Shown piece by piece: positions 1-64,000 of a stretch of DNA of 64,000 bases. Source of the stretch: an uncultured Chloroflexia bacterium. Lineage in GTDB: Bacteria > Chloroflexota > Limnocylindria > Limnocylindrales > CSP1-4. The DNA lies in contig CAWHXD010000008.1 of assembly GCA_963833225.1 (NCBI GenBank), positions 768,001-832,000 of the forward strand, in the 5' to 3' direction. The notes below the pieces were generated by a model. It had not been told where the DNA came from, searched no databases, and saw only the letters and a list, made by a program, of their open reading frames with translations. The position numbers and the translations under genes are program-made. Position 1 is the first letter of the stretch, and the number at the start of each line of letters is the position of its first letter.

Positions 1-39
1 GCTTGGTCCAGGCACGTTCTCGTGCTGAAGTTCCTACCA

Positions 40-60
40 CTCTTCAGTTGTTAAGGTGCA
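40..60 (-). promoter_or_regulatory. boxA-like antitermination element of a probable rRNA operon leader
   Basis: Minus strand TGCACCTTAACAACTGAAGAG resembles rrn boxA (TGCTCTTTAACA) and lies downstream of two tandem sigma70 promoters; the rRNA itself is outside the window. Confidence 0.6.
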
Positions 61-97
61 GCGCCCGGCCTTGTACCGCCCGGAGCGCGGACTGCCT

Positions 98-126
98 AGT
101 GTTACGCAGTTCGCCCCCGGTGTCAA
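98..126 (-). promoter_or_regulatory. sigma70 promoter (rrn P2-like)
   Basis: TTGACA (126-121), 17 nt spacer, AACACT (103-98). Confidence 0.6.
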
Positions 127-197
127 ACGGGGTTTCGGGGTGGTCCTCGCCCTGGCGAGGGACCGGTGAGCCTCGGGTTCGTGAGGCGCGAGGACGG

Positions 198-226
198 ATG
201 GTAGGGACAGTCCGGGGTGCTGTCAA
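198..226 (-). promoter_or_regulatory. sigma70 promoter (rrn P1-like)
   Basis: TTGACA (226-221), 17 nt spacer, TACCAT (203-198). Confidence 0.7.
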
Positions 227-303
227 ACGCCTCGCCGCGCGGGGTCTCGCGCGCTCGATTCTGGCCCGCGCTGGGCATCGGACCGGCCCGCCGGCCGCCG
301 CTG

Positions 304-1593
304 TCAGGGCATCACCAGGCGGATCGCCGCCTTGTCCTCGGGCGGTGTCGGCGGGAGCCAGCCGCTCGAGGACCAGGGGTCCAGCACCCATACGACGGCC
401 GCGCTGTCGGTGGGCTCGAGGTCTGTGGGAATGTCAAGGATCATCTCGAACCTGACGGTTGAGCCCGGCGCGATCGGCGGCAGGCCTGCGCAATTGAGGA
501 CGTGCTCCTCGACGACATCCCTGCCGACGACATTGAGACTGAGACGCTCCTGATAGGCGGGGCAGGGCTGGAGCACGATCGCCGCCGACGTCGGGTTGGT
601 GATGACCATGACGTAGCGGAGTGGTTGTCCGATCGCCGCCTCGTCGGGCAGCTCCAGATGACCCGACAGCGACGAGACCGGCAGCGCCGGGGGCTCGGTG
701 GCCTCGGGTCCGTCCGTCGCGCGGAACGGATCGACCGACAGCGTCGACGCCGCGCCGGGAGAGTCGCAGCGCGGAGTATTGCCGCCGCGGTCCGCGCGCG
801 CTCGACCGATCAGCGAGCCGTCCGGCAGCCACACGCGGAACCTGACTGGCCCGACCGGCGCAGCGTGGCACCAGTTCATCCAGACCAGGAACACCGTGGC
901 CACACCTGGGGGCGGCTCGGCCCTTAGGTTCGGGACCGCCTGACCGGGCTCGAGCTCCACGGGTTGGCCGCGTCGGCTCCCGGGATCAGCCTGGGAGACC
1001 GGCAGGGTCCGCCCGCCACCGTCAACCAGCTCCACCCGCGGCACACCCTCGACGACGCAGGCGCGCGGCCCCGTGTTTGCGAGCGTGAACCCGCCCGCCA
1101 GCGAGCCGGTCGCACCATCCAGGAAGGCCCGGCCGATCTCGAGGTCCGCGGCGCGACACGGCGGGCCGTGGGGCGGTGCGGCCGTCGGTGCCGCGGTGGG
1201 CGGCACGGGCGTCTCGGGCGACCAGGCGACGACCCCCGGCTCGGCCGGCGAGACGGCGGGAACAGCCGATGGCGACACCGAGGCAGCCGAGGCCGTTGGG
1301 CTCACTGGGACGTCCGCTGACGCCGGTGCCGTGGTCATCTCCGGCGCGGGACTTGTGCGCCAGGCGGACCCGGCGATGAGCGCAATACCACCCGCGAGCG
1401 CAACGAGCAGCAGGACGGGCACGAGCCGTGCTGCCGGGCCGCCGCCGAAGCGTCGCGACGGGAGTCGTGCCGCCGGACCGACCGGCAGTCGTCCGAGCAA
1501 CGTCCACAGCGCTTCCGGGGCGTCGGGGAGCCCGGCCGCACGATACGTGGTTTGCACCCGCCGTTCGAGCTCGTCGTCGCGATGGTCGCTCAT
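304..1593 (-). CDS. Putative anti-sigma factor: single-TM protein with Pro/Ala/Ser linker and DUF4232-like Cys-containing extracytoplasmic domains
   Basis: ATG overlaps the sigma stop (ATGA); TM LVPVLLLVALAGGIALIAG; motif PCRAADL...LANTGPRACVVEGVP. Confidence 0.65.
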   Translation of the reverse strand: MSDHRDDELERRVQTTYRAAGLPDAPEALWTLLGRLPVGPAARLPSRRFGGGPAARLVPVLLLVALAGGIALIAGSAWRTSPAPEMTTAPASADVPVSPTASAASVSPSAVPAVSPAEPGVVAWSPETPVPPTAAPTAAPPHGPPCRAADLEIGRAFLDGATGSLAGGFTLANTGPRACVVEGVPRVELVDGGGRTLPVSQADPGSRRGQPVELEPGQAVPNLRAEPPPGVATVFLVWMNWCHAAPVGPVRFRVWLPDGSLIGRARADRGGNTPRCDSPGAASTLSVDPFRATDGPEATEPPALPVSSLSGHLELPDEAAIGQPLRYVMVITNPTSAAIVLQPCPAYQERLSLNVVGRDVVEEHVLNCAGLPPIAPGSTVRFEMILDIPTDLEPTDSAAVVWVLDPWSSSGWLPPTPPEDKAAIRLVMP

Positions 1594-2108
1594 CGTCCGC
1601 CTCCCCGCTCGTCGCCGAGCGCTGCGCGGATCGAGCGCAGCGCCCGGTGCAGACGCGTCTTCACGGTCCCGGCCGGGGAGCCCGTGCGCCGGGCAACCTC
1701 CTCGAGGGTCAGGTCGGCCCAGTAGTGCAGGACGACGACCGTCCGCTCGTCGATACCCAGCCCGTCGGCCGCCCGAAGGATGGCGTCGCGCTCGATGACA
1801 GACCGGAACGGATCGCGATCCGCGACCGCGGGATCGTCCGGGAGTGGCACGAAGCGCACCCGCCGCTGCCGGCGCAACCGGTCCCGGCAGGCATTGACGA
1901 GGATCCGGTCGAACCATGCCTCGAAGCGATCGTCGTCGCGCAACGTGCCGAGCTCCCGCCACGATCGCAGCAGCGCGTCCTGGACCGCGTCCTCGGCATC
2001 CGCGCCATGCCCCAGGATCAGCCCGGCGAGGTGATAGCTGCGTCGGAGCCCGGCCGCAGCAAGCCGGTGCCAGCGGATCTCGTCGGTCTCGCTCGGCGCC
2101 AACTGCAC
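1590..2108 (-). CDS. ECF RNA polymerase sigma factor
   Basis: DAEDAVQDALL, FEAWFDRILVN (region 2); EVARRTGSPAGTVKTRLHRA (region 4). Confidence 0.9.
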   Translation of the reverse strand: MQLAPSETDEIRWHRLAAAGLRRSYHLAGLILGHGADAEDAVQDALLRSWRELGTLRDDDRFEAWFDRILVNACRDRLRRQRRVRFVPLPDDPAVADRDPFRSVIERDAILRAADGLGIDERTVVVLHYWADLTLEEVARRTGSPAGTVKTRLHRALRSIRAALGDERGGGR

Positions 2109-2216
2109 GACCCCCTCCCCTGGTCCTGATTTCGCGAAGCGCGCGGTCCAACGCCGTCACACCCATCCCGACGAACGCGGAGCCCGGATCGTTTTCAGGC
2201 GCGCAGGGGACTGCGC

Positions 2217-2402
2217 CTAGATCGGGCTCTCCTCGACGAGCAGGATGAACGCCGCCCCGCTGAGCCAGCACAGGAGCACGAGCGTGCCGGACGGCTCGAC
2301 GCCGAGCGGGCCCACGGCCAGCAGCCAGAACACGAGCCCGGCCAGCGCGGCGAACAGCGCCTTCGACAGGCGCAGCAGGATCTCGAACGCCAGCTCGCGC
2401 AT
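2217..2402 (-). CDS. Small two-TM membrane protein (61 aa)
   Basis: Start overlaps the recR stop; two hydrophobic segments. Confidence 0.7.
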   Translation of the reverse strand: MRELAFEILLRLSKALFAALAGLVFWLLAVGPLGVEPSGTLVLLCWLSGAAFILLVEESPI

Positions 2403-3019
2403 CAGAGCGCCCGCCGGCCCTGGAACGAGCGGATGAGGGTGACGTCGTCTGCGTACTCGAGGTCACCACCGACGGGCAGGCCGCGGGCGATCCGGGTGAC
2501 GGACCCGACGCGTCCCTCGAGGCGCTCGCCGAGGTACATCGCGGTCGCCTCGCCCTCGAGCGTCGGGTTGGTGGCGATGATGACCTCCTCGAACCGGTTG
2601 CCCTCCCCGGCCGCCTCGTCCACCCGTGCGAGCAGCTCACGGATCTTGAGCCGCTCGGGTCCGATCCCGTCGATCGGGCTGATCGCCCCGTGGAGCACGT
2701 GGTAGCGGCCCTTGAACTCGCCGGTCCGCTCGATCGCGAGCACGTCGAGTGGCTCTTCAACGACGCACAGCCGGATCTCGTCGCGGCCCGGGTCCCGGCA
2801 GATGGGGCACTGCGGCGCATCGCTGATGTTGAAGCACGTGTCGCAGAAGACGACCTCGTCGCGGACGGCCACCAGCGCCCTGGCGAGGGCACGGGCCTCG
2901 GCGTCGGGTGCCCGGAGGAGGTGGTAGGTGAGGCGCTGGGCCGTCTTGGGGCCGATGCCGGGCAGGCGCGCAAAGGCCTCGATCAGGCGCGCGACGGGCT
3001 CGATGACGGCGCTGGACAC
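2402..3019 (-). CDS. recR: Recombination mediator RecR
   Basis: LPGIGPKTAQRL HhH motif, C4 zinc finger, TOPRIM ATNPTLEGEATA. Confidence 0.97.
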   Translation of the reverse strand: MSSAVIEPVARLIEAFARLPGIGPKTAQRLTYHLLRAPDAEARALARALVAVRDEVVFCDTCFNISDAPQCPICRDPGRDEIRLCVVEEPLDVLAIERTGEFKGRYHVLHGAISPIDGIGPERLKIRELLARVDEAAGEGNRFEEVIIATNPTLEGEATAMYLGERLEGRVGSVTRIARGLPVGGDLEYADDVTLIRSFQGRRAL

Positions 3020-3029
3020 GGACCGACCG

Positions 3030-3338
3030 TCAGCCCAGGCCGGGCAGGCGGAGGCCGGCGGTGACGGCGCCCATCTTCTGCTCGGCCAGCTGGGCAGCCG
3101 CTTTCAGCGCGTCGTTGACCGCGGCCATGACCAGGTCCTGGAGCATCTCCACATCAGCCGGATCCACGGCAGACGGGTCGATCGCGAGCCCGACAAGCTC
3201 CTGCTTCCCGGTCACCGTGGCCTTGACGACGCCGCCGCCCGCCGAGCCCTCGACCGTCATGGTCTCGAGCTCCTGCTGGACGCGCGCCATGTCCTGCTGC
3301 ATCTGCATCGCCATGCGCTGCAGGTTGCCCATGCCCAT
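3030..3338 (-). CDS. ybaB: YbaB/EbfC nucleoid-associated protein
   Basis: VEGSAGGGVV...DVEMLQDLVMAAVNDA; located between dnaX and recR. Confidence 0.95.
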   Translation of the reverse strand: MGMGNLQRMAMQMQQDMARVQQELETMTVEGSAGGGVVKATVTGKQELVGLAIDPSAVDPADVEMLQDLVMAAVNDALKAAAQLAEQKMGAVTAGLRLPGLG

Positions 3339-3429
3339 GCTGGTTCCCTCCCGAGGCTGTGGCGGTGGATGGTCCATCTCGACCCAGTCTCGCCCATGCG
3401 CCACCAGCATGCACGGACCGGGAGCGGGA

Positions 3430-5184
3430 TCAGGTGACGTCAGGCACGTCGAGGCGATCGTCGGCGAAGATCCGGTGTGCCTCGGCGAGGATATGCGCGG
3501 CCTCCTGGTCGGCCGGCAGCGGCGGCAGCAGGTCGAGGTTGGTCGCGATGCACCGGACCCCGACGTCGTGGCCCAGGTAGCCGCCGAGGCACTCCTCGAG
3601 CAGGGGCCGGCGGCGGTCGGCGACATCCTTGAGGAACCCCTGCTCCTCCGGGAACCCGAGCGTCACGACGTTGCCCTCGACCCCGATGGGGCGGCAGGCG
3701 GTGATCAGCGGCTTCACGGCGCGGTTCCGCTCGGTGATCGTGGTCACGACCGCGGTCCAGCCACGGCGTAGCCGCTCGAGGTCGTCGTCCGGCTCGCCAC
3801 CGGGCATGAGGGTGCCGGCGGCAGGGCTTGTGCGTGGAGCGTCGAGATCCTTCGCCGGCGGTGGGACCTCGCCGCCTTGGACCGGGTCCGGGCTCGTGGC
3901 TGGCGCCTCTGCCTCGCTCGGAGCCTGGGCGCCGGCTGGGGCCACGGCCTGGGCGGCAGCTGGGGCCGCGTCCGGTCCTGCTGGGTCCGGACCTGCTGGG
4001 GCCGCAGCCGCCCGGGACCGGGCTGCCGGGCGTGGAGCGTCTTCGTGCGCGGGCGCGGGCGCGCGTTCCTGTTGCCGCGCGAGCTCGGGTTGCCGCGCGA
4101 GCTCGGGCGGCTGGACGCGGAGCGCATCCGACGGAGCCGCACCGAGAGCCACGGCGGGCTCGAGCAGGGCCAGCTCGAGCTGGAGACGCAGGCCACCCGC
4201 ACCGAGGCGCGTCGGGTCGATGGCGGCAAGGCGGCGCGCGGCGGCGACGATCCCGGCGTCGGCAGCAGCACCGCCGCCGAACCCGGCGAGCATGCGCTCA
4301 CGGAGCGAATCCACCACCTGGTCCAGGAAGACCCGCAGGTCGCGGCCCCGCTCCTCGAGTCGGTCCAGCAGCGCGATCCCTGCGGCCGCGTCTCCCATCG
4401 TCAGCGCATCGACGAAGCCGTCCACCAGCTCGCCATCCGCAAGCCCCAGCAGATCGCGAACGGCGTCCGCCTCGATCCGGCCCGCGGTCGACGAGAACAG
4501 CTGGTCCAGGATCGACTCGGCGTCACGCATCCCGCCCGCGGCGAGGCGCGCGACCACGGCGATGGCATCGGGGTCCGCCTCCCGGCCGTCGGCGCCAAGG
4601 ATCCGCTCGAGCTTGCCCGTGATCTCGGCGGTGGTCAGGCGTCGGACGTCGAACCGCTGCAACCGGGACAGGATGGCCGGCGGAAAGTCCTGGGGATGGG
4701 TCGACGCGAACATGAAGGTCACGAAGTCCGGCGGCTCCTCGAGCGACTTGAGGAGCGCGTTCCATGCGTCGCGCGTGATCTGGTGGGCCTCGTCGAGGAT
4801 GTACACCTTCCGGCGCAGGTCCGTCGGCGCGTAGTTGAGCCGCTCCCTGAGCTCGCGGACATCGTTGATGCCCCGGTTCGAGGCGGCATCGATCTCCACC
4901 AGGTCCATGGCGCGGCCCTCGCGGATCGCGACACAGGACGCGCAGACGTCGCAGGGGTCGGCGTTGGGCTGCAGGTTCTCGCAGTTGAGCGCCTTCGCCA
5001 GGATGCGGGCGAGCGAGGTCTTGCCCGTGCCCCTCGGACCCGTGAACAGGATCGCGTGGGCGACCTTGCCCGTCGCCACCGCGTTGCGGAGCGTGGCGAC
5101 CACCGCCTCCTGCCCGACGATCTCGGAGAACGTCTGGGCTCGCCAGCGGCGGTAGAGGGCCTGGTGGGTCGTCCCTGCGGTCAA
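3430..5184 (-). CDS. dnaX: DNA polymerase III subunit gamma/tau
   Basis: ALYRRWR, GPRGTGKT, EIDAASN, ILDEAH; TTG start after AGGAG. Confidence 0.95.
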   Translation of the reverse strand: MTAGTTHQALYRRWRAQTFSEIVGQEAVVATLRNAVATGKVAHAILFTGPRGTGKTSLARILAKALNCENLQPNADPCDVCASCVAIREGRAMDLVEIDAASNRGINDVRELRERLNYAPTDLRRKVYILDEAHQITRDAWNALLKSLEEPPDFVTFMFASTHPQDFPPAILSRLQRFDVRRLTTAEITGKLERILGADGREADPDAIAVVARLAAGGMRDAESILDQLFSSTAGRIEADAVRDLLGLADGELVDGFVDALTMGDAAAGIALLDRLEERGRDLRVFLDQVVDSLRERMLAGFGGGAAADAGIVAAARRLAAIDPTRLGAGGLRLQLELALLEPAVALGAAPSDALRVQPPELARQPELARQQERAPAPAHEDAPRPAARSRAAAAPAGPDPAGPDAAPAAAQAVAPAGAQAPSEAEAPATSPDPVQGGEVPPPAKDLDAPRTSPAAGTLMPGGEPDDDLERLRRGWTAVVTTITERNRAVKPLITACRPIGVEGNVVTLGFPEEQGFLKDVADRRRPLLEECLGGYLGHDVGVRCIATNLDLLPPLPADQEAAHILAEAHRIFADDRLDVPDVT

Positions 5185-5252
5185 CGGCGCTCCTGCGAAT
5201 CCTCCGGCCGATGGCTTGCGGGCGCTGCGCCTCGGCCGTCGGAGGGTTAATT

Positions 5253-5519
5253 GCCGTGCACCCTCCGTCGATACGGACGCCCCCGCGCCCAGCGGCGAGC
5301 GCGGCTCGGACCAGGCCGTTCCGCGGCACCCGACGAGCATCGCTGAGTGCTGCTTCCTTCCGGACCTGACACGGTTCACGAGTCGCCGCTGCGCGGGACC
5401 CGATCCTCAACGTCGCGAACGCCGTCGGCTCTCGAAGAACGCCGACCTCGGGAGGGAATTCAGCCCTGCTGGAGCGGATTGCAGGTACAGGGCACCGCTA
5501 GTTCCCCGCCTAGCACGGC
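5253..5519 (-). ncRNA. ffs: Signal recognition particle RNA, large (Alu-containing) bacterial type
   Basis: S domain GTCAGGTCCGGAAGGAAGCAGC; 5' GCCGTGCTAGGCGGGGAACTAGCGGTGCCCTGTACC pairs with 3' GCACGGC; upstream of dnaX. Confidence 0.95.
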
Positions 5520-5525
5520 GCGGCG

Positions 5526-5534
5526 ATCATAGCA
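5526..5534 (-). promoter_or_regulatory. Extended -10 promoter of the SRP RNA
   Basis: TGCTATGAT 6 nt before the RNA 5' end; similar TGCTATNNT precedes the tRNAs ending at 5721, 5866 and 33339. Confidence 0.7.
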
Positions 5535-5633
5535 GGGGCGGTCGGCGCGGCCGGCCGGCGCGACAGGACGGCGGGAGAGCCACCCGACCCGGGGCCAAGG
5601 CCGGCACGGCCGCCAGTCCGGTCAGGCAAGAGC

Positions 5634-5721
5634 TGGCGGAGAGGGCGGGATTTGAACCCGCGATGGGTTGCCCCATACCGCATTTCCAGTGCGGCGCCCT
5701 AGGCCACTAGGCGACCTCTCC
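5634..5721 (-). tRNA. tRNA-Ser(GGA)
   Basis: Anticodon arm CCGCA-CTGGAAA-TGCGG, long variable arm, encoded CCA. Confidence 0.97.
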
Positions 5722-5737
5722 ACTCCAGAGCATAGCA

Positions 5738-5765
5738 AGACCCGACGGGGTCGCCCGTCGGGTCT
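5738..5765. terminator. Hairpin between the two tRNA-Ser genes
   Basis: AGACCCGACGGG-GTCG-CCCGTCGGGTCT, perfect 12-bp stem. Confidence 0.6.
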
Positions 5766-5778
5766 GATTGGCGGCAGG

Positions 5779-5866
5779 TGGCGGAGAGGGTGGGATTCGA
5801 ACCCACGCTAGCTCTCGCTAGACCGCTTTTCGAGAGCGGCACCATCAACCACTCGGACACCTCTCC
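5779..5866 (-). tRNA. tRNA-Ser(CGA)
   Basis: Anticodon arm CCGCT-CTCGAAA-AGCGG, long variable arm, encoded CCA. Confidence 0.97.
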
Positions 5867-5972
5867 GCCGCGAAGGATAGCAAGGGGGGCGGCGACGGGC
5901 CATGGGGCCGCGATGGGCGAGCGCGGGGCTCGAGCAGGCCGGCGAGCCGTCCGGCTTGGCGAGCGTGCCGCC

Positions 5973-6425
5973 TCAGGCGCCCGAGACGGCGCCCTCGAGC
6001 TCGCCGGTGAGCTCCTCGGCCTCGACGCGGCGGATCCCGGAGACGACCTCCAGGCGTCTGCCGAGGCGCGGATCGTCGGCCAGCTGGATCACCGACCCGG
6101 CCGCCCCGCACACCGGGTTGGGCGTCGCGTAGACGAGGGCCGCGGCATCGCACTCGAGCATCGCCGCCACGCACATCGGGCAGGGCTCGATGGTCGTGAA
6201 GATGGTCACGTCGGTGAGGCTCCGGGTGCCGAGCCTGCGGGCGGCCTCCCGCAGGGCCGCCATCACCGCGTGGGCGGTGGGGTCCGGACCCGTGCCGACC
6301 CGGTTCGAGCCCCGGGCGACCATCGCGTCGTTCATGACCGCGATCGCCCCAACGGGCGGCGCTCCCCTCGCGGCGGCCTCCCGGGCCTCCGCGAGCGCCT
6401 CGCCCATGAACAGCTCGTAGTTCAT
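5973..6425 (-). CDS. tadA: TadA-family deaminase with HAE->HAV substitution (probably catalytically inactive)
   Basis: PVGA, DPTAHAV, EPCPMC, GAAGS; syntenic with SRP-dnaX-ybaB-recR. Confidence 0.8.
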   Translation of the reverse strand: MNYELFMGEALAEAREAAARGAPPVGAIAVMNDAMVARGSNRVGTGPDPTAHAVMAALREAARRLGTRSLTDVTIFTTIEPCPMCVAAMLECDAAALVYATPNPVCGAAGSVIQLADDPRLGRRLEVVSGIRRVEAEELTGELEGAVSGA

Positions 6426-6586
6426 GTCGACGATCATAGCGACCGGCCCTCGCGTTAGGATTGGGGGGGACCCGCGTCGCGTCTCCGGCGCCCAAGGGTT
6501 CCCGGCCTTCAGAAGCGCGCAGGCGTGTGCGCCGCCGACCTTCAGCACCGCATCCCGGCCCGCGGCCGGGACCCATCGGAGCGCTC

Positions 6587-7779
6587 ATGGCAGGACCTCG
6601 ACGGATCGGCATCCTCACCGGCGGCGGCGACGTCCCGGGTCTCAACTCGGTCATCAAGAGCGTCGTCTACCGCGCCACGGATCTCGGGTACGAGGTGGTC
6701 GGGATCCGGCGCGGCTGGGAGGGCCTCACCCACCAGCGACGGACGGCGGACCTGGACCCCGAATACGCCCGGATCCTGGACCGGACCAACACCCGGACGA
6801 TCGATCGGACCGGCGGCACGATCCTCCACTCCTCACGCACCAACCCGCGCAAGATGCGGACCACCGCGCTGCCCTACTGGCTGGACCCCGCGACGATCGC
6901 CGACAAGGAGACGTCCGAGGGCGTCTACGACCTCACGGACCACGTCCTCGACACGATCGAGCACCTCGGGCTGACCCACCTGGTCACGATCGGCGGCGAC
7001 GACACGCTCTCGTTCAGCTCGGCGCTGTACGAGCGGGGCCTGCCGCTGGTGGCCATCCCCAAGACGATGGACAACGACGTCAACGGGACCGAGTACTGCA
7101 TCGGCTTCTCGAGCGCGATCACCCGGGCCAAGGAGGTGCTCAACCGCCAGCGGACGACGCTCGGTTCGCACGAGCGGATCGGCGTGTTCCGCATCTTCGG
7201 CCGGGACGCGGGGTTCACGGCGATGTACACCGCGTACGTCACGTCCACGCGCTGCGTGATCCCGGAGTTCCCCTACGACATCAAGGCCCTCGCGGACATC
7301 GTCAGCGAGGACCATCGGAACAACCCGTCCCGATACGCCATCGTGATCACGGCGGAAGGCGCGATCTGGGAAGGCGGGTCGATGGCCGACGTCGGCGACG
7401 CGGACGCGTTTGGGCACCGCCACAAGATCAACGTGGGCGAGGTCCTCGCATCCGAGCTCAAGACTCTGACCGGGATCGAGGCCGTCGCGTCCGATCTCAC
7501 CTACGACCTCCGATCGGGCGAGCCGGACATGCTCGACTCGATGGTCGCCACGACCTTCGCCAACGTCGCCATGGACCTCATCCGGGACGGCATCGGCGGG
7601 CGGATGGTCGCCATCCGCGACGGCAAGTACGCCCACGTCTCCCTCGCGGAGACGGGCAAGCCGCCGCGCCGGGTCCAGCTCGCGGCCTACGACACCGAGC
7701 GCGATTCCGACCCAGGTACTCGGACCGCTTCGGCGACCCGCTGCTCCTGACCCCGTCGCTGGGACCGGTCGAGGGCTGA
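6587..7779 (+). CDS. pfkA: 6-phosphofructokinase, PPi-type signature; C-terminal frameshift near 7700
   Basis: ILTGGGDVPGLN, GGTIL, GGDDT, PKTMDND. Confidence 0.88.
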
Positions 7780-7808
7780 GCCCGCACCCCTCTCCCAAGG
7801 CATCGCGA

Positions 7809-7834
7809 GGCGGGCCGCCGGCAGGCGGCCCGTC
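7809..7834. terminator. Hairpin between convergent genes
   Basis: GGCGGGCCGCC-GGCA-GGCGGCCCGTC. Confidence 0.5.
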
Positions 7835-7848
7835 CCCACGTGCGGGGC

Positions 7849-8731
7849 CTACCCCTCCAGGCCCGACAGCGACCGGATCGCCCGGGCGAGATTGGACATG
7901 TCCTCGTCGCCATAGCCGCGGGCCACCAGCCCGGCCTCGAGCTGTGCGGCGAGCGACGCCACGGGCAGCGTTGTGCCCGTGGATCGCGCGAGATCGAGCC
8001 CGATCGTGAGGTCCTTGAGGTGGAGCGATGTCCGGAAGCCCAGCGGGTATTCGTTGCGGATCATCCTCCCGCCCCGGTTCTCGAGGATCCAGCTCTTCGC
8101 CACGCCCCCGCCCAGGGCGCCCGCCACGGCTTCTCGGATCCAGCCCGGCCTTCATGGCCAACGTCAGCCCCTCGGCCACCCCGAGATAGGTGCCGGCGAT
8201 CATGACCTGGTTGACGGCCTTGACGGCCTGGCCGCTGCCCGCCGGGCCGAAGTGGCTGATCGTCGAGCCCATGGCCGCGAGCACCGGGCGCGCCCGATCG
8301 ACGTCGCCCGCCTCGCCCCCCACGAAGATGGTCAGCGTTGCCTTCCTCGCCCCCTCGGAGCCGCCCGAGACCGGCGCGTCGACCATGCCGATCCCGCGCT
8401 CCCGCAGGCGGGCCGCGAACGCCGTGGTCGCCGATGGAGAGATCGTGGAGCAGTCGACGAGCAGGCCGCCCGCCGCCAGCCCGTCGGCGACGCCATCGGG
8501 TCCGAACACCACGGCCTCGACATCCGGCGTGTCCGAGACGCAGGTGACCACGATGTCGGCGGCGCGCGCCGCGTCGGACGGTGAGGCGGCCTCGGTCCCA
8601 CCGAGCGCAAGCAGGTCCGCCGCCCGGCCGGGGGTCCGGTTCCACGCCGTGACCGGGAACCCCGCCTTGAGGAGGTTGGCGGCCATCGCCACCCCCATGG
8701 TGCCAAGCCCGACGAACGCGATCCGGTCCAC
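7849..8731 (-). CDS. NAD(P)-dependent beta-hydroxyacid dehydrogenase (GarR/MmsB family); frameshift near 8130
   Basis: FVGLGTMG, DAPVSGG, KAVNQ, F..SLHLKDL. Confidence 0.9.
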
Positions 8732-9952
8732 CTAGATCTCCTCCTGCTGGCCGCCGGCGGGGCGGGTGTTGAGCGCGGTCGCGGTGACCTCCTCGCCGCG
8801 CAGCGCGGGCAGGAGCACCTCGTCGACGAGCCGGCGCGTGGCCCCCCCGGGCGGGATGTCGAAGCTCGCCCTCGCGAAGCCGTCGACCCGGCCGAGATCG
8901 AAGGCTCCGGCGCGGATCAGCGCCGCAACCTCCGCGGTCGTGTCCGCGATGGGGCCGGGCGCGTCCGCCCGGAAGTCGAGGTAGAACCCTCGCTCCTGGT
9001 CATACGTGCCCTCGTCGGGCGCGAGGAAGATGATTGGCCGACCGAGCAGCGAGAACTCGTAGATGACGCTGGAGTAATCCGTGATCAGGATGTCCGAGAC
9101 GAGCATCAGCTCGTTCACATCCGGGTCGCCCGAGGCATCGATGACGAACGCGCGCAGCTCCTCGGGCACGACGACCGCATCACGGATGAACGGGTGGAGC
9201 TTGAGCAGCAGGACATGGTCCTCGCCAAGGACCCGGTGCATGACGTCGAGGTCGAGCAGGTCCGCATAGCGCGCCCGGCGGACGGACTCGCCCCGGAACG
9301 TGGGCGCGTAGAGGATCACCTTCCTGCCCGCCGGCAGCGGGTAGGTCGCCCGCACCCTCGCTTCGGCCGCCGCCCGGCGCTCGGGATCTCCAAACAGGTC
9401 CGTGCGAGGGATACCGATCCGCGACGTGAAGATGTCGCCCGGCTCGCCGAAGGCCTCCGCGTAATGCCGCGCGACCGACATCGAGGACACGAGGGCGATG
9501 CTGTAGTTGGAGTGGATCCGGACGTGCCTGATCATCTCCGCGTCGGCGCCGAACCCCTTGTCGATCACCGACATCCCGAACTTCTTGAACGCGCCCGCGG
9601 CATGCCACACCTGGACCCGGAGCGTCCCGGGGCGCGGCGTGACGACGTACATCGGGAAGAAGTAGTCGTCGACCACGGTGACGCGGGAGGCCGCCAGGTG
9701 ATAGCCGGCGCGCAGGGTCGTCAGGAGCGGCCCGAACCGGCTGAGCCAGCCGCCGCGCCGCAGGGTCACGATCTCGACCGGGATCGCCGGGTTGCGCGAA
9801 CGCAGCTCCTCCTCGATGAACCGCAGGTTGCCGGTGAGCGTGGTGAGGTGGGTCGTCGCGAGCACCACGCGCGCCTGCGGCTGGCGGAGCCCGCCAAGCG
9901 CGAAGCCCAGGCGGGTCAGGAGGGTCCGGGCGACCCGGCGCCGGCGGCTCAC
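8732..9952 (-). CDS. CDP-glycerol/ribitol glycerophosphotransferase family (TagB/TagF-like)
   Basis: QVWHAAGAFKKFG, GIPRTD, ILYAPTFRG, ITDYSS. Confidence 0.9.
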   Translation of the reverse strand: MSRRRRVARTLLTRLGFALGGLRQPQARVVLATTHLTTLTGNLRFIEEELRSRNPAIPVEIVTLRRGGWLSRFGPLLTTLRAGYHLAASRVTVVDDYFFPMYVVTPRPGTLRVQVWHAAGAFKKFGMSVIDKGFGADAEMIRHVRIHSNYSIALVSSMSVARHYAEAFGEPGDIFTSRIGIPRTDLFGDPERRAAAEARVRATYPLPAGRKVILYAPTFRGESVRRARYADLLDLDVMHRVLGEDHVLLLKLHPFIRDAVVVPEELRAFVIDASGDPDVNELMLVSDILITDYSSVIYEFSLLGRPIIFLAPDEGTYDQERGFYLDFRADAPGPIADTTAEVAALIRAGAFDLGRVDGFARASFDIPPGGATRRLVDEVLLPALRGEEVTATALNTRPAGGQQEEI

Positions 9953-10074
9953 CGGCGAGTGGCTTCGGGTTGGGCACGCATGGCGCGATGGTACCGACCA
10001 CGGCGCCGCGGCGTGCCTGCGCGGGCTACCCTGTCGGCAGACCAGCCACAGTCCCCCGGAGATCCATCGGGCCG

Positions 10075-11460
10075 ATGCAGATCCACGCCATCATCCTCGC
10101 CGGCGGCGACGGCAATCGCTTCGGCGGGGAGCTGCCCAAGCAGTTCGTGCGGCTGGCCGGGGACCCCATCCTGCTGCGCACCCTCCGCCGCCTGGCCGGC
10201 GCGCAGATCGAGCGCCTGGTGGTGGTCGCCCACCCCCGCTGGATCGAGGACACGAGGCGCCTCATCGCCGATGCGGCCCTGCCGCCGGGCATGGACGTGA
10301 TCGTCGTCGCAGGCGGCATGACCCGCAACGAGAGCACGCGCAACGGGCTGGCGGCCCTCGGTGGCGCCGACGACGACATCGTGCTGGTCCATGACGCCGT
10401 CCGGCCCCTGCTCCCGCTGGACGTGATCCAGCGCGCGATCGAGCCGATCATCTCCGGGCGGGCGGACGCCACCGACACGGTGATCCCCTCGGCCGACACG
10501 CTCGTGATCGTGGACGGCGAGGACGTCGCCGAGATCCCCGACCGGGGACGCTACCGTCGCGGGCAGACGCCGCAGACGTTCCGGGTCGGCGTGCTGCGGC
10601 GGGCGTACGCGGCGGCCGGGGCTGCGGGCGACCTGTCCGCGACCGACGACTGCTCGCTCGTGCTGCGCTACGTGCCCGAGGCCCGGATGCTCGCGGTGGC
10701 CGGCGACGAGATCAACATGAAGATCACGACCAGGATCGACATGGTGATGGCCGACCGCATGCTCCAGATGTCGGTGCTCGTGCCGGGCCCCGACCCGACA
10801 CCCATGTCCACGCTCGCCGGCGCCCGGGTGCTCGTCGTGGGCGGCACCACCGGCATCGGTCGGGCGATCGCGGAGCTGGCCGTCGAGCAGGGAGCGCGCG
10901 CCGAGGTTGCGGGCTCTTCGCTGGGGCTCGACGTTCGCGACTATGCCGCCGTGGAGGTCCGTGTCCGGGAGGCCGCCGCGGCGATGGGCGGGCTCGACCA
11001 CGTCGTGTGTACCGCGGGCGTGCTTCGGATCGGGCCCCTCGCGACCACGGATCCCGCGGTGCTGGCCCAGGTCGTCGACGTCAACCTGACGGGCAGCCTC
11101 AACGTGGCCCGGGCCGCGTATCCGTTCCTGAGCGAGAGCCACGGATCGATCACCTTCTTTGCCTCCTCGTCGTTCACCCGGGGCAGGCCCGACTACGTCG
11201 CCTACTCGGCGAGCAAGGCGGCGGTGGTCAACATGACCCAGGGCCTCGCCGACGAATGGGCGGCCGATGGGATCCGGGTCAACGCCGTCAGCCCCGAACG
11301 CACGGACACGCCCATGCGCCGCCTCGCATTCCCCGACGAGGACCGGTCCGGGATGATGGGCGCGGCGGATGTGGCCACGGCCACCCTGCGGCTGCTGCGG
11401 TCCGACCTGACGGGCCAGGTCGTGGACGTCAAGCGCCACGATGTCGCTGGGGCTTCTTGA
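10075..11460 (+). CDS. Bifunctional TarI/IspD-like cytidylyltransferase fused to SDR reductase (Bcs1-like CDP-ribitol synthesis)
   Basis: LAGGDGNRFG..PKQF, VHDAVRP, QTPQ; then GGTTGIG and YSASK. Confidence 0.88.
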   Translation: MQIHAIILAGGDGNRFGGELPKQFVRLAGDPILLRTLRRLAGAQIERLVVVAHPRWIEDTRRLIADAALPPGMDVIVVAGGMTRNESTRNGLAALGGADDDIVLVHDAVRPLLPLDVIQRAIEPIISGRADATDTVIPSADTLVIVDGEDVAEIPDRGRYRRGQTPQTFRVGVLRRAYAAAGAAGDLSATDDCSLVLRYVPEARMLAVAGDEINMKITTRIDMVMADRMLQMSVLVPGPDPTPMSTLAGARVLVVGGTTGIGRAIAELAVEQGARAEVAGSSLGLDVRDYAAVEVRVREAAAAMGGLDHVVCTAGVLRIGPLATTDPAVLAQVVDVNLTGSLNVARAAYPFLSESHGSITFFASSSFTRGRPDYVAYSASKAAVVNMTQGLADEWAADGIRVNAVSPERTDTPMRRLAFPDEDRSGMMGAADVATATLRLLRSDLTGQVVDVKRHDVAGAS

Positions 11461-12587
11461 GCACCCTCGAGTATCGGCTCTCGAGCATCCTCCTCCGGCT
11501 CCTGGGCCGGCTCTTCGATCGCCTTCCGGGCCGGCCGCGGCGCGTCGTCCTCGCGACCGCTCGCCTCGACCACCTCGAGGGGAACCTGCTCGCCATCCAC
11601 GACGCGATCCGCCGGCTGCGCCCGGACACCGAGATCGTGCTGCTGCTGGAGCCCTACGGGTACGGGCTGGCCGCCAAGCTCCGCTACCTGTTGCGAACGA
11701 TCCGCGGCACCTACCACGTGCGGACCGCGGGGCTGGTGGTCGTCGACAACGCCTACCTGCCCATCCACGTCGCGCCGCACCCGCCGCGGACCACCGTCGT
11801 CCAGGTCTGGCACGCGGCAGGGGCGCTCAAGCGCTTTGGGATGGACACCGTGGTCCCGCCGGCCGAGCCGGAGCGCACCTTCCTCCACCGCCACTACGAC
11901 TTCGTGGTGGCATCCGGCGAGCGCAGCCGCGCGCCGTGGTCGCGGGCACTGCGCACGCCGCAGGATCGCGTGCTCACGCTCGGGACGCCGCGCACGGACC
12001 CCCTCCTCGACGGAGCCGCGCTCGCCGACGCCAGGGCCCGGATCGTGGCTGCGCACCCGGAGCTCGCCGGGCGACGCGTCGTCCTCTGGGCGCCGACGTT
12101 CCGCGGACGGGGACGGGCCCGCACGGGGGCGATGGGTCTCGACGGCGTGCGTCTGCGCGAGCGGCTGCCGGCCGATGACTGGGTGCTCACGATGAAGACG
12201 CATCCCAATGTCGACCCCGCCGTCCAGCCGACCGCGGGCTTCGACGTCGTGGGTCGCCCGGCCGAGGATCTCAACGACTGGCTGGCCGCGGCCGACGTGC
12301 TGCTCACCGACTACAGCTCGGCGGTCTTCGAATGGGCCCTGCTGCGCCGGCCCCTGGTCCTGCTGGTGAACGACCTCGAGGCCTACGAGCAGGACCCCGG
12401 GCTGTACCTGGACTACCGGACCGACCTCGTGGGGACCCAGGTGCGGGACACGGACGCGGCCGCGGCCGCGATCCTCGGTGGGGCCGTCGACAGCGCGGCC
12501 TGGGATGCGTTCATCGCGGCCAACGTGGGTGCCTGCGACGGGCACGCGGCCGAACGATTCGTCGAGCGGTTCCTGCCGCCCCTGTGA
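11457..12587 (+). CDS. CDP-glycerol/ribitol glycerophosphotransferase family (TagB-like)
   Basis: TTG overlaps the upstream stop; QVWHAAGALKRFG, GTPRTD, WAPTFRG, LTDYSS. Confidence 0.88.
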   Translation: MSTLEYRLSSILLRLLGRLFDRLPGRPRRVVLATARLDHLEGNLLAIHDAIRRLRPDTEIVLLLEPYGYGLAAKLRYLLRTIRGTYHVRTAGLVVVDNAYLPIHVAPHPPRTTVVQVWHAAGALKRFGMDTVVPPAEPERTFLHRHYDFVVASGERSRAPWSRALRTPQDRVLTLGTPRTDPLLDGAALADARARIVAAHPELAGRRVVLWAPTFRGRGRARTGAMGLDGVRLRERLPADDWVLTMKTHPNVDPAVQPTAGFDVVGRPAEDLNDWLAAADVLLTDYSSAVFEWALLRRPLVLLVNDLEAYEQDPGLYLDYRTDLVGTQVRDTDAAAAAILGGAVDSAAWDAFIAANVGACDGHAAERFVERFLPPL

Positions 12588-12642
12588 GCGGGCCCCGGCT
12601 GCCGCGCTCCACGGGCGTGCGCTCTCAGGCACACTCTGGGTC

Positions 12643-13598
12643 ATGACTACCCGGATCATCCTTGACGTCGACACCGGCACCGACGACGCGGTCGCCCTGA
12701 TGACCGCAGCCCTGTCCCCTGACATCGACCTCGTGGGCGCGACGGTCGTGAATGGCAACACCGTGCTTGACTCGTGCGTGGAGAACACCCTCCGCGTGTT
12801 CGAGTGGATCGGCATGCCGGAGGTCCCGGTGTTCCGGGGCATGTCGCGGCCACTGGCCCGGCCCCAGGCGACCCAGCCCAACCCGGCGGGCCTGATCCAC
12901 GGCGACAAGCTTGACCTGCCCGAGGCAACCATCCGCCCGCAGGCGCAGCACGCCGTCGACTGGCTGATCGACACCTATCTCGCGTCGGACGGGGACATCA
13001 CCCTCGTTCCCGTTGGCCCGCTCACGAACATCGCCACGGCGATCCAGAAGGAGCCCGGATCCTCGAGAAGATCCCGGAGATCGTGATCATGGGCGGCGCC
13101 CACGATCACGGGAACGCGACGGCGTCGGCCGAGTTCAACATCTGGCTTGATCCCGATGCGGCACGGATCGTGGTCAACTGCGGGCGGCCGATCCGGATGC
13201 TGCCCCTCGACGCGACCCATCGGGCGCTGGTCTCGCTCGAGGACGCCGGCCGGCTGCGCGCCCTGGGCACCCCGGCCGGCGAGGCCGCATACCGGTTCAT
13301 CAGCAAGCGGATCGAGGGCTACGACGCGACCCAGCCGATGCCCCACCGGGCGGGCGCCGCGCCCGTGCACGACGCGCTGGCGGTATGCGCGGTCATCGAC
13401 CCGTCGGTGATCACGACCCACCACATTCCGGTGGACGTGGAGACCGGCGGTGAGCTGTCGGTGGGCCGGACGGTCTGCGACTTCCGCTTCCGGTCCGGCA
13501 AGCCTGCCAACATCCGGTTCGCGATGGACGCGGACGAGCCGAAGTTCGTCGCGATGCTGACCGACATCCTGGGGCGGACCGCCGACAGCAGCCGCTAG
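12643..13598 (+). CDS. Nucleoside hydrolase (IU-NH family); frameshift near 13060
   Basis: DVDTGTDD, VGPLTN, MGG, AEFNIWLDP, VHDA. Confidence 0.9.
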
Positions 13599-13620
13599 AC
13601 CGGACCGGCGACGGCGCGGG

Positions 13621-14460
13621 TCACCCGGTCCCCGGCCCGCGCGATTCGGCCGGCTCCCCAACCGCGCCGCGGGATCGCAGGCGGGCGCGCGTCGGTGCGT
13701 GGAGGACGAGATACCAGGTCGCGAGGACGCCGCTGACGATGACGACCGCCGTGTACACGACGAGGTTGGGCAGCAGCCCCGGGTCGATCTGGGGCAGGCG
13801 GACCAGGAACGGGACGACGAGCACGATGTCGTAGGCGAGGAACCCCGCGAGCTGCCCGCCGCCGTTCTCCCAGCGCCGGTCCACCAGCCCGTAGGCGAAG
13901 TACAGCGCGGCGCCGAGGAACATGCACCCGAACAGGGTTGACAGCTCCGGCGTGATCGCCCAGGGCAGGATGCCCGGCGCCTGGAGGACGAGCGCCAGGC
14001 CGACCGGCACCAGGGCGGCCGTGAACACCACGAAGGCGATGGCCACTGCCCTCGGCAGCGGCCGCGGATCGCGCCACGGGTGCCGAAGGGACCAGCGCAG
14101 CAGCCACAGCCCGAACAGGATCGCCACCACGCAGCTGGCGGCGAAAGCGGCGACGGCGGGGGCCCGGTCCGGCGCGGCCGAGAGGGCCGAGGCGAACGCC
14201 ACGATCGCGAACGGGACGAAGATCCCGGTGTAGTCGAGCGCGATGCCGGCGACCGCCCGCTCCGAGCCCTCCGCGAGACACCAGGCCGTGGACGCCGCCG
14301 CCGCGAGGAAGATCGATCCGATGAAGATGTTCGAGAGCGGCGTCCGGCCGTCGAAGGGGAACAGGGCGGTTGCCGCGGGCACGTTGAACGCGAACAGGAC
14401 CCCCACGACCGCCTGCACGGTCGCGATCACTGCCAAAAGGATGCCGACCGGTCCTCTCAT
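13621..14460 (-). CDS. Polytopic membrane protein with two related halves
   Basis: About 8 TM segments; FPF..TPLSNIFIGSIFLAAA resembles LPWAITPELSTLFGCMFLGAA. Confidence 0.7.
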   Translation of the reverse strand: MRGPVGILLAVIATVQAVVGVLFAFNVPAATALFPFDGRTPLSNIFIGSIFLAAAASTAWCLAEGSERAVAGIALDYTGIFVPFAIVAFASALSAAPDRAPAVAAFAASCVVAILFGLWLLRWSLRHPWRDPRPLPRAVAIAFVVFTAALVPVGLALVLQAPGILPWAITPELSTLFGCMFLGAALYFAYGLVDRRWENGGGQLAGFLAYDIVLVVPFLVRLPQIDPGLLPNLVVYTAVVIVSGVLATWYLVLHAPTRARLRSRGAVGEPAESRGPGTG

Positions 14461-14571
14461 CCTCTGCCTCCCCGCGGCCTCCGGTGGCGGGCCTGATGCG
14501 CCGGGCCCCTACCCTACAGGTGTGCCCCAGCCCGGGCAATGCCCCGAAGGGCAGATCGGCCGGAGGCGGGT

Positions 14572-15982
14572 CTACGGGCCGAGGTGGTACCCCATCCGGC
14601 GCGGCAGCCTGGCCACGAAGTCCGTCACCGGATCCACGCGGCCCGTGCCGTCGAGGGCGTTGTCGCGACGGACCGTGGCGGCATTCACGATCGCCGCCCC
14701 GACGCTCCGGAACGGCTGCGGTGGGAAGCGGCGCGGCTCCATGTCCACGATCGGCAGGCGGGTGTCTGCCGTCTCGCGGCCGAGCACCTTGGCCGCCAGC
14801 ACCTTGCCCATCAGGTGGGCCGGCCCCACGCCATTGCCTGTGTAGCCAAGCGCGTAGTGGACCCGGCCGCCCTGGAGGGTTCCGGCGAACGGGATGTGCG
14901 GTCGCCGCGACGTCGATCGGACCGCCCCAGCGCGCCTCGATGGGCACGTCGCGGAACCGGGGGAAGAAGCGGTGGATCGCGTCGATCGCCCGTTGGGTGC
15001 CCGCGGCGTCGTCGTCGAACTGGGGGCCGATCGACCCGTCCCACGTTCCCCGCTCCCCACCGACGCCGAGGGCGATCCGCCCGTCCGGCGTCGTGCGCAG
15101 GTAGCGCAGGGCCGCGCGGTAGTCGTAGATGGAGACGCCGGTCGTCCAGCCGATCTCCGCGAGCAGCTCGGGGGCTGGGGCGGTGATCGCCATGTACGAG
15201 GCTCGAGGGACGATGGACGACCCGAACCGCTTCGTCGTGCCGGCCCAGGCGTTGATCGCGAGGACCACGTGGCCGGCCCGGACGCTGCCCCCTGGCGTGA
15301 TCACGGCGAGACGCTCGTCGGGCCGCAGCCGGGTGACGGGTGTGTGCTCGTGGATCCTCACCCCGGCGTCCATGGCCACCCGCCGAAGACCCCGGGCGAG
15401 GCGGGCCGGCTGGACCGTCCCACCGTCCGCGACGAGATGGCCCCCCTCGAACACGGGCGAGTCGCAATACCCGCGGAGCTCGTCCTTCGAGAGGAAGCGG
15501 TAGTGATCCTCGATGCCCAGCTCGCGGGCGGTCTGGAGTGGCTCGTGCCAGCCGCCGACCTGGGCCGGTGATGAGGCCACACCGATGAAGCCGTCCTGCC
15601 GGAACCAAGCGTCCACGCCCTGCCCGTCCATCCACGCTGCCAGCTCCGCGATGGTCCTGGCGCCGGCATCGATGACCGCGAGCGCACCGTCCGGTCCGAA
15701 CAGCGTACGCAGGGTGCCGGCGTGATCGTAGAACCCGTTGATGAACCCACCGTTACGGCCCGATGGGCCGAATCCGCATTCGTCGCGCTCGAGCACGACC
15801 ACGCGGATCCCGGGGCTCTGCCGCACCAGCTGCCAGGCCGCCCACAGTCCCGTGTAGCCACCTCCGATCACGGCGACGTCCGCGTCGATGTCCCGATCCA
15901 GGGCGGGCGCCGGATCGCCGCGGAACTCCGGGTGGGCGAGCGCCTCGCCGAGCCACCAGCAGGATTGGGCGATGTCGGTCAT
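14572..15982 (-). CDS. FAD-dependent oxidoreductase (DadA/PuuB family); frameshift near 14895
   Basis: IGGGYTGLW, GPSGRNGG, VQPARL, GYTGNGVGP. Confidence 0.88.
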
Positions 15983-16157
15983 GTCCCAATGGTGCCGCAG
16001 CCCGGCCCTGTCGGCGCCGGGATCGCGCTGCGCGGGACCGGGTCGGCTGACCCGACCTGGGCCTCGCCCGTTCGGGCCGGATGGCCGCAGGCGGCGGCGC
16101 CGAGCGAGGAGTAGGGTTGCCGCGAGGGCCGTGGAGCCGCGCGGCAAGGAGGTGACC

Positions 16158-17133
16158 GTGACCACGCTGCATCAGGATCCCGCCGCGACGGGGACCGGGG
16201 GCGAAACCGAGCGGCGAGTCGTGACCATCTCGGGCCGCGACCAGCTGGACCCCAGCGAGCCCTGGGAGACACCGGCGACCGAGGCTGACATCAAGGAGCT
16301 CTCGACGCGCCGGTTCGAGCGCCTTCCCCACCGCCCCATGAACAGCAGCGAGGTGCCGGCGGGTGCCCTCGACGCCCTGCGACCGGTGGTCGGCGATGTC
16401 GGCCTCCACCAGCTGTTCGTGATCCCGCGGGCCGCGCGCGTGGCGGGGACGGACCGGGCGGCCTGGGTGCTGAGCCCGACAGAGGTCCTGGCCGTGGGCG
16501 CGGACCGGCTGGCGGTCTGGCTCAACGATCCGGCCGGGGCCCGGATCCGGGCGAACCTGCCGATCAGCGAGATCGTGGCGGTGCTCGATCGGACGGTTCT
16601 GCTCCACGGCCGGCTCGAGCTCGTGAGCCGCGATACGTCGATCGTCATCCGCTACAACACCGTTGGCCGGCCCGAGATTTCGCGCCCTGCTCGGACCGAT
16701 CCGGGCGGCGGCGGTGCCCGCGGAGACCCCGCTGCCAACGGACACCGGCAGTGACCCGGTCACCCTCCCGCACAAATGGATGGCCCTGGTCCGGTCGACG
16801 GAGGTCTCGGAGGATCACACTGCGGCCATGGTCGTCGCGGCGGGTGACCTGACCAACCGGGCGCCGCTCCTGCACAACGGGGTCGCGGTGCTGACGGCCC
16901 GGGAGCTCGTGGTCGCCACCGACCCGACGCCAGACGTCCACATGGCGCCGTACGGGTTCGACCTGACGGTCGTGTCCCGGTCGCGATTGCTGGGCCTCGA
17001 CGGCGCCGGATCGACGCTGGTGATCACGGCCGACGCCGCACCCGGCCGGGTGGAGCTGCGGATCGCGGCCCACGCGTCGCTCGTGGCCGAGGCCGTCGAG
17101 CTGCTGGGGCCGCTGGTTGCCGCCAGGTCCTGA
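16158..17133 (+). CDS. Hypothetical protein; frameshift near 16680
   Basis: AAGGAGG RBS then GTG; ORFs 15888-16754 and 16663-17133 join plausibly. Confidence 0.6.
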
Positions 17134-17195
17134 CGTCCGGCCCGCACGGAACGGCATTCCGGCGGCCGCGCGCCGCGCCACGACCTGGCGGAGGC

Positions 17196-18317
17196 TCAGC
17201 CGCCGTCGGCCACGATCTCCGTAACGGCCACGCGGCGGCCCTCCCGGGCGCTCCGATCCGCGGCCGCGAGCACGCGCTGCACGGCGAGCCCGTCGGCGAA
17301 GTCAGGGGTGGTCCTCCGGCCGGCCGCAATCGAGCTGACGAACGCCCGGGTCATGCTGTCCTGGGTGCGGAAGACGTCGCGATAGGTGTTGTGCACCGTG
17401 TCCCGGCGGGCCCCGTTGAAGATCCGGTCCGGGATCGGCATCTCGTGCGGCGCGGCTTCGTCCGCACGGCAGCCGTCCAGGCGCTGCACGGTCAGCCAGT
17501 CGCACACCGTGCGCAGGGTCCCCTCGCTGCCATGGAGGTCCATCTCGTGTCGCTGGCCGAACGGCCCGGGCTCGTGGGCCAGCGAGGTCATGTGGAGCGA
17601 GCCGGTCGCGCCGTTCTCGAACTCGAGGAGCATGAGCGCGGCGTCCTCGGCGACCTCGTACGGCGCCCCGTCGGGGCGCGGGCCGCGCGGGACGAGGTGG
17701 CTGTACACCGCGGTGACCGCGGCGATGTCCCCGAAGTACCAGCGCGCCATGTCCACCCAGTGTGACCCGAGATCGCCCGAGATCCCCGACCCCGCTTCGC
17801 CCACGTCGAACCGCCAGGCATAGGCGCCCGAACGCCCGAACCCGGTGTAGTAGCGGAGATTGAGGTGATACGGCTGCCCGAGCCACCCCTCGTCGAGCAG
17901 CTCCTTCAGGTACCGGTTGACCGGCATGAACCGGTACGTGAACGGGACCATCGTGGTGACCCCGGCCCGCTCCGCGGCCTCCGTGAGCAGGCGGGCCTCC
18001 CGCGCGGTCATCCCGAGCGGCTTCTCGCACAGCACGTGGAGGCCGCGCTCAAGGCCGGCCATCGCGCACTCGAAGTGGGCCTTGTTGGGCGTCAGGACCA
18101 GCAGGGCGTCGAGGGGCTCGGCATCGAGCAGCTCCTCGAGCGTGTCGTACGCGTGAGGAATCCCCCAGCGCGTCGCAAACTCGCGGGTGTGCTCGGTCCG
18201 GCGGCCGCCCGCGATGCCCCGGATGTCCGCCTGCGGGTGGTCCGCGATGGCAGGCAGGTACATCGCGTCGGCCCACCAGCTGGTGCCGGCGATCCCGATC
18301 CGCACCTTGTCGCTCAT
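17196..18317 (-). CDS. Gfo/Idh/MocA oxidoreductase
   Basis: HVLCEKPL, GDLGSHWVD. Confidence 0.9.
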   Translation of the reverse strand: MSDKVRIGIAGTSWWADAMYLPAIADHPQADIRGIAGGRRTEHTREFATRWGIPHAYDTLEELLDAEPLDALLVLTPNKAHFECAMAGLERGLHVLCEKPLGMTAREARLLTEAAERAGVTTMVPFTYRFMPVNRYLKELLDEGWLGQPYHLNLRYYTGFGRSGAYAWRFDVGEAGSGISGDLGSHWVDMARWYFGDIAAVTAVYSHLVPRGPRPDGAPYEVAEDAALMLLEFENGATGSLHMTSLAHEPGPFGQRHEMDLHGSEGTLRTVCDWLTVQRLDGCRADEAAPHEMPIPDRIFNGARRDTVHNTYRDVFRTQDSMTRAFVSSIAAGRRTTPDFADGLAVQRVLAAADRSAREGRRVAVTEIVADGG

Positions 18318-18357
18318 GGCGCCCCTCCCAGGGTGGCACCCGACGTGGGCACCCGAC

Positions 18358-19257
18358 TCAGATCCCGATCGACCGCAGGTACTCGCGGTTGCGACGGGCG
18401 CTCTCCCTGGGGTTGCCCATTCCCGGCAGGATGTCCTGCTCCACCACGATCCAGCCGCCGTAGCCGATCCCATGCAGGGCCGCAAGCACGCCCGGGAAGT
18501 CCACGCAGCCCTTGCCCAGCTCACAGAACACGCCATGCCCGGTGGCCGTGAGGCCGTCCCACTCCTGGCGGCGGGACTCCTCGATCACGGCCGGGTCCGC
18601 GTCCTTGAAGTGGACGTGCCAGATGCGGTCGCCGAACTCCGCGACGGCATCGACCGGGTTCTCGCCGGTGCCGAACCGCCAGTGCCCGGTATCGAGGCAG
18701 ATCCCCAGGACGTCCGGATCGGTCATGGCCATCAGCCGACGCATCTCCGCACCGGTCTCGATGAGGGTGCCCATGTGCTGGTGCACCACCGTGCGAACCC
18801 CGGCCTCGTCCCGCACCCGGCGGGCGAGACGGTTGGCGGCTGCCGCGTAGACCTCCCAGCCCTCGTCCGAGAGGCCCATCTCGGGGGTGATCCGGCCGGC
18901 GTTCCTGCCCCGGACGGGGTCACCGTAGGGGTCGTTGCCGAGCACGATCATGGTGTTCGGCCCGCCGACCGCAGCGAGCAGCTTGCCGATCCTGACGGCG
19001 TCCTCTTCGCCCTGCGCATGGCGTGCCGGATCCTGGAGCCAGGGGGTGGCGAACGAGGCGAGCATCTCGAGACCGCGGGCATCCAGCTCGGCCCGGAGGG
19101 CATCGGGGTCAGTGGGCATGAACCCCCAGTCCCCGAGCTCGGTGCCGGCGTACCCGGTTTCGGCCATCTCGTCGAGGACCTGGCGGTAGCCGCCGGTCTC
19201 GCCCTCGACGTTCTCGATGACGCCCCACGAGCAGGGCGCGTTGGCGACGCGGATCAT
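18358..19257 (-). CDS. iolE: Myo-inosose-2 dehydratase-like TIM barrel
   Basis: [38 protein letters not shown]; in the iol cluster. Confidence 0.8.
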
Positions 19258-19349
19258 GTGTTGCGGCTCCTTGGGACGCCATGGGCGGCCCGGCAGGCAG
19301 CGGCCGCCGGGCGTGGTGAGGAAGGTGCGTCAGGGGTGAGGAAGGCGCG

Positions 19350-20381
19350 TCAGGCGGTGACCTCGTCGAGACGGACGGGCCGGTTCTCCCGCCAGCTGCG
19401 AGTGCAGGCGACGGCGAGACGCAGGGTCTCGTAGGCGTCGTCGGGTCCGGGACCCACGGGGCGGCCGGCGCCGAGATCCTCGAAGAAGACCTCGAGCTCG
19501 CGCCGGTAGGCCACCTCGAACCGGTCCATGAAGTCCGGGTAGAGATCGCCCTCCCAGCCGACGCGCCGGAACTGCGTGGCCGGGGTCATCTGCCCGCCGT
19601 CCACGACCACCTTGGCCACCGATCCGGCGACCTCGGCGCGGATGTCGTAGCCCCAGGTCGAGTGCCGGGCCGTCTCGACCACGCCGAGCGCTCCGTTGCG
19701 GAACTTCATCATGATCACCGAGGTGTCCCAGTCGTCCGCCTTGGCGAAGCGCTCGTCGAACAGGACGGACGCCCAGGCGTGGACCTCCTCCACCTCGCCC
19801 ACGAGGAAGCGGGCAACGTCGAGGTCGTGAACGGACATGTCGAGGAACGAGCCGCCGCAGGTGAGCAGGAACTCGAGCGGGGGCGGATTGGTATCCCGGG
19901 ACAGGGCACGGAACTGCTCGATCCGGCCCAGCTCGCCGGCATCGATCATCTGCTTGGCCTTCGCGTAGCCCGGATCGAACCGGCGCATGAAGCCGACCTG
20001 GACGGGGAGCTCCGTCTCGCGCCACAGGTCCACGATCCGCTTGGTGTCGGACAGCTCCTGGGCGATCGGCTTCTCGGTCCAGACCGCCTTGCCCGCCCGC
20101 AGGGCCGCCTCGATATAGGTGGCATGGGTGGTCGTGGGCGTGTTGATGACCACGGCCTCGACGGCGGGGTCGCGGATGGCGTCGAGCGGGTCCTGCGTGG
20201 CCCGCTGCGCGCGGGCGAGATCCATACCGGCCTGGGCGGCCTCGGCATTGGGGTCCGCCACGACCACGACGTTGGCGTTGGGGATCGCGCCGAGGTTGCG
20301 GACGTGGACTCGGCCCATCCGGCCGGCACCGAGGACGGCGACACCGATACGGCTCGGGTCGCGGAGGGCGAACGTGGCCAT
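19350..20381 (-). CDS. iolG: Inositol 2-dehydrogenase
   Basis: GAGRMGRVH, EKPI, QVGFMRRFDP, DMSVHDLD. Confidence 0.85.
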   Translation of the reverse strand: MATFALRDPSRIGVAVLGAGRMGRVHVRNLGAIPNANVVVVADPNAEAAQAGMDLARAQRATQDPLDAIRDPAVEAVVINTPTTTHATYIEAALRAGKAVWTEKPIAQELSDTKRIVDLWRETELPVQVGFMRRFDPGYAKAKQMIDAGELGRIEQFRALSRDTNPPPLEFLLTCGGSFLDMSVHDLDVARFLVGEVEEVHAWASVLFDERFAKADDWDTSVIMMKFRNGALGVVETARHSTWGYDIRAEVAGSVAKVVVDGGQMTPATQFRRVGWEGDLYPDFMDRFEVAYRRELEVFFEDLGAGRPVGPGPDDAYETLRLAVACTRSWRENRPVRLDEVTA

Positions 20382-20428
20382 TGGAAAGCTCCTTCGGCGA
20401 GGTCCAGGCTGGGATCGACCGGATCCCA

Positions 20429-20468
20429 TGTAAACGATACCGCGAGTGCGCTGTAAACGATACCGCGA
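20429..20468. promoter_or_regulatory. Tandem LacI-type operator pair upstream of iolG
   Basis: Exact 17-bp direct repeat TGTAAACGATACCGCGA at 20429-20445 and 20452-20468, each with a CG-centred pseudo-palindrome. Confidence 0.7.
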
Positions 20469-20491
20469 TGTCACCGACGGCGAGCGGGAGG

Positions 20492-21577
20492 TCAGCGGCC
20501 CGGTGGCCTCCGCCCCGGGTCGGGCAGGATCGCGTCGCGCACGACGGCCTGCAGGTCCGACCAGGCGCTCAGGAACTGGCGCATCGTCCGCCGGGACGCA
20601 CCGTAGGTCTCGAGCTCGGCCGCAGTCAGGCGATCGGGCTCGAAGGCGAGCACGAACTCCGGGCTCCGGGCCTGCAGCTCGTCGAGCATGCGCGCGTCCA
20701 CCGGCTCGTCGATGCGCGACTCGACCGGGAGGCCGGATGCGTTGAGCCAGTGCTGCCAGGCGGGCGGGATGGTGAGGATCGTGTCGCCCCCGAGCAGCTG
20801 CGACCACGGCAGGTGGTGGCGGAACGCGCCCGCGAGCAGCCGGGTCCGGTAGCCGCGCTCGCGATAGATCGCGTAGGCCCGCTTGAACACGGCAACCCCC
20901 GCCCATTCCGCCACGCCCGGCGTGAGCAGCACGTCGTCCCGCTCGGCGGCGGCCTTCACCCAGTCGTCGAGACGGCCCACCATCAGCGTGCAGACCGGCA
21001 CCGGGATGCCGCCGATGCCCGCCGCCTCCCGCCGCGCAAGCCCGCGCTCGACGGCCTCTGCGACCGCGATCGCGCCCGCGACCGTGAAGTTCGCCGTGGC
21101 GTTGACCTCCACGCCCCGGGCCGTCGCCTCCTCGATCGCGACCAGGCCGGCGGCGGTCACCGGCAGCTTGACCTGGAGATTGGGGCCCAGCGAGAACAAC
21201 CGCTCGGCCTGCGCGACCATCGCCTCCGCATCACGGGCGAAACGCGGATCCACCTGGGCCGACAGGCGGCCGCGGCGGCCACCCGTGGCCCCGAAGAGGG
21301 GCAGGAGGTAGGTGGCGCCGCGGGCGGCGACCTCCTCGAGCAGGCGCCACGCGACATCGGTCTCGGTGGCGGCGGGCTGCTCGGCCACCAGTTCGCGAGC
21401 GCGCTGGAGCCAGGTCTCGCCCTCGCCCTTGACCACGCCCAGGACGATCGGCGGGTTGGAGGTGGCGCCGGTGGCGCCGTGCGCGAGGGCGTAGGCGAGG
21501 TCCGCGGCTCCCGCCGAGTCGTTCCAGAACTCCGTGCCGGTCTGTCGCACGCCCTCCGCGAGCAGGCTGGTGTCCAT
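20492..21577 (-). CDS. Transaldolase/FSA-family aldolase
   Basis: WNDS, GATSNP, Schiff-base Lys in QVKLP, NATANF, GRLDD. Confidence 0.85.
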   Translation of the reverse strand: MDTSLLAEGVRQTGTEFWNDSAGAADLAYALAHGATGATSNPPIVLGVVKGEGETWLQRARELVAEQPAATETDVAWRLLEEVAARGATYLLPLFGATGGRRGRLSAQVDPRFARDAEAMVAQAERLFSLGPNLQVKLPVTAAGLVAIEEATARGVEVNATANFTVAGAIAVAEAVERGLARREAAGIGGIPVPVCTLMVGRLDDWVKAAAERDDVLLTPGVAEWAGVAVFKRAYAIYRERGYRTRLLAGAFRHHLPWSQLLGGDTILTIPPAWQHWLNASGLPVESRIDEPVDARMLDELQARSPEFVLAFEPDRLTAAELETYGASRRTMRQFLSAWSDLQAVVRDAILPDPGRRPPGR

Positions 21578-21590
21578 CGTCGCTCCTCGC

Positions 21591-22460
21591 TCAGTCGCTG
21601 CCGGCTCGTGCCCTGGGCTGTGCCGGGTCCCAGTTCATGAGCCAGCGGTGGTCGGGGTCCACCGTGAAATTCCAGACCCGCGTCGGCCCCGCCATGACGT
21701 TGAGGTACCAGCAGTCGTAGCCCGCCGCGGCACCCACCACGTGGTAGCCGCGGGGCACGAGGATCACGTCCCCGTCGCGCGCTGCCATCGTCTGATCGAG
21801 CGAGCGGTCCGGGGTATAGACCCGCTGGATCGCGAAGCCCGTGGGGCGGGCAAACCGGTAGAAGTAGAGCTCCTCCAGCGCTGACTCCCGGGGCGGATCC
21901 TCGGTGTCGTGCTTGTGGGGCGGATAGCTGGACCAGTTGCCGCCCGGCGTGTACGCCTCGACCACGATCAGCCGGCCGGCCTCGGCGGACGGCGGCAGCA
22001 GGTTCTTGATCGTCCGCTCCGAGGCACTCTCGCCGCGACGCTCCACGAGGATCGTCGCCGGGTCGATGTGGGCGGTCCGCCGGATGTCACCTGCCGGCGC
22101 CGCCGCGATCCCGAGCAGCACCGGTCCATGGGCCATGACCTCGACATCCTCGCCCGGGGCACACAGGACGACGCCCGCGGGCGGTTCGTCGAACACCGTG
22201 TCGCGGCTGCCAACCCGCTCGAAGGTGGCCGCGCCCACCCGGACACGCGCCGATCCCTCGAGCACCAGCACCAGCACCTCGCGGTCGTCGCCCGGGCGGG
22301 TCACGACACCCCCCTGAACCAGACGCCAGGCGTCGAACGAGGTCCAGGTCCAGCCCGCCGAGTCGGGCGTGATCCGGTGGATCAGCCCGTCGGCCGCCGG
22401 CGGGGTCGCCGGCCGGACGAGGGAGCCGGTCTCCCGGCCCCCCGGGGCGACCTCCGTCAC
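21591..22460 (-). CDS. iolB: 5-deoxy-glucuronate isomerase
   Basis: GNWSSYPPHKHD, LEELY, VPRGYH, YLNVMAGP. Confidence 0.93.
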   Translation of the reverse strand: MTEVAPGGRETGSLVRPATPPAADGLIHRITPDSAGWTWTSFDAWRLVQGGVVTRPGDDREVLVLVLEGSARVRVGAATFERVGSRDTVFDEPPAGVVLCAPGEDVEVMAHGPVLLGIAAAPAGDIRRTAHIDPATILVERRGESASERTIKNLLPPSAEAGRLIVVEAYTPGGNWSSYPPHKHDTEDPPRESALEELYFYRFARPTGFAIQRVYTPDRSLDQTMAARDGDVILVPRGYHVVGAAAGYDCWYLNVMAGPTRVWNFTVDPDHRWLMNWDPAQPRARAGSD

Positions 22461-24358
22461 CGGCCGCCGCCCTGCTGGTAGGGAGCGCCCGGGATCATCA
22501 GGTAGCGCTGGCGGCCCTTGTTGCGGTCGAAATCCTCGCGGGCGGCGTTGACCGCCGGCATCTCGGACACCATCGGCGTGGCCATCTCCCACCACGAGTT
22601 GGCGTAGCCCTTCACCCGCTCGTCCCAGTCGGTCTGGACCACGATGCACACGGTCTCCGTGCCGGCGCGGGCATCGACGAGGGCGCCTCGAAGCTCGTCG
22701 AGCGTCCTGACCTCCAGGGCCTTCGCGCCCATGCCCTCGCAGATCTTGACGAAGTCGAGGCGCATCTCCGGCCCGTCGTAGGCGCCGGACGGGCCGCGGT
22801 ACCGGTAGTGGCACCCAAATCCCTCCGCGCCAACCTGCTCGGACACGCGGCCGACCGACGAGTAGCCCTTGTTGTCGACGATCACGACGATGAGCTTGAG
22901 GCCCTCCTGGACGGCGGTCGTGATCTCGTTGCTCATCATCTGGAATGAGCCATCGCCGACCATGACGTAGACCTCGCGATCCGGCGCGGCCAGCTTGGCG
23001 CCCAGGCCACCGGCGATCTCGTAGCCCATCGTGGAGTAGCCGTACTCCACCTGGTAGCTGGAGACGTCGCGCGAGCGCCACAGCTTGAGCAGGTCGCCGG
23101 GCAGGCTGCCGGCGGAGGTGACGACGACGTCACGGGCGTCCGTCGACGCCTCGACGGCGCCGATGACCTCACCCTGCGTCAGCACGTCGCCCACGCTGTG
23201 GGCGTAGACCCGGCTGACCTCGGCGTCCCACTCGCGGTTGAGCTCCAGCACTCGGGCGCGGTAGTCGGCTGCCGTGGCGTAGTCGCCGACGGCCTCGGCC
23301 AGGTCCTCGATCGCCGCGCGCGCATCGCCGACGAGCGGGACGGCGGCGTGCTTGTAGGCGTCGAACTCGGCGACATTGATGTTGATGAACCGGACGCCCG
23401 GCGTCTGGAACGCGGTCTTGGACGCGGTCGGGAAGTCCGTGAACCGGGTGCCGATCCCGATGACGAGGTCCGCGTCGGGCCCGATGACGTTGGCGGCAAG
23501 GGTCCCGGAGACGCCCGCGCCACCCAAGCTGAGCGGATGGTCATAGGGCAGCGAGCCCTTGCCGGCGTGGGTCTCGGCCACCGGGATCCCGGTCTGCTCG
23601 GCGAACGCGCGGAGGGTGTCGGTCGCCTCGCTGTAGCGCACGCCGCCACCGGCGAAGATGACCGGCCGCTGGCTCTCGCGGATCCAGGCCGCGGCCGTGG
23701 CGACCGCGTTGCGGTCGGGTCGGTTGCGGGGGATGGACCACACGCGCTTCTCGAACATCTCGATGGGGTAGTCGAAGGCGTAGGTCTGGATGTCCTGGGG
23801 CAGGCCGAGGAACACCGCCCCCGTCTCGGCGGGAGAGGTCAGGATCCGCATCACCTCGGGCGCGACAGTGATCACCTGCTCGGGGCGGTTGATCCGGTCC
23901 CAGTAGCGGACGACGGGCCGGAAGGCATCGCTGACGCTGGTGTCCTGGGAGAAGGGATGCTCGAGCTGCTGGAGGACGGGCGACTGCACGCGCTCGGCGA
24001 ACGCGTCGCCGGACATCAGCAGGACGGGGACGTGGTTGATGGTCGCCGACGCCGCGCCGGTGACCATGTTGGTCGCGCCCGGGCCGATGGAGGTGAGGCA
24101 GGCGAAGGCGCCCAGGCGGTTCCTGAGCTTCGCGTAGCCAACCGCCGCGTGGACCATCGCCTGCTCGTTGCGGGTCAGGTAGTAGGGGAAGTCCGCCTCG
24201 GCCTGCTGGATCGCCTGCGCGACCCCGCCGATGTTGCCGTGGCCGAAGATGCCCCACAGGCCGGCGAAGAAGCGATTCTCGACGCCGTCGCGCTCCACGT
24301 ACTGCTGGGCGATGTAGTTGATCAGCGCCTGCCCGGTCGTGAGTCGGATCGTTGCCAC
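22457..24358 (-). CDS. iolD: THcHDO hydrolase (ThDP-dependent)
   Basis: GIFGHGN, RNEQAM, SIGPGATN, EYGYSTMGYE, VGDGS. Confidence 0.95.
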   Translation of the reverse strand: MATIRLTTGQALINYIAQQYVERDGVENRFFAGLWGIFGHGNIGGVAQAIQQAEADFPYYLTRNEQAMVHAAVGYAKLRNRLGAFACLTSIGPGATNMVTGAASATINHVPVLLMSGDAFAERVQSPVLQQLEHPFSQDTSVSDAFRPVVRYWDRINRPEQVITVAPEVMRILTSPAETGAVFLGLPQDIQTYAFDYPIEMFEKRVWSIPRNRPDRNAVATAAAWIRESQRPVIFAGGGVRYSEATDTLRAFAEQTGIPVAETHAGKGSLPYDHPLSLGGAGVSGTLAANVIGPDADLVIGIGTRFTDFPTASKTAFQTPGVRFININVAEFDAYKHAAVPLVGDARAAIEDLAEAVGDYATAADYRARVLELNREWDAEVSRVYAHSVGDVLTQGEVIGAVEASTDARDVVVTSAGSLPGDLLKLWRSRDVSSYQVEYGYSTMGYEIAGGLGAKLAAPDREVYVMVGDGSFQMMSNEITTAVQEGLKLIVVIVDNKGYSSVGRVSEQVGAEGFGCHYRYRGPSGAYDGPEMRLDFVKICEGMGAKALEVRTLDELRGALVDARAGTETVCIVVQTDWDERVKGYANSWWEMATPMVSEMPAVNAAREDFDRNKGRQRYLMIPGAPYQQGGGR

Positions 24359-24389
24359 CCTGACCTCCCTCGTGCTTGTGGTCCTGTTG

Positions 24390-25154
24390 TCAAGAGCGGT
24401 GACCGAGCGTCCGTGACAGGCGGGCAGCCGCATCCACGACCGCGCGCGCCGCTTCCGGGACTCGTTCGAAGGTGAGCCGAACGCTGGGCGCGTCGATGCC
24501 GATGCAGCCGACGGCCTTGCCGGTGGCGTCGAACACGGGGGCGGAGATGCACCGCGTGTGCGGGTCGTTCTCCTCGTCGTCGAGCGCGTAGCCACGGGAC
24601 CGGACGTCGTCCAGGTGCGCACGAAGCGCATCGGGGTTGGTGATCGTGCGCGCCGTTCGACCCGGGAGCGCCTCGGGGATCTCGGCCAGGCCCCACGCGA
24701 GGAGCGTCTTCCCCGCCGAGGTGCAGTGCAGGGCGACGTGGCGGCCGGACCCAGGCACCACCCGCAACGGCTTGTCGGTCTCGACGTCGTCAATGACCAG
24801 TGCGCGGCCCCCATCGGCGACGGCGGCATGCGCACATTCGCCGGTCGCCTCGACGAGCGATGCCAGGAACGGCCGGGCCGCCTCCTTGAACCGCTCCAGC
24901 CCGGTTGGGAGCTGTCCGTTCCGGCGAAGCGCGGGGCCAACGATATAGCCGTGTCCACCGGCGTCCGACGGCGCGGCATAGCCGGCATCGGCCAGGGTCC
25001 GCAACAGGCGGAGGGCCGTGGTCTTGTGGACGTCGATCTCGGCGGCGATGGCCTGGATCGTCACGCCCCGGTCGCGGAGCACCGGATCCGCATCGGCCTC
25101 GAGCAGCATGTCGAGGATGCGGAGGCTGCGGGCAAGCGACTGGACCGGTTCCAC
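24390..25154 (-). CDS. IclR-family transcriptional regulator
   Basis: VQSLARSLRIL HTH, LHCTSAGK, GYALDDEE. Confidence 0.9.
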   Translation of the reverse strand: MEPVQSLARSLRILDMLLEADADPVLRDRGVTIQAIAAEIDVHKTTALRLLRTLADAGYAAPSDAGGHGYIVGPALRRNGQLPTGLERFKEAARPFLASLVEATGECAHAAVADGGRALVIDDVETDKPLRVVPGSGRHVALHCTSAGKTLLAWGLAEIPEALPGRTARTITNPDALRAHLDDVRSRGYALDDEENDPHTRCISAPVFDATGKAVGCIGIDAPSVRLTFERVPEAARAVVDAAARLSRTLGHRS

Positions 25155-25162
25155 GTCGTCGT

Positions 25163-25192
25163 AGCGTATGACGCAGCGCGTGCCGATGTCAA
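25163..25192 (-). promoter_or_regulatory. sigma70 promoter of the iclR-iol operon
   Basis: TTGACA (25192-25187), 18 nt spacer, TACGCT (25168-25163). Confidence 0.55.
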
Positions 25193-25270
25193 CTGCGTCT
25201 GGCGCATTCGTATCGGGTTCCGGGACGTGGCTGCTGCCAGCGACCGATGCGCCTCTCGCTACGCCTCTCG

Positions 25271-27805
25271 CTACGCGACCCAGACCGTCCGGCCGTGCCG
25301 GACCGTCCGGACCGCTTCGGCCGCGGCCGCGGGCAGGAACGCGACCAGGGCCACGATCGCCCAGTCGCCCGGGTTGAGCGGCGTCGCCCGGAAGGCCTCG
25401 GCGAGGACGGGCACCGCGGGGATGAGCACCTGGAGCGCGATCGCCGCCAGGCACGCGCCGAGCAGGAACCGGTTGGTCCCGAGGCGGTGGATCGGCACGC
25501 GCAGGCTGCGGTTCCAGTAGGCGCGCACGCATTGGCCCGCCACGAGGATCGTGTAGGCGAGCCAGGCGGCGTGGTCGAAGCCGCCGTCGTCCATGAGCAT
25601 CACCACCAGCGCGGCGATGGCCGTGAAGGCACCGGCACCGGCGATGCGCGCCAGGATCCCGTCGGTCAGCAGCGGCTGCTCGGCGTGTCGCGGAGGACGC
25701 GTCATGAGCTCCGGCTCAGGTGGCTCCCGCTCGAAGGCGATGGACGTGGAGAGGTCGATGAAGAACTCCATCCACAGGATCTGGAGCGGGATCAGGACCT
25801 GGCGCTCGGCCACGAAGATCGTGGACACGAGGATGAAGCCCAGGAACGCGACGTGGGTCGACAGCAGGAAGGTGAGGCCCTTCTGCACGTTGTCCACGAT
25901 CCGGCGTCCCTCGGCGAGCCCGTACATCAGGGTGGCGAAGGAGTCGTCGCCGAGGGTGAGATCCGATGCCTCGCGTGCGACCGCGGTCCCGCTGCCCATC
26001 GCGACGGCCACGTCTGCCCCGTGGAGGGCGGGGGCATCGTTCACGCCGTCCCCGGTGACCGCAACGATCCGGTGATCCGTCCGTGCCGCCTGCACGATGC
26101 GCCGCTTCTGGTCCGGCGTGGACCGGGCGACCACCTGGAGGGCAGGCAGCTCCCGCGCCAGCCGCGGGTCGTCCCAGCCGGCGAGCTCCTCGCCCGTGAC
26201 GATCCGGCCCGTGTCGAGCCCGGCCTCGCGCGCGATCGCCGCCGCCGTGAGCGGGTGATCGCCCGTGACCACCACCACCTGGATCCCCGCCGCACGGGCC
26301 GTCGCCATCGCGTCGGCGATGCCCTCCCGGATGGGATCCGCAAAACCCACCAGGGCGCGCATCCGCCACGGGGCGTCGTCGAGGCGGCGGGCCAGGGCGA
26401 CCAGCCGCTCGCCGGCAGCAGCCGAGGCGTCGATCAGGTCCGCCCACGGACCGGGCCCGTCGCCATCGGCGCCGGCGGCGCCGTCCACGAAGGCGAGCAC
26501 GACCTCCGGGGCGCCCAGGGCGAGGGACTCGATGCGGCCGTCACGGCGGGCGGTGGTGCGTGTCACCGGCACCGTGTCCGAGGCTGGCGATGCCTCCACC
26601 AGGTCCGCCCTGTCGAGCGCCGTGACCCCCTCGAGCTCGGTGACGGCGGCACGCAGCGCGCGTGTGAACGACGCCGGGGTGACGTCGTCGCCGGGCCAGG
26701 CGTCCTCCTCGGCTCGGAGCGCCTCCTCGAGCAGGGTCCGTCGCTCGGCGGGGTCCTCCACGAGGCCCGCGGGCGTGCGCACGGACGACACGACGAGACG
26801 GTTCTGGGTGATCGTGCCGGTCTTGTCCGTGACGATCAGGTCCACGGCGCCGAGCGTCTCCTCGGCGTTGAGCCGCCGGACGAGGACGCCCCGCTTGAGC
26901 AGCCGGTAGGCGCCCAGGCCGAGGATCACCGCCAGGAGCACGGGCGGCTCCTCCGGGATCGCCGCGATCGCGGCCGAGATGCCGGCCAGGACGTTCTCCC
27001 CGAGCGGGTGCCCGCGCAGGAACCCCATCCCGCTCGTGAACACGATCAGCGCGATCGCGATGACGAGCAGGATCCGCACCAGCCGGTCCAGCTCGCGCTG
27101 GAGCGGGCTGCGGCGGCGCTCGGCCGACGCCAGGCTGCCGGCGATCCTGCCGAACTCGGTGGCGGCGCCGATGGCCACGACGATCCCCTCGCCGCGCCCG
27201 CCGACCACGCTCGTACCCGAGTAGGCGATCGAGCGCCGGCCCGTGAGCGCGGCGTCCGCCGGGTCGGGTTCTGCCCGCGCCTCCTCCGGGATCGACTCGC
27301 CCGTGAGGGTGCTCCGGTCCATGAGCAGGCGGTCGACCCGGGTGAGCCGCAGGTCGGCCGGCACCACGTCGCCACCCTGGAGCAGGACGACGTCGCCGGT
27401 CACCAGCGAGGCTGCCGGGACCGTGGCTACTCGGCCGTCGCGGCGGGCCCTCGCCATCGGGGCCGTCGCGTCGCGCAGCGCCTCCAGCGCCCGCTCGCCG
27501 CGGTACTCCGTGACGACGTCGGCCCCGACGATGGGCAGCAGTCCGACAAGGACGAGCAGGCCGTCGCGGACCTCGCCGACCACGATCGCCAGGATCCCCG
27601 CGCCCGCGAGCATGAGGACGAACGGCTCCGTGAGCGCTTGGAGGACCATCCGCCAGACCGGGTCGCGCCTCGCCTCCTCGAGCGCATTGGGGCCCTGCAC
27701 CTGGGCGCGGCGCTCGACCTCGGCGGCGGCCAGTCCGGAGGCCGGATCAACCCCGAGCTGCGCCGCGACCGACGCCGGGTCGATGGCGTGCCACGGCCCG
27801 CTCAC
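25271..27805 (-). CDS. Cation-translocating P-type ATPase (type II, Ca2+-like)
   Basis: TGES, PEEPP, DKTGT, TGD, GDGVNDAPAL. Confidence 0.93.
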   Translation of the reverse strand: MSGPWHAIDPASVAAQLGVDPASGLAAAEVERRAQVQGPNALEEARRDPVWRMVLQALTEPFVLMLAGAGILAIVVGEVRDGLLVLVGLLPIVGADVVTEYRGERALEALRDATAPMARARRDGRVATVPAASLVTGDVVLLQGGDVVPADLRLTRVDRLLMDRSTLTGESIPEEARAEPDPADAALTGRRSIAYSGTSVVGGRGEGIVVAIGAATEFGRIAGSLASAERRRSPLQRELDRLVRILLVIAIALIVFTSGMGFLRGHPLGENVLAGISAAIAAIPEEPPVLLAVILGLGAYRLLKRGVLVRRLNAEETLGAVDLIVTDKTGTITQNRLVVSSVRTPAGLVEDPAERRTLLEEALRAEEDAWPGDDVTPASFTRALRAAVTELEGVTALDRADLVEASPASDTVPVTRTTARRDGRIESLALGAPEVVLAFVDGAAGADGDGPGPWADLIDASAAAGERLVALARRLDDAPWRMRALVGFADPIREGIADAMATARAAGIQVVVVTGDHPLTAAAIAREAGLDTGRIVTGEELAGWDDPRLARELPALQVVARSTPDQKRRIVQAARTDHRIVAVTGDGVNDAPALHGADVAVAMGSGTAVAREASDLTLGDDSFATLMYGLAEGRRIVDNVQKGLTFLLSTHVAFLGFILVSTIFVAERQVLIPLQILWMEFFIDLSTSIAFEREPPEPELMTRPPRHAEQPLLTDGILARIAGAGAFTAIAALVVMLMDDGGFDHAAWLAYTILVAGQCVRAYWNRSLRVPIHRLGTNRFLLGACLAAIALQVLIPAVPVLAEAFRATPLNPGDWAIVALVAFLPAAAAEAVRTVRHGRTVWVA

Positions 27806-28404
27806 GGCTGGAAGGCCTGCTCCAGGCCATCCATCCCGATCTCGAGGATTCGCAGCGCCGCTGCGCGCCCCAGGTCCCGGTCCGCAGACATCGCCGCCAG
27901 GCCCACACCGACGACGGCACCGGCCGCCGCCTGGACCTGCGCGTCGTGCGGGTCCCGCCCCCAGCGTTCGCCGATGAGGGCCGCGAACAGCCCCACGGCA
28001 CCGGTGGCCTCACCGAGCATGGCCTCGCGAAGGCGAGCGAGCGTCGTCAGCGCGTTGCGGTCGTCCGAGCTTGCTCCGGGCAGCATCGACGAGAGCTCGG
28101 GCAGGCTCGCCCGCAGCGCGACGGCGATCGCATCAAACACGGTGTCGCCCGGTGCCGCCACCCGGAAGGCCTCGCGGACGAGGGTTGAGAGGTCGACGGA
28201 CACGACGAGCTGGGCCTTGGTCGGGAAATAGCGGAACAGCGTGCTGAGCGAGACGTCGGCAGCCTCGGCAATCTGTTGGACGGTCGTGGCCTCGTAGCCC
28301 TGATCTGCGAACAGCCGGAGGGCAGCCTCGCGCACCTGGGCGCGGGTCCGCTCCTTCTTCCGCTGGCGAAGGCCTGGCCTTGCCTGGCTGGAGGCCTCGA
28401 TCAT
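27802..28404 (-). CDS. TetR-family regulator
   Basis: LRQRKKERTR...GYEATTVQQIAEAADVSLSTLFRYFPTK. Confidence 0.92.
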   Translation of the reverse strand: MIEASSQARPGLRQRKKERTRAQVREAALRLFADQGYEATTVQQIAEAADVSLSTLFRYFPTKAQLVVSVDLSTLVREAFRVAAPGDTVFDAIAVALRASLPELSSMLPGASSDDRNALTTLARLREAMLGEATGAVGLFAALIGERWGRDPHDAQVQAAAGAVVGVGLAAMSADRDLGRAAALRILEIGMDGLEQAFQP

Positions 28405-28443
28405 CGCTCGCTCCTCGCCCCGTCCGCCGCGGCTGGGCACGAG

Positions 28444-28474
28444 GAAGGGGCCCGCCCGGCGGACGGACCCCTTC
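28444..28474 (-). terminator. Hairpin/terminator after the small membrane gene
   Basis: GAAGGGGTCCGTCC-GCC-GGGCGGGCCCCTTC. Confidence 0.5.
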
Positions 28475-28487
28475 TGAGCCGGCGGGG

Positions 28488-28793
28488 TCAATGGACGGGT
28501 GCGCCGTGGCCCATGCCACCGTGCTCCCGCGAGCGGGAGTACCAGATGGCAAGGAGATCAACGACCACGCCGACGATCAGGCCGCCGGCGAGGGCCGGCC
28601 AGACGGCGATTCCCTCGAACTCAGGAGTCGCGGTGCTGAACAGCCACTCGCTGGCGCCGACGGCGCCGACGAAGGCCGCGATGGAGCTGACGATCCACCG
28701 GTAGGGCAGATCGGGCGTCCGGACGAGGAACTGCGCGGCGATGCCGAGCACCAGCGCGCCGACAACGAGGATGAGCCATCCCAGGATGGTCAT
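28488..28793 (-). CDS. Small membrane protein (GlsB/YeaQ/YmgE-like)
   Basis: GGAGG RBS; three Gly-rich TM segments (GALVLGIAAQ, IAAFVGAVGA, ALAGGLIVG). Confidence 0.7.
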   Translation of the reverse strand: MTILGWLILVVGALVLGIAAQFLVRTPDLPYRWIVSSIAAFVGAVGASEWLFSTATPEFEGIAVWPALAGGLIVGVVVDLLAIWYSRSREHGGMGHGAPVH

Positions 28794-28981
28794 GGGGTAC
28801 CTCCAGTCCCTGCCTCCTGTCGCTGGCAGGTCCGCGCAACCGAGGCGGACCCGGCCCCCCCGGGCCTCGCGGCCACCTCCTCGGTCACCGCGGAGTACAC
28901 ACGATCCACCCGTCGGCGTGGAGGGGCAAGTGGCATGCATTGCACATGACAGTCATCCCAAATGACAGTAGTGCCACAAAG

Positions 28982-29017
28982 AACGGGCCGCCACCCGTGG
29001 AGGGGATGGCGGCCGTT
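28982..29017 (-). terminator. Intrinsic terminator of the grx-groES-rhodanese unit
   Basis: AACGGCCGCCA...TGGCGGCCCGTT followed by CTTT. Confidence 0.6.
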
Positions 29018-29083
29018 GAGATGCGGGAGCAGGCCTGCAGGGCGGGAGCGGCGCCCTCCGCACCGGGCGGGCCGCCAGCGATG

Positions 29084-29476
29084 CTACTGGGTGGGAGCGC
29101 CCGCGGCGACCAGGGCATCCATGGCCCCGCCGTCCACGATGTCCGTGAAGCCGGCCGCCGCCATCTGGTCAGCCGCGATCGCGCTTCGGCGACCCGAGTG
29201 GCAGTACACGAGGTAGGCGCCGTTGGGATCGAGCGACTTGATCCGCTGGGCGAAGTCGCCGGCCTCGACGTCGATGTTCTGGGCGCCCGCGATGTGGCCC
29301 GCGGCGTACTCGCCGGCCGTGCGGACATCGATCACGATCCGGGTGCCGATCATCTCGGCGGCGGCGGCCGTGGCGGGCTTCTGCACGGCGGAACCGGAGC
29401 CGCCGCAGGCGGCGACGACGCCGATCAGCAGGGAGGCGAGGACGAGCCCGAGACGGCGCGGAAGGGGGTGGGACAT
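29084..29476 (-). CDS. Rhodanese-like domain lipoprotein
   Basis: Lipobox VVAAC; IDVRT..EY..GHI.GA; YCHSGRRS. Confidence 0.9.
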   Translation of the reverse strand: MSHPLPRRLGLVLASLLIGVVAACGGSGSAVQKPATAAAAEMIGTRIVIDVRTAGEYAAGHIAGAQNIDVEAGDFAQRIKSLDPNGAYLVYCHSGRRSAIAADQMAAAGFTDIVDGGAMDALVAAGAPTQ

Positions 29477-29562
29477 GGGGAAGGCTCCGGTCGAGGCGGG
29501 AGCGCCGCTGGCGGCGGTTCCCGAAAGATGGGTGGGTACCGACGGCCCGGCCGTCGGGTGGA

Positions 29563-29862
29563 TCACGCGGCCACGGCCTCGGCCGGGACGTCACGGAGGA
29601 TCGCCAGCAGATCGGCGCTCTCGATGATCAGGTGGTCCGTGTCGTCGACCCGGATCTCGGCGCCAGTGTACTTGGGGAACAGGACGCGATCGCCGACTGA
29701 GACCTTGATCAGCTCGCTGTCGTCACCGATGGCGAGGACCTCGCCACGCTGCGGCTTCTCCTTGGCCGTATCGGGGACGTAGAGCCCGGAGGGGGTGACG
29801 CTCTCGGCGGCGAGGACGCGGACGAGGACGCGGCTGCCGAGGGGCTGGACAGACTCGGACAT
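29563..29862 (-). CDS. groES: Co-chaperonin GroES, no adjacent groEL
   Basis: PLGSRVLV, PDTAKEKPQRGEV, VGDRVLFPKYTG. Confidence 0.9.
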   Translation of the reverse strand: MSESVQPLGSRVLVRVLAAESVTPSGLYVPDTAKEKPQRGEVLAIGDDSELIKVSVGDRVLFPKYTGAEIRVDDTDHLIIESADLLAILRDVPAEAVAA

Positions 29863-29934
29863 GGCGGGTGGCTCCTGGGGGGACGCAGTGGGTGGTCGGG
29901 GTGGCTGAGACAGTGGCGTTGGCTTGGGGCTCGA

Positions 29935-30204
29935 TCAGTTCGGGCGGAGGCCGAGCGCGGCATCGATGCGGGCCTGGTCGAACCCGACGATGGGGCGGCC
30001 GTCGATCTCGATGACCGGGACGCCCATCTGGCCGGTCCGCCGGACGAGGTCGCGGGCCGCCGCGGGGTCGCGACTGACGTCGACATCCCGGAACGCGACA
30101 CCGCGACCGCGCAGATAGCCCTTCGCGCGCGTGCACCACGGGCACGTCGGCGTCGAGAACACGATCACGCGGTGCGGGCGGCTGGCGGTCGGCTGGGTCT
30201 GCAT
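29935..30204 (-). CDS. Glutaredoxin-like protein (YruB/NrdH type)
   Basis: TPTCPWC, TGQMGVPVI, VGFD. Confidence 0.9.
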   Translation of the reverse strand: MQTQPTASRPHRVIVFSTPTCPWCTRAKGYLRGRGVAFRDVDVSRDPAAARDLVRRTGQMGVPVIEIDGRPIVGFDQARIDAALGLRPN

Positions 30205-30252
30205 GCTCCTGCTCCATCGCGGGTCCGGTTCGGCCGGCACACAGCCGGTCGA

Positions 30253-30310
30253 GCTACTTGCGTCATTGCGCAAGTAGCAGCATAGCCATTGTTACCGGCT
30301 TGCGCAAGCC
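30253..30310. promoter_or_regulatory. Palindromic operator sites flanking a -10 element
   Basis: GCTACTTGCG-N6-CGCAAGTAGC (30253-30278), TATGCT on minus strand (30284-30279), GGCTTGCGCAAGCC (30297-30310). Confidence 0.6.
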
Positions 30311-30367
30311 CGCAACTACACCTCTGAGGCGGAATCCGGAGGCGGTGCGGACGATGGTTCCGGGGGC

Positions 30368-31569
30368 TCAGCGAGCGTCCGCGAGCGGCACCTCGAGCCA
30401 GAACGCCGCCCCCCGGTGGCGTTGTTGGCGACGCCAACCTGCCCGCCGTGCGCCTCCGCAATCGCCCGCACGATGGCGAGCCCCAGGCCGGACGTGCCGG
30501 TTTCGCGATTGCGCGCGGCATCTGCCTGGTAGAAGCGGTCGAACAGGTGCGGCAGGTCGGCATCGGAGACCCCGGGTCCCTGGTCCACGACCTCCACGCG
30601 GCCCATCCCGCTCGCGGTCCGGGTGACCCCCACCGCGACGGTGCTGCCGGGCGGCGCGTGGCGCACGGCATTGTCGACGAACGCGGCGAGCGCCTGGGCA
30701 AGCCGGTCGCGATCGACATCGACGACGACGGGATCCGGACCGGGCTCGCCGGCGACCGAGACGCTCCTGGCCTCGGCTCGCGCCCGGAACGCGGCAACGA
30801 CCGCGCTCACGATGTCACCGAGCGCCACCGGCGCGCGGACCAGTGGGAGCGCACCCGCGTCGGCGAGGCTGATCGTCCGCAGGTCGTCCACGACCCTGCC
30901 CAGGATGCGGGCCTGCTCCCGGATGGTCTCCAGGTGGCGGTCGTCGGGCGGGTAGACCCCGTCGAGCACGGCGGCAGCCGTCGCGTCGATCACCGCGAGC
31001 GGCGTCTTCATCTCATGCGCGGCGTCCTGGAAGAATCGTCGCCGCGAGGTCTCGCTCCGCTCGAGATCGGCGGCCATCGCGTCGAACGAGCGACCCAGCG
31101 AGCCGATCTCGTCCGTTCGTTCAGCCACGCCTGACCGGGCCGCCAGGTCACCCGCCGCGACGGCCGCCGCCGCCGCCTCGAGCCTCACCAGCGGCGTGGC
31201 CAGGCGCCGGGCGATCAGCGCACCGAGCAGCGAGGCGAGGACGGCCGCAGCAACGGCCACGCCGATGATGATCGCCGTCGTCTCCTGCTGGGCCTGGCTC
31301 GCGTAGGGGCCCTGCCCGCCTCCCCCACCGGAACCCGCTCCCGGTCCACCACCGGCCCCCTGGCCGGCGCCGGGACCGCCGCCCATCCCGGGACCGCCGC
31401 CGATCCCCGGCGCCGCCGATGCCTGTCCCGCCATCATGGCCTCGAACCCGCGCCCGACGATCGGCGGGGCTGCGAGCGCGACCGCGAGCGCCGTCAGCAC
31501 GGCCACGCCCGCGAAGGCGAGCGCCAGCCGGACGGCAAGCCCGGTTCCCGGGGCCCGCGCCGGCGTCAT
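30368..31569 (-). CDS. HAMP sensor histidine kinase (BaeS-like); C-terminal frameshift
   Basis: Two TM, HAMP DEIGSLGRSFDAM, AHEMKTPL, DNAVRH, DQGPG, GLGLAI. Confidence 0.9.
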
Positions 31570-32264
31570 TCGCGCGCCGCCCGGTAGCCGACGCCGCGGA
31601 GCGTGTCGATGTAGCCGCGGCCGTCGGTGCGCTCCCCGAGCTTGCGCCGGAGGTTCTTGATGTGGCTGTCGATGGTGCGGTCGAAGGCGTCGTACGACTC
31701 GCCGAACACGCGGTCGCCCAGCCGCGCGCGGGTCCACGCCATGCCCGGAACCTCCACCAGGGCCACGAGGAGGTCGAACTCCGCCCTGGTGAGGCCGATG
31801 TCGGCCTCGTCGCGCCGAACCTCCCGGGCGGACTCATCGATCTCGAGGTCGAGATACCGGCGGGTTGCGGGCGCGGTGGTCGCCGCCGTGGGCGGACCGG
31901 CGGCCGCGCGCCGGAGCACGGCACCCACGCGGGCCACGAGCTCGCGCGGCTCAAACGGCTTGGTGACGTAGTCGTCGGCGCCGATCTCGAGACCCGCGAC
32001 CCGGTCGATGACATCGTCGCGCGCGGTCAGCAGGATGACCGCCGATCGCCCGCCGGCCGCGCGCAGCTCGCGGAGCACGTCGAACCCCGACCGTCCGGGC
32101 AGCATGACGTCGAGGATGATCAGGTCCGGTTCTCGATCCATGGCGGCGGCCAGCGCGGCGTCGCCGTCGCCCGCGTACCGGATCTCATGACCCTCGCGCA
32201 CAAGGTAGGACCCCACGATCTCGCGGATGTGGGGCTCGTCATCGACGACCAGGATGTTGCTCAT
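31566..32264 (-). CDS. OmpR-family response regulator
   Basis: VVDDE, LDVMLP, GADDYVTKPF, RTIDSHIKNLRRKL, RGVGY. Confidence 0.95.
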   Translation of the reverse strand: MSNILVVDDEPHIREIVGSYLVREGHEIRYAGDGDAALAAAMDREPDLIILDVMLPGRSGFDVLRELRAAGGRSAVILLTARDDVIDRVAGLEIGADDYVTKPFEPRELVARVGAVLRRAAAGPPTAATTAPATRRYLDLEIDESAREVRRDEADIGLTRAEFDLLVALVEVPGMAWTRARLGDRVFGESYDAFDRTIDSHIKNLRRKLGERTDGRGYIDTLRGVGYRAARE

Positions 32265-32322
32265 GCCGTGCACCATCGTAGGGCGGGTGGCCACTCGGCT
32301 CACCCGCCCCACGAATTCAGGA

Positions 32323-32950
32323 TCAGCTGGAGGGGGCGGTGTCCGCGTTCGGGCAGGTCCCGTCGCCGGCGCCGCGCATCATGGCCGCCGCGACCGGCGC
32401 CATTGCCATTGGCTCCCGCTCGCGCTCCCGGTCCACGGCCGTCGGCCGCACCCGTGCCATCGCGCAGTGCGGCGCCCTGACCCGCGCCGCTCCCGGCGCC
32501 GTTCGGTCCGGCCCCGACGGCCGCGCCCCGCATGCCACCGAGGGCAGTCTCGTTGACCATGGCCTTGGCCTGGACGGCAAGGTTGGCCTTGAGCGTCTCG
32601 GCCCGGTCGGCGGTGATGGCGCCCACGGCGAGCCGGGCGTCGATGCGCACGGACCACTGGGCGACGAGAGCGTCGATCAACCGCTGCGGGTCAACGCCCT
32701 GGCGCTCGGCGATCTGGGCCAGGCTCAGGCCCTGCTGACGGAGCTCCGTCACCTGCGCGTCGGTGAGGCCGAGGATCCCGGCGATGGGATCGGCGTCGGC
32801 GACCGGTGCGGGCGTGGTCGCCGGGTCGCCGAGTGCCGCCGGAACGGCGGTGGCGGGCCCGACCTGAGCGGGCGAGGCGGCGGAGACCGCGCCCACGGCG
32901 AGGAGAAGGATCAGGCCGGCGCCGGCGACCGGGATGGCAATCTGCTTCAT
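32323..32950 (-). CDS. Secreted Gly-rich hypothetical protein; probable C-terminal frameshift
   Basis: Signal peptide (AVSAA); helical GLSLAQIAERQGVD domain; RDGTG and GDGTCP tail. Confidence 0.7.
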
Positions 32951-33120
32951 GGTGATTCCCTCGTTCGATCCGGCGCCTCTCGGTGAAGGTGGAGGCGCAT
33001 CGGTGTGACCCCATCGTCATCGGGGCCCGTGGACTGGGCATGGACCGCACGTGGAGATCACGAGGGTTCTGCGGGGCGGGTGCGGCTCGGCGCTGGCCGC
33101 CGGCGCGACAGACATCAAGA

Positions 33121-33144
33121 AACGCCACGGATGACCGTGGCGTT
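33121..33144 (-). terminator. Terminator of the tRNA pair
   Basis: AACGCCACGG-N4-CCGTGGCGTT followed by TCTT on the minus strand. Confidence 0.7.
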
Positions 33145-33163
33145 GCTCAACAGACCGGTGATG

Positions 33164-33239
33164 TGGCGCGCCCGGCGGGACTCGAACCCACGACCTCTAG
33201 GTCCGCAACCTAGCGCTCTATCCGCTGAGCTACGGGCGC
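33164..33239 (-). tRNA. tRNA-Arg(GCG)
   Basis: GCGCCCGTAGCTCAGCGGATAGAGC; anticodon arm CTAGG-TTGCGGA-CCTAG; encoded CCA. Confidence 0.95.
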
Positions 33240-33249
33240 GCGATGTGTC

Positions 33250-33339
<90 letters not shown>

Positions 33340-33395
33340 GGGCAGCGCCCGGGATCATAGCATTCGAGGCCCGCACCCTCGGCTGCCCGATCGCT

Positions 33396-34565
33396 CTACT
33401 GCTCGCTGATCCGAGTGTCCACGGCGTGCCCGCGGACGTAGTCCCAGTCGAGGTTGATCCCGAACCCGGGCGCGTCCGGGAGCCGGTAGGTGCCGCCGCC
33501 GACACGGGTCGACATGTCGGTGAGGTGCCAGAAGAACGGGTCGCGCTCCTCGTCGAAGCACTCGGTGAACGTGTGGTCCGGGACCGACGCGAGGAGGTGC
33601 GACGAGACCTGCGGCTCTTCGTGGTGGCCCAGCTGCACGCCGAACGCGGCGCACACACCGGCCGCCTTGCGCCAGATCGTCGGGCCACCGGCCCACGAGG
33701 CATCGAAGTTGGAGACGTCGATGGCGCTGTCGACGACGAGGTCCCGCAACCCGGCCAGGGTGGTCTCGCTCTGGCCCGCGCAGACGGCAACGCCCGCCTG
33801 GTAGCGCACGTCGCGCATCGCTCGCCGGTCGTTGGTCCAGAGACAGGGCTCCTCGAACCAGCGCAGGTCGAGGTCGGCCACGCGTCGCGCGAAGTCCACC
33901 GCCTGGGCGAGGGTGTAGCCCTGGTTGGCGTCGGCCATCAGGACGAAGCCCGGGCCGGCGGCCTCGCGCGCGACCCGGAACCGGGCGGCATCCTCGGCCG
34001 GCGAGCGCCCTCCGACCTTGAACTTCATGCCGGCGAAGCCCTGTTCGATGTAGCGGTGGACGGTCTCGGCGGTCTGGTCCGCATCGAGGTGGTAGTAGCC
34101 GCCGATGACGGAGATCGGCACCTCGTCGGCAACGGCGCCCCACATCCGGTAGAGCGGCAGCCCCACGGCCCGGCCGAGCGCGTCCCAGATCACGGTGTCG
34201 AGGGCGGCGATCGCCTGGAGCGCGAGGCCACGGTCCCGCAGGATGTTGTTGGTCGCGGGCTCCATGTCCCGCCACCGGCCCTCGGGGTCACGCGCCGACT
34301 TGCCGAGGATCGCGGGAGCCAGCTCGTCGTGGATGATGCCCACGATCAGCGCCTGCTCGGCGTCGGTGTCGCCGCTGTAGGTCTCGGCGATGATCCCGTC
34401 CGCGGTCGTGAGCCGGACGACGATCGTGCACCGGTTGTCCATCGAGTAGGCCGAGCCTGAGAACCGGCGAGCCAGGGGAGCCCGGAGCGCGATGGTCTCG
34501 ATCCGCTCGATCCGCAGCGAGCCCGCGTCCAGGCGGGCGGCCGCACCGGTCCCGGCAGCGTCCAT
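33396..34565 (-). CDS. Mandelate racemase/muconate lactonizing enzyme family
   Basis: KFK, MADANQ, WFEEP, GQSE, PGFG. Confidence 0.9.
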   Translation of the reverse strand: MDAAGTGAAARLDAGSLRIERIETIALRAPLARRFSGSAYSMDNRCTIVVRLTTADGIIAETYSGDTDAEQALIVGIIHDELAPAILGKSARDPEGRWRDMEPATNNILRDRGLALQAIAALDTVIWDALGRAVGLPLYRMWGAVADEVPISVIGGYYHLDADQTAETVHRYIEQGFAGMKFKVGGRSPAEDAARFRVAREAAGPGFVLMADANQGYTLAQAVDFARRVADLDLRWFEEPCLWTNDRRAMRDVRYQAGVAVCAGQSETTLAGLRDLVVDSAIDVSNFDASWAGGPTIWRKAAGVCAAFGVQLGHHEEPQVSSHLLASVPDHTFTECFDEERDPFFWHLTDMSTRVGGGTYRLPDAPGFGINLDWDYVRGHAVDTRISEQ

Positions 34566-34642
34566 AGGGTGGTCACCTCGGCTGGCCGCGCGCTCCGCGG
34601 CGGCGATCGGCCCGGCGGCGGCGAGCGGGCGCCGGTGCGGCC

Positions 34643-34666
34643 ATCATACGCGTGCAATCGGTTTCA
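34643..34666 (-). promoter_or_regulatory. LacI-type operator next to a -10 element
   Basis: TGAAACCGATTGCA (34666-34653) just upstream of TATGAT (34648-34643). Confidence 0.55.
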
Positions 34667-34720
34667 CGGGCACCCCTCGAACGGCTGGGCGGTCGTGGGC
34701 GCGTGCCGATGTGGGCCGTG

Positions 34721-34778
34721 CCGGTGGGCCAGACCCGGTCTCCCGGCCCCGCTCGCCCGGCCCGGTGGGCCAGACCCG
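34721..34778 (+). repeat. 17-bp direct repeat
   Basis: CCGGTGGGCCAGACCCG at 34721-34737 and 34762-34778. Confidence 0.7.
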
Positions 34779-35031
34779 CTCGCCCGGGCCCTCCCGCCAG
34801 GCCCCGATCGCCCAGCGGTTGAACGGTGCGCTTGAGGCTGGTTCTGCTCGCCCAGCGAGCGGAACCGCGGCGCCAGCGGCCTGCCAGCGCGGATTCCAGC
34901 CGCCAGGCGACCAGAATTGCACGGGACCGCACCGTTCACCCGCGGCGCGGGTGGGCGAGCCCTTGGGGCGCGGGGACGAGCGCCGGGCAAGCGACCGCGC
35001 CCGGGACGAACTGCGAGGTGAGCCCGCGAAG

Positions 35032-35060
35032 TTGACACACACGGACCCCTTCGATACCGT
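35032..35060 (+). promoter_or_regulatory. sigma70 promoter of the aro operon
   Basis: TTGACA, 17 nt spacer, TACCGT. Confidence 0.7.
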
Positions 35061-35070
35061 CGGGGCACCG

Positions 35071-35106
35071 ATGTGCCCCATCTATCTCTTTACCTGCCCG
35101 GCATGA
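35071..35106 (+). CDS. Putative attenuator leader peptide MCPIYLFTCPA
   Basis: 11 codons including TAT (Tyr) and TTT (Phe), between the promoter and a terminator upstream of the DAHP synthase gene. Confidence 0.6.
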   Translation: MCPIYLFTCPA

Positions 35107-35155
35107 CCGCCCCCGGTACCGTCTAGACCCGGGAGTCGGCGAGTCGTGCCGGGTG

Positions 35156-35183
35156 AGCAGAGGTCCTGGACCTCTGCTTTTTT
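35156..35183 (+). terminator. Attenuator terminator
   Basis: AGCAGAGGTC-CTG-GACCTCTGCT plus T-tract, before the first aro gene. Confidence 0.85.
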
Positions 35184-35229
35184 GTTCTCCTCGATCCTTT
35201 TTCCAACCCCGAAGGACAGTTGAGCCAAG

Positions 35230-36279
35230 ATGTTCGTGGTGATGCGGACCGGAGCCACCGAGGCCGAGGTCAACGGCGTGAAGGGCCTGATCCTGGCCGA
35301 GGGGCTGACGCCGTTCGAGAACGCCGGCAATGACCGCACGGTGATCGCGATCGTGGGCGAGATCGGCAAGCGGCGGGAGACGCTCCAGGCTCGCCTCCAG
35401 GGGACGCCGGGGGTGGCGACGGTCACCCGGATCAGCAAGCCATACAAGTTGGTCTCGCGCGAGTTCCACCCGGAGAACACCGTGATCCCGGTGCTCGACG
35501 CGGTGATCGGCGATGGGTCGCTCACGGTGATGGCGGGTCCGTGCTCGGTGGAGAGCCACGACCAGCTGATGGAGACCGTGGACTTTGTCGCCGCGCACGG
35601 GGCGACGGTGATCCGCGGCGGCGCGTTCAAGCCGCGCACCAGCCCGTACAGCTTCCAGGGCCTGGGCGTGGAGGGGCTCCGCTACCTCGCCGAGGCGCGC
35701 GCGCGGACCGGGATGCCGGTCATCACCGAGGTCATGGAGCCGTCGCAGGTCGACATCGTCGCCGAGTACGCCGACATCCTCCAGATCGGCACCCGCAACA
35801 TGCAGAACTTCTCGCTGCTGCTCGCCTGCGGGCGCGCGGGGCGGCCGGTGATGCTCAAGCGCGGGTTCGGGGCCACGATCGAGGAGTGGCTGATGGCGGC
35901 CGAGTACATCGCATCGGCGGGCAACGGCCAGATCATCCTCTGCGAGCGGGGCATCCGGACGTTCGAGACGACGACCCGCAACACCCTGGACCTGACGGCG
36001 GTGCCCCTGATGCACCACTTCACCCACCTGCCCGTCGTGGTGGATCCGTCGCACGCGACCGGGAAGCGGTGGCTGGTCAAGCCGCTGGCCATCGGCGCCG
36101 TGGCGGTGGGCGCGGACGGGATCATGGTCGAGGTGCATCCGCGGCCGGACGAGGCGCTCAGCGACGCGGAGCAGCAGCTGGACTTCCCGATGTTCGATCA
36201 GATGATGGGCGCGGTCACCGCCGTGCACGCCAACGTTCGCGACCTGCACGGCGACCTGCAGCGCGCCGGCGACGGCTGA
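35230..36279 (+). CDS. aroF: DAHP synthase type I-beta with N-terminal ACT-like regulatory domain
   Basis: [30 protein letters not shown]. Confidence 0.93.
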
Positions 36280-36287
36280 GACGGCCG

Positions 36288-37631
36288 ATGACCACGCCAT
36301 CCTCCCCGATGGCATGGTCGTGCGTCCCGCAGCCCGGCTGCGTGGCTCGCCGGCGCTGCCCGGGGACAAGTCGATCTCCCACCGCGCCCTGCTGCTGGCC
36401 CTGCTCGCGGCGGGCGAGAGCCGGATCGGCGCGGCCGGCGACGGGGCGGACGTCCGGTCCACGGCCGGCGTCGTGGCAGCCCTGGGCGCACGCGTGGAGC
36501 GGGTGGCAGAGCACGACGGGCGCGTGGACTACCTGGTGCAAGCCCGGGTGGCGAGGCCCTCGTGGAGCCGTCGGCCACCCTCGACTGCGGCAACTCCGGC
36601 ACGACGACCCGCCTCGTTGCCGGGCTGCTGGCGGGCCGGCCGCTGTCGGCCGTGCTCGACGGTGACGCCTCGCTCCGGCGGCGGCCGATGGGCCGCGTCG
36701 TGGAGCCGCTGCGGGCGATGGGTGCGGCGTTCGAGGGCCGGCAGGGCGACACCCTGCTGCCCCTCGCGGTGACCGGCCGGGCGCACCTGTCCCCATCGAC
36801 TACCGGACGCCCGTCCCCAGCGCACAGGTCAAGTCCGCGATCCTGCTGGCGGCGCTCGCGGCGGACGGCGAGACGCGCGTGACCGAGTCGGTGGCAACCC
36901 GGGACCACACCGAGCGGATGCTCCGCGCCCGTGGCGTGGCCGTGCACGAGACTCGCAGCCCCAACGGGGAGCACACCGTGACCGTCGAGGGACCGGCCCG
37001 GGTGGCGGCCGATCGCGGACTCGGTCCCGTCCGATCCGTCCGCGGCCGCCTTCTGGCTGGTCGCCGGAGCGATCCACCCCGATGCCGAGCTCCACCTCGC
37101 AGGGGTCAGCACGAACCCCACACGGCGTGCCATCATCGACATCCTCAGGCGCATGGGCGCCGATATCGGGGAAGCCGCCATCGCCACCCGGGACGGGGCG
37201 GACGGCGAACCCCTCGCGGACCTCGTGGTCCGGTCGAGCCAGCTGCGGGGCATCGATGTCTCCCCTGCCGAGGTGGCGGCGGCGATCGATGAGATCCCCG
37301 TGCTTGCGCTTGCGGCGGCCGCGGCGTCCGGCACGACATGGATCCGGGGGCTTCCGAGCTCCGCCACAAGGAGTCCGACCGGATCGCCGGGATCGCGGCC
37401 GGGCTGGGAGCGCTCGGCGCGGATGTCCGCGTGGAGGGCGACGACATCGAGATCAGGGGTGGCCGGCGCCTGACCGGCGCGGTCACCGAGACCCTGGACG
37501 ATCACCGGCTGGCGATGACGTTTGCCATCGCCGGCCTCATCGCTGAGGGCGAGACCGTCATCGACCGACCCGGGTCGGCGGCGATCTCGTACCCCGGCTT
37601 CTTCCGCGACCTCGAAGGAGTGCGTGCATGA
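36288..37631 (+). CDS. aroA: EPSP synthase, several indels
   Basis: [43 protein letters not shown] spread across frames. Confidence 0.9.
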
Positions 37632-38548
37632 CCAGGCGCGTCGTCCTCATCGGCCACCCGGTGGCCCACTCGCTGTCCGGCGCGATGCAGCAGGCGGCGT
37701 TCGACCATGCCGGCATCGACGCCCGCTACGAGCTGTGGGACCGCGCCCCGATCGCCCTCGCGGACGCGATCGCCGAGCTGCGCACGGACGAGTTCCTGGG
37801 CGCCAACGTCACGATCCCCCACAAGGAGCGGGTCGTGCCCATGGTGGACCGGCTGACCGAGGAGGCGCATGCGACGGGCGCGGTCAACACGATCACCAGC
37901 GAGGGCCGCAAGCTCGTCGGGCACAACACCGACGTCGAGGGCTTCAAGGTCGCGCTCGACCAGCTGGTCGGCAAGCAGAAGATGCCCCGCCACGCCGTGG
38001 TGCTGGGCGCGGGCGGTGGATCGCGGGCGGTGGTCCACGGGCTGATCCGCGAGGGGTTCCAGCGCGTGGTCGTGTTCAACCGGCACCTCCACCGGGCGGA
38101 GTCGCTGGTCAAGCACTTCGCGCGCAGCGCGGCCCACATGGACCTCCGGGCGATGCCCTGGCACGAATCCATCATCGAGAGCGAGCTGTCCAAGACCAGG
38201 GTGCTCGTCAACGCGACGTCCATCGGGCTGGGCGAGGATGTCTCGCCGATCCCGGCCGAGATCCTGCCGCCGGACCTGCTCGTCCTCGACCTCATCTACG
38301 CCCAGACCCAGCTGCTGCGGGACGCCGCGAAGGCCGGTGGCACCACGTCCGACGGAGGGACGATGCTCCTCCACCAGGGCGCGGCCGCGTTCACGCTGTG
38401 GACCGGGCAGCCAGCCCCGCTGGAGGTCATGAAGGCGGCCCTCGAGGACGCGCGGGCACACGGCCTGACGTCGGCCGAGGGCGAGGGCGGCGTGGCCGAG
38501 GGCGAGGGCGTGGCCGAGGCGGCCGCGGACGCGCCCACCGGGGCCTGA
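37628..38548 (+). CDS. aroE: Shikimate dehydrogenase
   Basis: HSLS, NVTIPHK, GAVNT, NTD, GAGG. Confidence 0.95.
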   Translation: MTRRVVLIGHPVAHSLSGAMQQAAFDHAGIDARYELWDRAPIALADAIAELRTDEFLGANVTIPHKERVVPMVDRLTEEAHATGAVNTITSEGRKLVGHNTDVEGFKVALDQLVGKQKMPRHAVVLGAGGGSRAVVHGLIREGFQRVVVFNRHLHRAESLVKHFARSAAHMDLRAMPWHESIIESELSKTRVLVNATSIGLGEDVSPIPAEILPPDLLVLDLIYAQTQLLRDAAKAGGTTSDGGTMLLHQGAAAFTLWTGQPAPLEVMKAALEDARAHGLTSAEGEGGVAEGEGVAEAAADAPTGA

Positions 38549-38573
38549 CGGGCCGCCGGGAACGAGGACGGAC

Positions 38574-39897
38574 GTGGAGCGATTCCGGTTCATCACCGCC
38601 GGCGAGAGTCACGGCCCCATGCTGGGCGCCGTGGTTGAAGGCGTCCCCGCGGGCCTCGGGCTGACCGAGGACGACCTCGCGGTGGACCTCGCCCGCCGTC
38701 AGCGTGGTTATGGGCGCGGGGCGCGCCAGGCGATCGAGCAGGACCGGGCCCGGATCCTGGGTGGGGTCCGGCACGGGCGCACGCTCGGGTCGCCGATCCT
38801 GCTGGAGGTCGAGAACCGGGACTGGGCCAACTGGACCCGCGTCATGCAGGTCGGCCCGCTGTCCGACGCGGAGGCCGCCGAGCTGGCGGACCTCGCGGCG
38901 GAGGGCAACAAGCGGTCGCAACCCATCACGCGCGTCCGCCCGGGGCACGCGGATCTCGCCGGCGCGCTCAAGTACGGCTTCAACGATGTCCGCAATGCGC
39001 TCGAGCGCTCGTCGGCCCGCGAGACGGCGGCGCGGGTCGCAGCCGGCGGCATCGCCCGCGCGTTCCTGCGCGCGCTGGGCATCGACGTCTGGTCGTTCAC
39101 CGCCGAGGTTGGCGGCGTCGGCGTGGACCCGGCGCGCTGCACGCGGTCCCGCGAGGAGGCGGACGCGTCCCCGCTCCGGTGTCCGGACGCCGAGGCCGAG
39201 ACGGCCATGATCGCCCGCATCGACGAGGCCCGTTCGGCGGGCGACACCGTCGGCGGGGTGTTCGAGGTCGTGGTGCATGGGGCACCGATCGGGCTCGGGA
39301 GCTACGTGCACTGGGACCGGCGGCTCGACGGCGCGCTCGCCCAGGCCGTCATGAGCATCCACATCGTCAAGGGCGTGGAGATCGGGCTCGGGTTCGAGCA
39401 GACGCGGCGGTTCGGCTCGCAGGTCCACGACGTGATCGACGGCCGGCGCGACGACGGGTCGTGGATCCATCGCACCAACAACGCGGGCGGGCTCACGGGC
39501 GGCGTGACCAACGGCGAGCCGATCGTGATCCGGGGCGCGGTCAAGCCCATCTCCACGCTCGCCAGGCCGCTCGCGACCGCCGACCTCGTCACCGGCGACG
39601 CGGTCGAGAAGGCGCACTACGAGCGGTCGGACATCTCGGTGGTCCCGGCCGCGGGCGTGATCGCCGAGGCGATGGTGATGCTGACCCTCGCCCGGTTCGT
39701 GCTCGAGAAGACGGGCGGCGATTCCATGGCCGAGGTCCTTGACAACCTCGGCCGCTACCAGGCCCGGATCGCCGGCACGCCGGCGGCCCCCGTGGCGGGC
39801 GACGGGTCCGGCGGACACGCCTCGGCGAGCGGCACCGGACGCGAGGCCCGGTCTGCCCGGGTTGCCCGGCGCCGCCGACGCGTCCGAGGACGCCTGA
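38574..39897 (+). CDS. aroC: Chorismate synthase; 3' end uncertain (indel)
   Basis: TAGESHG, RPGHAD, ERSSARET, KPIST, ERSD. Confidence 0.93.
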
Positions 39898-39907
39898 GGG
39901 CCGGCGG

Positions 39908-41557
39908 GTGGACGTCGTGCTCGTTGGCCTCCCCGGGTCCGGCAAGACCGCGATCGGGCGCCGGCTGGCCAACCGCCACGGAGCCACGTTCGTGGATCTC
40001 GACGAGCGGATCGAGACGGCGGCGGGCCGGCGGATCCCGGAGATCTTTGCCGAGGACGGCGAGGCGGCGTTCCGCCGGCTGGAGCGCGAGGCCGTGGCCG
40101 GCCTGGGCCCGGCCGATCCGGAACCCGGGATCCGGCGGGTCATCTCGCCGGGTGGCGGCGCGGTGGTGGATCCGCGCAACCGGTGGCTGCTGTACCGGGG
40201 ACGGGTGCCCATCTGGCTTGACGTCCGGCCCGAGGTCCTGGCGCAGCGGCTCCGGCGTTCGCCGACCGTCCGGCCCCTGATGCAGGGCGGCGATCCGCTG
40301 GGCCGCATCCGCCACCTCGCGGCGGCACGGGAGCGGTTCTATGCAGCCGCGCACCGGCTCAACGGCCTGGCCGAGGTCCGGTCCGTGATCGACGTGGCGG
40401 ACGGCATTGCCGCCCGGGGCCCGTCCGCCTCGACGACGCTGCTCCGCGCCCAGACGGCCATCGGCGAGCTGATCGTCGGGGAGCACGTGGCGGCGGACGG
40501 GGTCGGCGCCGCGCTGCGCCAGCTCGGTGCGGCGCGCGCGGTCCTGGTGTCGGAGCCGGGGGCGTGGGCGGCCGTCGGTGAGGGCCTCGCCGAGGAGCTG
40601 CGGGCCGCCGGCTGGCCGGTGGAGACCGTCATGCTGCCGGCCGGCGAGGACGCGAAGCGCGTTTCGGTCATCGGGGAGGCGGCGCGCGAGCTGGCGCGCC
40701 TCCACGTGGAGCGCCGGGAGCCGCTGGTGGCAGTGGGGGGCGGTGCCCTCGGGGACCCGGCCGGGTTCCTCGCCGCGACGTACCTGCGCGGGGTGCCCTG
40801 GATCGGCGTCCCCACCACGCTCGTCTCCCAGGTGGACAGCTCGATCGGGGGCAAGACGGGCGTGGACCTGCCCGAGGGCAAGAACCTGCTGGGGGCGTTC
40901 CACCACCCGTCCGCGATCATCCTGGACGTGGCGGCCCTCCGCCCGCTCCCGGAGCGCCAGCGCCGGGCCGCCCTGGGGGAGATCGTCAAGATGGCGGCCC
41001 TCGGCGACGAAGCCCTGTTCGCCACGCTGGAGGCGGACGGCGAAGCGGTCGCGTCGGGCGCCGACGGGGTGTTCGAGAGCGGGGCGATGGCCGAGGTCGT
41101 GGAGCGGCCGGCATGGGCCAAGGTCCAGGTCGTGGCCGCGGACGAGCACGAGAGCGGGGCGGCCGGCGGGCGGATCACGCTCAACCTGGGGCACACCGTC
41201 GCCCACGCGCTCGAGGCGGTCGATGGCTACGCCAGCCTGCTCCACGGTGAGGCCGTGGCGTATGGCACACGCGCGGCGGTGCGGATCGGCGAGGCGCTGG
41301 GCGTGACCCCCGCCGCCCGGGGCGCGCGGATCGAGGGCCTGCTGACGCGGCTCGCCCTGGGCACCGCGCCGCTCCCCTATCCGCTCGAGGCGGTGGTCGA
41401 GGCCACCTTGACCGACAAGAAGCATGCCGGCGGCCGGCTGCGCTGGGTCCTCCCGACCGGGGATGGAACCACCGTGCGCGACGACGTGCCGGCCGATGTC
41501 GTGGCCGAGGCGGTGCGCGGCGTGCTCGCGGGCGTCCCGGCGGGGGCCGGCGCGTGA
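39908..41557 (+). CDS. aroKB: Bifunctional shikimate kinase / 3-dehydroquinate synthase
   Basis: GLPGSGKT then PTTL, DSSIGGKTG, LNLGHT, HGEAV, DKK in one ORF. Confidence 0.92.
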   Translation: MDVVLVGLPGSGKTAIGRRLANRHGATFVDLDERIETAAGRRIPEIFAEDGEAAFRRLEREAVAGLGPADPEPGIRRVISPGGGAVVDPRNRWLLYRGRVPIWLDVRPEVLAQRLRRSPTVRPLMQGGDPLGRIRHLAAARERFYAAAHRLNGLAEVRSVIDVADGIAARGPSASTTLLRAQTAIGELIVGEHVAADGVGAALRQLGAARAVLVSEPGAWAAVGEGLAEELRAAGWPVETVMLPAGEDAKRVSVIGEAARELARLHVERREPLVAVGGGALGDPAGFLAATYLRGVPWIGVPTTLVSQVDSSIGGKTGVDLPEGKNLLGAFHHPSAIILDVAALRPLPERQRRAALGEIVKMAALGDEALFATLEADGEAVASGADGVFESGAMAEVVERPAWAKVQVVAADEHESGAAGGRITLNLGHTVAHALEAVDGYASLLHGEAVAYGTRAAVRIGEALGVTPAARGARIEGLLTRLALGTAPLPYPLEAVVEATLTDKKHAGGRLRWVLPTGDGTTVRDDVPADVVAEAVRGVLAGVPAGAGA

Positions 41558-41934
41558 GCGGCGAGGACGGGCGCGTGCCCCGTGAGCGTCGCGGCGGGTC
41601 CCGGCGGACCCTGCCCAGCAACGCCGAGCGCGAGGCCGCGACAGCGGAGCTGGCGTTGATCCGTGACCGGATCGACGAGCTGGATCGCCGGATCGTGGAG
41701 CTGCTCACCGAGCGGGCCGTGCTGGGGCGCGCCGCCGGCCGGGCGAAGCACGTCGCCGGCCGCCGCACGGTGCGGGACTTGGAGCGCGAGCGCGAGGTGC
41801 TGCTCCGTGTCGCCATGGCCAACACCGGCCCCCTCTCGCAGGCCGACCTGCTGTCGATCTACCGCCGCATCGTCGCCGCGAACGTGCACCTGGAGTCGCG
41901 CGACCGGACCCATGACGGCCCGTCCGACGCCTGA
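41554..41934 (+). CDS. Chorismate mutase (AroQ)
   Basis: IRDRIDELDRRIVELLTER...DLERE. Confidence 0.88.
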   Translation: MSGEDGRVPRERRGGSRRTLPSNAEREAATAELALIRDRIDELDRRIVELLTERAVLGRAAGRAKHVAGRRTVRDLEREREVLLRVAMANTGPLSQADLLSIYRRIVAANVHLESRDRTHDGPSDA

Positions 41935-42904
41935 CGACGGGGGCGAGCTGCTCGTCCCGCCGGTGACCGGGGCGGCGCTCCCGGACGCCCGTGCGCTGCC
42001 CGCCACGCCCGTCACCCGGTTCGCGCCGGCCCCGACCGGACATCTGCACCTGGGTCACCTCGTGAACATCCTGTACACGTGGGGCATCGCCCGCGCGACG
42101 GGCGGGCGGGTCATCCTGCGCATCGAGGACCACGATCGCCAGCGCTCGCGCCCCGCGTACGAGACCGCCCTGCTGGAGGACATCGAACGCCTGGGCGTGG
42201 CGCCCGACGAGCCCGCGGGCGGGATGGCGGCGTTCCGCGCCGGTCCCACCTCCTACCGGCAGTCTGACATGGGCTCGGCGTACGCTGCCGCCCTGGAGAC
42301 CCTGCGCGCGCAGGGTCTCGTGTACGCCTGCGACTGCACCCGGTCCACGGCCGCGGCGTCCGCCGCGAAGCGCGGCCACCCGTGGCGCGGGGTCGGCTGT
42401 CCGGGCGGTTGCCGTGAGCGGGCCCTCCCCGAGGATGGTGACGTGGGTCTGCGAGTCTCGGTGGGCGCGGGCACCGAACGCTGGCTGGACCTGCTGGCGG
42501 GACCCATGGCCGACGAGCCCGCGGCCGGCGGCGACCTCCTGGTGCGAGACCGCGTCGGCAACTGGACGTACCCGTTGTGCGTGGTGGTGGACGACATCCG
42601 CCAGGGGGTGGACCTCGTCATCCGTGGCCGTGACCTGCTCGACGCGACGCCCGTCCAGCTGCGGCTGGCCCGGCTCCTCGGACGCGAGCGGGTGCCACAC
42701 TACCTGCACCACCCGCTGATCCGGCGGGCTTCGGGTCAGAAGCTGTCCAAGGCGGAGGGCGACACGGCAGTTCGTACCTTGCTCGACTCGGGCCGCACCC
42801 CGGCCGACCTGTTCGGGTTCGCCGCGCGATTGGCCGGGCTGCGTGAACCCGCGGTGCCCCTGGAGCCGGCCGATCTCGGATCGCTGTTCGGCGCCGGCCG
42901 ATGA
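41912..42904 (+). CDS. gluQ: Glutamyl-Q tRNA(Asp) synthetase-like (GluRS catalytic domain only)
   Basis: RFAPAPTG, HLGH, RIEDHD, CDC, VIRGRDL, KLSK; no anticodon-binding domain. Confidence 0.8.
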   Translation: MTARPTPDDGGELLVPPVTGAALPDARALPATPVTRFAPAPTGHLHLGHLVNILYTWGIARATGGRVILRIEDHDRQRSRPAYETALLEDIERLGVAPDEPAGGMAAFRAGPTSYRQSDMGSAYAAALETLRAQGLVYACDCTRSTAAASAAKRGHPWRGVGCPGGCRERALPEDGDVGLRVSVGAGTERWLDLLAGPMADEPAAGGDLLVRDRVGNWTYPLCVVVDDIRQGVDLVIRGRDLLDATPVQLRLARLLGRERVPHYLHHPLIRRASGQKLSKAEGDTAVRTLLDSGRTPADLFGFAARLAGLREPAVPLEPADLGSLFGAGR

Positions 42905-43360
42905 CCGGGAAACCGCTGCTCCTGCTCGACGTGGATGGGGTGCTGGTCGTCGTCCCCGCTGAGTCCGACGATGTCGACGCGGAGCCTGCCCTCACACTGC
43001 CGCCCGAGGCGGGCGAATGGTTCGCCCAGCTGGCGGAGGCGTTCGATCTCACGTGGGCGACGACGTGGGTCGAGCTCGCGAACCGGGTCATCGCCCCGCG
43101 GCTCGGGCTGCCCCCGCTGCCCGCGATCACGTTCCGGATGGACGAACGGGTGCCCACGCCAAAGCTGCGGAGCGTGATTGACTCGGTCGGCGATCGACCC
43201 TGTGCGTGGGTGGACGACGACCTCCACGAGGACGCCGACACCTGGGCCGCGGGCCGGGGGGCGCCCACGCTCCTCGTGCACATCGACGGCGCCCGGGGCA
43301 TGGACCGCCGTCACGTCGACCGGCTGCTCCACTGGGCAGTGACGCTCCGCCGACGACTGA
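42901..43360 (+). CDS. HAD-domain protein (Swiss-army-knife RNA-repair-like HAD); 3' end by indel
   Basis: LLDVDGVL, WATTW, AWVDDD. Confidence 0.7.
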
Positions 43361-43406
43361 CCCGATCCCGCGGTGCCGGTCCGGGGCAGTCGTCACCGAC
43401 GGGCCG

Positions 43407-45082
43407 TCACCGGGGCGGCGGCACCAGCTCAGGCCCGCGCGTCCACGCCGGGCCTTCGAACAGCTCCGGGCCGGTGGGTCAGCACGAGGAGCGTGCGGCC
43501 GGTGGTGGCGGCGGGGAGATCCGCGATGAATGCGCGGGCCGCGGTGTCGTCGAGGTGCTCGGTGGGCTCGTCGAGGACGAGGATCCGGACGTCGGCGAGC
43601 AGGGCCCGCGCGAGCGCCAGGCGCTGACGCTGACCGCCGGACAGCCGCGCCCCGTGCTCGCCGACCGCGGTCTCGAGGCCGTCGGGCAGCGACCGGACCC
43701 AGTCGAGCAGTCGGGCCTGGGCGAGGGCGTGTTCGAGCTCGGGGACCGGGGCGCCGGGTCGCGCCAGGCGCAGGTTGTCCGCCACGCTGGCATCGAAGAT
43801 GTGCGGGTCCTGCTCGCACAGGCCCACGGCCTCGCGGACCGCGTCACCGGGGATCGCGCGGACGTCCGCGGGTCCGATCGACCCGACCAGCGACAGGCTC
43901 CCCGCGGCGGGCTCGAGGAACCGGAGACAGGCGGCGGCGAGGGTGCTCTTGCCAGATCCGCTTGGGCCGGTGACCACGAGACGGCCGCCCGCGCGCAGGT
44001 CGAGGTCCAGGCCGGCGAGCGCGGGTCCGGTGGCGCCCGGGTAGGCGACCGTCAGCCCGGCAGCGCGCAGCCCCAGCGACCCCACGGGCACCGGCACCGC
44101 CCGCTCGGGCGCTGGATCCGGCACGGGATCGGGCCGGCGCAAGATGTCGAGCACGCGCCGCGCCGACGACGCAAGGCCGGGCAGCAGGCGGGCCGACGGG
44201 GCGAGCGGCGCCACCACCTCGTGGACGGCGATCGGGGTGAGCGCCACGACGGCGAGCGCCACGCCGCCGAGGTGCCCCTCGCGGACGGCCTCGATCCCGA
44301 GCACCAGCGCCGCCCAGACCGAGGCGCCCGACGCAAGCGAGGCCACCAGCCCGCTGACCCCGGCCCCGGCCGCCGACCGCCGCTCGGCCGCCGCCAGCCG
44401 GCCATCGACCACCCGGACCACCGCCATCGCCCGCGGCACCGCGCCCGCGGCCATGAGCTCCGGCGCGCCGTGCAGCAGGTCCAGCGCGGTGTCGGCGAGG
44501 TCGCCGCGCGCGGGAGCCAGGCGTCCCTCGGCCCGGCGCGAGACGACACCGGCAGCGAGGGGGGCCACCAGGGCGGTGAGCAAGCAGGCTCACCGCGAGG
44601 GCAATCCCCGCCGCCGGTACCAGCCACCCCACGAGCGCCACGGTGGCGACCGCCACCAGGATGCGCCGAGGCATACGGCAGCAGGACCCGCAGCCAGAGG
44701 TCGGCGAGGCCGTCGACGTCGCCCACGAGCCGCGCCATCAGGTCGCCCGACCGCAGCTCCGCGAGGCCCGCGGGCGCCAGCCGGGCCAGGCGCGCGTAGG
44801 CGGTCCCGCGCAGCTCGGCGAGCACCCGGAACGCGGCGTCGTGGGCCGCCAGCCGCTCCGCGTACCGGAACACGCCGCGCGCGATGCCGAACGCGCGCAC
44901 GGCGGTGATCGCCGCGAGCAGGGTCAGCATGACCGGCTGCTCCGCGGCGCGACTGATCAGCCACGCGGAGGTAGCCGAGAGCCCGATGGCCGCGCCCGCC
45001 GCGCCGACCCCGGCGAGCACGGCGAGGACCAGCCGCCAGCGGACCGGCCGGCCGACTGCAGGATCGCGAGCAGCGCCCTCAC
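43407..45082 (-). CDS. cydC: Thiol reductant ABC exporter CydC, with indels
   Basis: SAWLISRAA, RGVFRYAERL, GPSGSGKS, LSGGQ, LDEPTEHLD. Confidence 0.88.
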
Positions 45083-46786
45083 GCCGGCGGCCTCCCCCGC
45101 GACCGCATGGTCGGCCACGGCGCCCGTGACCGACGCGCGGATCGGCCACGGACCGATCGGCCTCGGCCACGGCACCCGGCCGATGGGCCACCACCAGCAC
45201 CCCGGCCCCGGCGCGCGCCGCGTCGCGGAGCACGGCCAGCACCGCCGCCTCGGCGGCCTCGTCCAGGCCCGCGGTAGGCTCGTCGAGGAGCAGGAATGGC
45301 GCCCGCCGCAGGAGCGCCCGCGCGATGCCCACCCGCCGGCGCTGCCCGACTGGACAGCCCGCGACCGCGCTCCCCCAGCAGTCCGCTCGGGCGGGACATC
45401 GGCGAGACCGACGCGCGCGAGCACCTCGGCGACCTCCGCGTCCGAGGCGTCGGGGCCGGGCAAGCCGGACGTTGTCCGCCACGGGGCCCGGGAACAGGAA
45501 CGGGACCTGGGGCACCCAGGCCAGGCGCGCCCGCCACGCGCCCCCGTCGAGTCGCCCGGACGTCCGTCCGGCGCCATCGGCCGACCGGACGAGCACCCGC
45601 CCGGCGGTCGGCTCCAGGAGGCCCAGGATCACGGCGAGCAGGGTGCTCTTGCCCACGCCCGATGGCCCGGTGACGGCCACCAGCTCGCCCGGCCGCAGGA
45701 CGAGCGAGGCGCCTCGCAGGGCGCCAGCAGGTCGCGGCCGGGCTGGGCCACGGAGATGCCCGCGACGACGAGCTCCGCGGCGGGCTCCGGCAACGGCTGC
45801 GTCCCGGCCATTCCCGCTTGCCCGGCCGGCTCCTGCGCATCGATGATCGCGAACGCCTTCGCGGCCGCCGTGACGCCCTCCTCGGAGGCGTGGAACTCGG
45901 CGCCCAATCGACGGAGCGGGAGATATGCCTCGGGTGCCAGGATCGAGCGCGAACAGGCCCACGTGGAGGCTGAGCTCGCCGACGGCCAGCCGGAGCCCCA
46001 CGCCCGACCGCGACCAGGGCGACGGAGATCGTGGCGAGCAGCTCGAGCACCAGCGCGGAGAGGAACGCGACCCGGAGGGTGGCCATCGTCGTGGACCGGT
46101 ACCGGTCCGTGATCCCGCGCAGGATCGCCACCTGGGCGTCGGCCGCCCCGTAGGCTCGCAGCGTCGGCAGGCCGGACACCACGTCGGTGAACCGGTGCGC
46201 GAGGCGCCCGAGCATCGCCCAGCGGCGGTCCCGGTGGGCCGCCGACAGCCTCCCGATCAGGATCATGAACACCGGGATCAGGGGCACCGTGACCAGGACG
46301 GTGAGCCCCGCGACGGCGTCCACCCAGAACAGGCAGACCACCACGGCGAACGGCACGATCGCTCCCAGCGCCAGCTGCGGGAGGTAGCGCCCGAAGTACC
46401 CGTCGAGCGCGTCGAGGCCGCGGGTCGCGAGAAGCGCGATCTCCGCGCTTGGCTGGTCGGCGGCCCAGCGCGGACCCATGGTCGCGGCCCGCTCGAGGAG
46501 CTGCACCCGGAGGGCGGACTTGACCGCGCCGCTGATCCGCTGGGCGACGACGTCCGTCGCCCAGCCCAGGAGCGCCCGCAGCAGCAGGACCACGCCCAGC
46601 GCCGTCAGCGGCCCGCGCAGCCCCTCGATGCCCAGGCCGCCCGCGAACGCGCCGCTGATCGCGGTCGCGAGGAGCCAGGCCTGCGCCACGGCAAGCAGCG
46701 CGGCCGCCATCCCGAGGGTGACGGCCGCGAGGAGCGATCCCGGTCGCGACACGACCGGCGGCGAGGAGCCGGCGATGGGGGCTCAC
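45079..46786 (-). CDS. cydD: Thiol reductant ABC exporter CydD, several indels
   Basis: LDGYFGRYLPQ, TLRVAFLS, LAPEAYLPLR, GPSGVGKS, LDEPT. Confidence 0.88.
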
Positions 46787-46814
46787 GGATGGCCGTGGGG
46801 ACGCGGCCGCATGG

Positions 46815-47817
46815 TCAGGCCTCGACGCCCGCCCGCGGGGTGGTCACCCGCTTGCGGAACACGTAGTACGTCCACCCCTGGTAGATGAGCACGATCGGCA
46901 CGAAGATCACCGCGACCACGGTCATGATCCCCAGCGTATACGGCGTGGACGCCGCGTTCGTCGTGGTCAGGCTGAACGCCGGGTCCGTCGAGGACGGCAT
47001 GACGTCCGGGAACAGGGCGAGGAACAGGCTCGCGACGGCAAGCCCGAGCGTCAGCGCGGACGCGGCGAAGGCCAGGGCCTCTCGCCGGATCCACGAGGCG
47101 CCCAGCGCCGCCAGCCAGGCGACGGCCGCGAGGACGGCTACGACCGTGGACAGCACGTCGCCACGGATAGCATTCGCCCACAGCAGGAACGCCACGGCGG
47201 CCACGGCGGTGACCAGGCCGACCGGGACGGTCAGGCGGCGGGCCCGCTCCCGGATCTCGCCCTCCGTCCGGAGGGTCAGGTACAGGAGCCCGTGGGTCAC
47301 GAACAGCAGCAGCGTCGTGACGCCGCCGAGCAGCGCGAACGGGTTGAGCAGCGTGAGCAGCGAGCCCGTGAACTGCTTGTCGGCGTCGATCGGCACCCCG
47401 CCCACGATGTTGCCGAAGGCGACGCCCCACAGCAGGGCCGGCAGGAAGCTGCCGAATGCCGATGAGCAGGTCCATCCGCGACCGCCATCGGCCGTCGCCG
47501 CGCTTGTTGCGGTACTCGATCCCGATCCCGCGCACGATCAGCGCGACGAGGATCAGGAACAGGGCGAGGTAGAAGCCCGAGAACAGGGTCGCGTACCACT
47601 CGGGGAACGCGGCGAAGGTCGCCCCGCCGGCGACCAGGACCCACACCTCGTTGCCGTCCCAGACCGGGCCGATCGTGCGGATCATCGCCCGACGCTCGGG
47701 CTCGTTGCGGCCGATGACGTGGAGCAGGATGCCGACGCCGAAGTCGAAGCCCTCGAGGACGAAGTAGCCGATCCAGAGGACGGCGATCAGCGCGAACCAG
47801 ATGGTCGTGAGTTCCAT
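46815..47817 (-). CDS. cydB: Cytochrome bd oxidase subunit II; frameshift near 47460
   Basis: EGFDFGVG, PVWDGNEVW, FAAFP. Confidence 0.95.
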
Positions 47818-47826
47818 GCCGTTCCC

Positions 47827-49227
47827 CTAGTACCCGAGCCCGAGCGCCGGCTCGGCCTCGTGCTCGAACCCCGTGTCCGAGGCGGGCTCTGGGAGCCCCT
47901 GGCGGACCCTCCGGACGACCAGGCCCAGCATCACCAGGGCCAGCGCGCCGTACAGGATGGTGAACCCGATCATCGTGACCAGCACCATCAGCACGCTGTT
48001 GTTGGGCGACACGGCGGGCGCCGTGTTCATCAGCCCGAACACGATCCACGGCTGCCGGCCGACCTCGGTGAAGATCCAGGCGAACGAGTTGGCCGCCAGC
48101 GGCAGGAACGGCAGCAGGATCGCCGCCGTGACGGCTCCCCGGCCGGGCAGGCGACCCTTGCGCATCGCGAACAGGAACCAGGCCGCCGCGAGCGCCGCCA
48201 GCGCGCCCGCGCCGATCATCCAGCGGAACGTCCAGTAGGTGACCGGCGTGTTGGGCGTGTAGTCGCCCGGTCCGTACTTGGCCACCTCCTAGGCCTGCAG
48301 GTCGTTGATGCCCTCGACCTTGCCGTTGAAGTCGCCGGTCGCGAGGAACGAGAGGACGTACGGGATCCGGATCGAGAACACGTTCGCGCTCCCGTCGAGC
48401 GTGCCGATCGTGAAGATCGAGAACGAGGCCGGCTGCTGCGTCTCCCACAGCGCCTCGGCCGCGGCCATCTTCATCGGCTGCTGCTCGGTCATGATCTTGC
48501 CCTGGATGTCACCGGTCACCGCGACCAGCAGGCCGGAGACGAGGACCATGATCGCGCCCGCCTTGGCGGTCGACCGGAACGGGGCCGCCCCCTCCGGGCG
48601 GTCGCGGAGGAGCTTCCACATCGAGATGCCGGCGATGAACGCACCGGTCGTCATGAACGCGGCCGGGATCGTGTGGACGAAGGTGATGACCGCCGTGTTG
48701 TTGGTGAGGACGGCGAGGAAGTCCTTCAGCTCGGCCCGGCCGGCGGCGGCGTTGACCTCATAGCCCACCGGGTGCTGCATCCAGCTGTTGGCAGCCAGGA
48801 TGATGTACGCCGACAGGGCCGCGCCGATGGCGGCGATCCAGATCGTGGCCAGGTGGACCAATCGGGGCAGCCGGCCCCAGCCGAAGATCCACAGCCCCAG
48901 GAACGTCGATTCGAGGAAGAACGCGAGCAGCCCCTCGATGGCCAGCGGGGCGCCGAAGATGTCGCCGACGAAGCGGCTGTACTCGCTCCAGTTCATCCCG
49001 AATTGGAACTCCTGGACGATGCCCGTCACCACGCCAAGGGCGAAGTTGATCAGGAACAGCTCCCCAAAGAACCGGGTCAGGCGCAGGTACCGCTCGTTGC
49101 CTGTCCGGTGCCAGGCCGTCTGGAGGCCGGCCACGGTGAACGCGAGGCCGATCGTCAGCGGGACGAACAGGAAGTGGTACACGGTGGTGATCGCGAATTG
49201 CCACCGCGCGAGCATCAATGGGTCCAC
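47827..49227 (-). CDS. cydA: Cytochrome bd oxidase subunit I; in-frame TAG at 48289-48291
   Basis: HFLFVP, QPMKMAAAE, EVGRQPW; both parts are in the same frame. Confidence 0.92.
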
Positions 49228-49348
49228 GGGGTCAGCCCTTCCTCCCTGCGGTCAACACGAATGAATTGAGCGGGCGGCCAAGGATCGACCGAAGACGGCC
49301 CGCATGGGTGTCTCCAGCACCTATCGTGGGGACGGCGCCATCCGATAC

Positions 49349-49366
49349 ATGGTGCGAGCGAACCAT
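49349..49366. promoter_or_regulatory. 18-bp palindrome upstream of cydA
   Basis: ATGGTGCG-AG-CGAACCAT. Confidence 0.5.
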
Positions 49367-49438
49367 TTTGTCCGGCGGTCCGGCAGGGTCTGACCGGGAC
49401 CTCGGTCGGACAGGCGGGCCGCGCCATGGCGGCGCGGG

Positions 49439-50143
49439 CTACACCAGGCCGCGACGCATCCCGAGGAGCACGATCTCCAGCCGGCTGCGGGCGCCGAGCT
49501 TGCGGCCGACATTGGCGATGTGGTTGCGGGCGGTGAACACGCTGATCGACAGCAGCTCGGCGATCTCGTCGATCGTGGAGCCGGCCGCGAAATGGCGCAG
49601 CACCTCGAGCTCCCGCCTGGTGAGGGTCTCCACCATCGGCTCATCGGCGACGACGGTTGCGGGTGGCTCGCGGCGCACGACCGTGGCGGCGCGATCGGCC
49701 TCCTTGAGCAGGTGGACGACGTGGAACGCGCCGTCGCCAGCCTCCAGGACGAGCACGGTGTTGAACAGGTGCTTCGCACCGCCATCCCGGCAGTGCGCGA
49801 CAACCTCGTAGCTCGCGGTCCCGCGCCCGCGACGAGCGTTCCGGGTCACGGGGCAGTTGCGCCCGCACACGGGGTGGCCGTCCGGTTCGCGGCCCATCAC
49901 CACCTGGTAGCAGGTCCGGCCGACGGCCTCGTCAGCCGAGAACCCGAGCATCCGCTGGGCGGCGCTGGACCAGGCCACGATCCGCTGCCGGTCATCGGTG
50001 AGGAACATCCCATCGGTGGAGGCGATGCGGCCGACCCACGGGTCCTCCAGCGCCGCCGAGTCGTGGCGCTCGACCCCGCCGTCCACCGGCGCGGGCGCGC
50101 GAGCAGTCGTGCCGGTGCGTGGCGCGGCGGTGGTCCGGGGCAT
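49439..50143 (-). CDS. PAS-domain LuxR-family regulator
   Basis: PAS (IVAWSSAAQRMLGFSADEAVG) with a Cys cluster; LTRRELEVL...HIANVGRKLG. Confidence 0.9.
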   Translation of the reverse strand: MPRTTAAPRTGTTARAPAPVDGGVERHDSAALEDPWVGRIASTDGMFLTDDRQRIVAWSSAAQRMLGFSADEAVGRTCYQVVMGREPDGHPVCGRNCPVTRNARRGRGTASYEVVAHCRDGGAKHLFNTVLVLEAGDGAFHVVHLLKEADRAATVVRREPPATVVADEPMVETLTRRELEVLRHFAAGSTIDEIAELLSISVFTARNHIANVGRKLGARSRLEIVLLGMRRGLV

Positions 50144-50221
50144 GCCGGGAGTATCGGGAGCGGGGCGGACCCTGTGGCGGTCCCAATTGCCCGAAGGCGG
50201 GGGCCGGTCGGAGGGTTCGGC

Positions 50222-50869
50222 TCAGGCCGGGCCGGTGCGGTCCTCGATCTCCCAGGCGTGGTCGAGGGCGTGCCAGGCGATCCGCCGGGCCGCGTAGCGC
50301 GGCGGCCACTTCTTGCCGGCGACGGGCGAGCCGTCGGAGGGTTCCCGCAGGCGTTCGAGCATGGCGGCCCGGCAGCGTTCCACGGGCCGGCGTTCGGCCG
50401 GCGGGATCCCGAGGACCCCCGCGTAGGCCGCGTCGGCACCGTTCACGTGGTCCACGATCTTCGCCGTGTCACGGCCACCGCCGCGAGGGCCCTTGCGGAG
50501 CTCCGCCGGAGCGACTGCCGCCGTCCGGTCGAACGCGGTCCACGCGGCCTCGACCAGCCTCACGAGCCGCGCGGCGTCGGCCGCGGTCACCGGCGTCCGA
50601 TCGGCATCGGCGGGGACGCTCGGGACGCCGAACGCCGTGCCCGCGTCACCGTCGATCCGCTCCGCGACCTCCACCTGGGTCCCGTCGACGGGGAAGGCCT
50701 CACCCGCGGCCTCGGCGATGCGGGCGTAGCGCGGCAGGGCGGCGAGCAGCGCCTCGATCGCCGCGGCCTCCTGCCGGGCGCCACGGGCGAGGCCCGGCCA
50801 ATCGAGGGCGGACACGAAGACTCGCTTGGGTGTCGTCTCCACGACGACCCGGAGGCGGTGGTGAGCCAT
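50222..50869 (-). CDS. Hypothetical protein (HicB-like N-terminus, DinB-like helical C-terminus)
   Basis: ALDWPGL; IVDHV; RRIAWHALDHAWEIEDR. Confidence 0.7.
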   Translation of the reverse strand: MAHHRLRVVVETTPKRVFVSALDWPGLARGARQEAAAIEALLAALPRYARIAEAAGEAFPVDGTQVEVAERIDGDAGTAFGVPSVPADADRTPVTAADAARLVRLVEAAWTAFDRTAAVAPAELRKGPRGGGRDTAKIVDHVNGADAAYAGVLGIPPAERRPVERCRAAMLERLREPSDGSPVAGKKWPPRYAARRIAWHALDHAWEIEDRTGPA

Positions 50870-50917
50870 GGCGGGAGTATGGACCGGGACGCGACACCTG
50901 ACCGGTACGCTTGGGAC

Positions 50918-51871
50918 ATGCACACGATCCCCTTCACCCGGTCGGCGGCGTGGGTCACGATCGGCGAAGGCCTGTCCCTCGGCGCCCGCTACTGGGCCGC
51001 GACGTGGGAGCGCTGGGTGCTGGCGGTCGTGGCCGTGGCGCTCACGGACGGTCTCGCGACCTGGCTGCTCGGATCCACGCTGCTCGACCAGGCGACGATG
51101 ACCCAGCTGATGCTGCCGGGCGCGAACGCCATCGACCCGTCGGCGCTGCCGCGCCTGCTGGCCGGGCCGCTCGCCGTGGGCGTGGTGTCCCTGGTCGCCG
51201 GCTGGTTCCTGTACGCCAACGCCGTCGCAGGCCTGCGCGGGCGCGAGGTGACGCTGGGCTGGGTCCTGGGCGCGGGCCTGCGCACGCTGCTGATGCTGGC
51301 GGGCGTGGCGTTCGTGCTGACCGGATTCTTCGCTGTCCTCGCGTTGCTCGGTCCGCTTGGCCTGCTCGCCATGGCCGGCGCCCTCCCGATGCTCGTCTAC
51401 CTCGCCCTCCGGCTCCAGTTCTGGGTCGTGGGCGTGTTCGACGGATTGGGCGTGACGGCGGCCGCGCGGTCCAGCCTGGAGATCACGCGGCGGGCCGTGC
51501 TGCGGGTGGCCGGATGGTGGCTGGCGCTGGTCGGCCTGTCGCTGCTGATCGGGGCCTTCTCGGCAGCGACGTCGATCCTGTTCACGGCCCTGCCGGTCGT
51601 CCCGGCCGTGGTCGGCTCGCTGCTGTCCACCTCGTTCCAGGCGTTCTCGGTGATCGTGGTCGCGATCCTGTACGAGAGCCAGCGCCTGCGCTGGATGGGC
51701 CTCGCCGCCGCGCCCTACGGATCGCAACCGCCGCGAGCCCAACCCCCTGCCGGCTGGGGACAGCCGACGTCACCGCCGCCGTCGGACCCTGACGGGCCAC
51801 CCGGCGCCGATGGACCGCCTCCGCCTCCCCCGCCGCCGCCCGGCTCCGGCATCGATCCCGACTCCCGATGA
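50918..51871 (+). CDS. Polytopic membrane protein with Pro-rich tail
   Basis: About 6 TM segments; LYESQR; poly-Pro C-terminus. Confidence 0.75.
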   Translation: MHTIPFTRSAAWVTIGEGLSLGARYWAATWERWVLAVVAVALTDGLATWLLGSTLLDQATMTQLMLPGANAIDPSALPRLLAGPLAVGVVSLVAGWFLYANAVAGLRGREVTLGWVLGAGLRTLLMLAGVAFVLTGFFAVLALLGPLGLLAMAGALPMLVYLALRLQFWVVGVFDGLGVTAAARSSLEITRRAVLRVAGWWLALVGLSLLIGAFSAATSILFTALPVVPAVVGSLLSTSFQAFSVIVVAILYESQRLRWMGLAAAPYGSQPPRAQPPAGWGQPTSPPPSDPDGPPGADGPPPPPPPPPGSGIDPDSR

Positions 51872-52602
51872 CCCCGGCTCGCCCTCGGCCGGATGACTCC
51901 GTTGACCCCGGGAGGCCGCGCTACCGCTGGCTGCTGTTCGATGCGGACGACACGCTGTTCGACTACGGCGCAGCGGAGGCCGCCGCGCTCCGCGAGGCCT
52001 TCGAGCTCCATGGGATCCCGTACGGCGCGGAGCATCTCGCGCGCTACCAGCGGATCAACCTCCAGGCCTGGCGCGAGCTGGAGGAGGGCCGGATCACGCA
52101 GGCCGTGCTGCGGACGCGACGCTTCGAGCACCTGTTCGCCACCCTCGGCGTGACGGCCGACGCCCCGGCCTTCGCCGAGACCTACGTGGACCGCATGGCC
52201 GCGCAGGCCCAGCTGGTCGATGGAGCCCTCGAGGTCGTCCGGGCCCTCGCGGCAACCCACCGGCTGGCCATCATCACCAACGGCCTGGCCGACGTGCAGC
52301 GCCGACGGCTCGCCGCGTCCCCCGTCCGGGCGCACGTGGCGGAGCTCGTGATCTCCGATGAGGTCGGCGCGGCCAAGCCGCATCGCGCCATCTTCGACGC
52401 CGCGTTCGCCCGCATCGGGATGCCGTCGACGTCCGAGGTGCTGATGATCGGCGACAGCCTGAGCTCGGACATCGCGGGCGGGACCAGCTACGGGCTGGAT
52501 ACCTGCTGGTACAACCCGCTCGGGCTGCCGGGTCGCGCGGACCTGGTTCCCACCTACGAGGTGCGGCACCTCCTGGAGCTGCCGCTGCTGCTCGCGGGCT
52601 GA
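51868..52602 (+). CDS. yjjG: YjjG-family noncanonical pyrimidine nucleotidase (HAD)
   Basis: FDADDTLFD, ITNG, AKP, MIGDSLSSDI. Confidence 0.85.
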   Translation: MTPARPRPDDSVDPGRPRYRWLLFDADDTLFDYGAAEAAALREAFELHGIPYGAEHLARYQRINLQAWRELEEGRITQAVLRTRRFEHLFATLGVTADAPAFAETYVDRMAAQAQLVDGALEVVRALAATHRLAIITNGLADVQRRRLAASPVRAHVAELVISDEVGAAKPHRAIFDAAFARIGMPSTSEVLMIGDSLSSDIAGGTSYGLDTCWYNPLGLPGRADLVPTYEVRHLLELPLLLAG

Positions 52603-52716
52603 GGCCCCGGCCCGCGCCGCTGCGGGCGGCCCGGCTGAGCGGGACCTTCGGACCTATGCGGACGGAACGGCCCCGATAGGCTTCGCGCTACCGAGGCCAG
52701 CTCGAAGGGGGGTCGC

Positions 52717-53709
52717 ATGGATCGATACGCGTTCACGTCGGATCCGGCATGGGTCACCGTGGGACGAGGGCTGTCGATGGGGTTTCGCCATTGGAGGGCC
52801 ACGGCCCGGGTCTGGATCCTGCCCGTCCTCGCGGTCTGGCTGGTGGCGACGCTCGGATACTCGGTGCTGTTCTCGACCTTGGAGACCAGGCTCCCCTCGC
52901 CGGCGTACGACTACACGACGTACACCCTCGACTGGGGCGGCTGGCTCGCTGCGGCCCTCCCGGTGATCCTCCCGGCATTCCTGCTTGAAGTCGGCGCCCT
53001 CAGCGCGATCAGCATGCTCGCCCAGTGGGTGTACCTCGCGCTGGCGATCGGCGGCCTCCGTGGCCGGGAGCTTTCGCCGGGCTGGGTGGTGGACCGCGGC
53101 CTGCGGACGATCGCCGGCGGCCTCCTCGTGACCCTGGTCCTGGTGATCGTGACCGGGGTGCTGCTGCTGTCGCTCGCCGGGGGACCCGGCCTCACGCTCG
53201 TCCTCGGGCTCGCCCTGGCCGTCCCCTACTTCTGGATCGCGATCCGGATCGTGTTCTGGCCGTTGGCCGTGTTCGACGGCGCCGGCATCGTCGAGGCGTT
53301 CCGGACAAGCTGGATGCTGTCGCGCGGCGCCGTCGAACGGATGGTTGGCTGGGCGCTTGCCACCATCGCCGTCTTGATGCTCGTGCGCATCGCGCTGGGC
53401 ATCGTCCTGATCCCCCTCGGGGACGAGAGCGTGATCCGCTCGGGCATCGAGGCCGCGGTCAGCGAGGCGTTCGCGGTGTTCAACCTGTTCGTGCTCGCGG
53501 TCCTGTACGAGAGCCAGCGGCGCCTCGCTGCCCCGGATCGCGGGCCGCGGCCCACGCCGATGGTCCCGGACTGGCCACAACCGACCGTGGCACCGCCGTC
53601 GCCATGGGCCGCGTCACCCGACGGCACCCAAGCGGTCGGCACGCCGCCCGCGGCGCCCGGCACCGAGCCGCCGCCGCCGGCCGATCCATGGCACCCGTGG
53701 CGCGGGTAG
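52717..53709 (+). CDS. Polytopic membrane protein, paralog of 50918-51871
   Basis: AWVTVGRGLSMG, GLRGRE, VFDG, LYESQR, Pro-rich tail. Confidence 0.75.
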   Translation: MDRYAFTSDPAWVTVGRGLSMGFRHWRATARVWILPVLAVWLVATLGYSVLFSTLETRLPSPAYDYTTYTLDWGGWLAAALPVILPAFLLEVGALSAISMLAQWVYLALAIGGLRGRELSPGWVVDRGLRTIAGGLLVTLVLVIVTGVLLLSLAGGPGLTLVLGLALAVPYFWIAIRIVFWPLAVFDGAGIVEAFRTSWMLSRGAVERMVGWALATIAVLMLVRIALGIVLIPLGDESVIRSGIEAAVSEAFAVFNLFVLAVLYESQRRLAAPDRGPRPTPMVPDWPQPTVAPPSPWAASPDGTQAVGTPPAAPGTEPPPPADPWHPWRG

Positions 53710-53746
53710 CGGTCCGTCTTCGCGCCGTCTCCCGCAAGGACCAGGG

Positions 53747-54596
53747 TCAGCGGCGGGTCGCCGCCCGCAGGCTCGCGACCAGGGCGCCCAGCGCCGCCAG
53801 GTCCCGGCCGTCGGCGCCCGAGCGCGTCGACCAGCGCGGAGGCCACGATGACCCCGTCGGCGCCCGCTCTCGCGATCGCCCGGACGTGGGCCGGCTTCGA
53901 GACCCCGAACCCGACGGCGACCGGCACCGGTGACGCGGCCTTGACCTCGCGGACGAGCTTCGCCACGGTGGTCGGCAGCGCGGTCCTTGCCCCGGTGACG
54001 CCGACGAGCGATACGCAGTAGAGGAACCCGCCGCTGCGGGCGGCGACCGCGGCCCGCCGGTCGGGCGCTGTCGTCGGAGCGACGAGGTACACGACGGCGA
54101 TCCCGGCCTCGGCGGCGACGGCCTCGAACGGCGCGCCCTCGTCGGGCGTGAGGTCGGCGACGATGACCCCGGCGACCCCGGCCGCCGCGAGCGTCCGAGC
54201 GCGGTCGCGCCCGTCGCCGCCGCCGATCAGCTGGTTGGCGTACCCCATCGCGACCACCGGCACCCGCGGCCGTGCGGCGGCGATCCGTCCGACCAGGGCG
54301 AGCGACCGGTCGAAGGTGGCCCCGGCCGCGAGCGCCCCCTGCGATGCCCGCTGGAGCGTCGCGCCGTCCGCGAGCGGATCCGAGTACGGCAGTCCGACCT
54401 CGAGCAGGTCCGCACCGGCGTCGATCGCGGCGCAGGCAGCCGAGAACGAGGTGTCGGCATCGGGATAGCCGGCGACGACGTACGGGATCAGTGCCGCCCG
54501 GCCCTGTGCCCCCGCCTGCTCGAACGCCGCCGCGATCCGCCGGGCGCCCGCGGTGTCGTTGGTGTGCGGGACCGCGGTGGCGGCCGGTCCGCTCAT
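53747..54596 (-). CDS. trpA: Tryptophan synthase alpha; indel near the C-terminus
   Basis: [34 protein letters not shown]. Confidence 0.93.
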
Positions 54597-57492
54597 CGCA
54601 CCCCCTCCCAGGCGTCCACGTCGGCGAACTGCTCGAGCGCGGCCATGTCCTTGTCGCCGCGACCCGAGAACCCGAGCAGGATCACGGAATCGTCGGGATA
54701 CGGCGATCGCCGGAACCTTCGAGCCCGGCGAGGAGCTTGGGCAGCGCCGCCACCGCATGCGAGGTCTCGAGCGCCGGCAGGATGCCCTCGGTCCGGGTCA
54801 CGGCGCGCATCGCCGCGATGGCCTCGCGGTCGGTCGCGGTCGCCACCTCCATCCGGCCGGCCTCGGCGAGCGCCGCGAGCTGCGGCCCGACGCCCGGGTA
54901 GTCGAGGCCGGCGGAGGCGCTGTGCGCCTCGATCACCTGGCCGTCGCGGTCCTGGAGCATCAGCGACCGGGAGCCGTGGAGGATCCCGGGCGTCCCGCCG
55001 GCGATCGCGGCGGCGTGGCGGCCCGGTCGCGATCCCGTCGCCGGCGGCCTCCGCGACCGCGAGGCGGACCGAGGGCTCGCCGATGAACCGCGCCAGCAGG
55101 CCGATGGCGTTCGACCCGCCGCCCACGCAGGCGAGCGCGAGGTCCGGCAGCCGGCCCTCGATCGCCCACAGCTGGGCCGCGGCCTCGTCGCCGATGCGCC
55201 GCTGGAGGTCGCGGACGATCGTCGGATACGGGTGTGGGCCCATCGCGGAGCCCAGCACGTAGTGGGTGGTCTCGACGTTGGTCACCCAGTCGCGCATCGC
55301 CTCGTTGACCGCGTCCTTGAGCGTCGCGGTGCCCGAGGTGACCGACCGGACCTCGGCGCCGAGGGCCCGCATCCGGAGCACGTTCGGGCGCCTGGCGGCG
55401 GATGTCCTCCTCGCCCATGAACACCACGCAGGGCAGCCCGAGCAGGGCGCAGGCGGTGGCGGTGGCGACGCCGTGCTGGCCGGCGCCGGTCTCCGCGATC
55501 ACGCGGGTCTTGCCCAGCCGCCGGGTGAGCAGCGCCTGGCCCAGGGCGTTGTTGATCTTGTGGGCGCCGGTGTGCGCGAGGTCCTCGCGCTTGAGGTAGA
55601 GGCGGAAGCTGGGGATCTCGCGTGGTCCGGCGACCCGCGGCGGCGGCCTGGCGGCGGGCCTCGGCGGTCACGGCCTCCGCGAGCCGGTCCGCCCGGTAGA
55701 GCGCCGTGGGCCGGCCGGCGAACCGCGCCAGCAGCTCGTCGAGCTCCGCCCAGAACCGGGGGTCGTGGCGGATCGCGTCGTAGGCGGCCTCGAGCTGCTC
55801 CAGGGCCGCCCACCAGCGTCTCGGGCACGTACCGCCCGCCGAAGTCGCGCTCCATTCCCCATCGCCCGGCGGCGTCCGCCTCGAGCAGCCCCGGGTGGAC
55901 GGGCGTCGGGCTCGAAGGGCACGTTGGGCCGATGTCGACGGGCGTCGCGGGCGCGCTTGACGAACAGGGCGACCCGCAGCGGCGTCCTTGCGGGGACGCT
56001 CCCCGGCGGCGCGTGGTCCCTCGGTCCCGGACGCGGCGTCGACGCCCGACGGCGGGAACGGCCAGCATCGCGTCGCCGACGTTCGCCGGGTCCAGGCCTC
56101 CGGCGAGCGTGATCGGGATCTCGCGGGCGACGGCGGCGGCGAGCGTCGGCGTCGACCCGCATCCCGGTCCCACCCGGGTGCGGACCTCCCGCCGCGTCGA
56201 GCAGGATCCCGCCCGCGCCGGCGTCGAGGTACGCGTGGGCCGCGGCGATCACGTCGTCGGCGCCGGGCGCCGGCGGCCACGCGGAGCGCCTTCCAGACCG
56301 GACGGCCGACGGCGGCGATCGCGCTCGGAGGCTCGTCCCCGTTGAGCTGGACCTCGTCCGGGTCCACGGCCGCGACGACGCGGGCCAGGACCTCGGCGGG
56401 CAGGTCCGCGGTGACCACGACGATCTTCGGGCGCGGCGCCCTCCGCGGAGGCGGCGGAACGCGCGAGGCGGGCGAGCGCGCACGCCCTCGTCGATCGAGA
56501 GCTCGCGGGGCGTGCCCGGGCGCGAAGTTGAGCCCGATGGCGTCCGCCCCGGCGCGAGTCGCCGCCAGGATCCCGGCCGCGTCGGTGACGCCGCAGATCT
56601 TGACCCCCGGCATCCGCGCGTCACCGCGCGAGGTCCACCGGGTGCGCGGCCGGCGCGCGGCGAAGGCCCGCGCCGCGGCGGCGGGATCGGCCGAGCGCAT
56701 GAGCGCCTCGCCGACGAGGGCGGCATCGTAGCCGGTCGCCCGCCAGCGGGCGATCGTGGCGGGATCGCGCACGCCGGACTCGGCGATGGCAAGCCGGTCG
56801 CCGGGAACCAGCTCCCGGAGCCGGACGGCGCGCTCCGGGTCCACGTCGAGCGTCCGCAGGTTGCGGTTGTTGATCCCGATCAGCCGCGCGCCGGTCGCGA
56901 GCGCGCGTCTCGATCTCACGCTCGTCGTGCGCCTCGACCAGCGGCTCCAGGCCGAGGTCCCGGGCCGCGGCCACGAGTCGCGCCAGCCGCTTCGCGGGGT
57001 GCAGCACCGCGAGCAGCAGCACGAGGTCGGCCCCGGCAGCCCGGAGGAGGTCGAGCTGCCGGGGATCGACGACGAACTCCTTGGCGAGCACCGGCACGGA
57101 CACGGCCGCGCGGACGGCGCGGAGGTCGTCGAACGGACCCGCCGAACCAGTGGGGCTCGCACAGGACGGAGATGGCGGCGGCCCCGCCGGCCTGCGTAGG
57201 CGCGGGCGCGCGCGACGGCGTCGTCGGCGGCGGCGATGGCCCCGGCGGACGGTGACGCGCGTTTGACCTCGGCGATGAGATGGAGGCCGGGGCCGCGAGC
57301 GCCGGGGCGATGGGCCGGGGGCGCGGGCGCGGCGGCGACGCCCCGGCGCAGCCCGTCGCGGCCGAGGGCGTCCAGCTCGGGGACGACGTCGGCCAGGCGG
57401 CGGGCGGCGATCTCGGCCACCACGCCGGCGGCGCGGGCGCGGGCACGCCGAGGCCGCGCCGGGCGGGGACGCGATCGATCGACCGCGGTCAC
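54593..57492 (-). CDS. trpCFB: TrpC-TrpF-TrpB, apparently fused; many indels
   Basis: [21 protein letters not shown] (TrpC); VKICG, LAGGL (TrpF); [37 protein letters not shown] (TrpB). Confidence 0.75.
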
Positions 57493-58541
57493 GAGGCACC
57501 CTCCGCGATCCTCGGCCGCATCCGCGGCCTTGCGCTCCTCGCGGAGCCGGCCCAGCAGCTCCTCGGCCAAGCCGGCATCGATCGCCAGCGACGCTCGGTC
57601 GATCCCCTCCTCCAGCGTGTCCGACGCGCCCCGCGACCAGCAGCGCCGCGCCGGCGTTGAGCAGCACCACGTCCCGGCGCGCGCCGGGCTCGCCGCGGAG
57701 CACGTCCTCGACCATCCTCGCGTTGACGTCCGCGGTGCCGCCGGCCAGCTTCGCGGTCGCGCGCGCGCCGAAAGCCGAGCTCCGTCGCCCGGACCTCGCG
57801 GCGGCTGATGCCGTCGGGCCCCACGTCGTAGAGCACGCCGGAGTCGTCGAGCGGCAGCTCGTCCACGCCGTCGCCGTGGATCACGAACGTCCGCTCCGTG
57901 CCCAGGCGCGCGGCGACCTCCGCGATCCGCGGGGCCGCCTCCGCCACGCCCACGCCGATCAGCGCGCGCGTCGCGCCCGCCGGGTTGGTGAGCGGTCCCA
58001 GCAGGTTGAACGCCGTCCGAACGCCGATCTCGCGGCGGGTGGGCCCGGCGTGGCGCATGGCCGGGTGGAAGGCCGGCGCGAACAGGAACGCGAAGCCCAG
58101 CTCCCGGATCGCACGCGCCCGCGGACGCCGCGTCGTGGTCGATCCGGACACCCAGGGCGTCGAGCACGTCGGCCGACCCGGACTTGGAGGTGATCGCCCG
58201 GTTGCCGTGCTTGGCGACCGGCACGCCCAGCGACGCCACGACGAGCGCCGCGGTGGTCGAGATGTTGAACGTGCCGGAGCCGTCGCCGCCGGTCCCCACC
58301 ACGTCGATCGTGCCCTCGGGCGCCTCCACGCGCAGCACGCGCTCGCGCATCGCGGACGCGAAGCCCGGCCAGCTCATCGACGGTCTCGCCGCGCATGCGC
58401 AGGCCCATCAGCAGCGCGGCCAGCTGGGAGGGCGTCGCCTCGCCGTCCATCACCGCGCCCATCGCCAGGCGCGCGTCGTCGAGCGAGAGCGACCGGCCAT
58501 CGACGATCGCCGCGACCGCGGCCCGGACGAGCGTCGCTCAT
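57489..58541 (-). CDS. trpD: Anthranilate phosphoribosyltransferase, with indels
   Basis: GTGGDG..TFNIST, KHGNR, GSADVL, FHPAM, GPLTNP. Confidence 0.92.
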
Positions 58542-59277
58542 CGGGCGACCGGCCGCCGGCGTCCGTCGGTCCCACCCGGCGCTCCGGGCGTCGGGCGCTC
58601 GCTGGCCGCGGCGTCCTCGCCCATCGCCATCCCGCGCGTCGCGAACGAGCCGCTCGCCGCATCGAGCGGGCCGGCCTCGCCCTCCCCGGCGAGGCGGAGG
58701 AAGTTGGCCAGCAGGTGCGGGCCATCGGGCGTGAGCACGGATTCGGGGTGGAACTGGACGCCCTCGATGGGCAGCGTCCGGTGGCGCAGGCCCATCACGA
58801 CGCCGTCCTCGGGGCTGGTCGCGGTCACGTAGAGGTCCTCCGGGAAGCGTCGCGGGATCGACGCACAGGGAGTGGTAGCGGGCGGCCGGGAACGCCCTGG
58901 GCATGCCCGCCAGCAGCCCGGTGCCGTCGTGGTGGACCTCGCTGCCTCGCCGTGGACGAGGGTGGGGGCCCGCACGATCGACGCGCCGAACGCGGCGCCC
59001 ATCGACTGCATGCCGAGGCAGACGCCCAGCAGCGGGATCCCGCGGGCTCGGCCGCGATCTCGACGGTGGCGACGCGACACCCCGGCGGAGTCCGGGTCGC
59101 CGGGCCCGGGCGAGATGACGATCCCGCGCAGGTCCTGCGCCGGGTCGTCGGCCATCGCCTCGACCTCGGCGCGGGTCACCTGGTCGTTGCGGATGACGCG
59201 CACGTCCGCCCCGCGGCCTGGAGGGCCTGGACGAGGTTGAACGTGAAGCTGTCGTAGTTGTCGATGACCAGGATCAT
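58538..59277 (-). CDS. trpG: Anthranilate synthase component II, with indels
   Basis: IDNYDSFT, SPGPG, GVCLG, RYHSL, QFHPES. Confidence 0.92.
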
Positions 59278-60916
59278 CGGGCGGCGCCCTCCCGGCCGGG
59301 CGACGGCCGTCGTCCGTCGTCGGCCGCCATGGAGACGCCGCCATCGGGGCGGGCTGCCGCGGGCGCGGCCGCGAGCTCGATGGCCCGGCGCAGGGCCGCC
59401 GCCTTGTGCTCGGTCTCCTCGAACTCGCGCTCGGGGACGCTGCTGGCCACGATGCCGGCGCCGGTGTGGACGTGCGCCTGGCCGTCCTTGAGCACCGCGC
59501 TCCGGATGGTGATCGCGGTGTCCAGGTTGCCGTCGTAGCCGAGATAGCCCACGGCGCCACCATACAGGCCGCGGCGCTCGCCCTCGGCGGCCGCGATGCA
59601 GCTGCATCGCGCGGATCTTGGGCGCGCCGGATAGGGTCCCGGCGGGGAAGACGATGCGCAGCGCGTCGAGCGCGTCCAGCTCCGGGCGCAGCCTCGCCTC
59701 CACGTGGCTCACGAGGTGGAGGACGTGGCTGTAGCGCTCGACCTCCATGTACTGGCTGGTGCTCACGGTGCCCGGCCGGGCCACGCGGCCGAGGTCGTTG
59801 CGGCCGAGGTCCACCAGCATCACGTGCTCGGCACGCTCCTTGGGGTCGCCGCGGAGCTCGTCGGCCAGGCGGTCGTCCTCGGCCGGCGTCGCGCCGCGCG
59901 GCCGGGTGCCCGCGATGGGGTGGGTGGTCATCTGGTCGCCGACGACCTGGACCAGGAGCTCCGGGCTGGCGCCCACGACCTCGAACCCGGGCGTGCGGGT
60001 GAAGAAGAGGTACGGGCTGGGGTTGACGCGGCGGAGCGCCCGGTAGAGGCCGATTCCGTCGAGCGGCGTCCCGTCGGCGACGGCCGGCAGGTCAAACGAC
60101 TGGCGACGCGCCAGGACGACCTGGATGGCCTCGCCGGCGGCGATCGCGTCCTTGGCCCGCTCCACGGCGCCGATGTACTGGTCGCGCCCGAGGCTGGTCT
60201 CCACCTGGCCCAGGCTGGTCACGGCGGCCGCCTCGTGGCCGGGTCGGGTGAAGCTCGCCGTCGATCTCGGCGGCAGAAGGACGTGCCGTGCGCTCCAGGG
60301 CCTCGAAGATCGCGCGCTCCGCGATCCGGTAACGACCCTCGAGATCCGGCGCGTCCGTGTGCAGCGACGCGATCGCCGAGAGCTGGTGGCTCAGGTGGTC
60401 GAAGACGATGACGAGGTCGGTCTCGATGAAGCTCGCCAGCGGGACGCCCACCGGGTCCTTCTCGGGGAGCGGGACGGACGGCTCGAAGGCCGAGATCGCG
60501 TCGTAGGAGAGTGCGCCGACCGCGCCCCCGGTGAAGCGCGGCATCCCGTCCACGGGCACGACACGCCGCCTGGGGACGAAGGCGCGGAGGGCGGCGAGCG
60601 GGTCGGCGCTCTCGGTCGTGGTCACGGGGAGGTCCGGGCGCGTAGTCCACGACCCCTACCGGGCGAGCCGTCATGCGCGCGACCCCACCGCGACCTCGAG
60701 GAGCCGCCGCGGGCCGATGCCCAGGAAGCTGTAGCGGCCGAGGCGTTCCCCGCCCTCGACCGACTCGAGCAGGTAGGCGGGCGTGACGCCGTCATCGAGG
60801 CGCAGGAAGGCGCCGATCGGCGTCTCGAGGTCGGCCGTGCGCGTGGCGCGCAGCAGGATCGTGTCGGCGGTGGAGGCGAGGCGCTTGGCCTCGGTCAGGC
60901 TGAGCGGGTCGGTCAT
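59274..60916 (-). CDS. trpE: Anthranilate synthase component I, with indels
   Basis: LLES, GRYSF, NPSPY, ASPE, AEHVMLVDLGRND, GTLSGAPK. Confidence 0.92.
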
Positions 60917-60937
60917 GGTGGCAGGTCCTTGAGAATC

Positions 60938-61265
60938 GGAAACGACCAGATCGTCTCTTCCGGGACGAAAGGTCGTTGCTCCTTCCGCGGTGCCACCCAC
61001 GTTCGGCGGTGTGCCGCACTCTGACCGACGGACCGCATCCCGGCGGGTTGCCCGGCTGAGTCGATCGGCGCTGCCCTCTATCGCTGGCGCTCTGCGCCGG
61101 AGCCTACTGGTCGTCCGCGTCGCCGTGAGTGTGCTCATCGGCCGCCGCCCCGCGTTCGGTCCGGGGGCTCCCGGGTCCATTCGCCGCCGCCGCCATCCCG
61201 GCTCGCACCAGCCGCCGGGTCTCTGTCATGGCGCCTGACGGGTACTCGTCCCGATCAGGCCCTGT
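60938..61265 (-). ncRNA. T-box riboswitch with Trp (UGG) specifier
   Basis: Stem I AGTA / CAGAGA / GCTGGTG motifs; GAA-TGG-A specifier at 61179-61177; T-box AACGTGGGTGGCACCGCGG (61003-60985); terminator 60977-60941. Confidence 0.92.
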
Positions 61266-61281
61266 GTTCAGTTGTGGCGGG

Positions 61282-61311
61282 AGTCTAGGGGTGGCCGCTC
61301 GCGGGCGTCAA
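61282..61311 (-). promoter_or_regulatory. sigma70 promoter of the trp operon
   Basis: TTGACG, 18 nt spacer, TAGACT. Confidence 0.65.
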
Positions 61312-61363
61312 GCGCGCCTCGCCCGGGAGCTGCGCTCCGCCCGCTGGGCGCGGATCGCCGCCG

Positions 61364-62956
61364 CTACGGTCCGCACGGTTCCTGGTTCGGACACGTCATG
61401 TCCTGGTGAGGCGAGAGCATGGTGAGCGGGAGGGCGTCAGGAGCGGCGACGGGCTCGGCCAGCCAGCGAACCTCCAACTGGTTCCTCCCGGAGCGGCTCT
61501 CTCGGGTGGTCATCCACGGGCCGCGTCCGGAGATCGCGAGCAGGTCGGGCTGGCCCGGCACCAGGTGGCCGTCGACCTCGATGCCGGCGTCGGTTGCCCG
61601 AGCGTCAACCCCCAGCGATGGCAGCTCGCTCCAGGTCCGGCCGTCGAACGACTCGCGAACACGGGCCGGCTGGTTGCTGTCGATGTCCACCACGATGATG
61701 CGCGTGCCGTCGCTGACCATCCGCATCAGCTGGTTAGGCAGGTCGATCGGCTCCCACGATGCGCCGTCGGCTGACTGGAAGGCGCGCATCGACAGCCGGA
61801 TGCCGGTGCCCCGGCCGATCACGTCGCCGAAGGCCACGAGGCCATCCGCTCCCACCCCGATCGCCCCCAAGCTGATCCCGGGAGCGTCGACGGTCGCCGG
61901 CGCCCACCGCTGCCCGTCAGGGGAGGTCCAGGCCGCCGCCACCCCGGCCGGCCCAGTTGGGTCCAGCTGCGGCGTCCCGGACACCACGGCCCCGACCGCA
62001 ACCCAGCGCGATCCGGTCCAGGCCAGGTCCGTCACCGTCGCCGCGGCACCGAACGGCTCGCCGACCGGGCGTGACGTCCACGTGGCGCCCCCATCGGTCG
62101 ATCGCCACAGCCGGTCGAGCGACCCGCGCTCCAGCACGAGCACGTTGGTGCCCCCGGAGGCCACCTGCCGATCCGAGTCGCCCAGCCACGGCGAGCTCGC
62201 GTCGGTGACTGGCGTCCACGTGACCCCGTCGGAGGACCCAAACGCGACTGGCTGCCCGGGGTCGTTCTGGGCGCCGGCGAGCTCTGCCGTCCGGTCGCGT
62301 CCGGTGGCGACGAGGCGGCCTCCCAAGGAGTACACGTGCTCGACGGCGATCCCGTCGTATGGCGGGCCGCCCGTCACCTCCGTCCAATCCGCGCCATCGA
62401 GCGAGCGCCAGATCCGGCCGGTGATGCGGTCAGGCTCGAAGTCATACCCGACCGCGACGACGCCCCCACCCCACGCGACGGCATCGGTGAGGTAGTGGTT
62501 CGGACCGCTGCTGGACACCGCCTCCCGGCTCCCGACCGGCCGCCATGTCAGCGATGTCCAGGGAGTGGGCTCGGGGGTCGGGATCAGCGGCGTCGGGGGC
62601 GCAGGTGACAGCGATCCTGGCGCGCCTGCGTTGGAGGCCGCCGCGGATCCGCCGGCGGGGGCGCCACTCGACGGCGGGATCCGGTCGTCGGGCCTCCCGG
62701 CCAGAATCGCGACGGCCAAGACGGCTGCCATGGTCGCCGCGATCCCCAGCAGTGCGACCGGACCGTGGCGGGTGCCGGCGACGATCCTCGAACCCGTGAC
62801 TGGTCGCACCTCCAGTCTGGTTGCCCGCGACTCGGCTTCGGCCGCCAGGCGCGCTCGTTCGCCAAGCCGGCCCCCGACGCTGGACCCGGCAGCCCGCCGA
62901 TCGATCAGGTCGCGGAGCGCGACGTCAAATGGATCGCGCTGGGGCCCGCCGGTCAC
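61364..62956 (-). CDS. Putative anti-sigma factor: single TM plus BNR/Asp-box beta-propeller
   Basis: GTG overlaps the sigma stop; repeated SxDGxxW motifs (SLDGADW, SSDGVTW, STDGGATW, SPDGQRW, SADGASW, SFDGRTW). Confidence 0.75.
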   Translation of the reverse strand: MTGGPQRDPFDVALRDLIDRRAAGSSVGGRLGERARLAAEAESRATRLEVRPVTGSRIVAGTRHGPVALLGIAATMAAVLAVAILAGRPDDRIPPSSGAPAGGSAAASNAGAPGSLSPAPPTPLIPTPEPTPWTSLTWRPVGSREAVSSSGPNHYLTDAVAWGGGVVAVGYDFEPDRITGRIWRSLDGADWTEVTGGPPYDGIAVEHVYSLGGRLVATGRDRTAELAGAQNDPGQPVAFGSSDGVTWTPVTDASSPWLGDSDRQVASGGTNVLVLERGSLDRLWRSTDGGATWTSRPVGEPFGAAATVTDLAWTGSRWVAVGAVVSGTPQLDPTGPAGVAAAWTSPDGQRWAPATVDAPGISLGAIGVGADGLVAFGDVIGRGTGIRLSMRAFQSADGASWEPIDLPNQLMRMVSDGTRIIVVDIDSNQPARVRESFDGRTWSELPSLGVDARATDAGIEVDGHLVPGQPDLLAISGRGPWMTTRESRSGRNQLEVRWLAEPVAAPDALPLTMLSPHQDMTCPNQEPCGP

Positions 62957-63486
62957 CGATCCACTCCCGCGAGCGAGCGCCGGAGAACGGCACGCGCCCG
63001 TGACAGTCTCGACTTGAGCGTCCCCACCGGCATCTCGAGGCGCTCGGCGATCTCCGCCAGTGCATAGCCTTCGAGATGGTGGAGGACCAGCGCGGCGCGA
63101 TCCTCGACGGCGATCTCGTCGAACGCGCGAGCCAGCGCATCGCGGTCGGCGATGGCGGCGCCGGGGTCGCACCCGGATGTCCAGCTCGGGTCCTCGGCCA
63201 AGGGCAGGGGTGCCAAGCGTGACCGCTGACGGCTTCGTTCGCGGATCCTGCGGCGGCAGCCGTTCACGAGGATCCGGTCGCTCCACGCCTCGAACCGCCC
63301 GACGTCCCGAAGTGACGGCAGCGCCCGCCAGATCGCCACCAGCCAGTCGTCGAGTGCAGCGTCGGCGTCGTCCGCGTCGCCCAGGATCGCCGAGGCCAGT
63401 CGTGCCATCCGTGCCTGCCGTTGCTCCACGAGGGCCACGAACGCGTCGACGTCCCCATCGCGGGCCCGCTCGACGAGCTCGGTCAC
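62953..63486 (-). CDS. ECF RNA polymerase sigma factor
   Basis: GGGAGG RBS; ARDGDVDAF, FEAWSDRILVN, EIAERLEMPVGTLKSRLSRA. Confidence 0.92.
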   Translation of the reverse strand: MTELVERARDGDVDAFVALVEQRQARMARLASAILGDADDADAALDDWLVAIWRALPSLRDVGRFEAWSDRILVNGCRRRIRERSRQRSRLAPLPLAEDPSWTSGCDPGAAIADRDALARAFDEIAVEDRAALVLHHLEGYALAEIAERLEMPVGTLKSRLSRARAVLRRSLAGVDR

Positions 63487-63667
63487 GCCCCCTCCCTTCG
63501 GTCCTTCCCCTTGATCAGAGTCAGCCGGGGTCCGCGCGGTTGCAGGCAATGATGCGCTTCGCGCAAGCGACCAACTTCTCACCCATGCCGCAGGTCGCGA
63601 CGCATGCGCCACCGATGTCGCGACCCTGGCAGTGGCGGAGCTGCGGCGTCGGTTCCATCCGGCGCGC

Positions 63668-64000
63668 TCAGCGTCCGAGGCGCACGCCGCGCGGCGCCCC
63701 GTCGAGCAGCTCGGCCCGGCCGCCCTCGACGCGCATCCACGCGAGCCCCGGTCCGGGCCACGGCGCGGTGGCCGAGGTGAGCGCCGCGACGACGTCCACC
63801 GCCCGAGCGGGATAGGCGGCCCGCAGCGTCTCCTCGACCTCGCGGGCCAGCCGCCGGGTCTCGACGGTCGAGCGCACGACGAGCAGGCGCGAGGTGGCTG
63901 GCTCGCCGTCGCGGGCGGCCCACCGCCAGAGGTTCGACGACGGCAGCGACTGCTCCTTCTCACGGTGCCATCCGATCTGTTGTTCCAGCCGTCGCAGGGC
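63668..64000 (-). CDS. C-terminal part of a hypothetical protein, truncated at the window edge
   Basis: Open frame from the edge: RLLVVRSTVETRR...LRAAYP...PWPGPGLAW. Confidence 0.55.
   Translation of the reverse strand, partial: ALRRLEQQIGWHREKEQSLPSSNLWRWAARDGEPATSRLLVVRSTVETRRLAREVEETLRAAYPARAVDVVAALTSATAPWPGPGLAWMRVEGGRAELLDGAPRGVRLGR

Follow-up and report, generated by a model that had tools for sequence, protein, structure and literature searches.

In a genome of Ca. Limnocylindria, a lineage of soil Chloroflexota that is free-living and has here a 3.9-Mb genome of 71% GC, the gene at the tadA locus encodes a TadA-family protein in which the catalytic glutamate is replaced by valine, and the whole 86% complete assembly yielded no tRNA-Arg(ACG) for it to act on. 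TadA is usually treated as near-universal in bacteria. We consider it likely that the gene descends vertically from tadA and is now a pseudoenzyme, kept by selection for a job other than deamination, its natural substrate being gone. The core of an earlier, sequence-only reading of the window (the whole stretch of 64,000 nucleotides that was analysed) was that a lineage without tRNA-Arg(ACG) keeps an intact, Val-bearing tadA derivative under purifying selection, and this was borne out by the assembly and by the related genomes.

The tadA locus and its Val-bearing product

The features on which the analysis is based are collected in Table 1. The TadA-like gene, two tRNA-Ser genes, the SRP RNA, dnaX, ybaB and recR follow each other in this order, all on the minus strand, which agrees with the usual tadA locus recognized earlier; the true start of dnaX is probably located downstream of the SRP RNA. 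The same arrangement of TadA-like gene and tRNA-Ser recurs in 10 of 10 loci of family f4 and also beside the HAE-type TadA of family f5. By locus and descent (the synteny, the f5 neighbour and the tree described below) the gene is the ortholog of tadA.

Table 1. Positions of the TadA-like gene, its motifs, its neighbours and the arginine tRNA in the window.
Feature	Position	Strand	Basis or remark
TadA-derived gene, HAV for HAE, 150 aa	5973..6425	-	ORF and translation; stop codon 5973-5975
Val54 codon GTG, position of the catalytic Glu	6264..6266	-	reverse complement of cac
His52 codon, zinc ligand	6270..6272	-	invariant in 121/121 HAV and 11/11 HAE sequences
Cys82-Pro-Met-Cys85, PCxxC zinc ligands (EPCPMC)	6171..6182	-	both Cys invariant in 121/121
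-10-like TATGAT	6433..6438	-	7 nt before ATG; possible leaderless promoter
tRNA-Ser(CGA), directly downstream of the TadA-like gene	5779..5866	-
tRNA-Ser(GGA)	5634..5721	-
SRP RNA, large type	5254..5518	-	Rfam RF01854, 175.4 bits
dnaX ORF	3430..5379	-	Pfam DNA_pol3_delta2, DnaX_C, others
ybaB/ebfC	3030..3332	-	PF02575, 114.6 bits
recR	2402..3019	-	RecR HhH, ZnF, Toprim and C-terminal domains
tRNA-Arg(GCG), G34 tRNA in the usual bacterial place of ACG	33164..33239	-
tRNA-Ser(GCT), paired with tRNA-Arg(GCG)	33250..33339	-	same pair in f4 loci

The protein reads TAHAVM at the active site, where Val54 takes the place of the Glu of the HxE motif, and the zinc ligands His52, Cys82 and Cys85 are all present, as had been noted from the letters of the window. 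It matched PF00383 with 78.7 bits and PF14437 with 75.1 bits, the latter match stopping at about profile position 115 of 142. On the NCBIfam TadA model NF008113 the score was 97.6 bits, below the cut-off of 150; for comparison, an HAV protein of family f4 scored 119.5 bits and the HAE TadA of genome G089 184 bits. The closest solved structures were TadAs (7cph with 1.2e-24, 1z3a and 2b3j). A GuaD-type guanine deaminase identity was rejected, since the protein has no Glu and the match to 1wkq covered residues 1-110 only and was weaker (2.8e-19) than the TadA matches. The source names call the proteins of this clade 'tRNA(adenine34) deaminase'.

Bacterial TadA (NF008113; 1z3a, 2b3j, 7cph) is thus the best sequence match of the HAV protein and shares with it the fold family, the size, the zinc ligands, the locus and the DPTAH and EPCxMC motifs, whereas its catalytic Glu, the Lys of its DPKxGA motif and its C-terminal FFxxxR helix have no counterpart in the HAV protein. 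Comparison with HAE TadAs confirmed the further departures that had been listed, i.e. GAPPVGA, a Lys-less NPVCGAAG and the absence of FFxxxR at the C-terminus. Both the FFxxxR helix and the Lys of D/NPKxGA contact the anticodon loop in TadA; for the C-terminal helix such a role is also described in PMC8216470.

Translation begins with MNYEL in all orthologs, some of which use a GTG start at the same codon. An own promoter had also been claimed for the gene. The scan of 5300-7000 for sigma-70 promoters and terminators returned 0 sites, and since no site was called by consensus, it is comparative conservation that carries the promoter argument: of 121 unique upstream sequences of orthologs, 111 have a -10-like TANNNT at 5-9 nt ahead of the start. 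Among the public RNA runs, contigs of two cover the tRNA genes and pfk, without usable cover of the CDS; none of the public sequencing runs contains more than 0.22 of the sampled words.

Valine across the clade and selection on the gene

A sequencing or assembly error, by which the GAG of an ordinary TadA would have been read as GTG, has a negligible probability and is refuted by the relatives; the sequence-only reading had argued against it from the several co-occurring changes. Val was found at the Glu position in 18 of 18 genus orthologs, and Val, Ile or Leu in 120 of the 121 nearest 90% protein clusters. The 121 unique CDS of the clade carry Val (118), Ile (2) or Leu (1), and all four Val codons are in use (GTC 63, GTG 50, GTT 4, GTA 1); Glu is confined to 11 HAE sequences among 132 unique CDS. 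A DNA contig from a public run, spanning 5992-6414, is identical to the assembly at 6264-6266.

In a quick tree (SH-aLRT support only; the window sequence was left out and its genus mates included) the HAV clade was monophyletic with an SH-aLRT of 99 and had a long stem of 0.95. Its 121 CDS are stop-free frames of 50-86% identity which span two orders, frames running off a locus having been dropped from the set. One in-frame TGA was seen in each of two f4 matches. The NG86 dN/dS values of 7260 clade pairs had medians of 0.08 (dS<0.3, n=8), 0.31, 0.28, 0.22 and 0.14 with a maximum of 0.89, and the median of 55 HAE pairs was 0.35, all of them rough figures, since at 71% GC a saturation or bias of dS is probable. 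By these codon comparisons, with ratios well below 1 and a hydrophobic residue kept at the Glu position in the ortholog alignment, the TadA-derived gene is under purifying selection across the clade.

The gene is not present everywhere. In the streamlined sister family f2, which has the GCG tRNA, 0 of 16 genomes carry a TadA-like gene and no remnant was found at the syntenic locus; in family f1 no copy was detected in 5 of 44 genomes, these being 90-97% complete. Since it is absent in f2 and in some f1 genomes, the role of the dead TadA would be dispensable. The same losses, together with the long stem branch, would also fit a functionless gene that decays slowly after the loss of its substrate. 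We give this explanation only a very slight chance, because so many diverged frames have stayed open in two orders, dN/dS is low, synonymous turnover is seen at the Val codon, promoter box and start codon have been maintained and new invariant residues have appeared. These clade-specific invariants are N2, Y3, L5, M35, T74, F76, V86, G110, Q114, A116, V128 and S129, and alongside them the clade lost N41, K105, F143, F144 and R148. At position 105 the HAV clade has V, R or I and the HAE sequences have K or R, and positions 143-148 are variable or gapped in the former where the latter have F, F and R.

The sequence around the pocket is highly conserved in the clade, H52, A53, E80, P81, C82 and C85 being invariant, and this would fit a retained catalytic or ligand-binding pocket. 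It could be supposed that the protein is still an enzyme, which uses its intact zinc pocket with another general base or acts on something other than the TadA substrate, be it a free base, a nucleotide or some other RNA. Position 41, the site of Asn42 in TadA, has an Asp in 81 of 121 clade members, and a pseudoenzyme review points out that catalytic residues can migrate (PMC10211241). On the other hand, position 41 varies in the clade (besides Asp, N in 24 and H in 6 of 121) and is Asn in the window protein, and near the motif no further acidic residue has become invariant. This Asn is invariant in the HAE sequences (11/11), and Asn42 of the S. aureus TadA binds N3 of adenine (PMC8216470). The same source describes the HxE Glu as the proton shuttle and the ADAT2-E73A mutant as hardly active. 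Taken together with these points, we regard a surviving enzymatic activity as unlikely. Catalytic death of the HAV protein is suggested by analogy with the work on TadA, ADAT2 and ADAT3; as the Glu proton shuttle is a Val, deamination of the TadA type would be impossible. To our knowledge, the HxE Glu is universal in the active deaminases of the TadA fold.

Arginine tRNAs and the decoding of CGN

The tRNA-Arg of the window has the anticodon GCG, as had been reported, and ARAGORN detected tRNA-Arg species with GCG, CCG, TCG, CCT and TCT in the whole assembly. A search for A34 tRNAs had been proposed, and in the 86% complete assembly neither tRNA-Arg(ACG) nor any other A34 tRNA was found. The use of Arg codons was CGC 0.42, CGG 0.37, CGA 0.08 and CGT 0.07 in a crude set of 1480 ORFs.

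Within the class the anticodon covaries with the active site of the TadA-like protein: families f1 and f4 combine HxV with GCG, families f3 and f5 HAE with ACG. All 30 loci from the genus and from family f2 (30/30) had a tRNA-Arg with GCG, and in f1, f2 and f4 the matches were exclusively of the GCG type. In the phylum, the GCG pattern was present in 164 of the 301 Chloroflexota genomes sampled, and all of the 24 genomes of this sample with a full-length canonical TadA (24/24) were without it; tRNA-Arg(ACG) was present in 4 of 5 canonical-TadA genomes tested. The counts for the families and for the phylum sample include genomes flagged unpublished (G102, G122, G126, G131, G139, G145, G156, G184, G189, G235, G331, G356 and G443), of which G356 and G443 are among the 24 canonical-TadA genomes and G122, G184 and G189 among the 37 f4 genomes with GCG.

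Of the switch from ACG to GCG that had been put forward, a lineage without the ACG tRNA was found, while its direction would follow from the state of the sister families. A simple point mutation of the sister-family ACG tRNA was not favoured as its origin, the GCG tRNA being only about 76% identical to the ACG tRNA of f3; in its anticodon arm the GCG tRNA is like those with GCG from other families of Chloroflexota. The idea that GC content drove the change found no support, since G+C is similar (0.62-0.72) at both kinds of loci, HAE/ACG and HxV/GCG.

The use of GCG for ACG is not peculiar to this genome, being common among Chloroflexota and known in other bacteria. tRNA-Arg with GCG, UCG and CCG is described as replacing ACG and I34 in Mollicutes, Thermotogae, Spirochaetes and CPR (PMC3711424, PMC8007984, PMC8629427). 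In the inosine-free Mollicutes tadA is reported lost (PMC3711424), whereas in the present lineage selection maintains a derivative of tadA in two orders; and, unlike this comparison set, the present host is a free-living bacterium with the genome size and GC content given above. In the window's order TilS was not found and tRNA-Ile(UAU) is present.

Partners, possible role and history

Eukaryotic ADAT3/Tad3 is the known protein which the HAV protein resembles in its defect. In both, Glu is changed to Val with the zinc site kept, and the C-terminal helix is shortened or lost. The HAV proteins are more acidic than the HAE sets (median pI 5.18 vs 6.16 and 6.45); for ADAT3, Val in place of this Glu, a shorter C-terminal helix and a negative surface are described (PMC8216470). 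The 150-residue protein consists of the deaminase domain only, and neither the N-terminal tRNA-presenting domain of ADAT3 nor an active partner was found for it. Since the HAV protein is bacterial and nearer to TadA than to ADAT3 in sequence (1e-24 vs 7.5e-11), the resemblance would be convergent and not ancestral.

The sequence-only reading had also considered that the protein may be one half of a bacterial heterodimer of the ADAT2/ADAT3 type; it would then serve as the scaffold for an active deaminase paralog. The identical Glu-to-Val change and the match to the ADAT3 C-terminal domain (7nz7_B, E 7.5e-11) speak in favour of this, as does genome G089 of family f4, which carries an HAE copy (the TadA of 184 bits) besides its HAV copy. 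However, the HAE copy of G089 is found on a 7.6-kb contig of its own, next to a second tRNA-Ser(CGA), and is compatible with contamination; neither GCG nor ACG tRNA-Arg was recovered from this genome. The suggested search for a second, HAE-type TadA gave no second deaminase-fold gene in the 86% complete assembly with PF00383, NF008113 or tblastn (of seven tblastn queries, four matched the TadA-like locus and three matched nothing), and the majority of the genomes in f1 and f4 gave one match each. The extra copies of the relatives are sporadic and guanine- or cytosine-deaminase-like, with 60-72 bits on the TadA model; their GuaD-like paralogs read ...AHAE...CEPCPMCLAAAYWA and are distinct from the HAV protein. 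The missing ADAT3-type N-terminal domain also speaks against such a pair, which we judge very unlikely.

A homodimer is predicted instead. The modelled pair scored 0.73 against 0.00 for the best control, a mark that 20 of 30 proteins with structures solved as pairs attained, and 1 of 23 solved as single chains, with a partner pLDDT of 88 and runs agreeing in at least 95% of the contacts, although this pass may stem from the likeness to solved TadA dimers.

The preferred reading, that of a tadA-derived pseudoenzyme with a non-deaminase job, can be outlined as follows. The gene, which descends vertically from tadA and is still at its ancestral locus, would have become a pseudoenzyme, with the zinc site and the fold retained and the homodimer probably still formed. 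It would no longer perform TadA deamination, its proton-shuttling Glu having been replaced by Val, and the anticodon-loop contacts are gone as well, namely the DPKxGA lysine, the FFxxxR helix of the C-terminus and, in the greater part of the clade, Asn42. The natural substrate would be gone too, CGN being decoded by tRNA-Arg with GCG, UCG and CCG, as it is in archaea. The new job would most likely be binding or scaffolding, of RNA or protein, and may use the new conserved surface (the N-terminal NYEL, QLA and VVSGIR). It would be useful yet dispensable, as the streamlined sister family deleted the gene.

A broader interpretation, which we offer tentatively as a possible one, is that in a class-level branch of free-living bacteria a counterpart of 'ADAT3' arose by convergence and was maintained, in two orders or more, for a new job without catalysis, as one step in an ordered dismantling of wobble modification. 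I34 would have been given up first (TadA dead, tRNA-Arg changed from ACG to GCG), lysidine next (no TilS, presence of tRNA-Ile(UAU) in the window's order) and the dead TadA itself last, in the streamlined family. That this route has been taken more than once is suggested by another, independent HAV clade among Rhodothermus-like TadAs.

Dead domains of the deaminase fold have precedents. Inactive ADAR-like proteins and inactive plant or protist deaminase domains are listed by Iyer et al. 2011 (PMC3239186), who suggest regulatory RNA-binding roles for inactive domains; like the HAV protein, these have lost catalytic residues and kept the fold. The passages of that work consulted here treat TadA as pan-bacterial, name eukaryotic Tad3 alone as being without the Glu, and mention no inactive bacterial TadA. 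Neither an inactive bacterial TadA nor the tRNA-Arg of Limnocylindria was the subject of any paper that our literature search returned; Rafels-Ybern et al. 2019 may list Chloroflexi as lacking I34, and the novelty may be touched by Supplementary Figure S1 of Yokobori 2013 and supplementary table S1 of Diwan and Agashe 2018. The new part is the long-lived bacterial pseudo-TadA, the use of GCG for ACG being already known elsewhere.

Since homology-based annotation gives the HAV proteins the name of the tRNA(adenine34) deaminase, the annotation of hundreds of Limnocylindria genomes is probably wrong, and with it the assumption that they decode by I34. The clade may serve as a natural bacterial counterpart to the origin of ADAT3: that a subunit of the TadA homodimer can lose its Glu, take Val and persist would bear on the origin of the eukaryotic heterodimer. 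The contrast of HAE with ACG and HxV with GCG within one class, followed by loss of the gene, offers a probe of how wobble inosine is lost and why a dead deaminase is retained. The missing TilS and the tRNA-Ile(UAU) suggest that a broader retreat of anticodon modification may occur in a free-living lineage and not just in reduced parasites.

The tadA-like gene and its surroundings

The tadA-like gene is a 150-codon open frame, and its product was matched by PF00383 (cytidine/deoxycytidylate deaminase zinc-binding domain) with 78.7 bits and by PF14437 (MafB19-like deaminase family), the model used for finding TadA homologues, with 75.1 bits. The top curated family was TadA (NF008113; 97.6 bits, under the cut-off of 150) and the closest solved structures were TadAs as well (7cph, 1.2e-24; also 1z3a and 2b3j), the match to the ADAT3 C-terminal domain (7nz7_B, 7.5e-11) being far weaker. 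As the sequence-only reading had stated, the zinc ligands His52, Cys82 and Cys85 are all retained, while the catalytic Glu after His-Ala is replaced by Val54. Alignment with canonical TadAs bore out the other deviations it had listed: GAPPVGA stands for the usual EVPVGA, NPVCGAAG has no Lys, and FFxxxR is absent from the short and acidic C-terminus.

The gene order also proved to be as described, with the tadA-like gene, tRNA-Ser(CGA), tRNA-Ser(GGA), a large-type SRP RNA, dnaX, ybaB and recR on the same strand; a divergent phosphofructokinase gene lies on the other flank. The longest dnaX ORF crosses the SRP RNA gene, so the true dnaX start must be further downstream; such over-extension is typical in high-GC sequence. 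A tRNA-Ser(GCT)-tRNA-Arg(GCG) pair is often found 1.3-10 kb from the tadA-like/tRNA-Ser locus in the Limnocylindria families f1 (the window's own), f4 and f2 (e.g. loci L173, L174, L177, L216, L219), and 27 kb from it in the window; this closeness is probably plain synteny.

For the promoter ascribed to the gene, the consensus scan gave no site, but 111 of 121 unique upstream sequences carry a TANNNT box (variants TATGAT, TATCAT, TAGCAT and TATAGT) whose end lies 5-9 nt ahead of the start codon; a hand estimate that sets both A and T near 0.15 puts the chance rate at about 2%. With this spacing the transcript may be leaderless. In some f4 loci the box is replaced by a conserved CTAGACT further upstream.

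Coordinates of the features discussed
Feature	Position	Strand	Remark
tadA-like gene	window 5973-6425	minus
Val54 codon	window 6264-6266	minus	GTG; cac on the plus strand
TANNNT box	window 6433-6438		TATGAT
Contig from unrelated public run	window 5992-6414		15 differences, all outside the Val codon
Longest dnaX ORF	window 3430-5379	minus
SRP RNA gene	window 5254-5518	minus
tRNA-Ile(UAU), first gene	C2:1988-2064		outside the window
tRNA-Ile(UAU), second gene	C19:81154-81230		outside the window

Conservation and distribution of the valine form

A GAG to GTG read error can be dismissed. H-A-V was present in all 18 full-length orthologs of the same genus and in 120 of the 121 proteins of the nearest 90%-identity clusters, the remaining one being without a motif match. 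The 190 loci fetched yielded 149 coding sequences, which reduced to 132 unique ones. In this unique set the catalytic residue was Val (118), Ile (2), Leu (1) or Glu (11), and every Glu sequence came from a sister family or from the second copy of one f4 genome, G089. The Val sequences use four codons (GTC 63, GTG 50, GTT 4, GTA 1), and the DNA contig of the unrelated public run agrees at this codon. In the Val clade the pairwise Nei-Gojobori dN/dS (7260 pairs) had a median of 0.08 at dS below 0.3 (8 pairs) and of 0.31, 0.28, 0.22 and 0.14 in the successive bins of higher dS; the largest single value was 0.89. The Glu-type sequences gave 0.35 (55 pairs). The dS values are rough at 71% G+C, but all these ratios lie below 1 and nothing in them points to neutrality.

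According to their titles, 80 related loci belong to Chloroflexota, most of them to Candidatus Limnocylindria or Limnocylindrales, and in the species-level genome collection at least 575 stretches code for a relative that fits the HAV-containing patterns. In a quick maximum-likelihood tree (101 rows, the genus mates among them, the window's own row left out), the Limnocylindria Val clade formed a single branch with SH-aLRT 99 and a stem 0.95 changes per site long. No match was found in 5 of the 44 f1 genomes or in any of 16 f2 genomes, the latter 84-93% complete; two f2 loci span the syntenic position, which is flanked by the tRNA-Ser pair and tRNA-Arg(GCG), and no remnant was detected in them (tblastn E >0.3). 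The gene would thus be dispensable.

A second, independent DPTAHAV group, made up of P0163 and, from its nearest clusters, P0272, P0274, P0279, P0283 and P0300, accounts for 6 of 120 listed proteins and is set among HAE TadAs of Rhodothermus/Bacteroidota type. Since it keeps most of the other TadA motifs, the change of Glu to Val looks more recent there.

Families of Limnocylindria: tadA-like homologs (150-genome class draw), TilS (60-genome class draw) and tRNA-Arg type (D-arm/anticodon-loop pattern)
Family	Homolog	Identity	Loci read	TilS	tRNA-Arg
f1 (window's family)	39/44	56-86%		0/17	GCG only
f2 (window's order, about 1.1 Mb genomes)	0/6			0/3	GCG only
f3	42/49	38-48%	8/8 HAE with DPKxGA and FFxxRR	19/19	ACG, adjoining UCG tRNA
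f4 (another order)	48/50	49-58%	ten: nine Val, one Leu	20/20	GCG in 37/41, ACG in 0
f5	1/1	48%	one, HAE (short contig, C-terminus not recovered)	1/1	ACG, adjoining UCG tRNA

Apparent loss of inosine and lysidine decoding

Run on all 20 contigs of the assembly, which is 86% complete, ARAGORN found tRNA-Arg with the anticodons GCG, CCG, TCG, CCT and TCT, and neither tRNA-Arg(ACG) nor any other A34 tRNA. The GCG tRNA was present in 30 of 30 loci of the genus and f2. From the tRNA matches of each family and the gene census, covariation is complete at family resolution: HAE occurs with ACG, and HxV or no gene with GCG.

The GCG pattern was found in 164 of 301 Chloroflexota genomes, in many families outside the class. 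Full-length canonical TadA (at least 108 bits, with the profile matched to position 140-142) was present in 24 genomes of the same draw, none of them with the GCG pattern, and a clean ACG tRNA was seen in 4 of the 5 tested. Among the 20 regions read for the phylum comparison, the eleven best PF14437 matches from GCG-bearing families outside Limnocylindria included no canonical TadA; they were dCMP-, guanine- or cytosine-deaminase-like, or the divergent HAE protein of family f25. Families f11 and f15 lacked both the GCG pattern and a match to canonical TadA. Since GCG is widespread in this sample and canonical TadA does not accompany it there, life without I34 is common in Chloroflexota. The tRNA half of the finding turns out to be a known kind of event, GCG instead of ACG being recorded in some Mollicutes (PMC3711424), in Thermotogae and Spirochaetes (PMC8007984) and in the Candidate Phyla Radiation and "some deeply branching bacteria" (PMC8629427). 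Limnocylindria is distinguished by the tadA derivative still present.

The window's assembly has two tRNA-Ile(UAU) genes and no match to TilS. The two features separate cleanly by order: none of the 20 genomes from the window's order had TilS, versus 40 of 40 from the others, and a tRNA-Ile(UAU) homolog was found in 10 of 20 (f1 9/17, f2 1/3) versus 0 of 40, the anticodon being UAU in 13 of 13 loci read. Thus the window's order seems to have abandoned both inosine and lysidine, and it may decode AUA without the latter.

Likeness to ADAT3 and the state of the protein

Compared with 11 sequences of Glu type from the class, most of the 121 Val-clade sequences lack the Asn that binds adenine N3 (Asp 81, Asn 24, His 6, with Asn still present in the window's protein). 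Also lost are the DPKxGA Lys/Arg and, in the C-terminal helix, both Phe and the Arg. The Val clade is more acidic (median pI 5.18 versus 6.16 and 6.45), and N2, Y3, L5, M35, T74, F76, V86, G110, Q114, A116, V128 and S129 became invariant or nearly so. Since new positions are conserved and the stem is long, a change of job would fit better than mere relaxation. According to the mouse ADAT2/3 structure paper (PMC8216470), ADAT3 has Val in place of the proton-shuttling Glu with the zinc kept, its C-terminal helix is too short for the anticodon loop and its surface is negative; ADAT2-E73A was almost inactive. Compared with ADAT3 as described there, the Val-clade protein shows the same set of changes, in the Glu, the zinc site, the C-terminus and the acidity. 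That the protein is still an enzyme seems to us improbable.

A non-catalytic RNA-binding role, or one half of an ADAT2/3-like pair, had been proposed. No partner gene for such a pair was found: searches with PF00383 and NF008113, and by tblastn using seven deaminase-fold queries of which four matched the tadA-like locus and three nothing, gave no second deaminase-fold gene, HAE-type TadA included, in the 86% complete assembly. PF00383 had its one match, and the dCMP-, guanine- and cytosine-deaminase-like queries none, so neither a dCMP deaminase nor a RibD-type domain was seen; this may reflect the missing 14%. Additional copies read in relatives were sporadic (60-72 bits on the TadA model). 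In G089 (loci L180, L181) a Val copy at the usual locus was accompanied by a true HAE TadA (184 bits) on a separate 7.6-kb contig, adjoining another tRNA-Ser(CGA), and neither GCG nor ACG tRNA-Arg was recovered; the two copies represent either contamination or a natural dead-plus-live pair.

The two-copy complex prediction passed (score 0.73, best control 0.00; partner pLDDT 88; runs agreeing in at least 95% of contacts); among proteins solved as pairs 20 of 30 attained this mark, and among those solved as single chains 1 of 23 did. Since TadA homodimers are solved, the pass may only mirror the likeness to TadA. The invariant DPT motif lies in the predicted interface, as do M84, G87-A88, L90 and L115.

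The finding of a dead-type TadA kept in a lineage without tRNA-Arg(ACG) is thus confirmed, with Val conserved, dN/dS below 1 and no A34 tRNA found, and the core interpretation is supported. No description of a bacterial TadA pseudoenzyme with the ADAT3 substitution was found in the literature searched. Judged by its sequence, the protein is a bacterial TadA turned putative conserved pseudoenzyme with that substitution, and it would most likely serve as a binding module without catalytic function, dimeric and zinc-bound, whose conserved surface is new.
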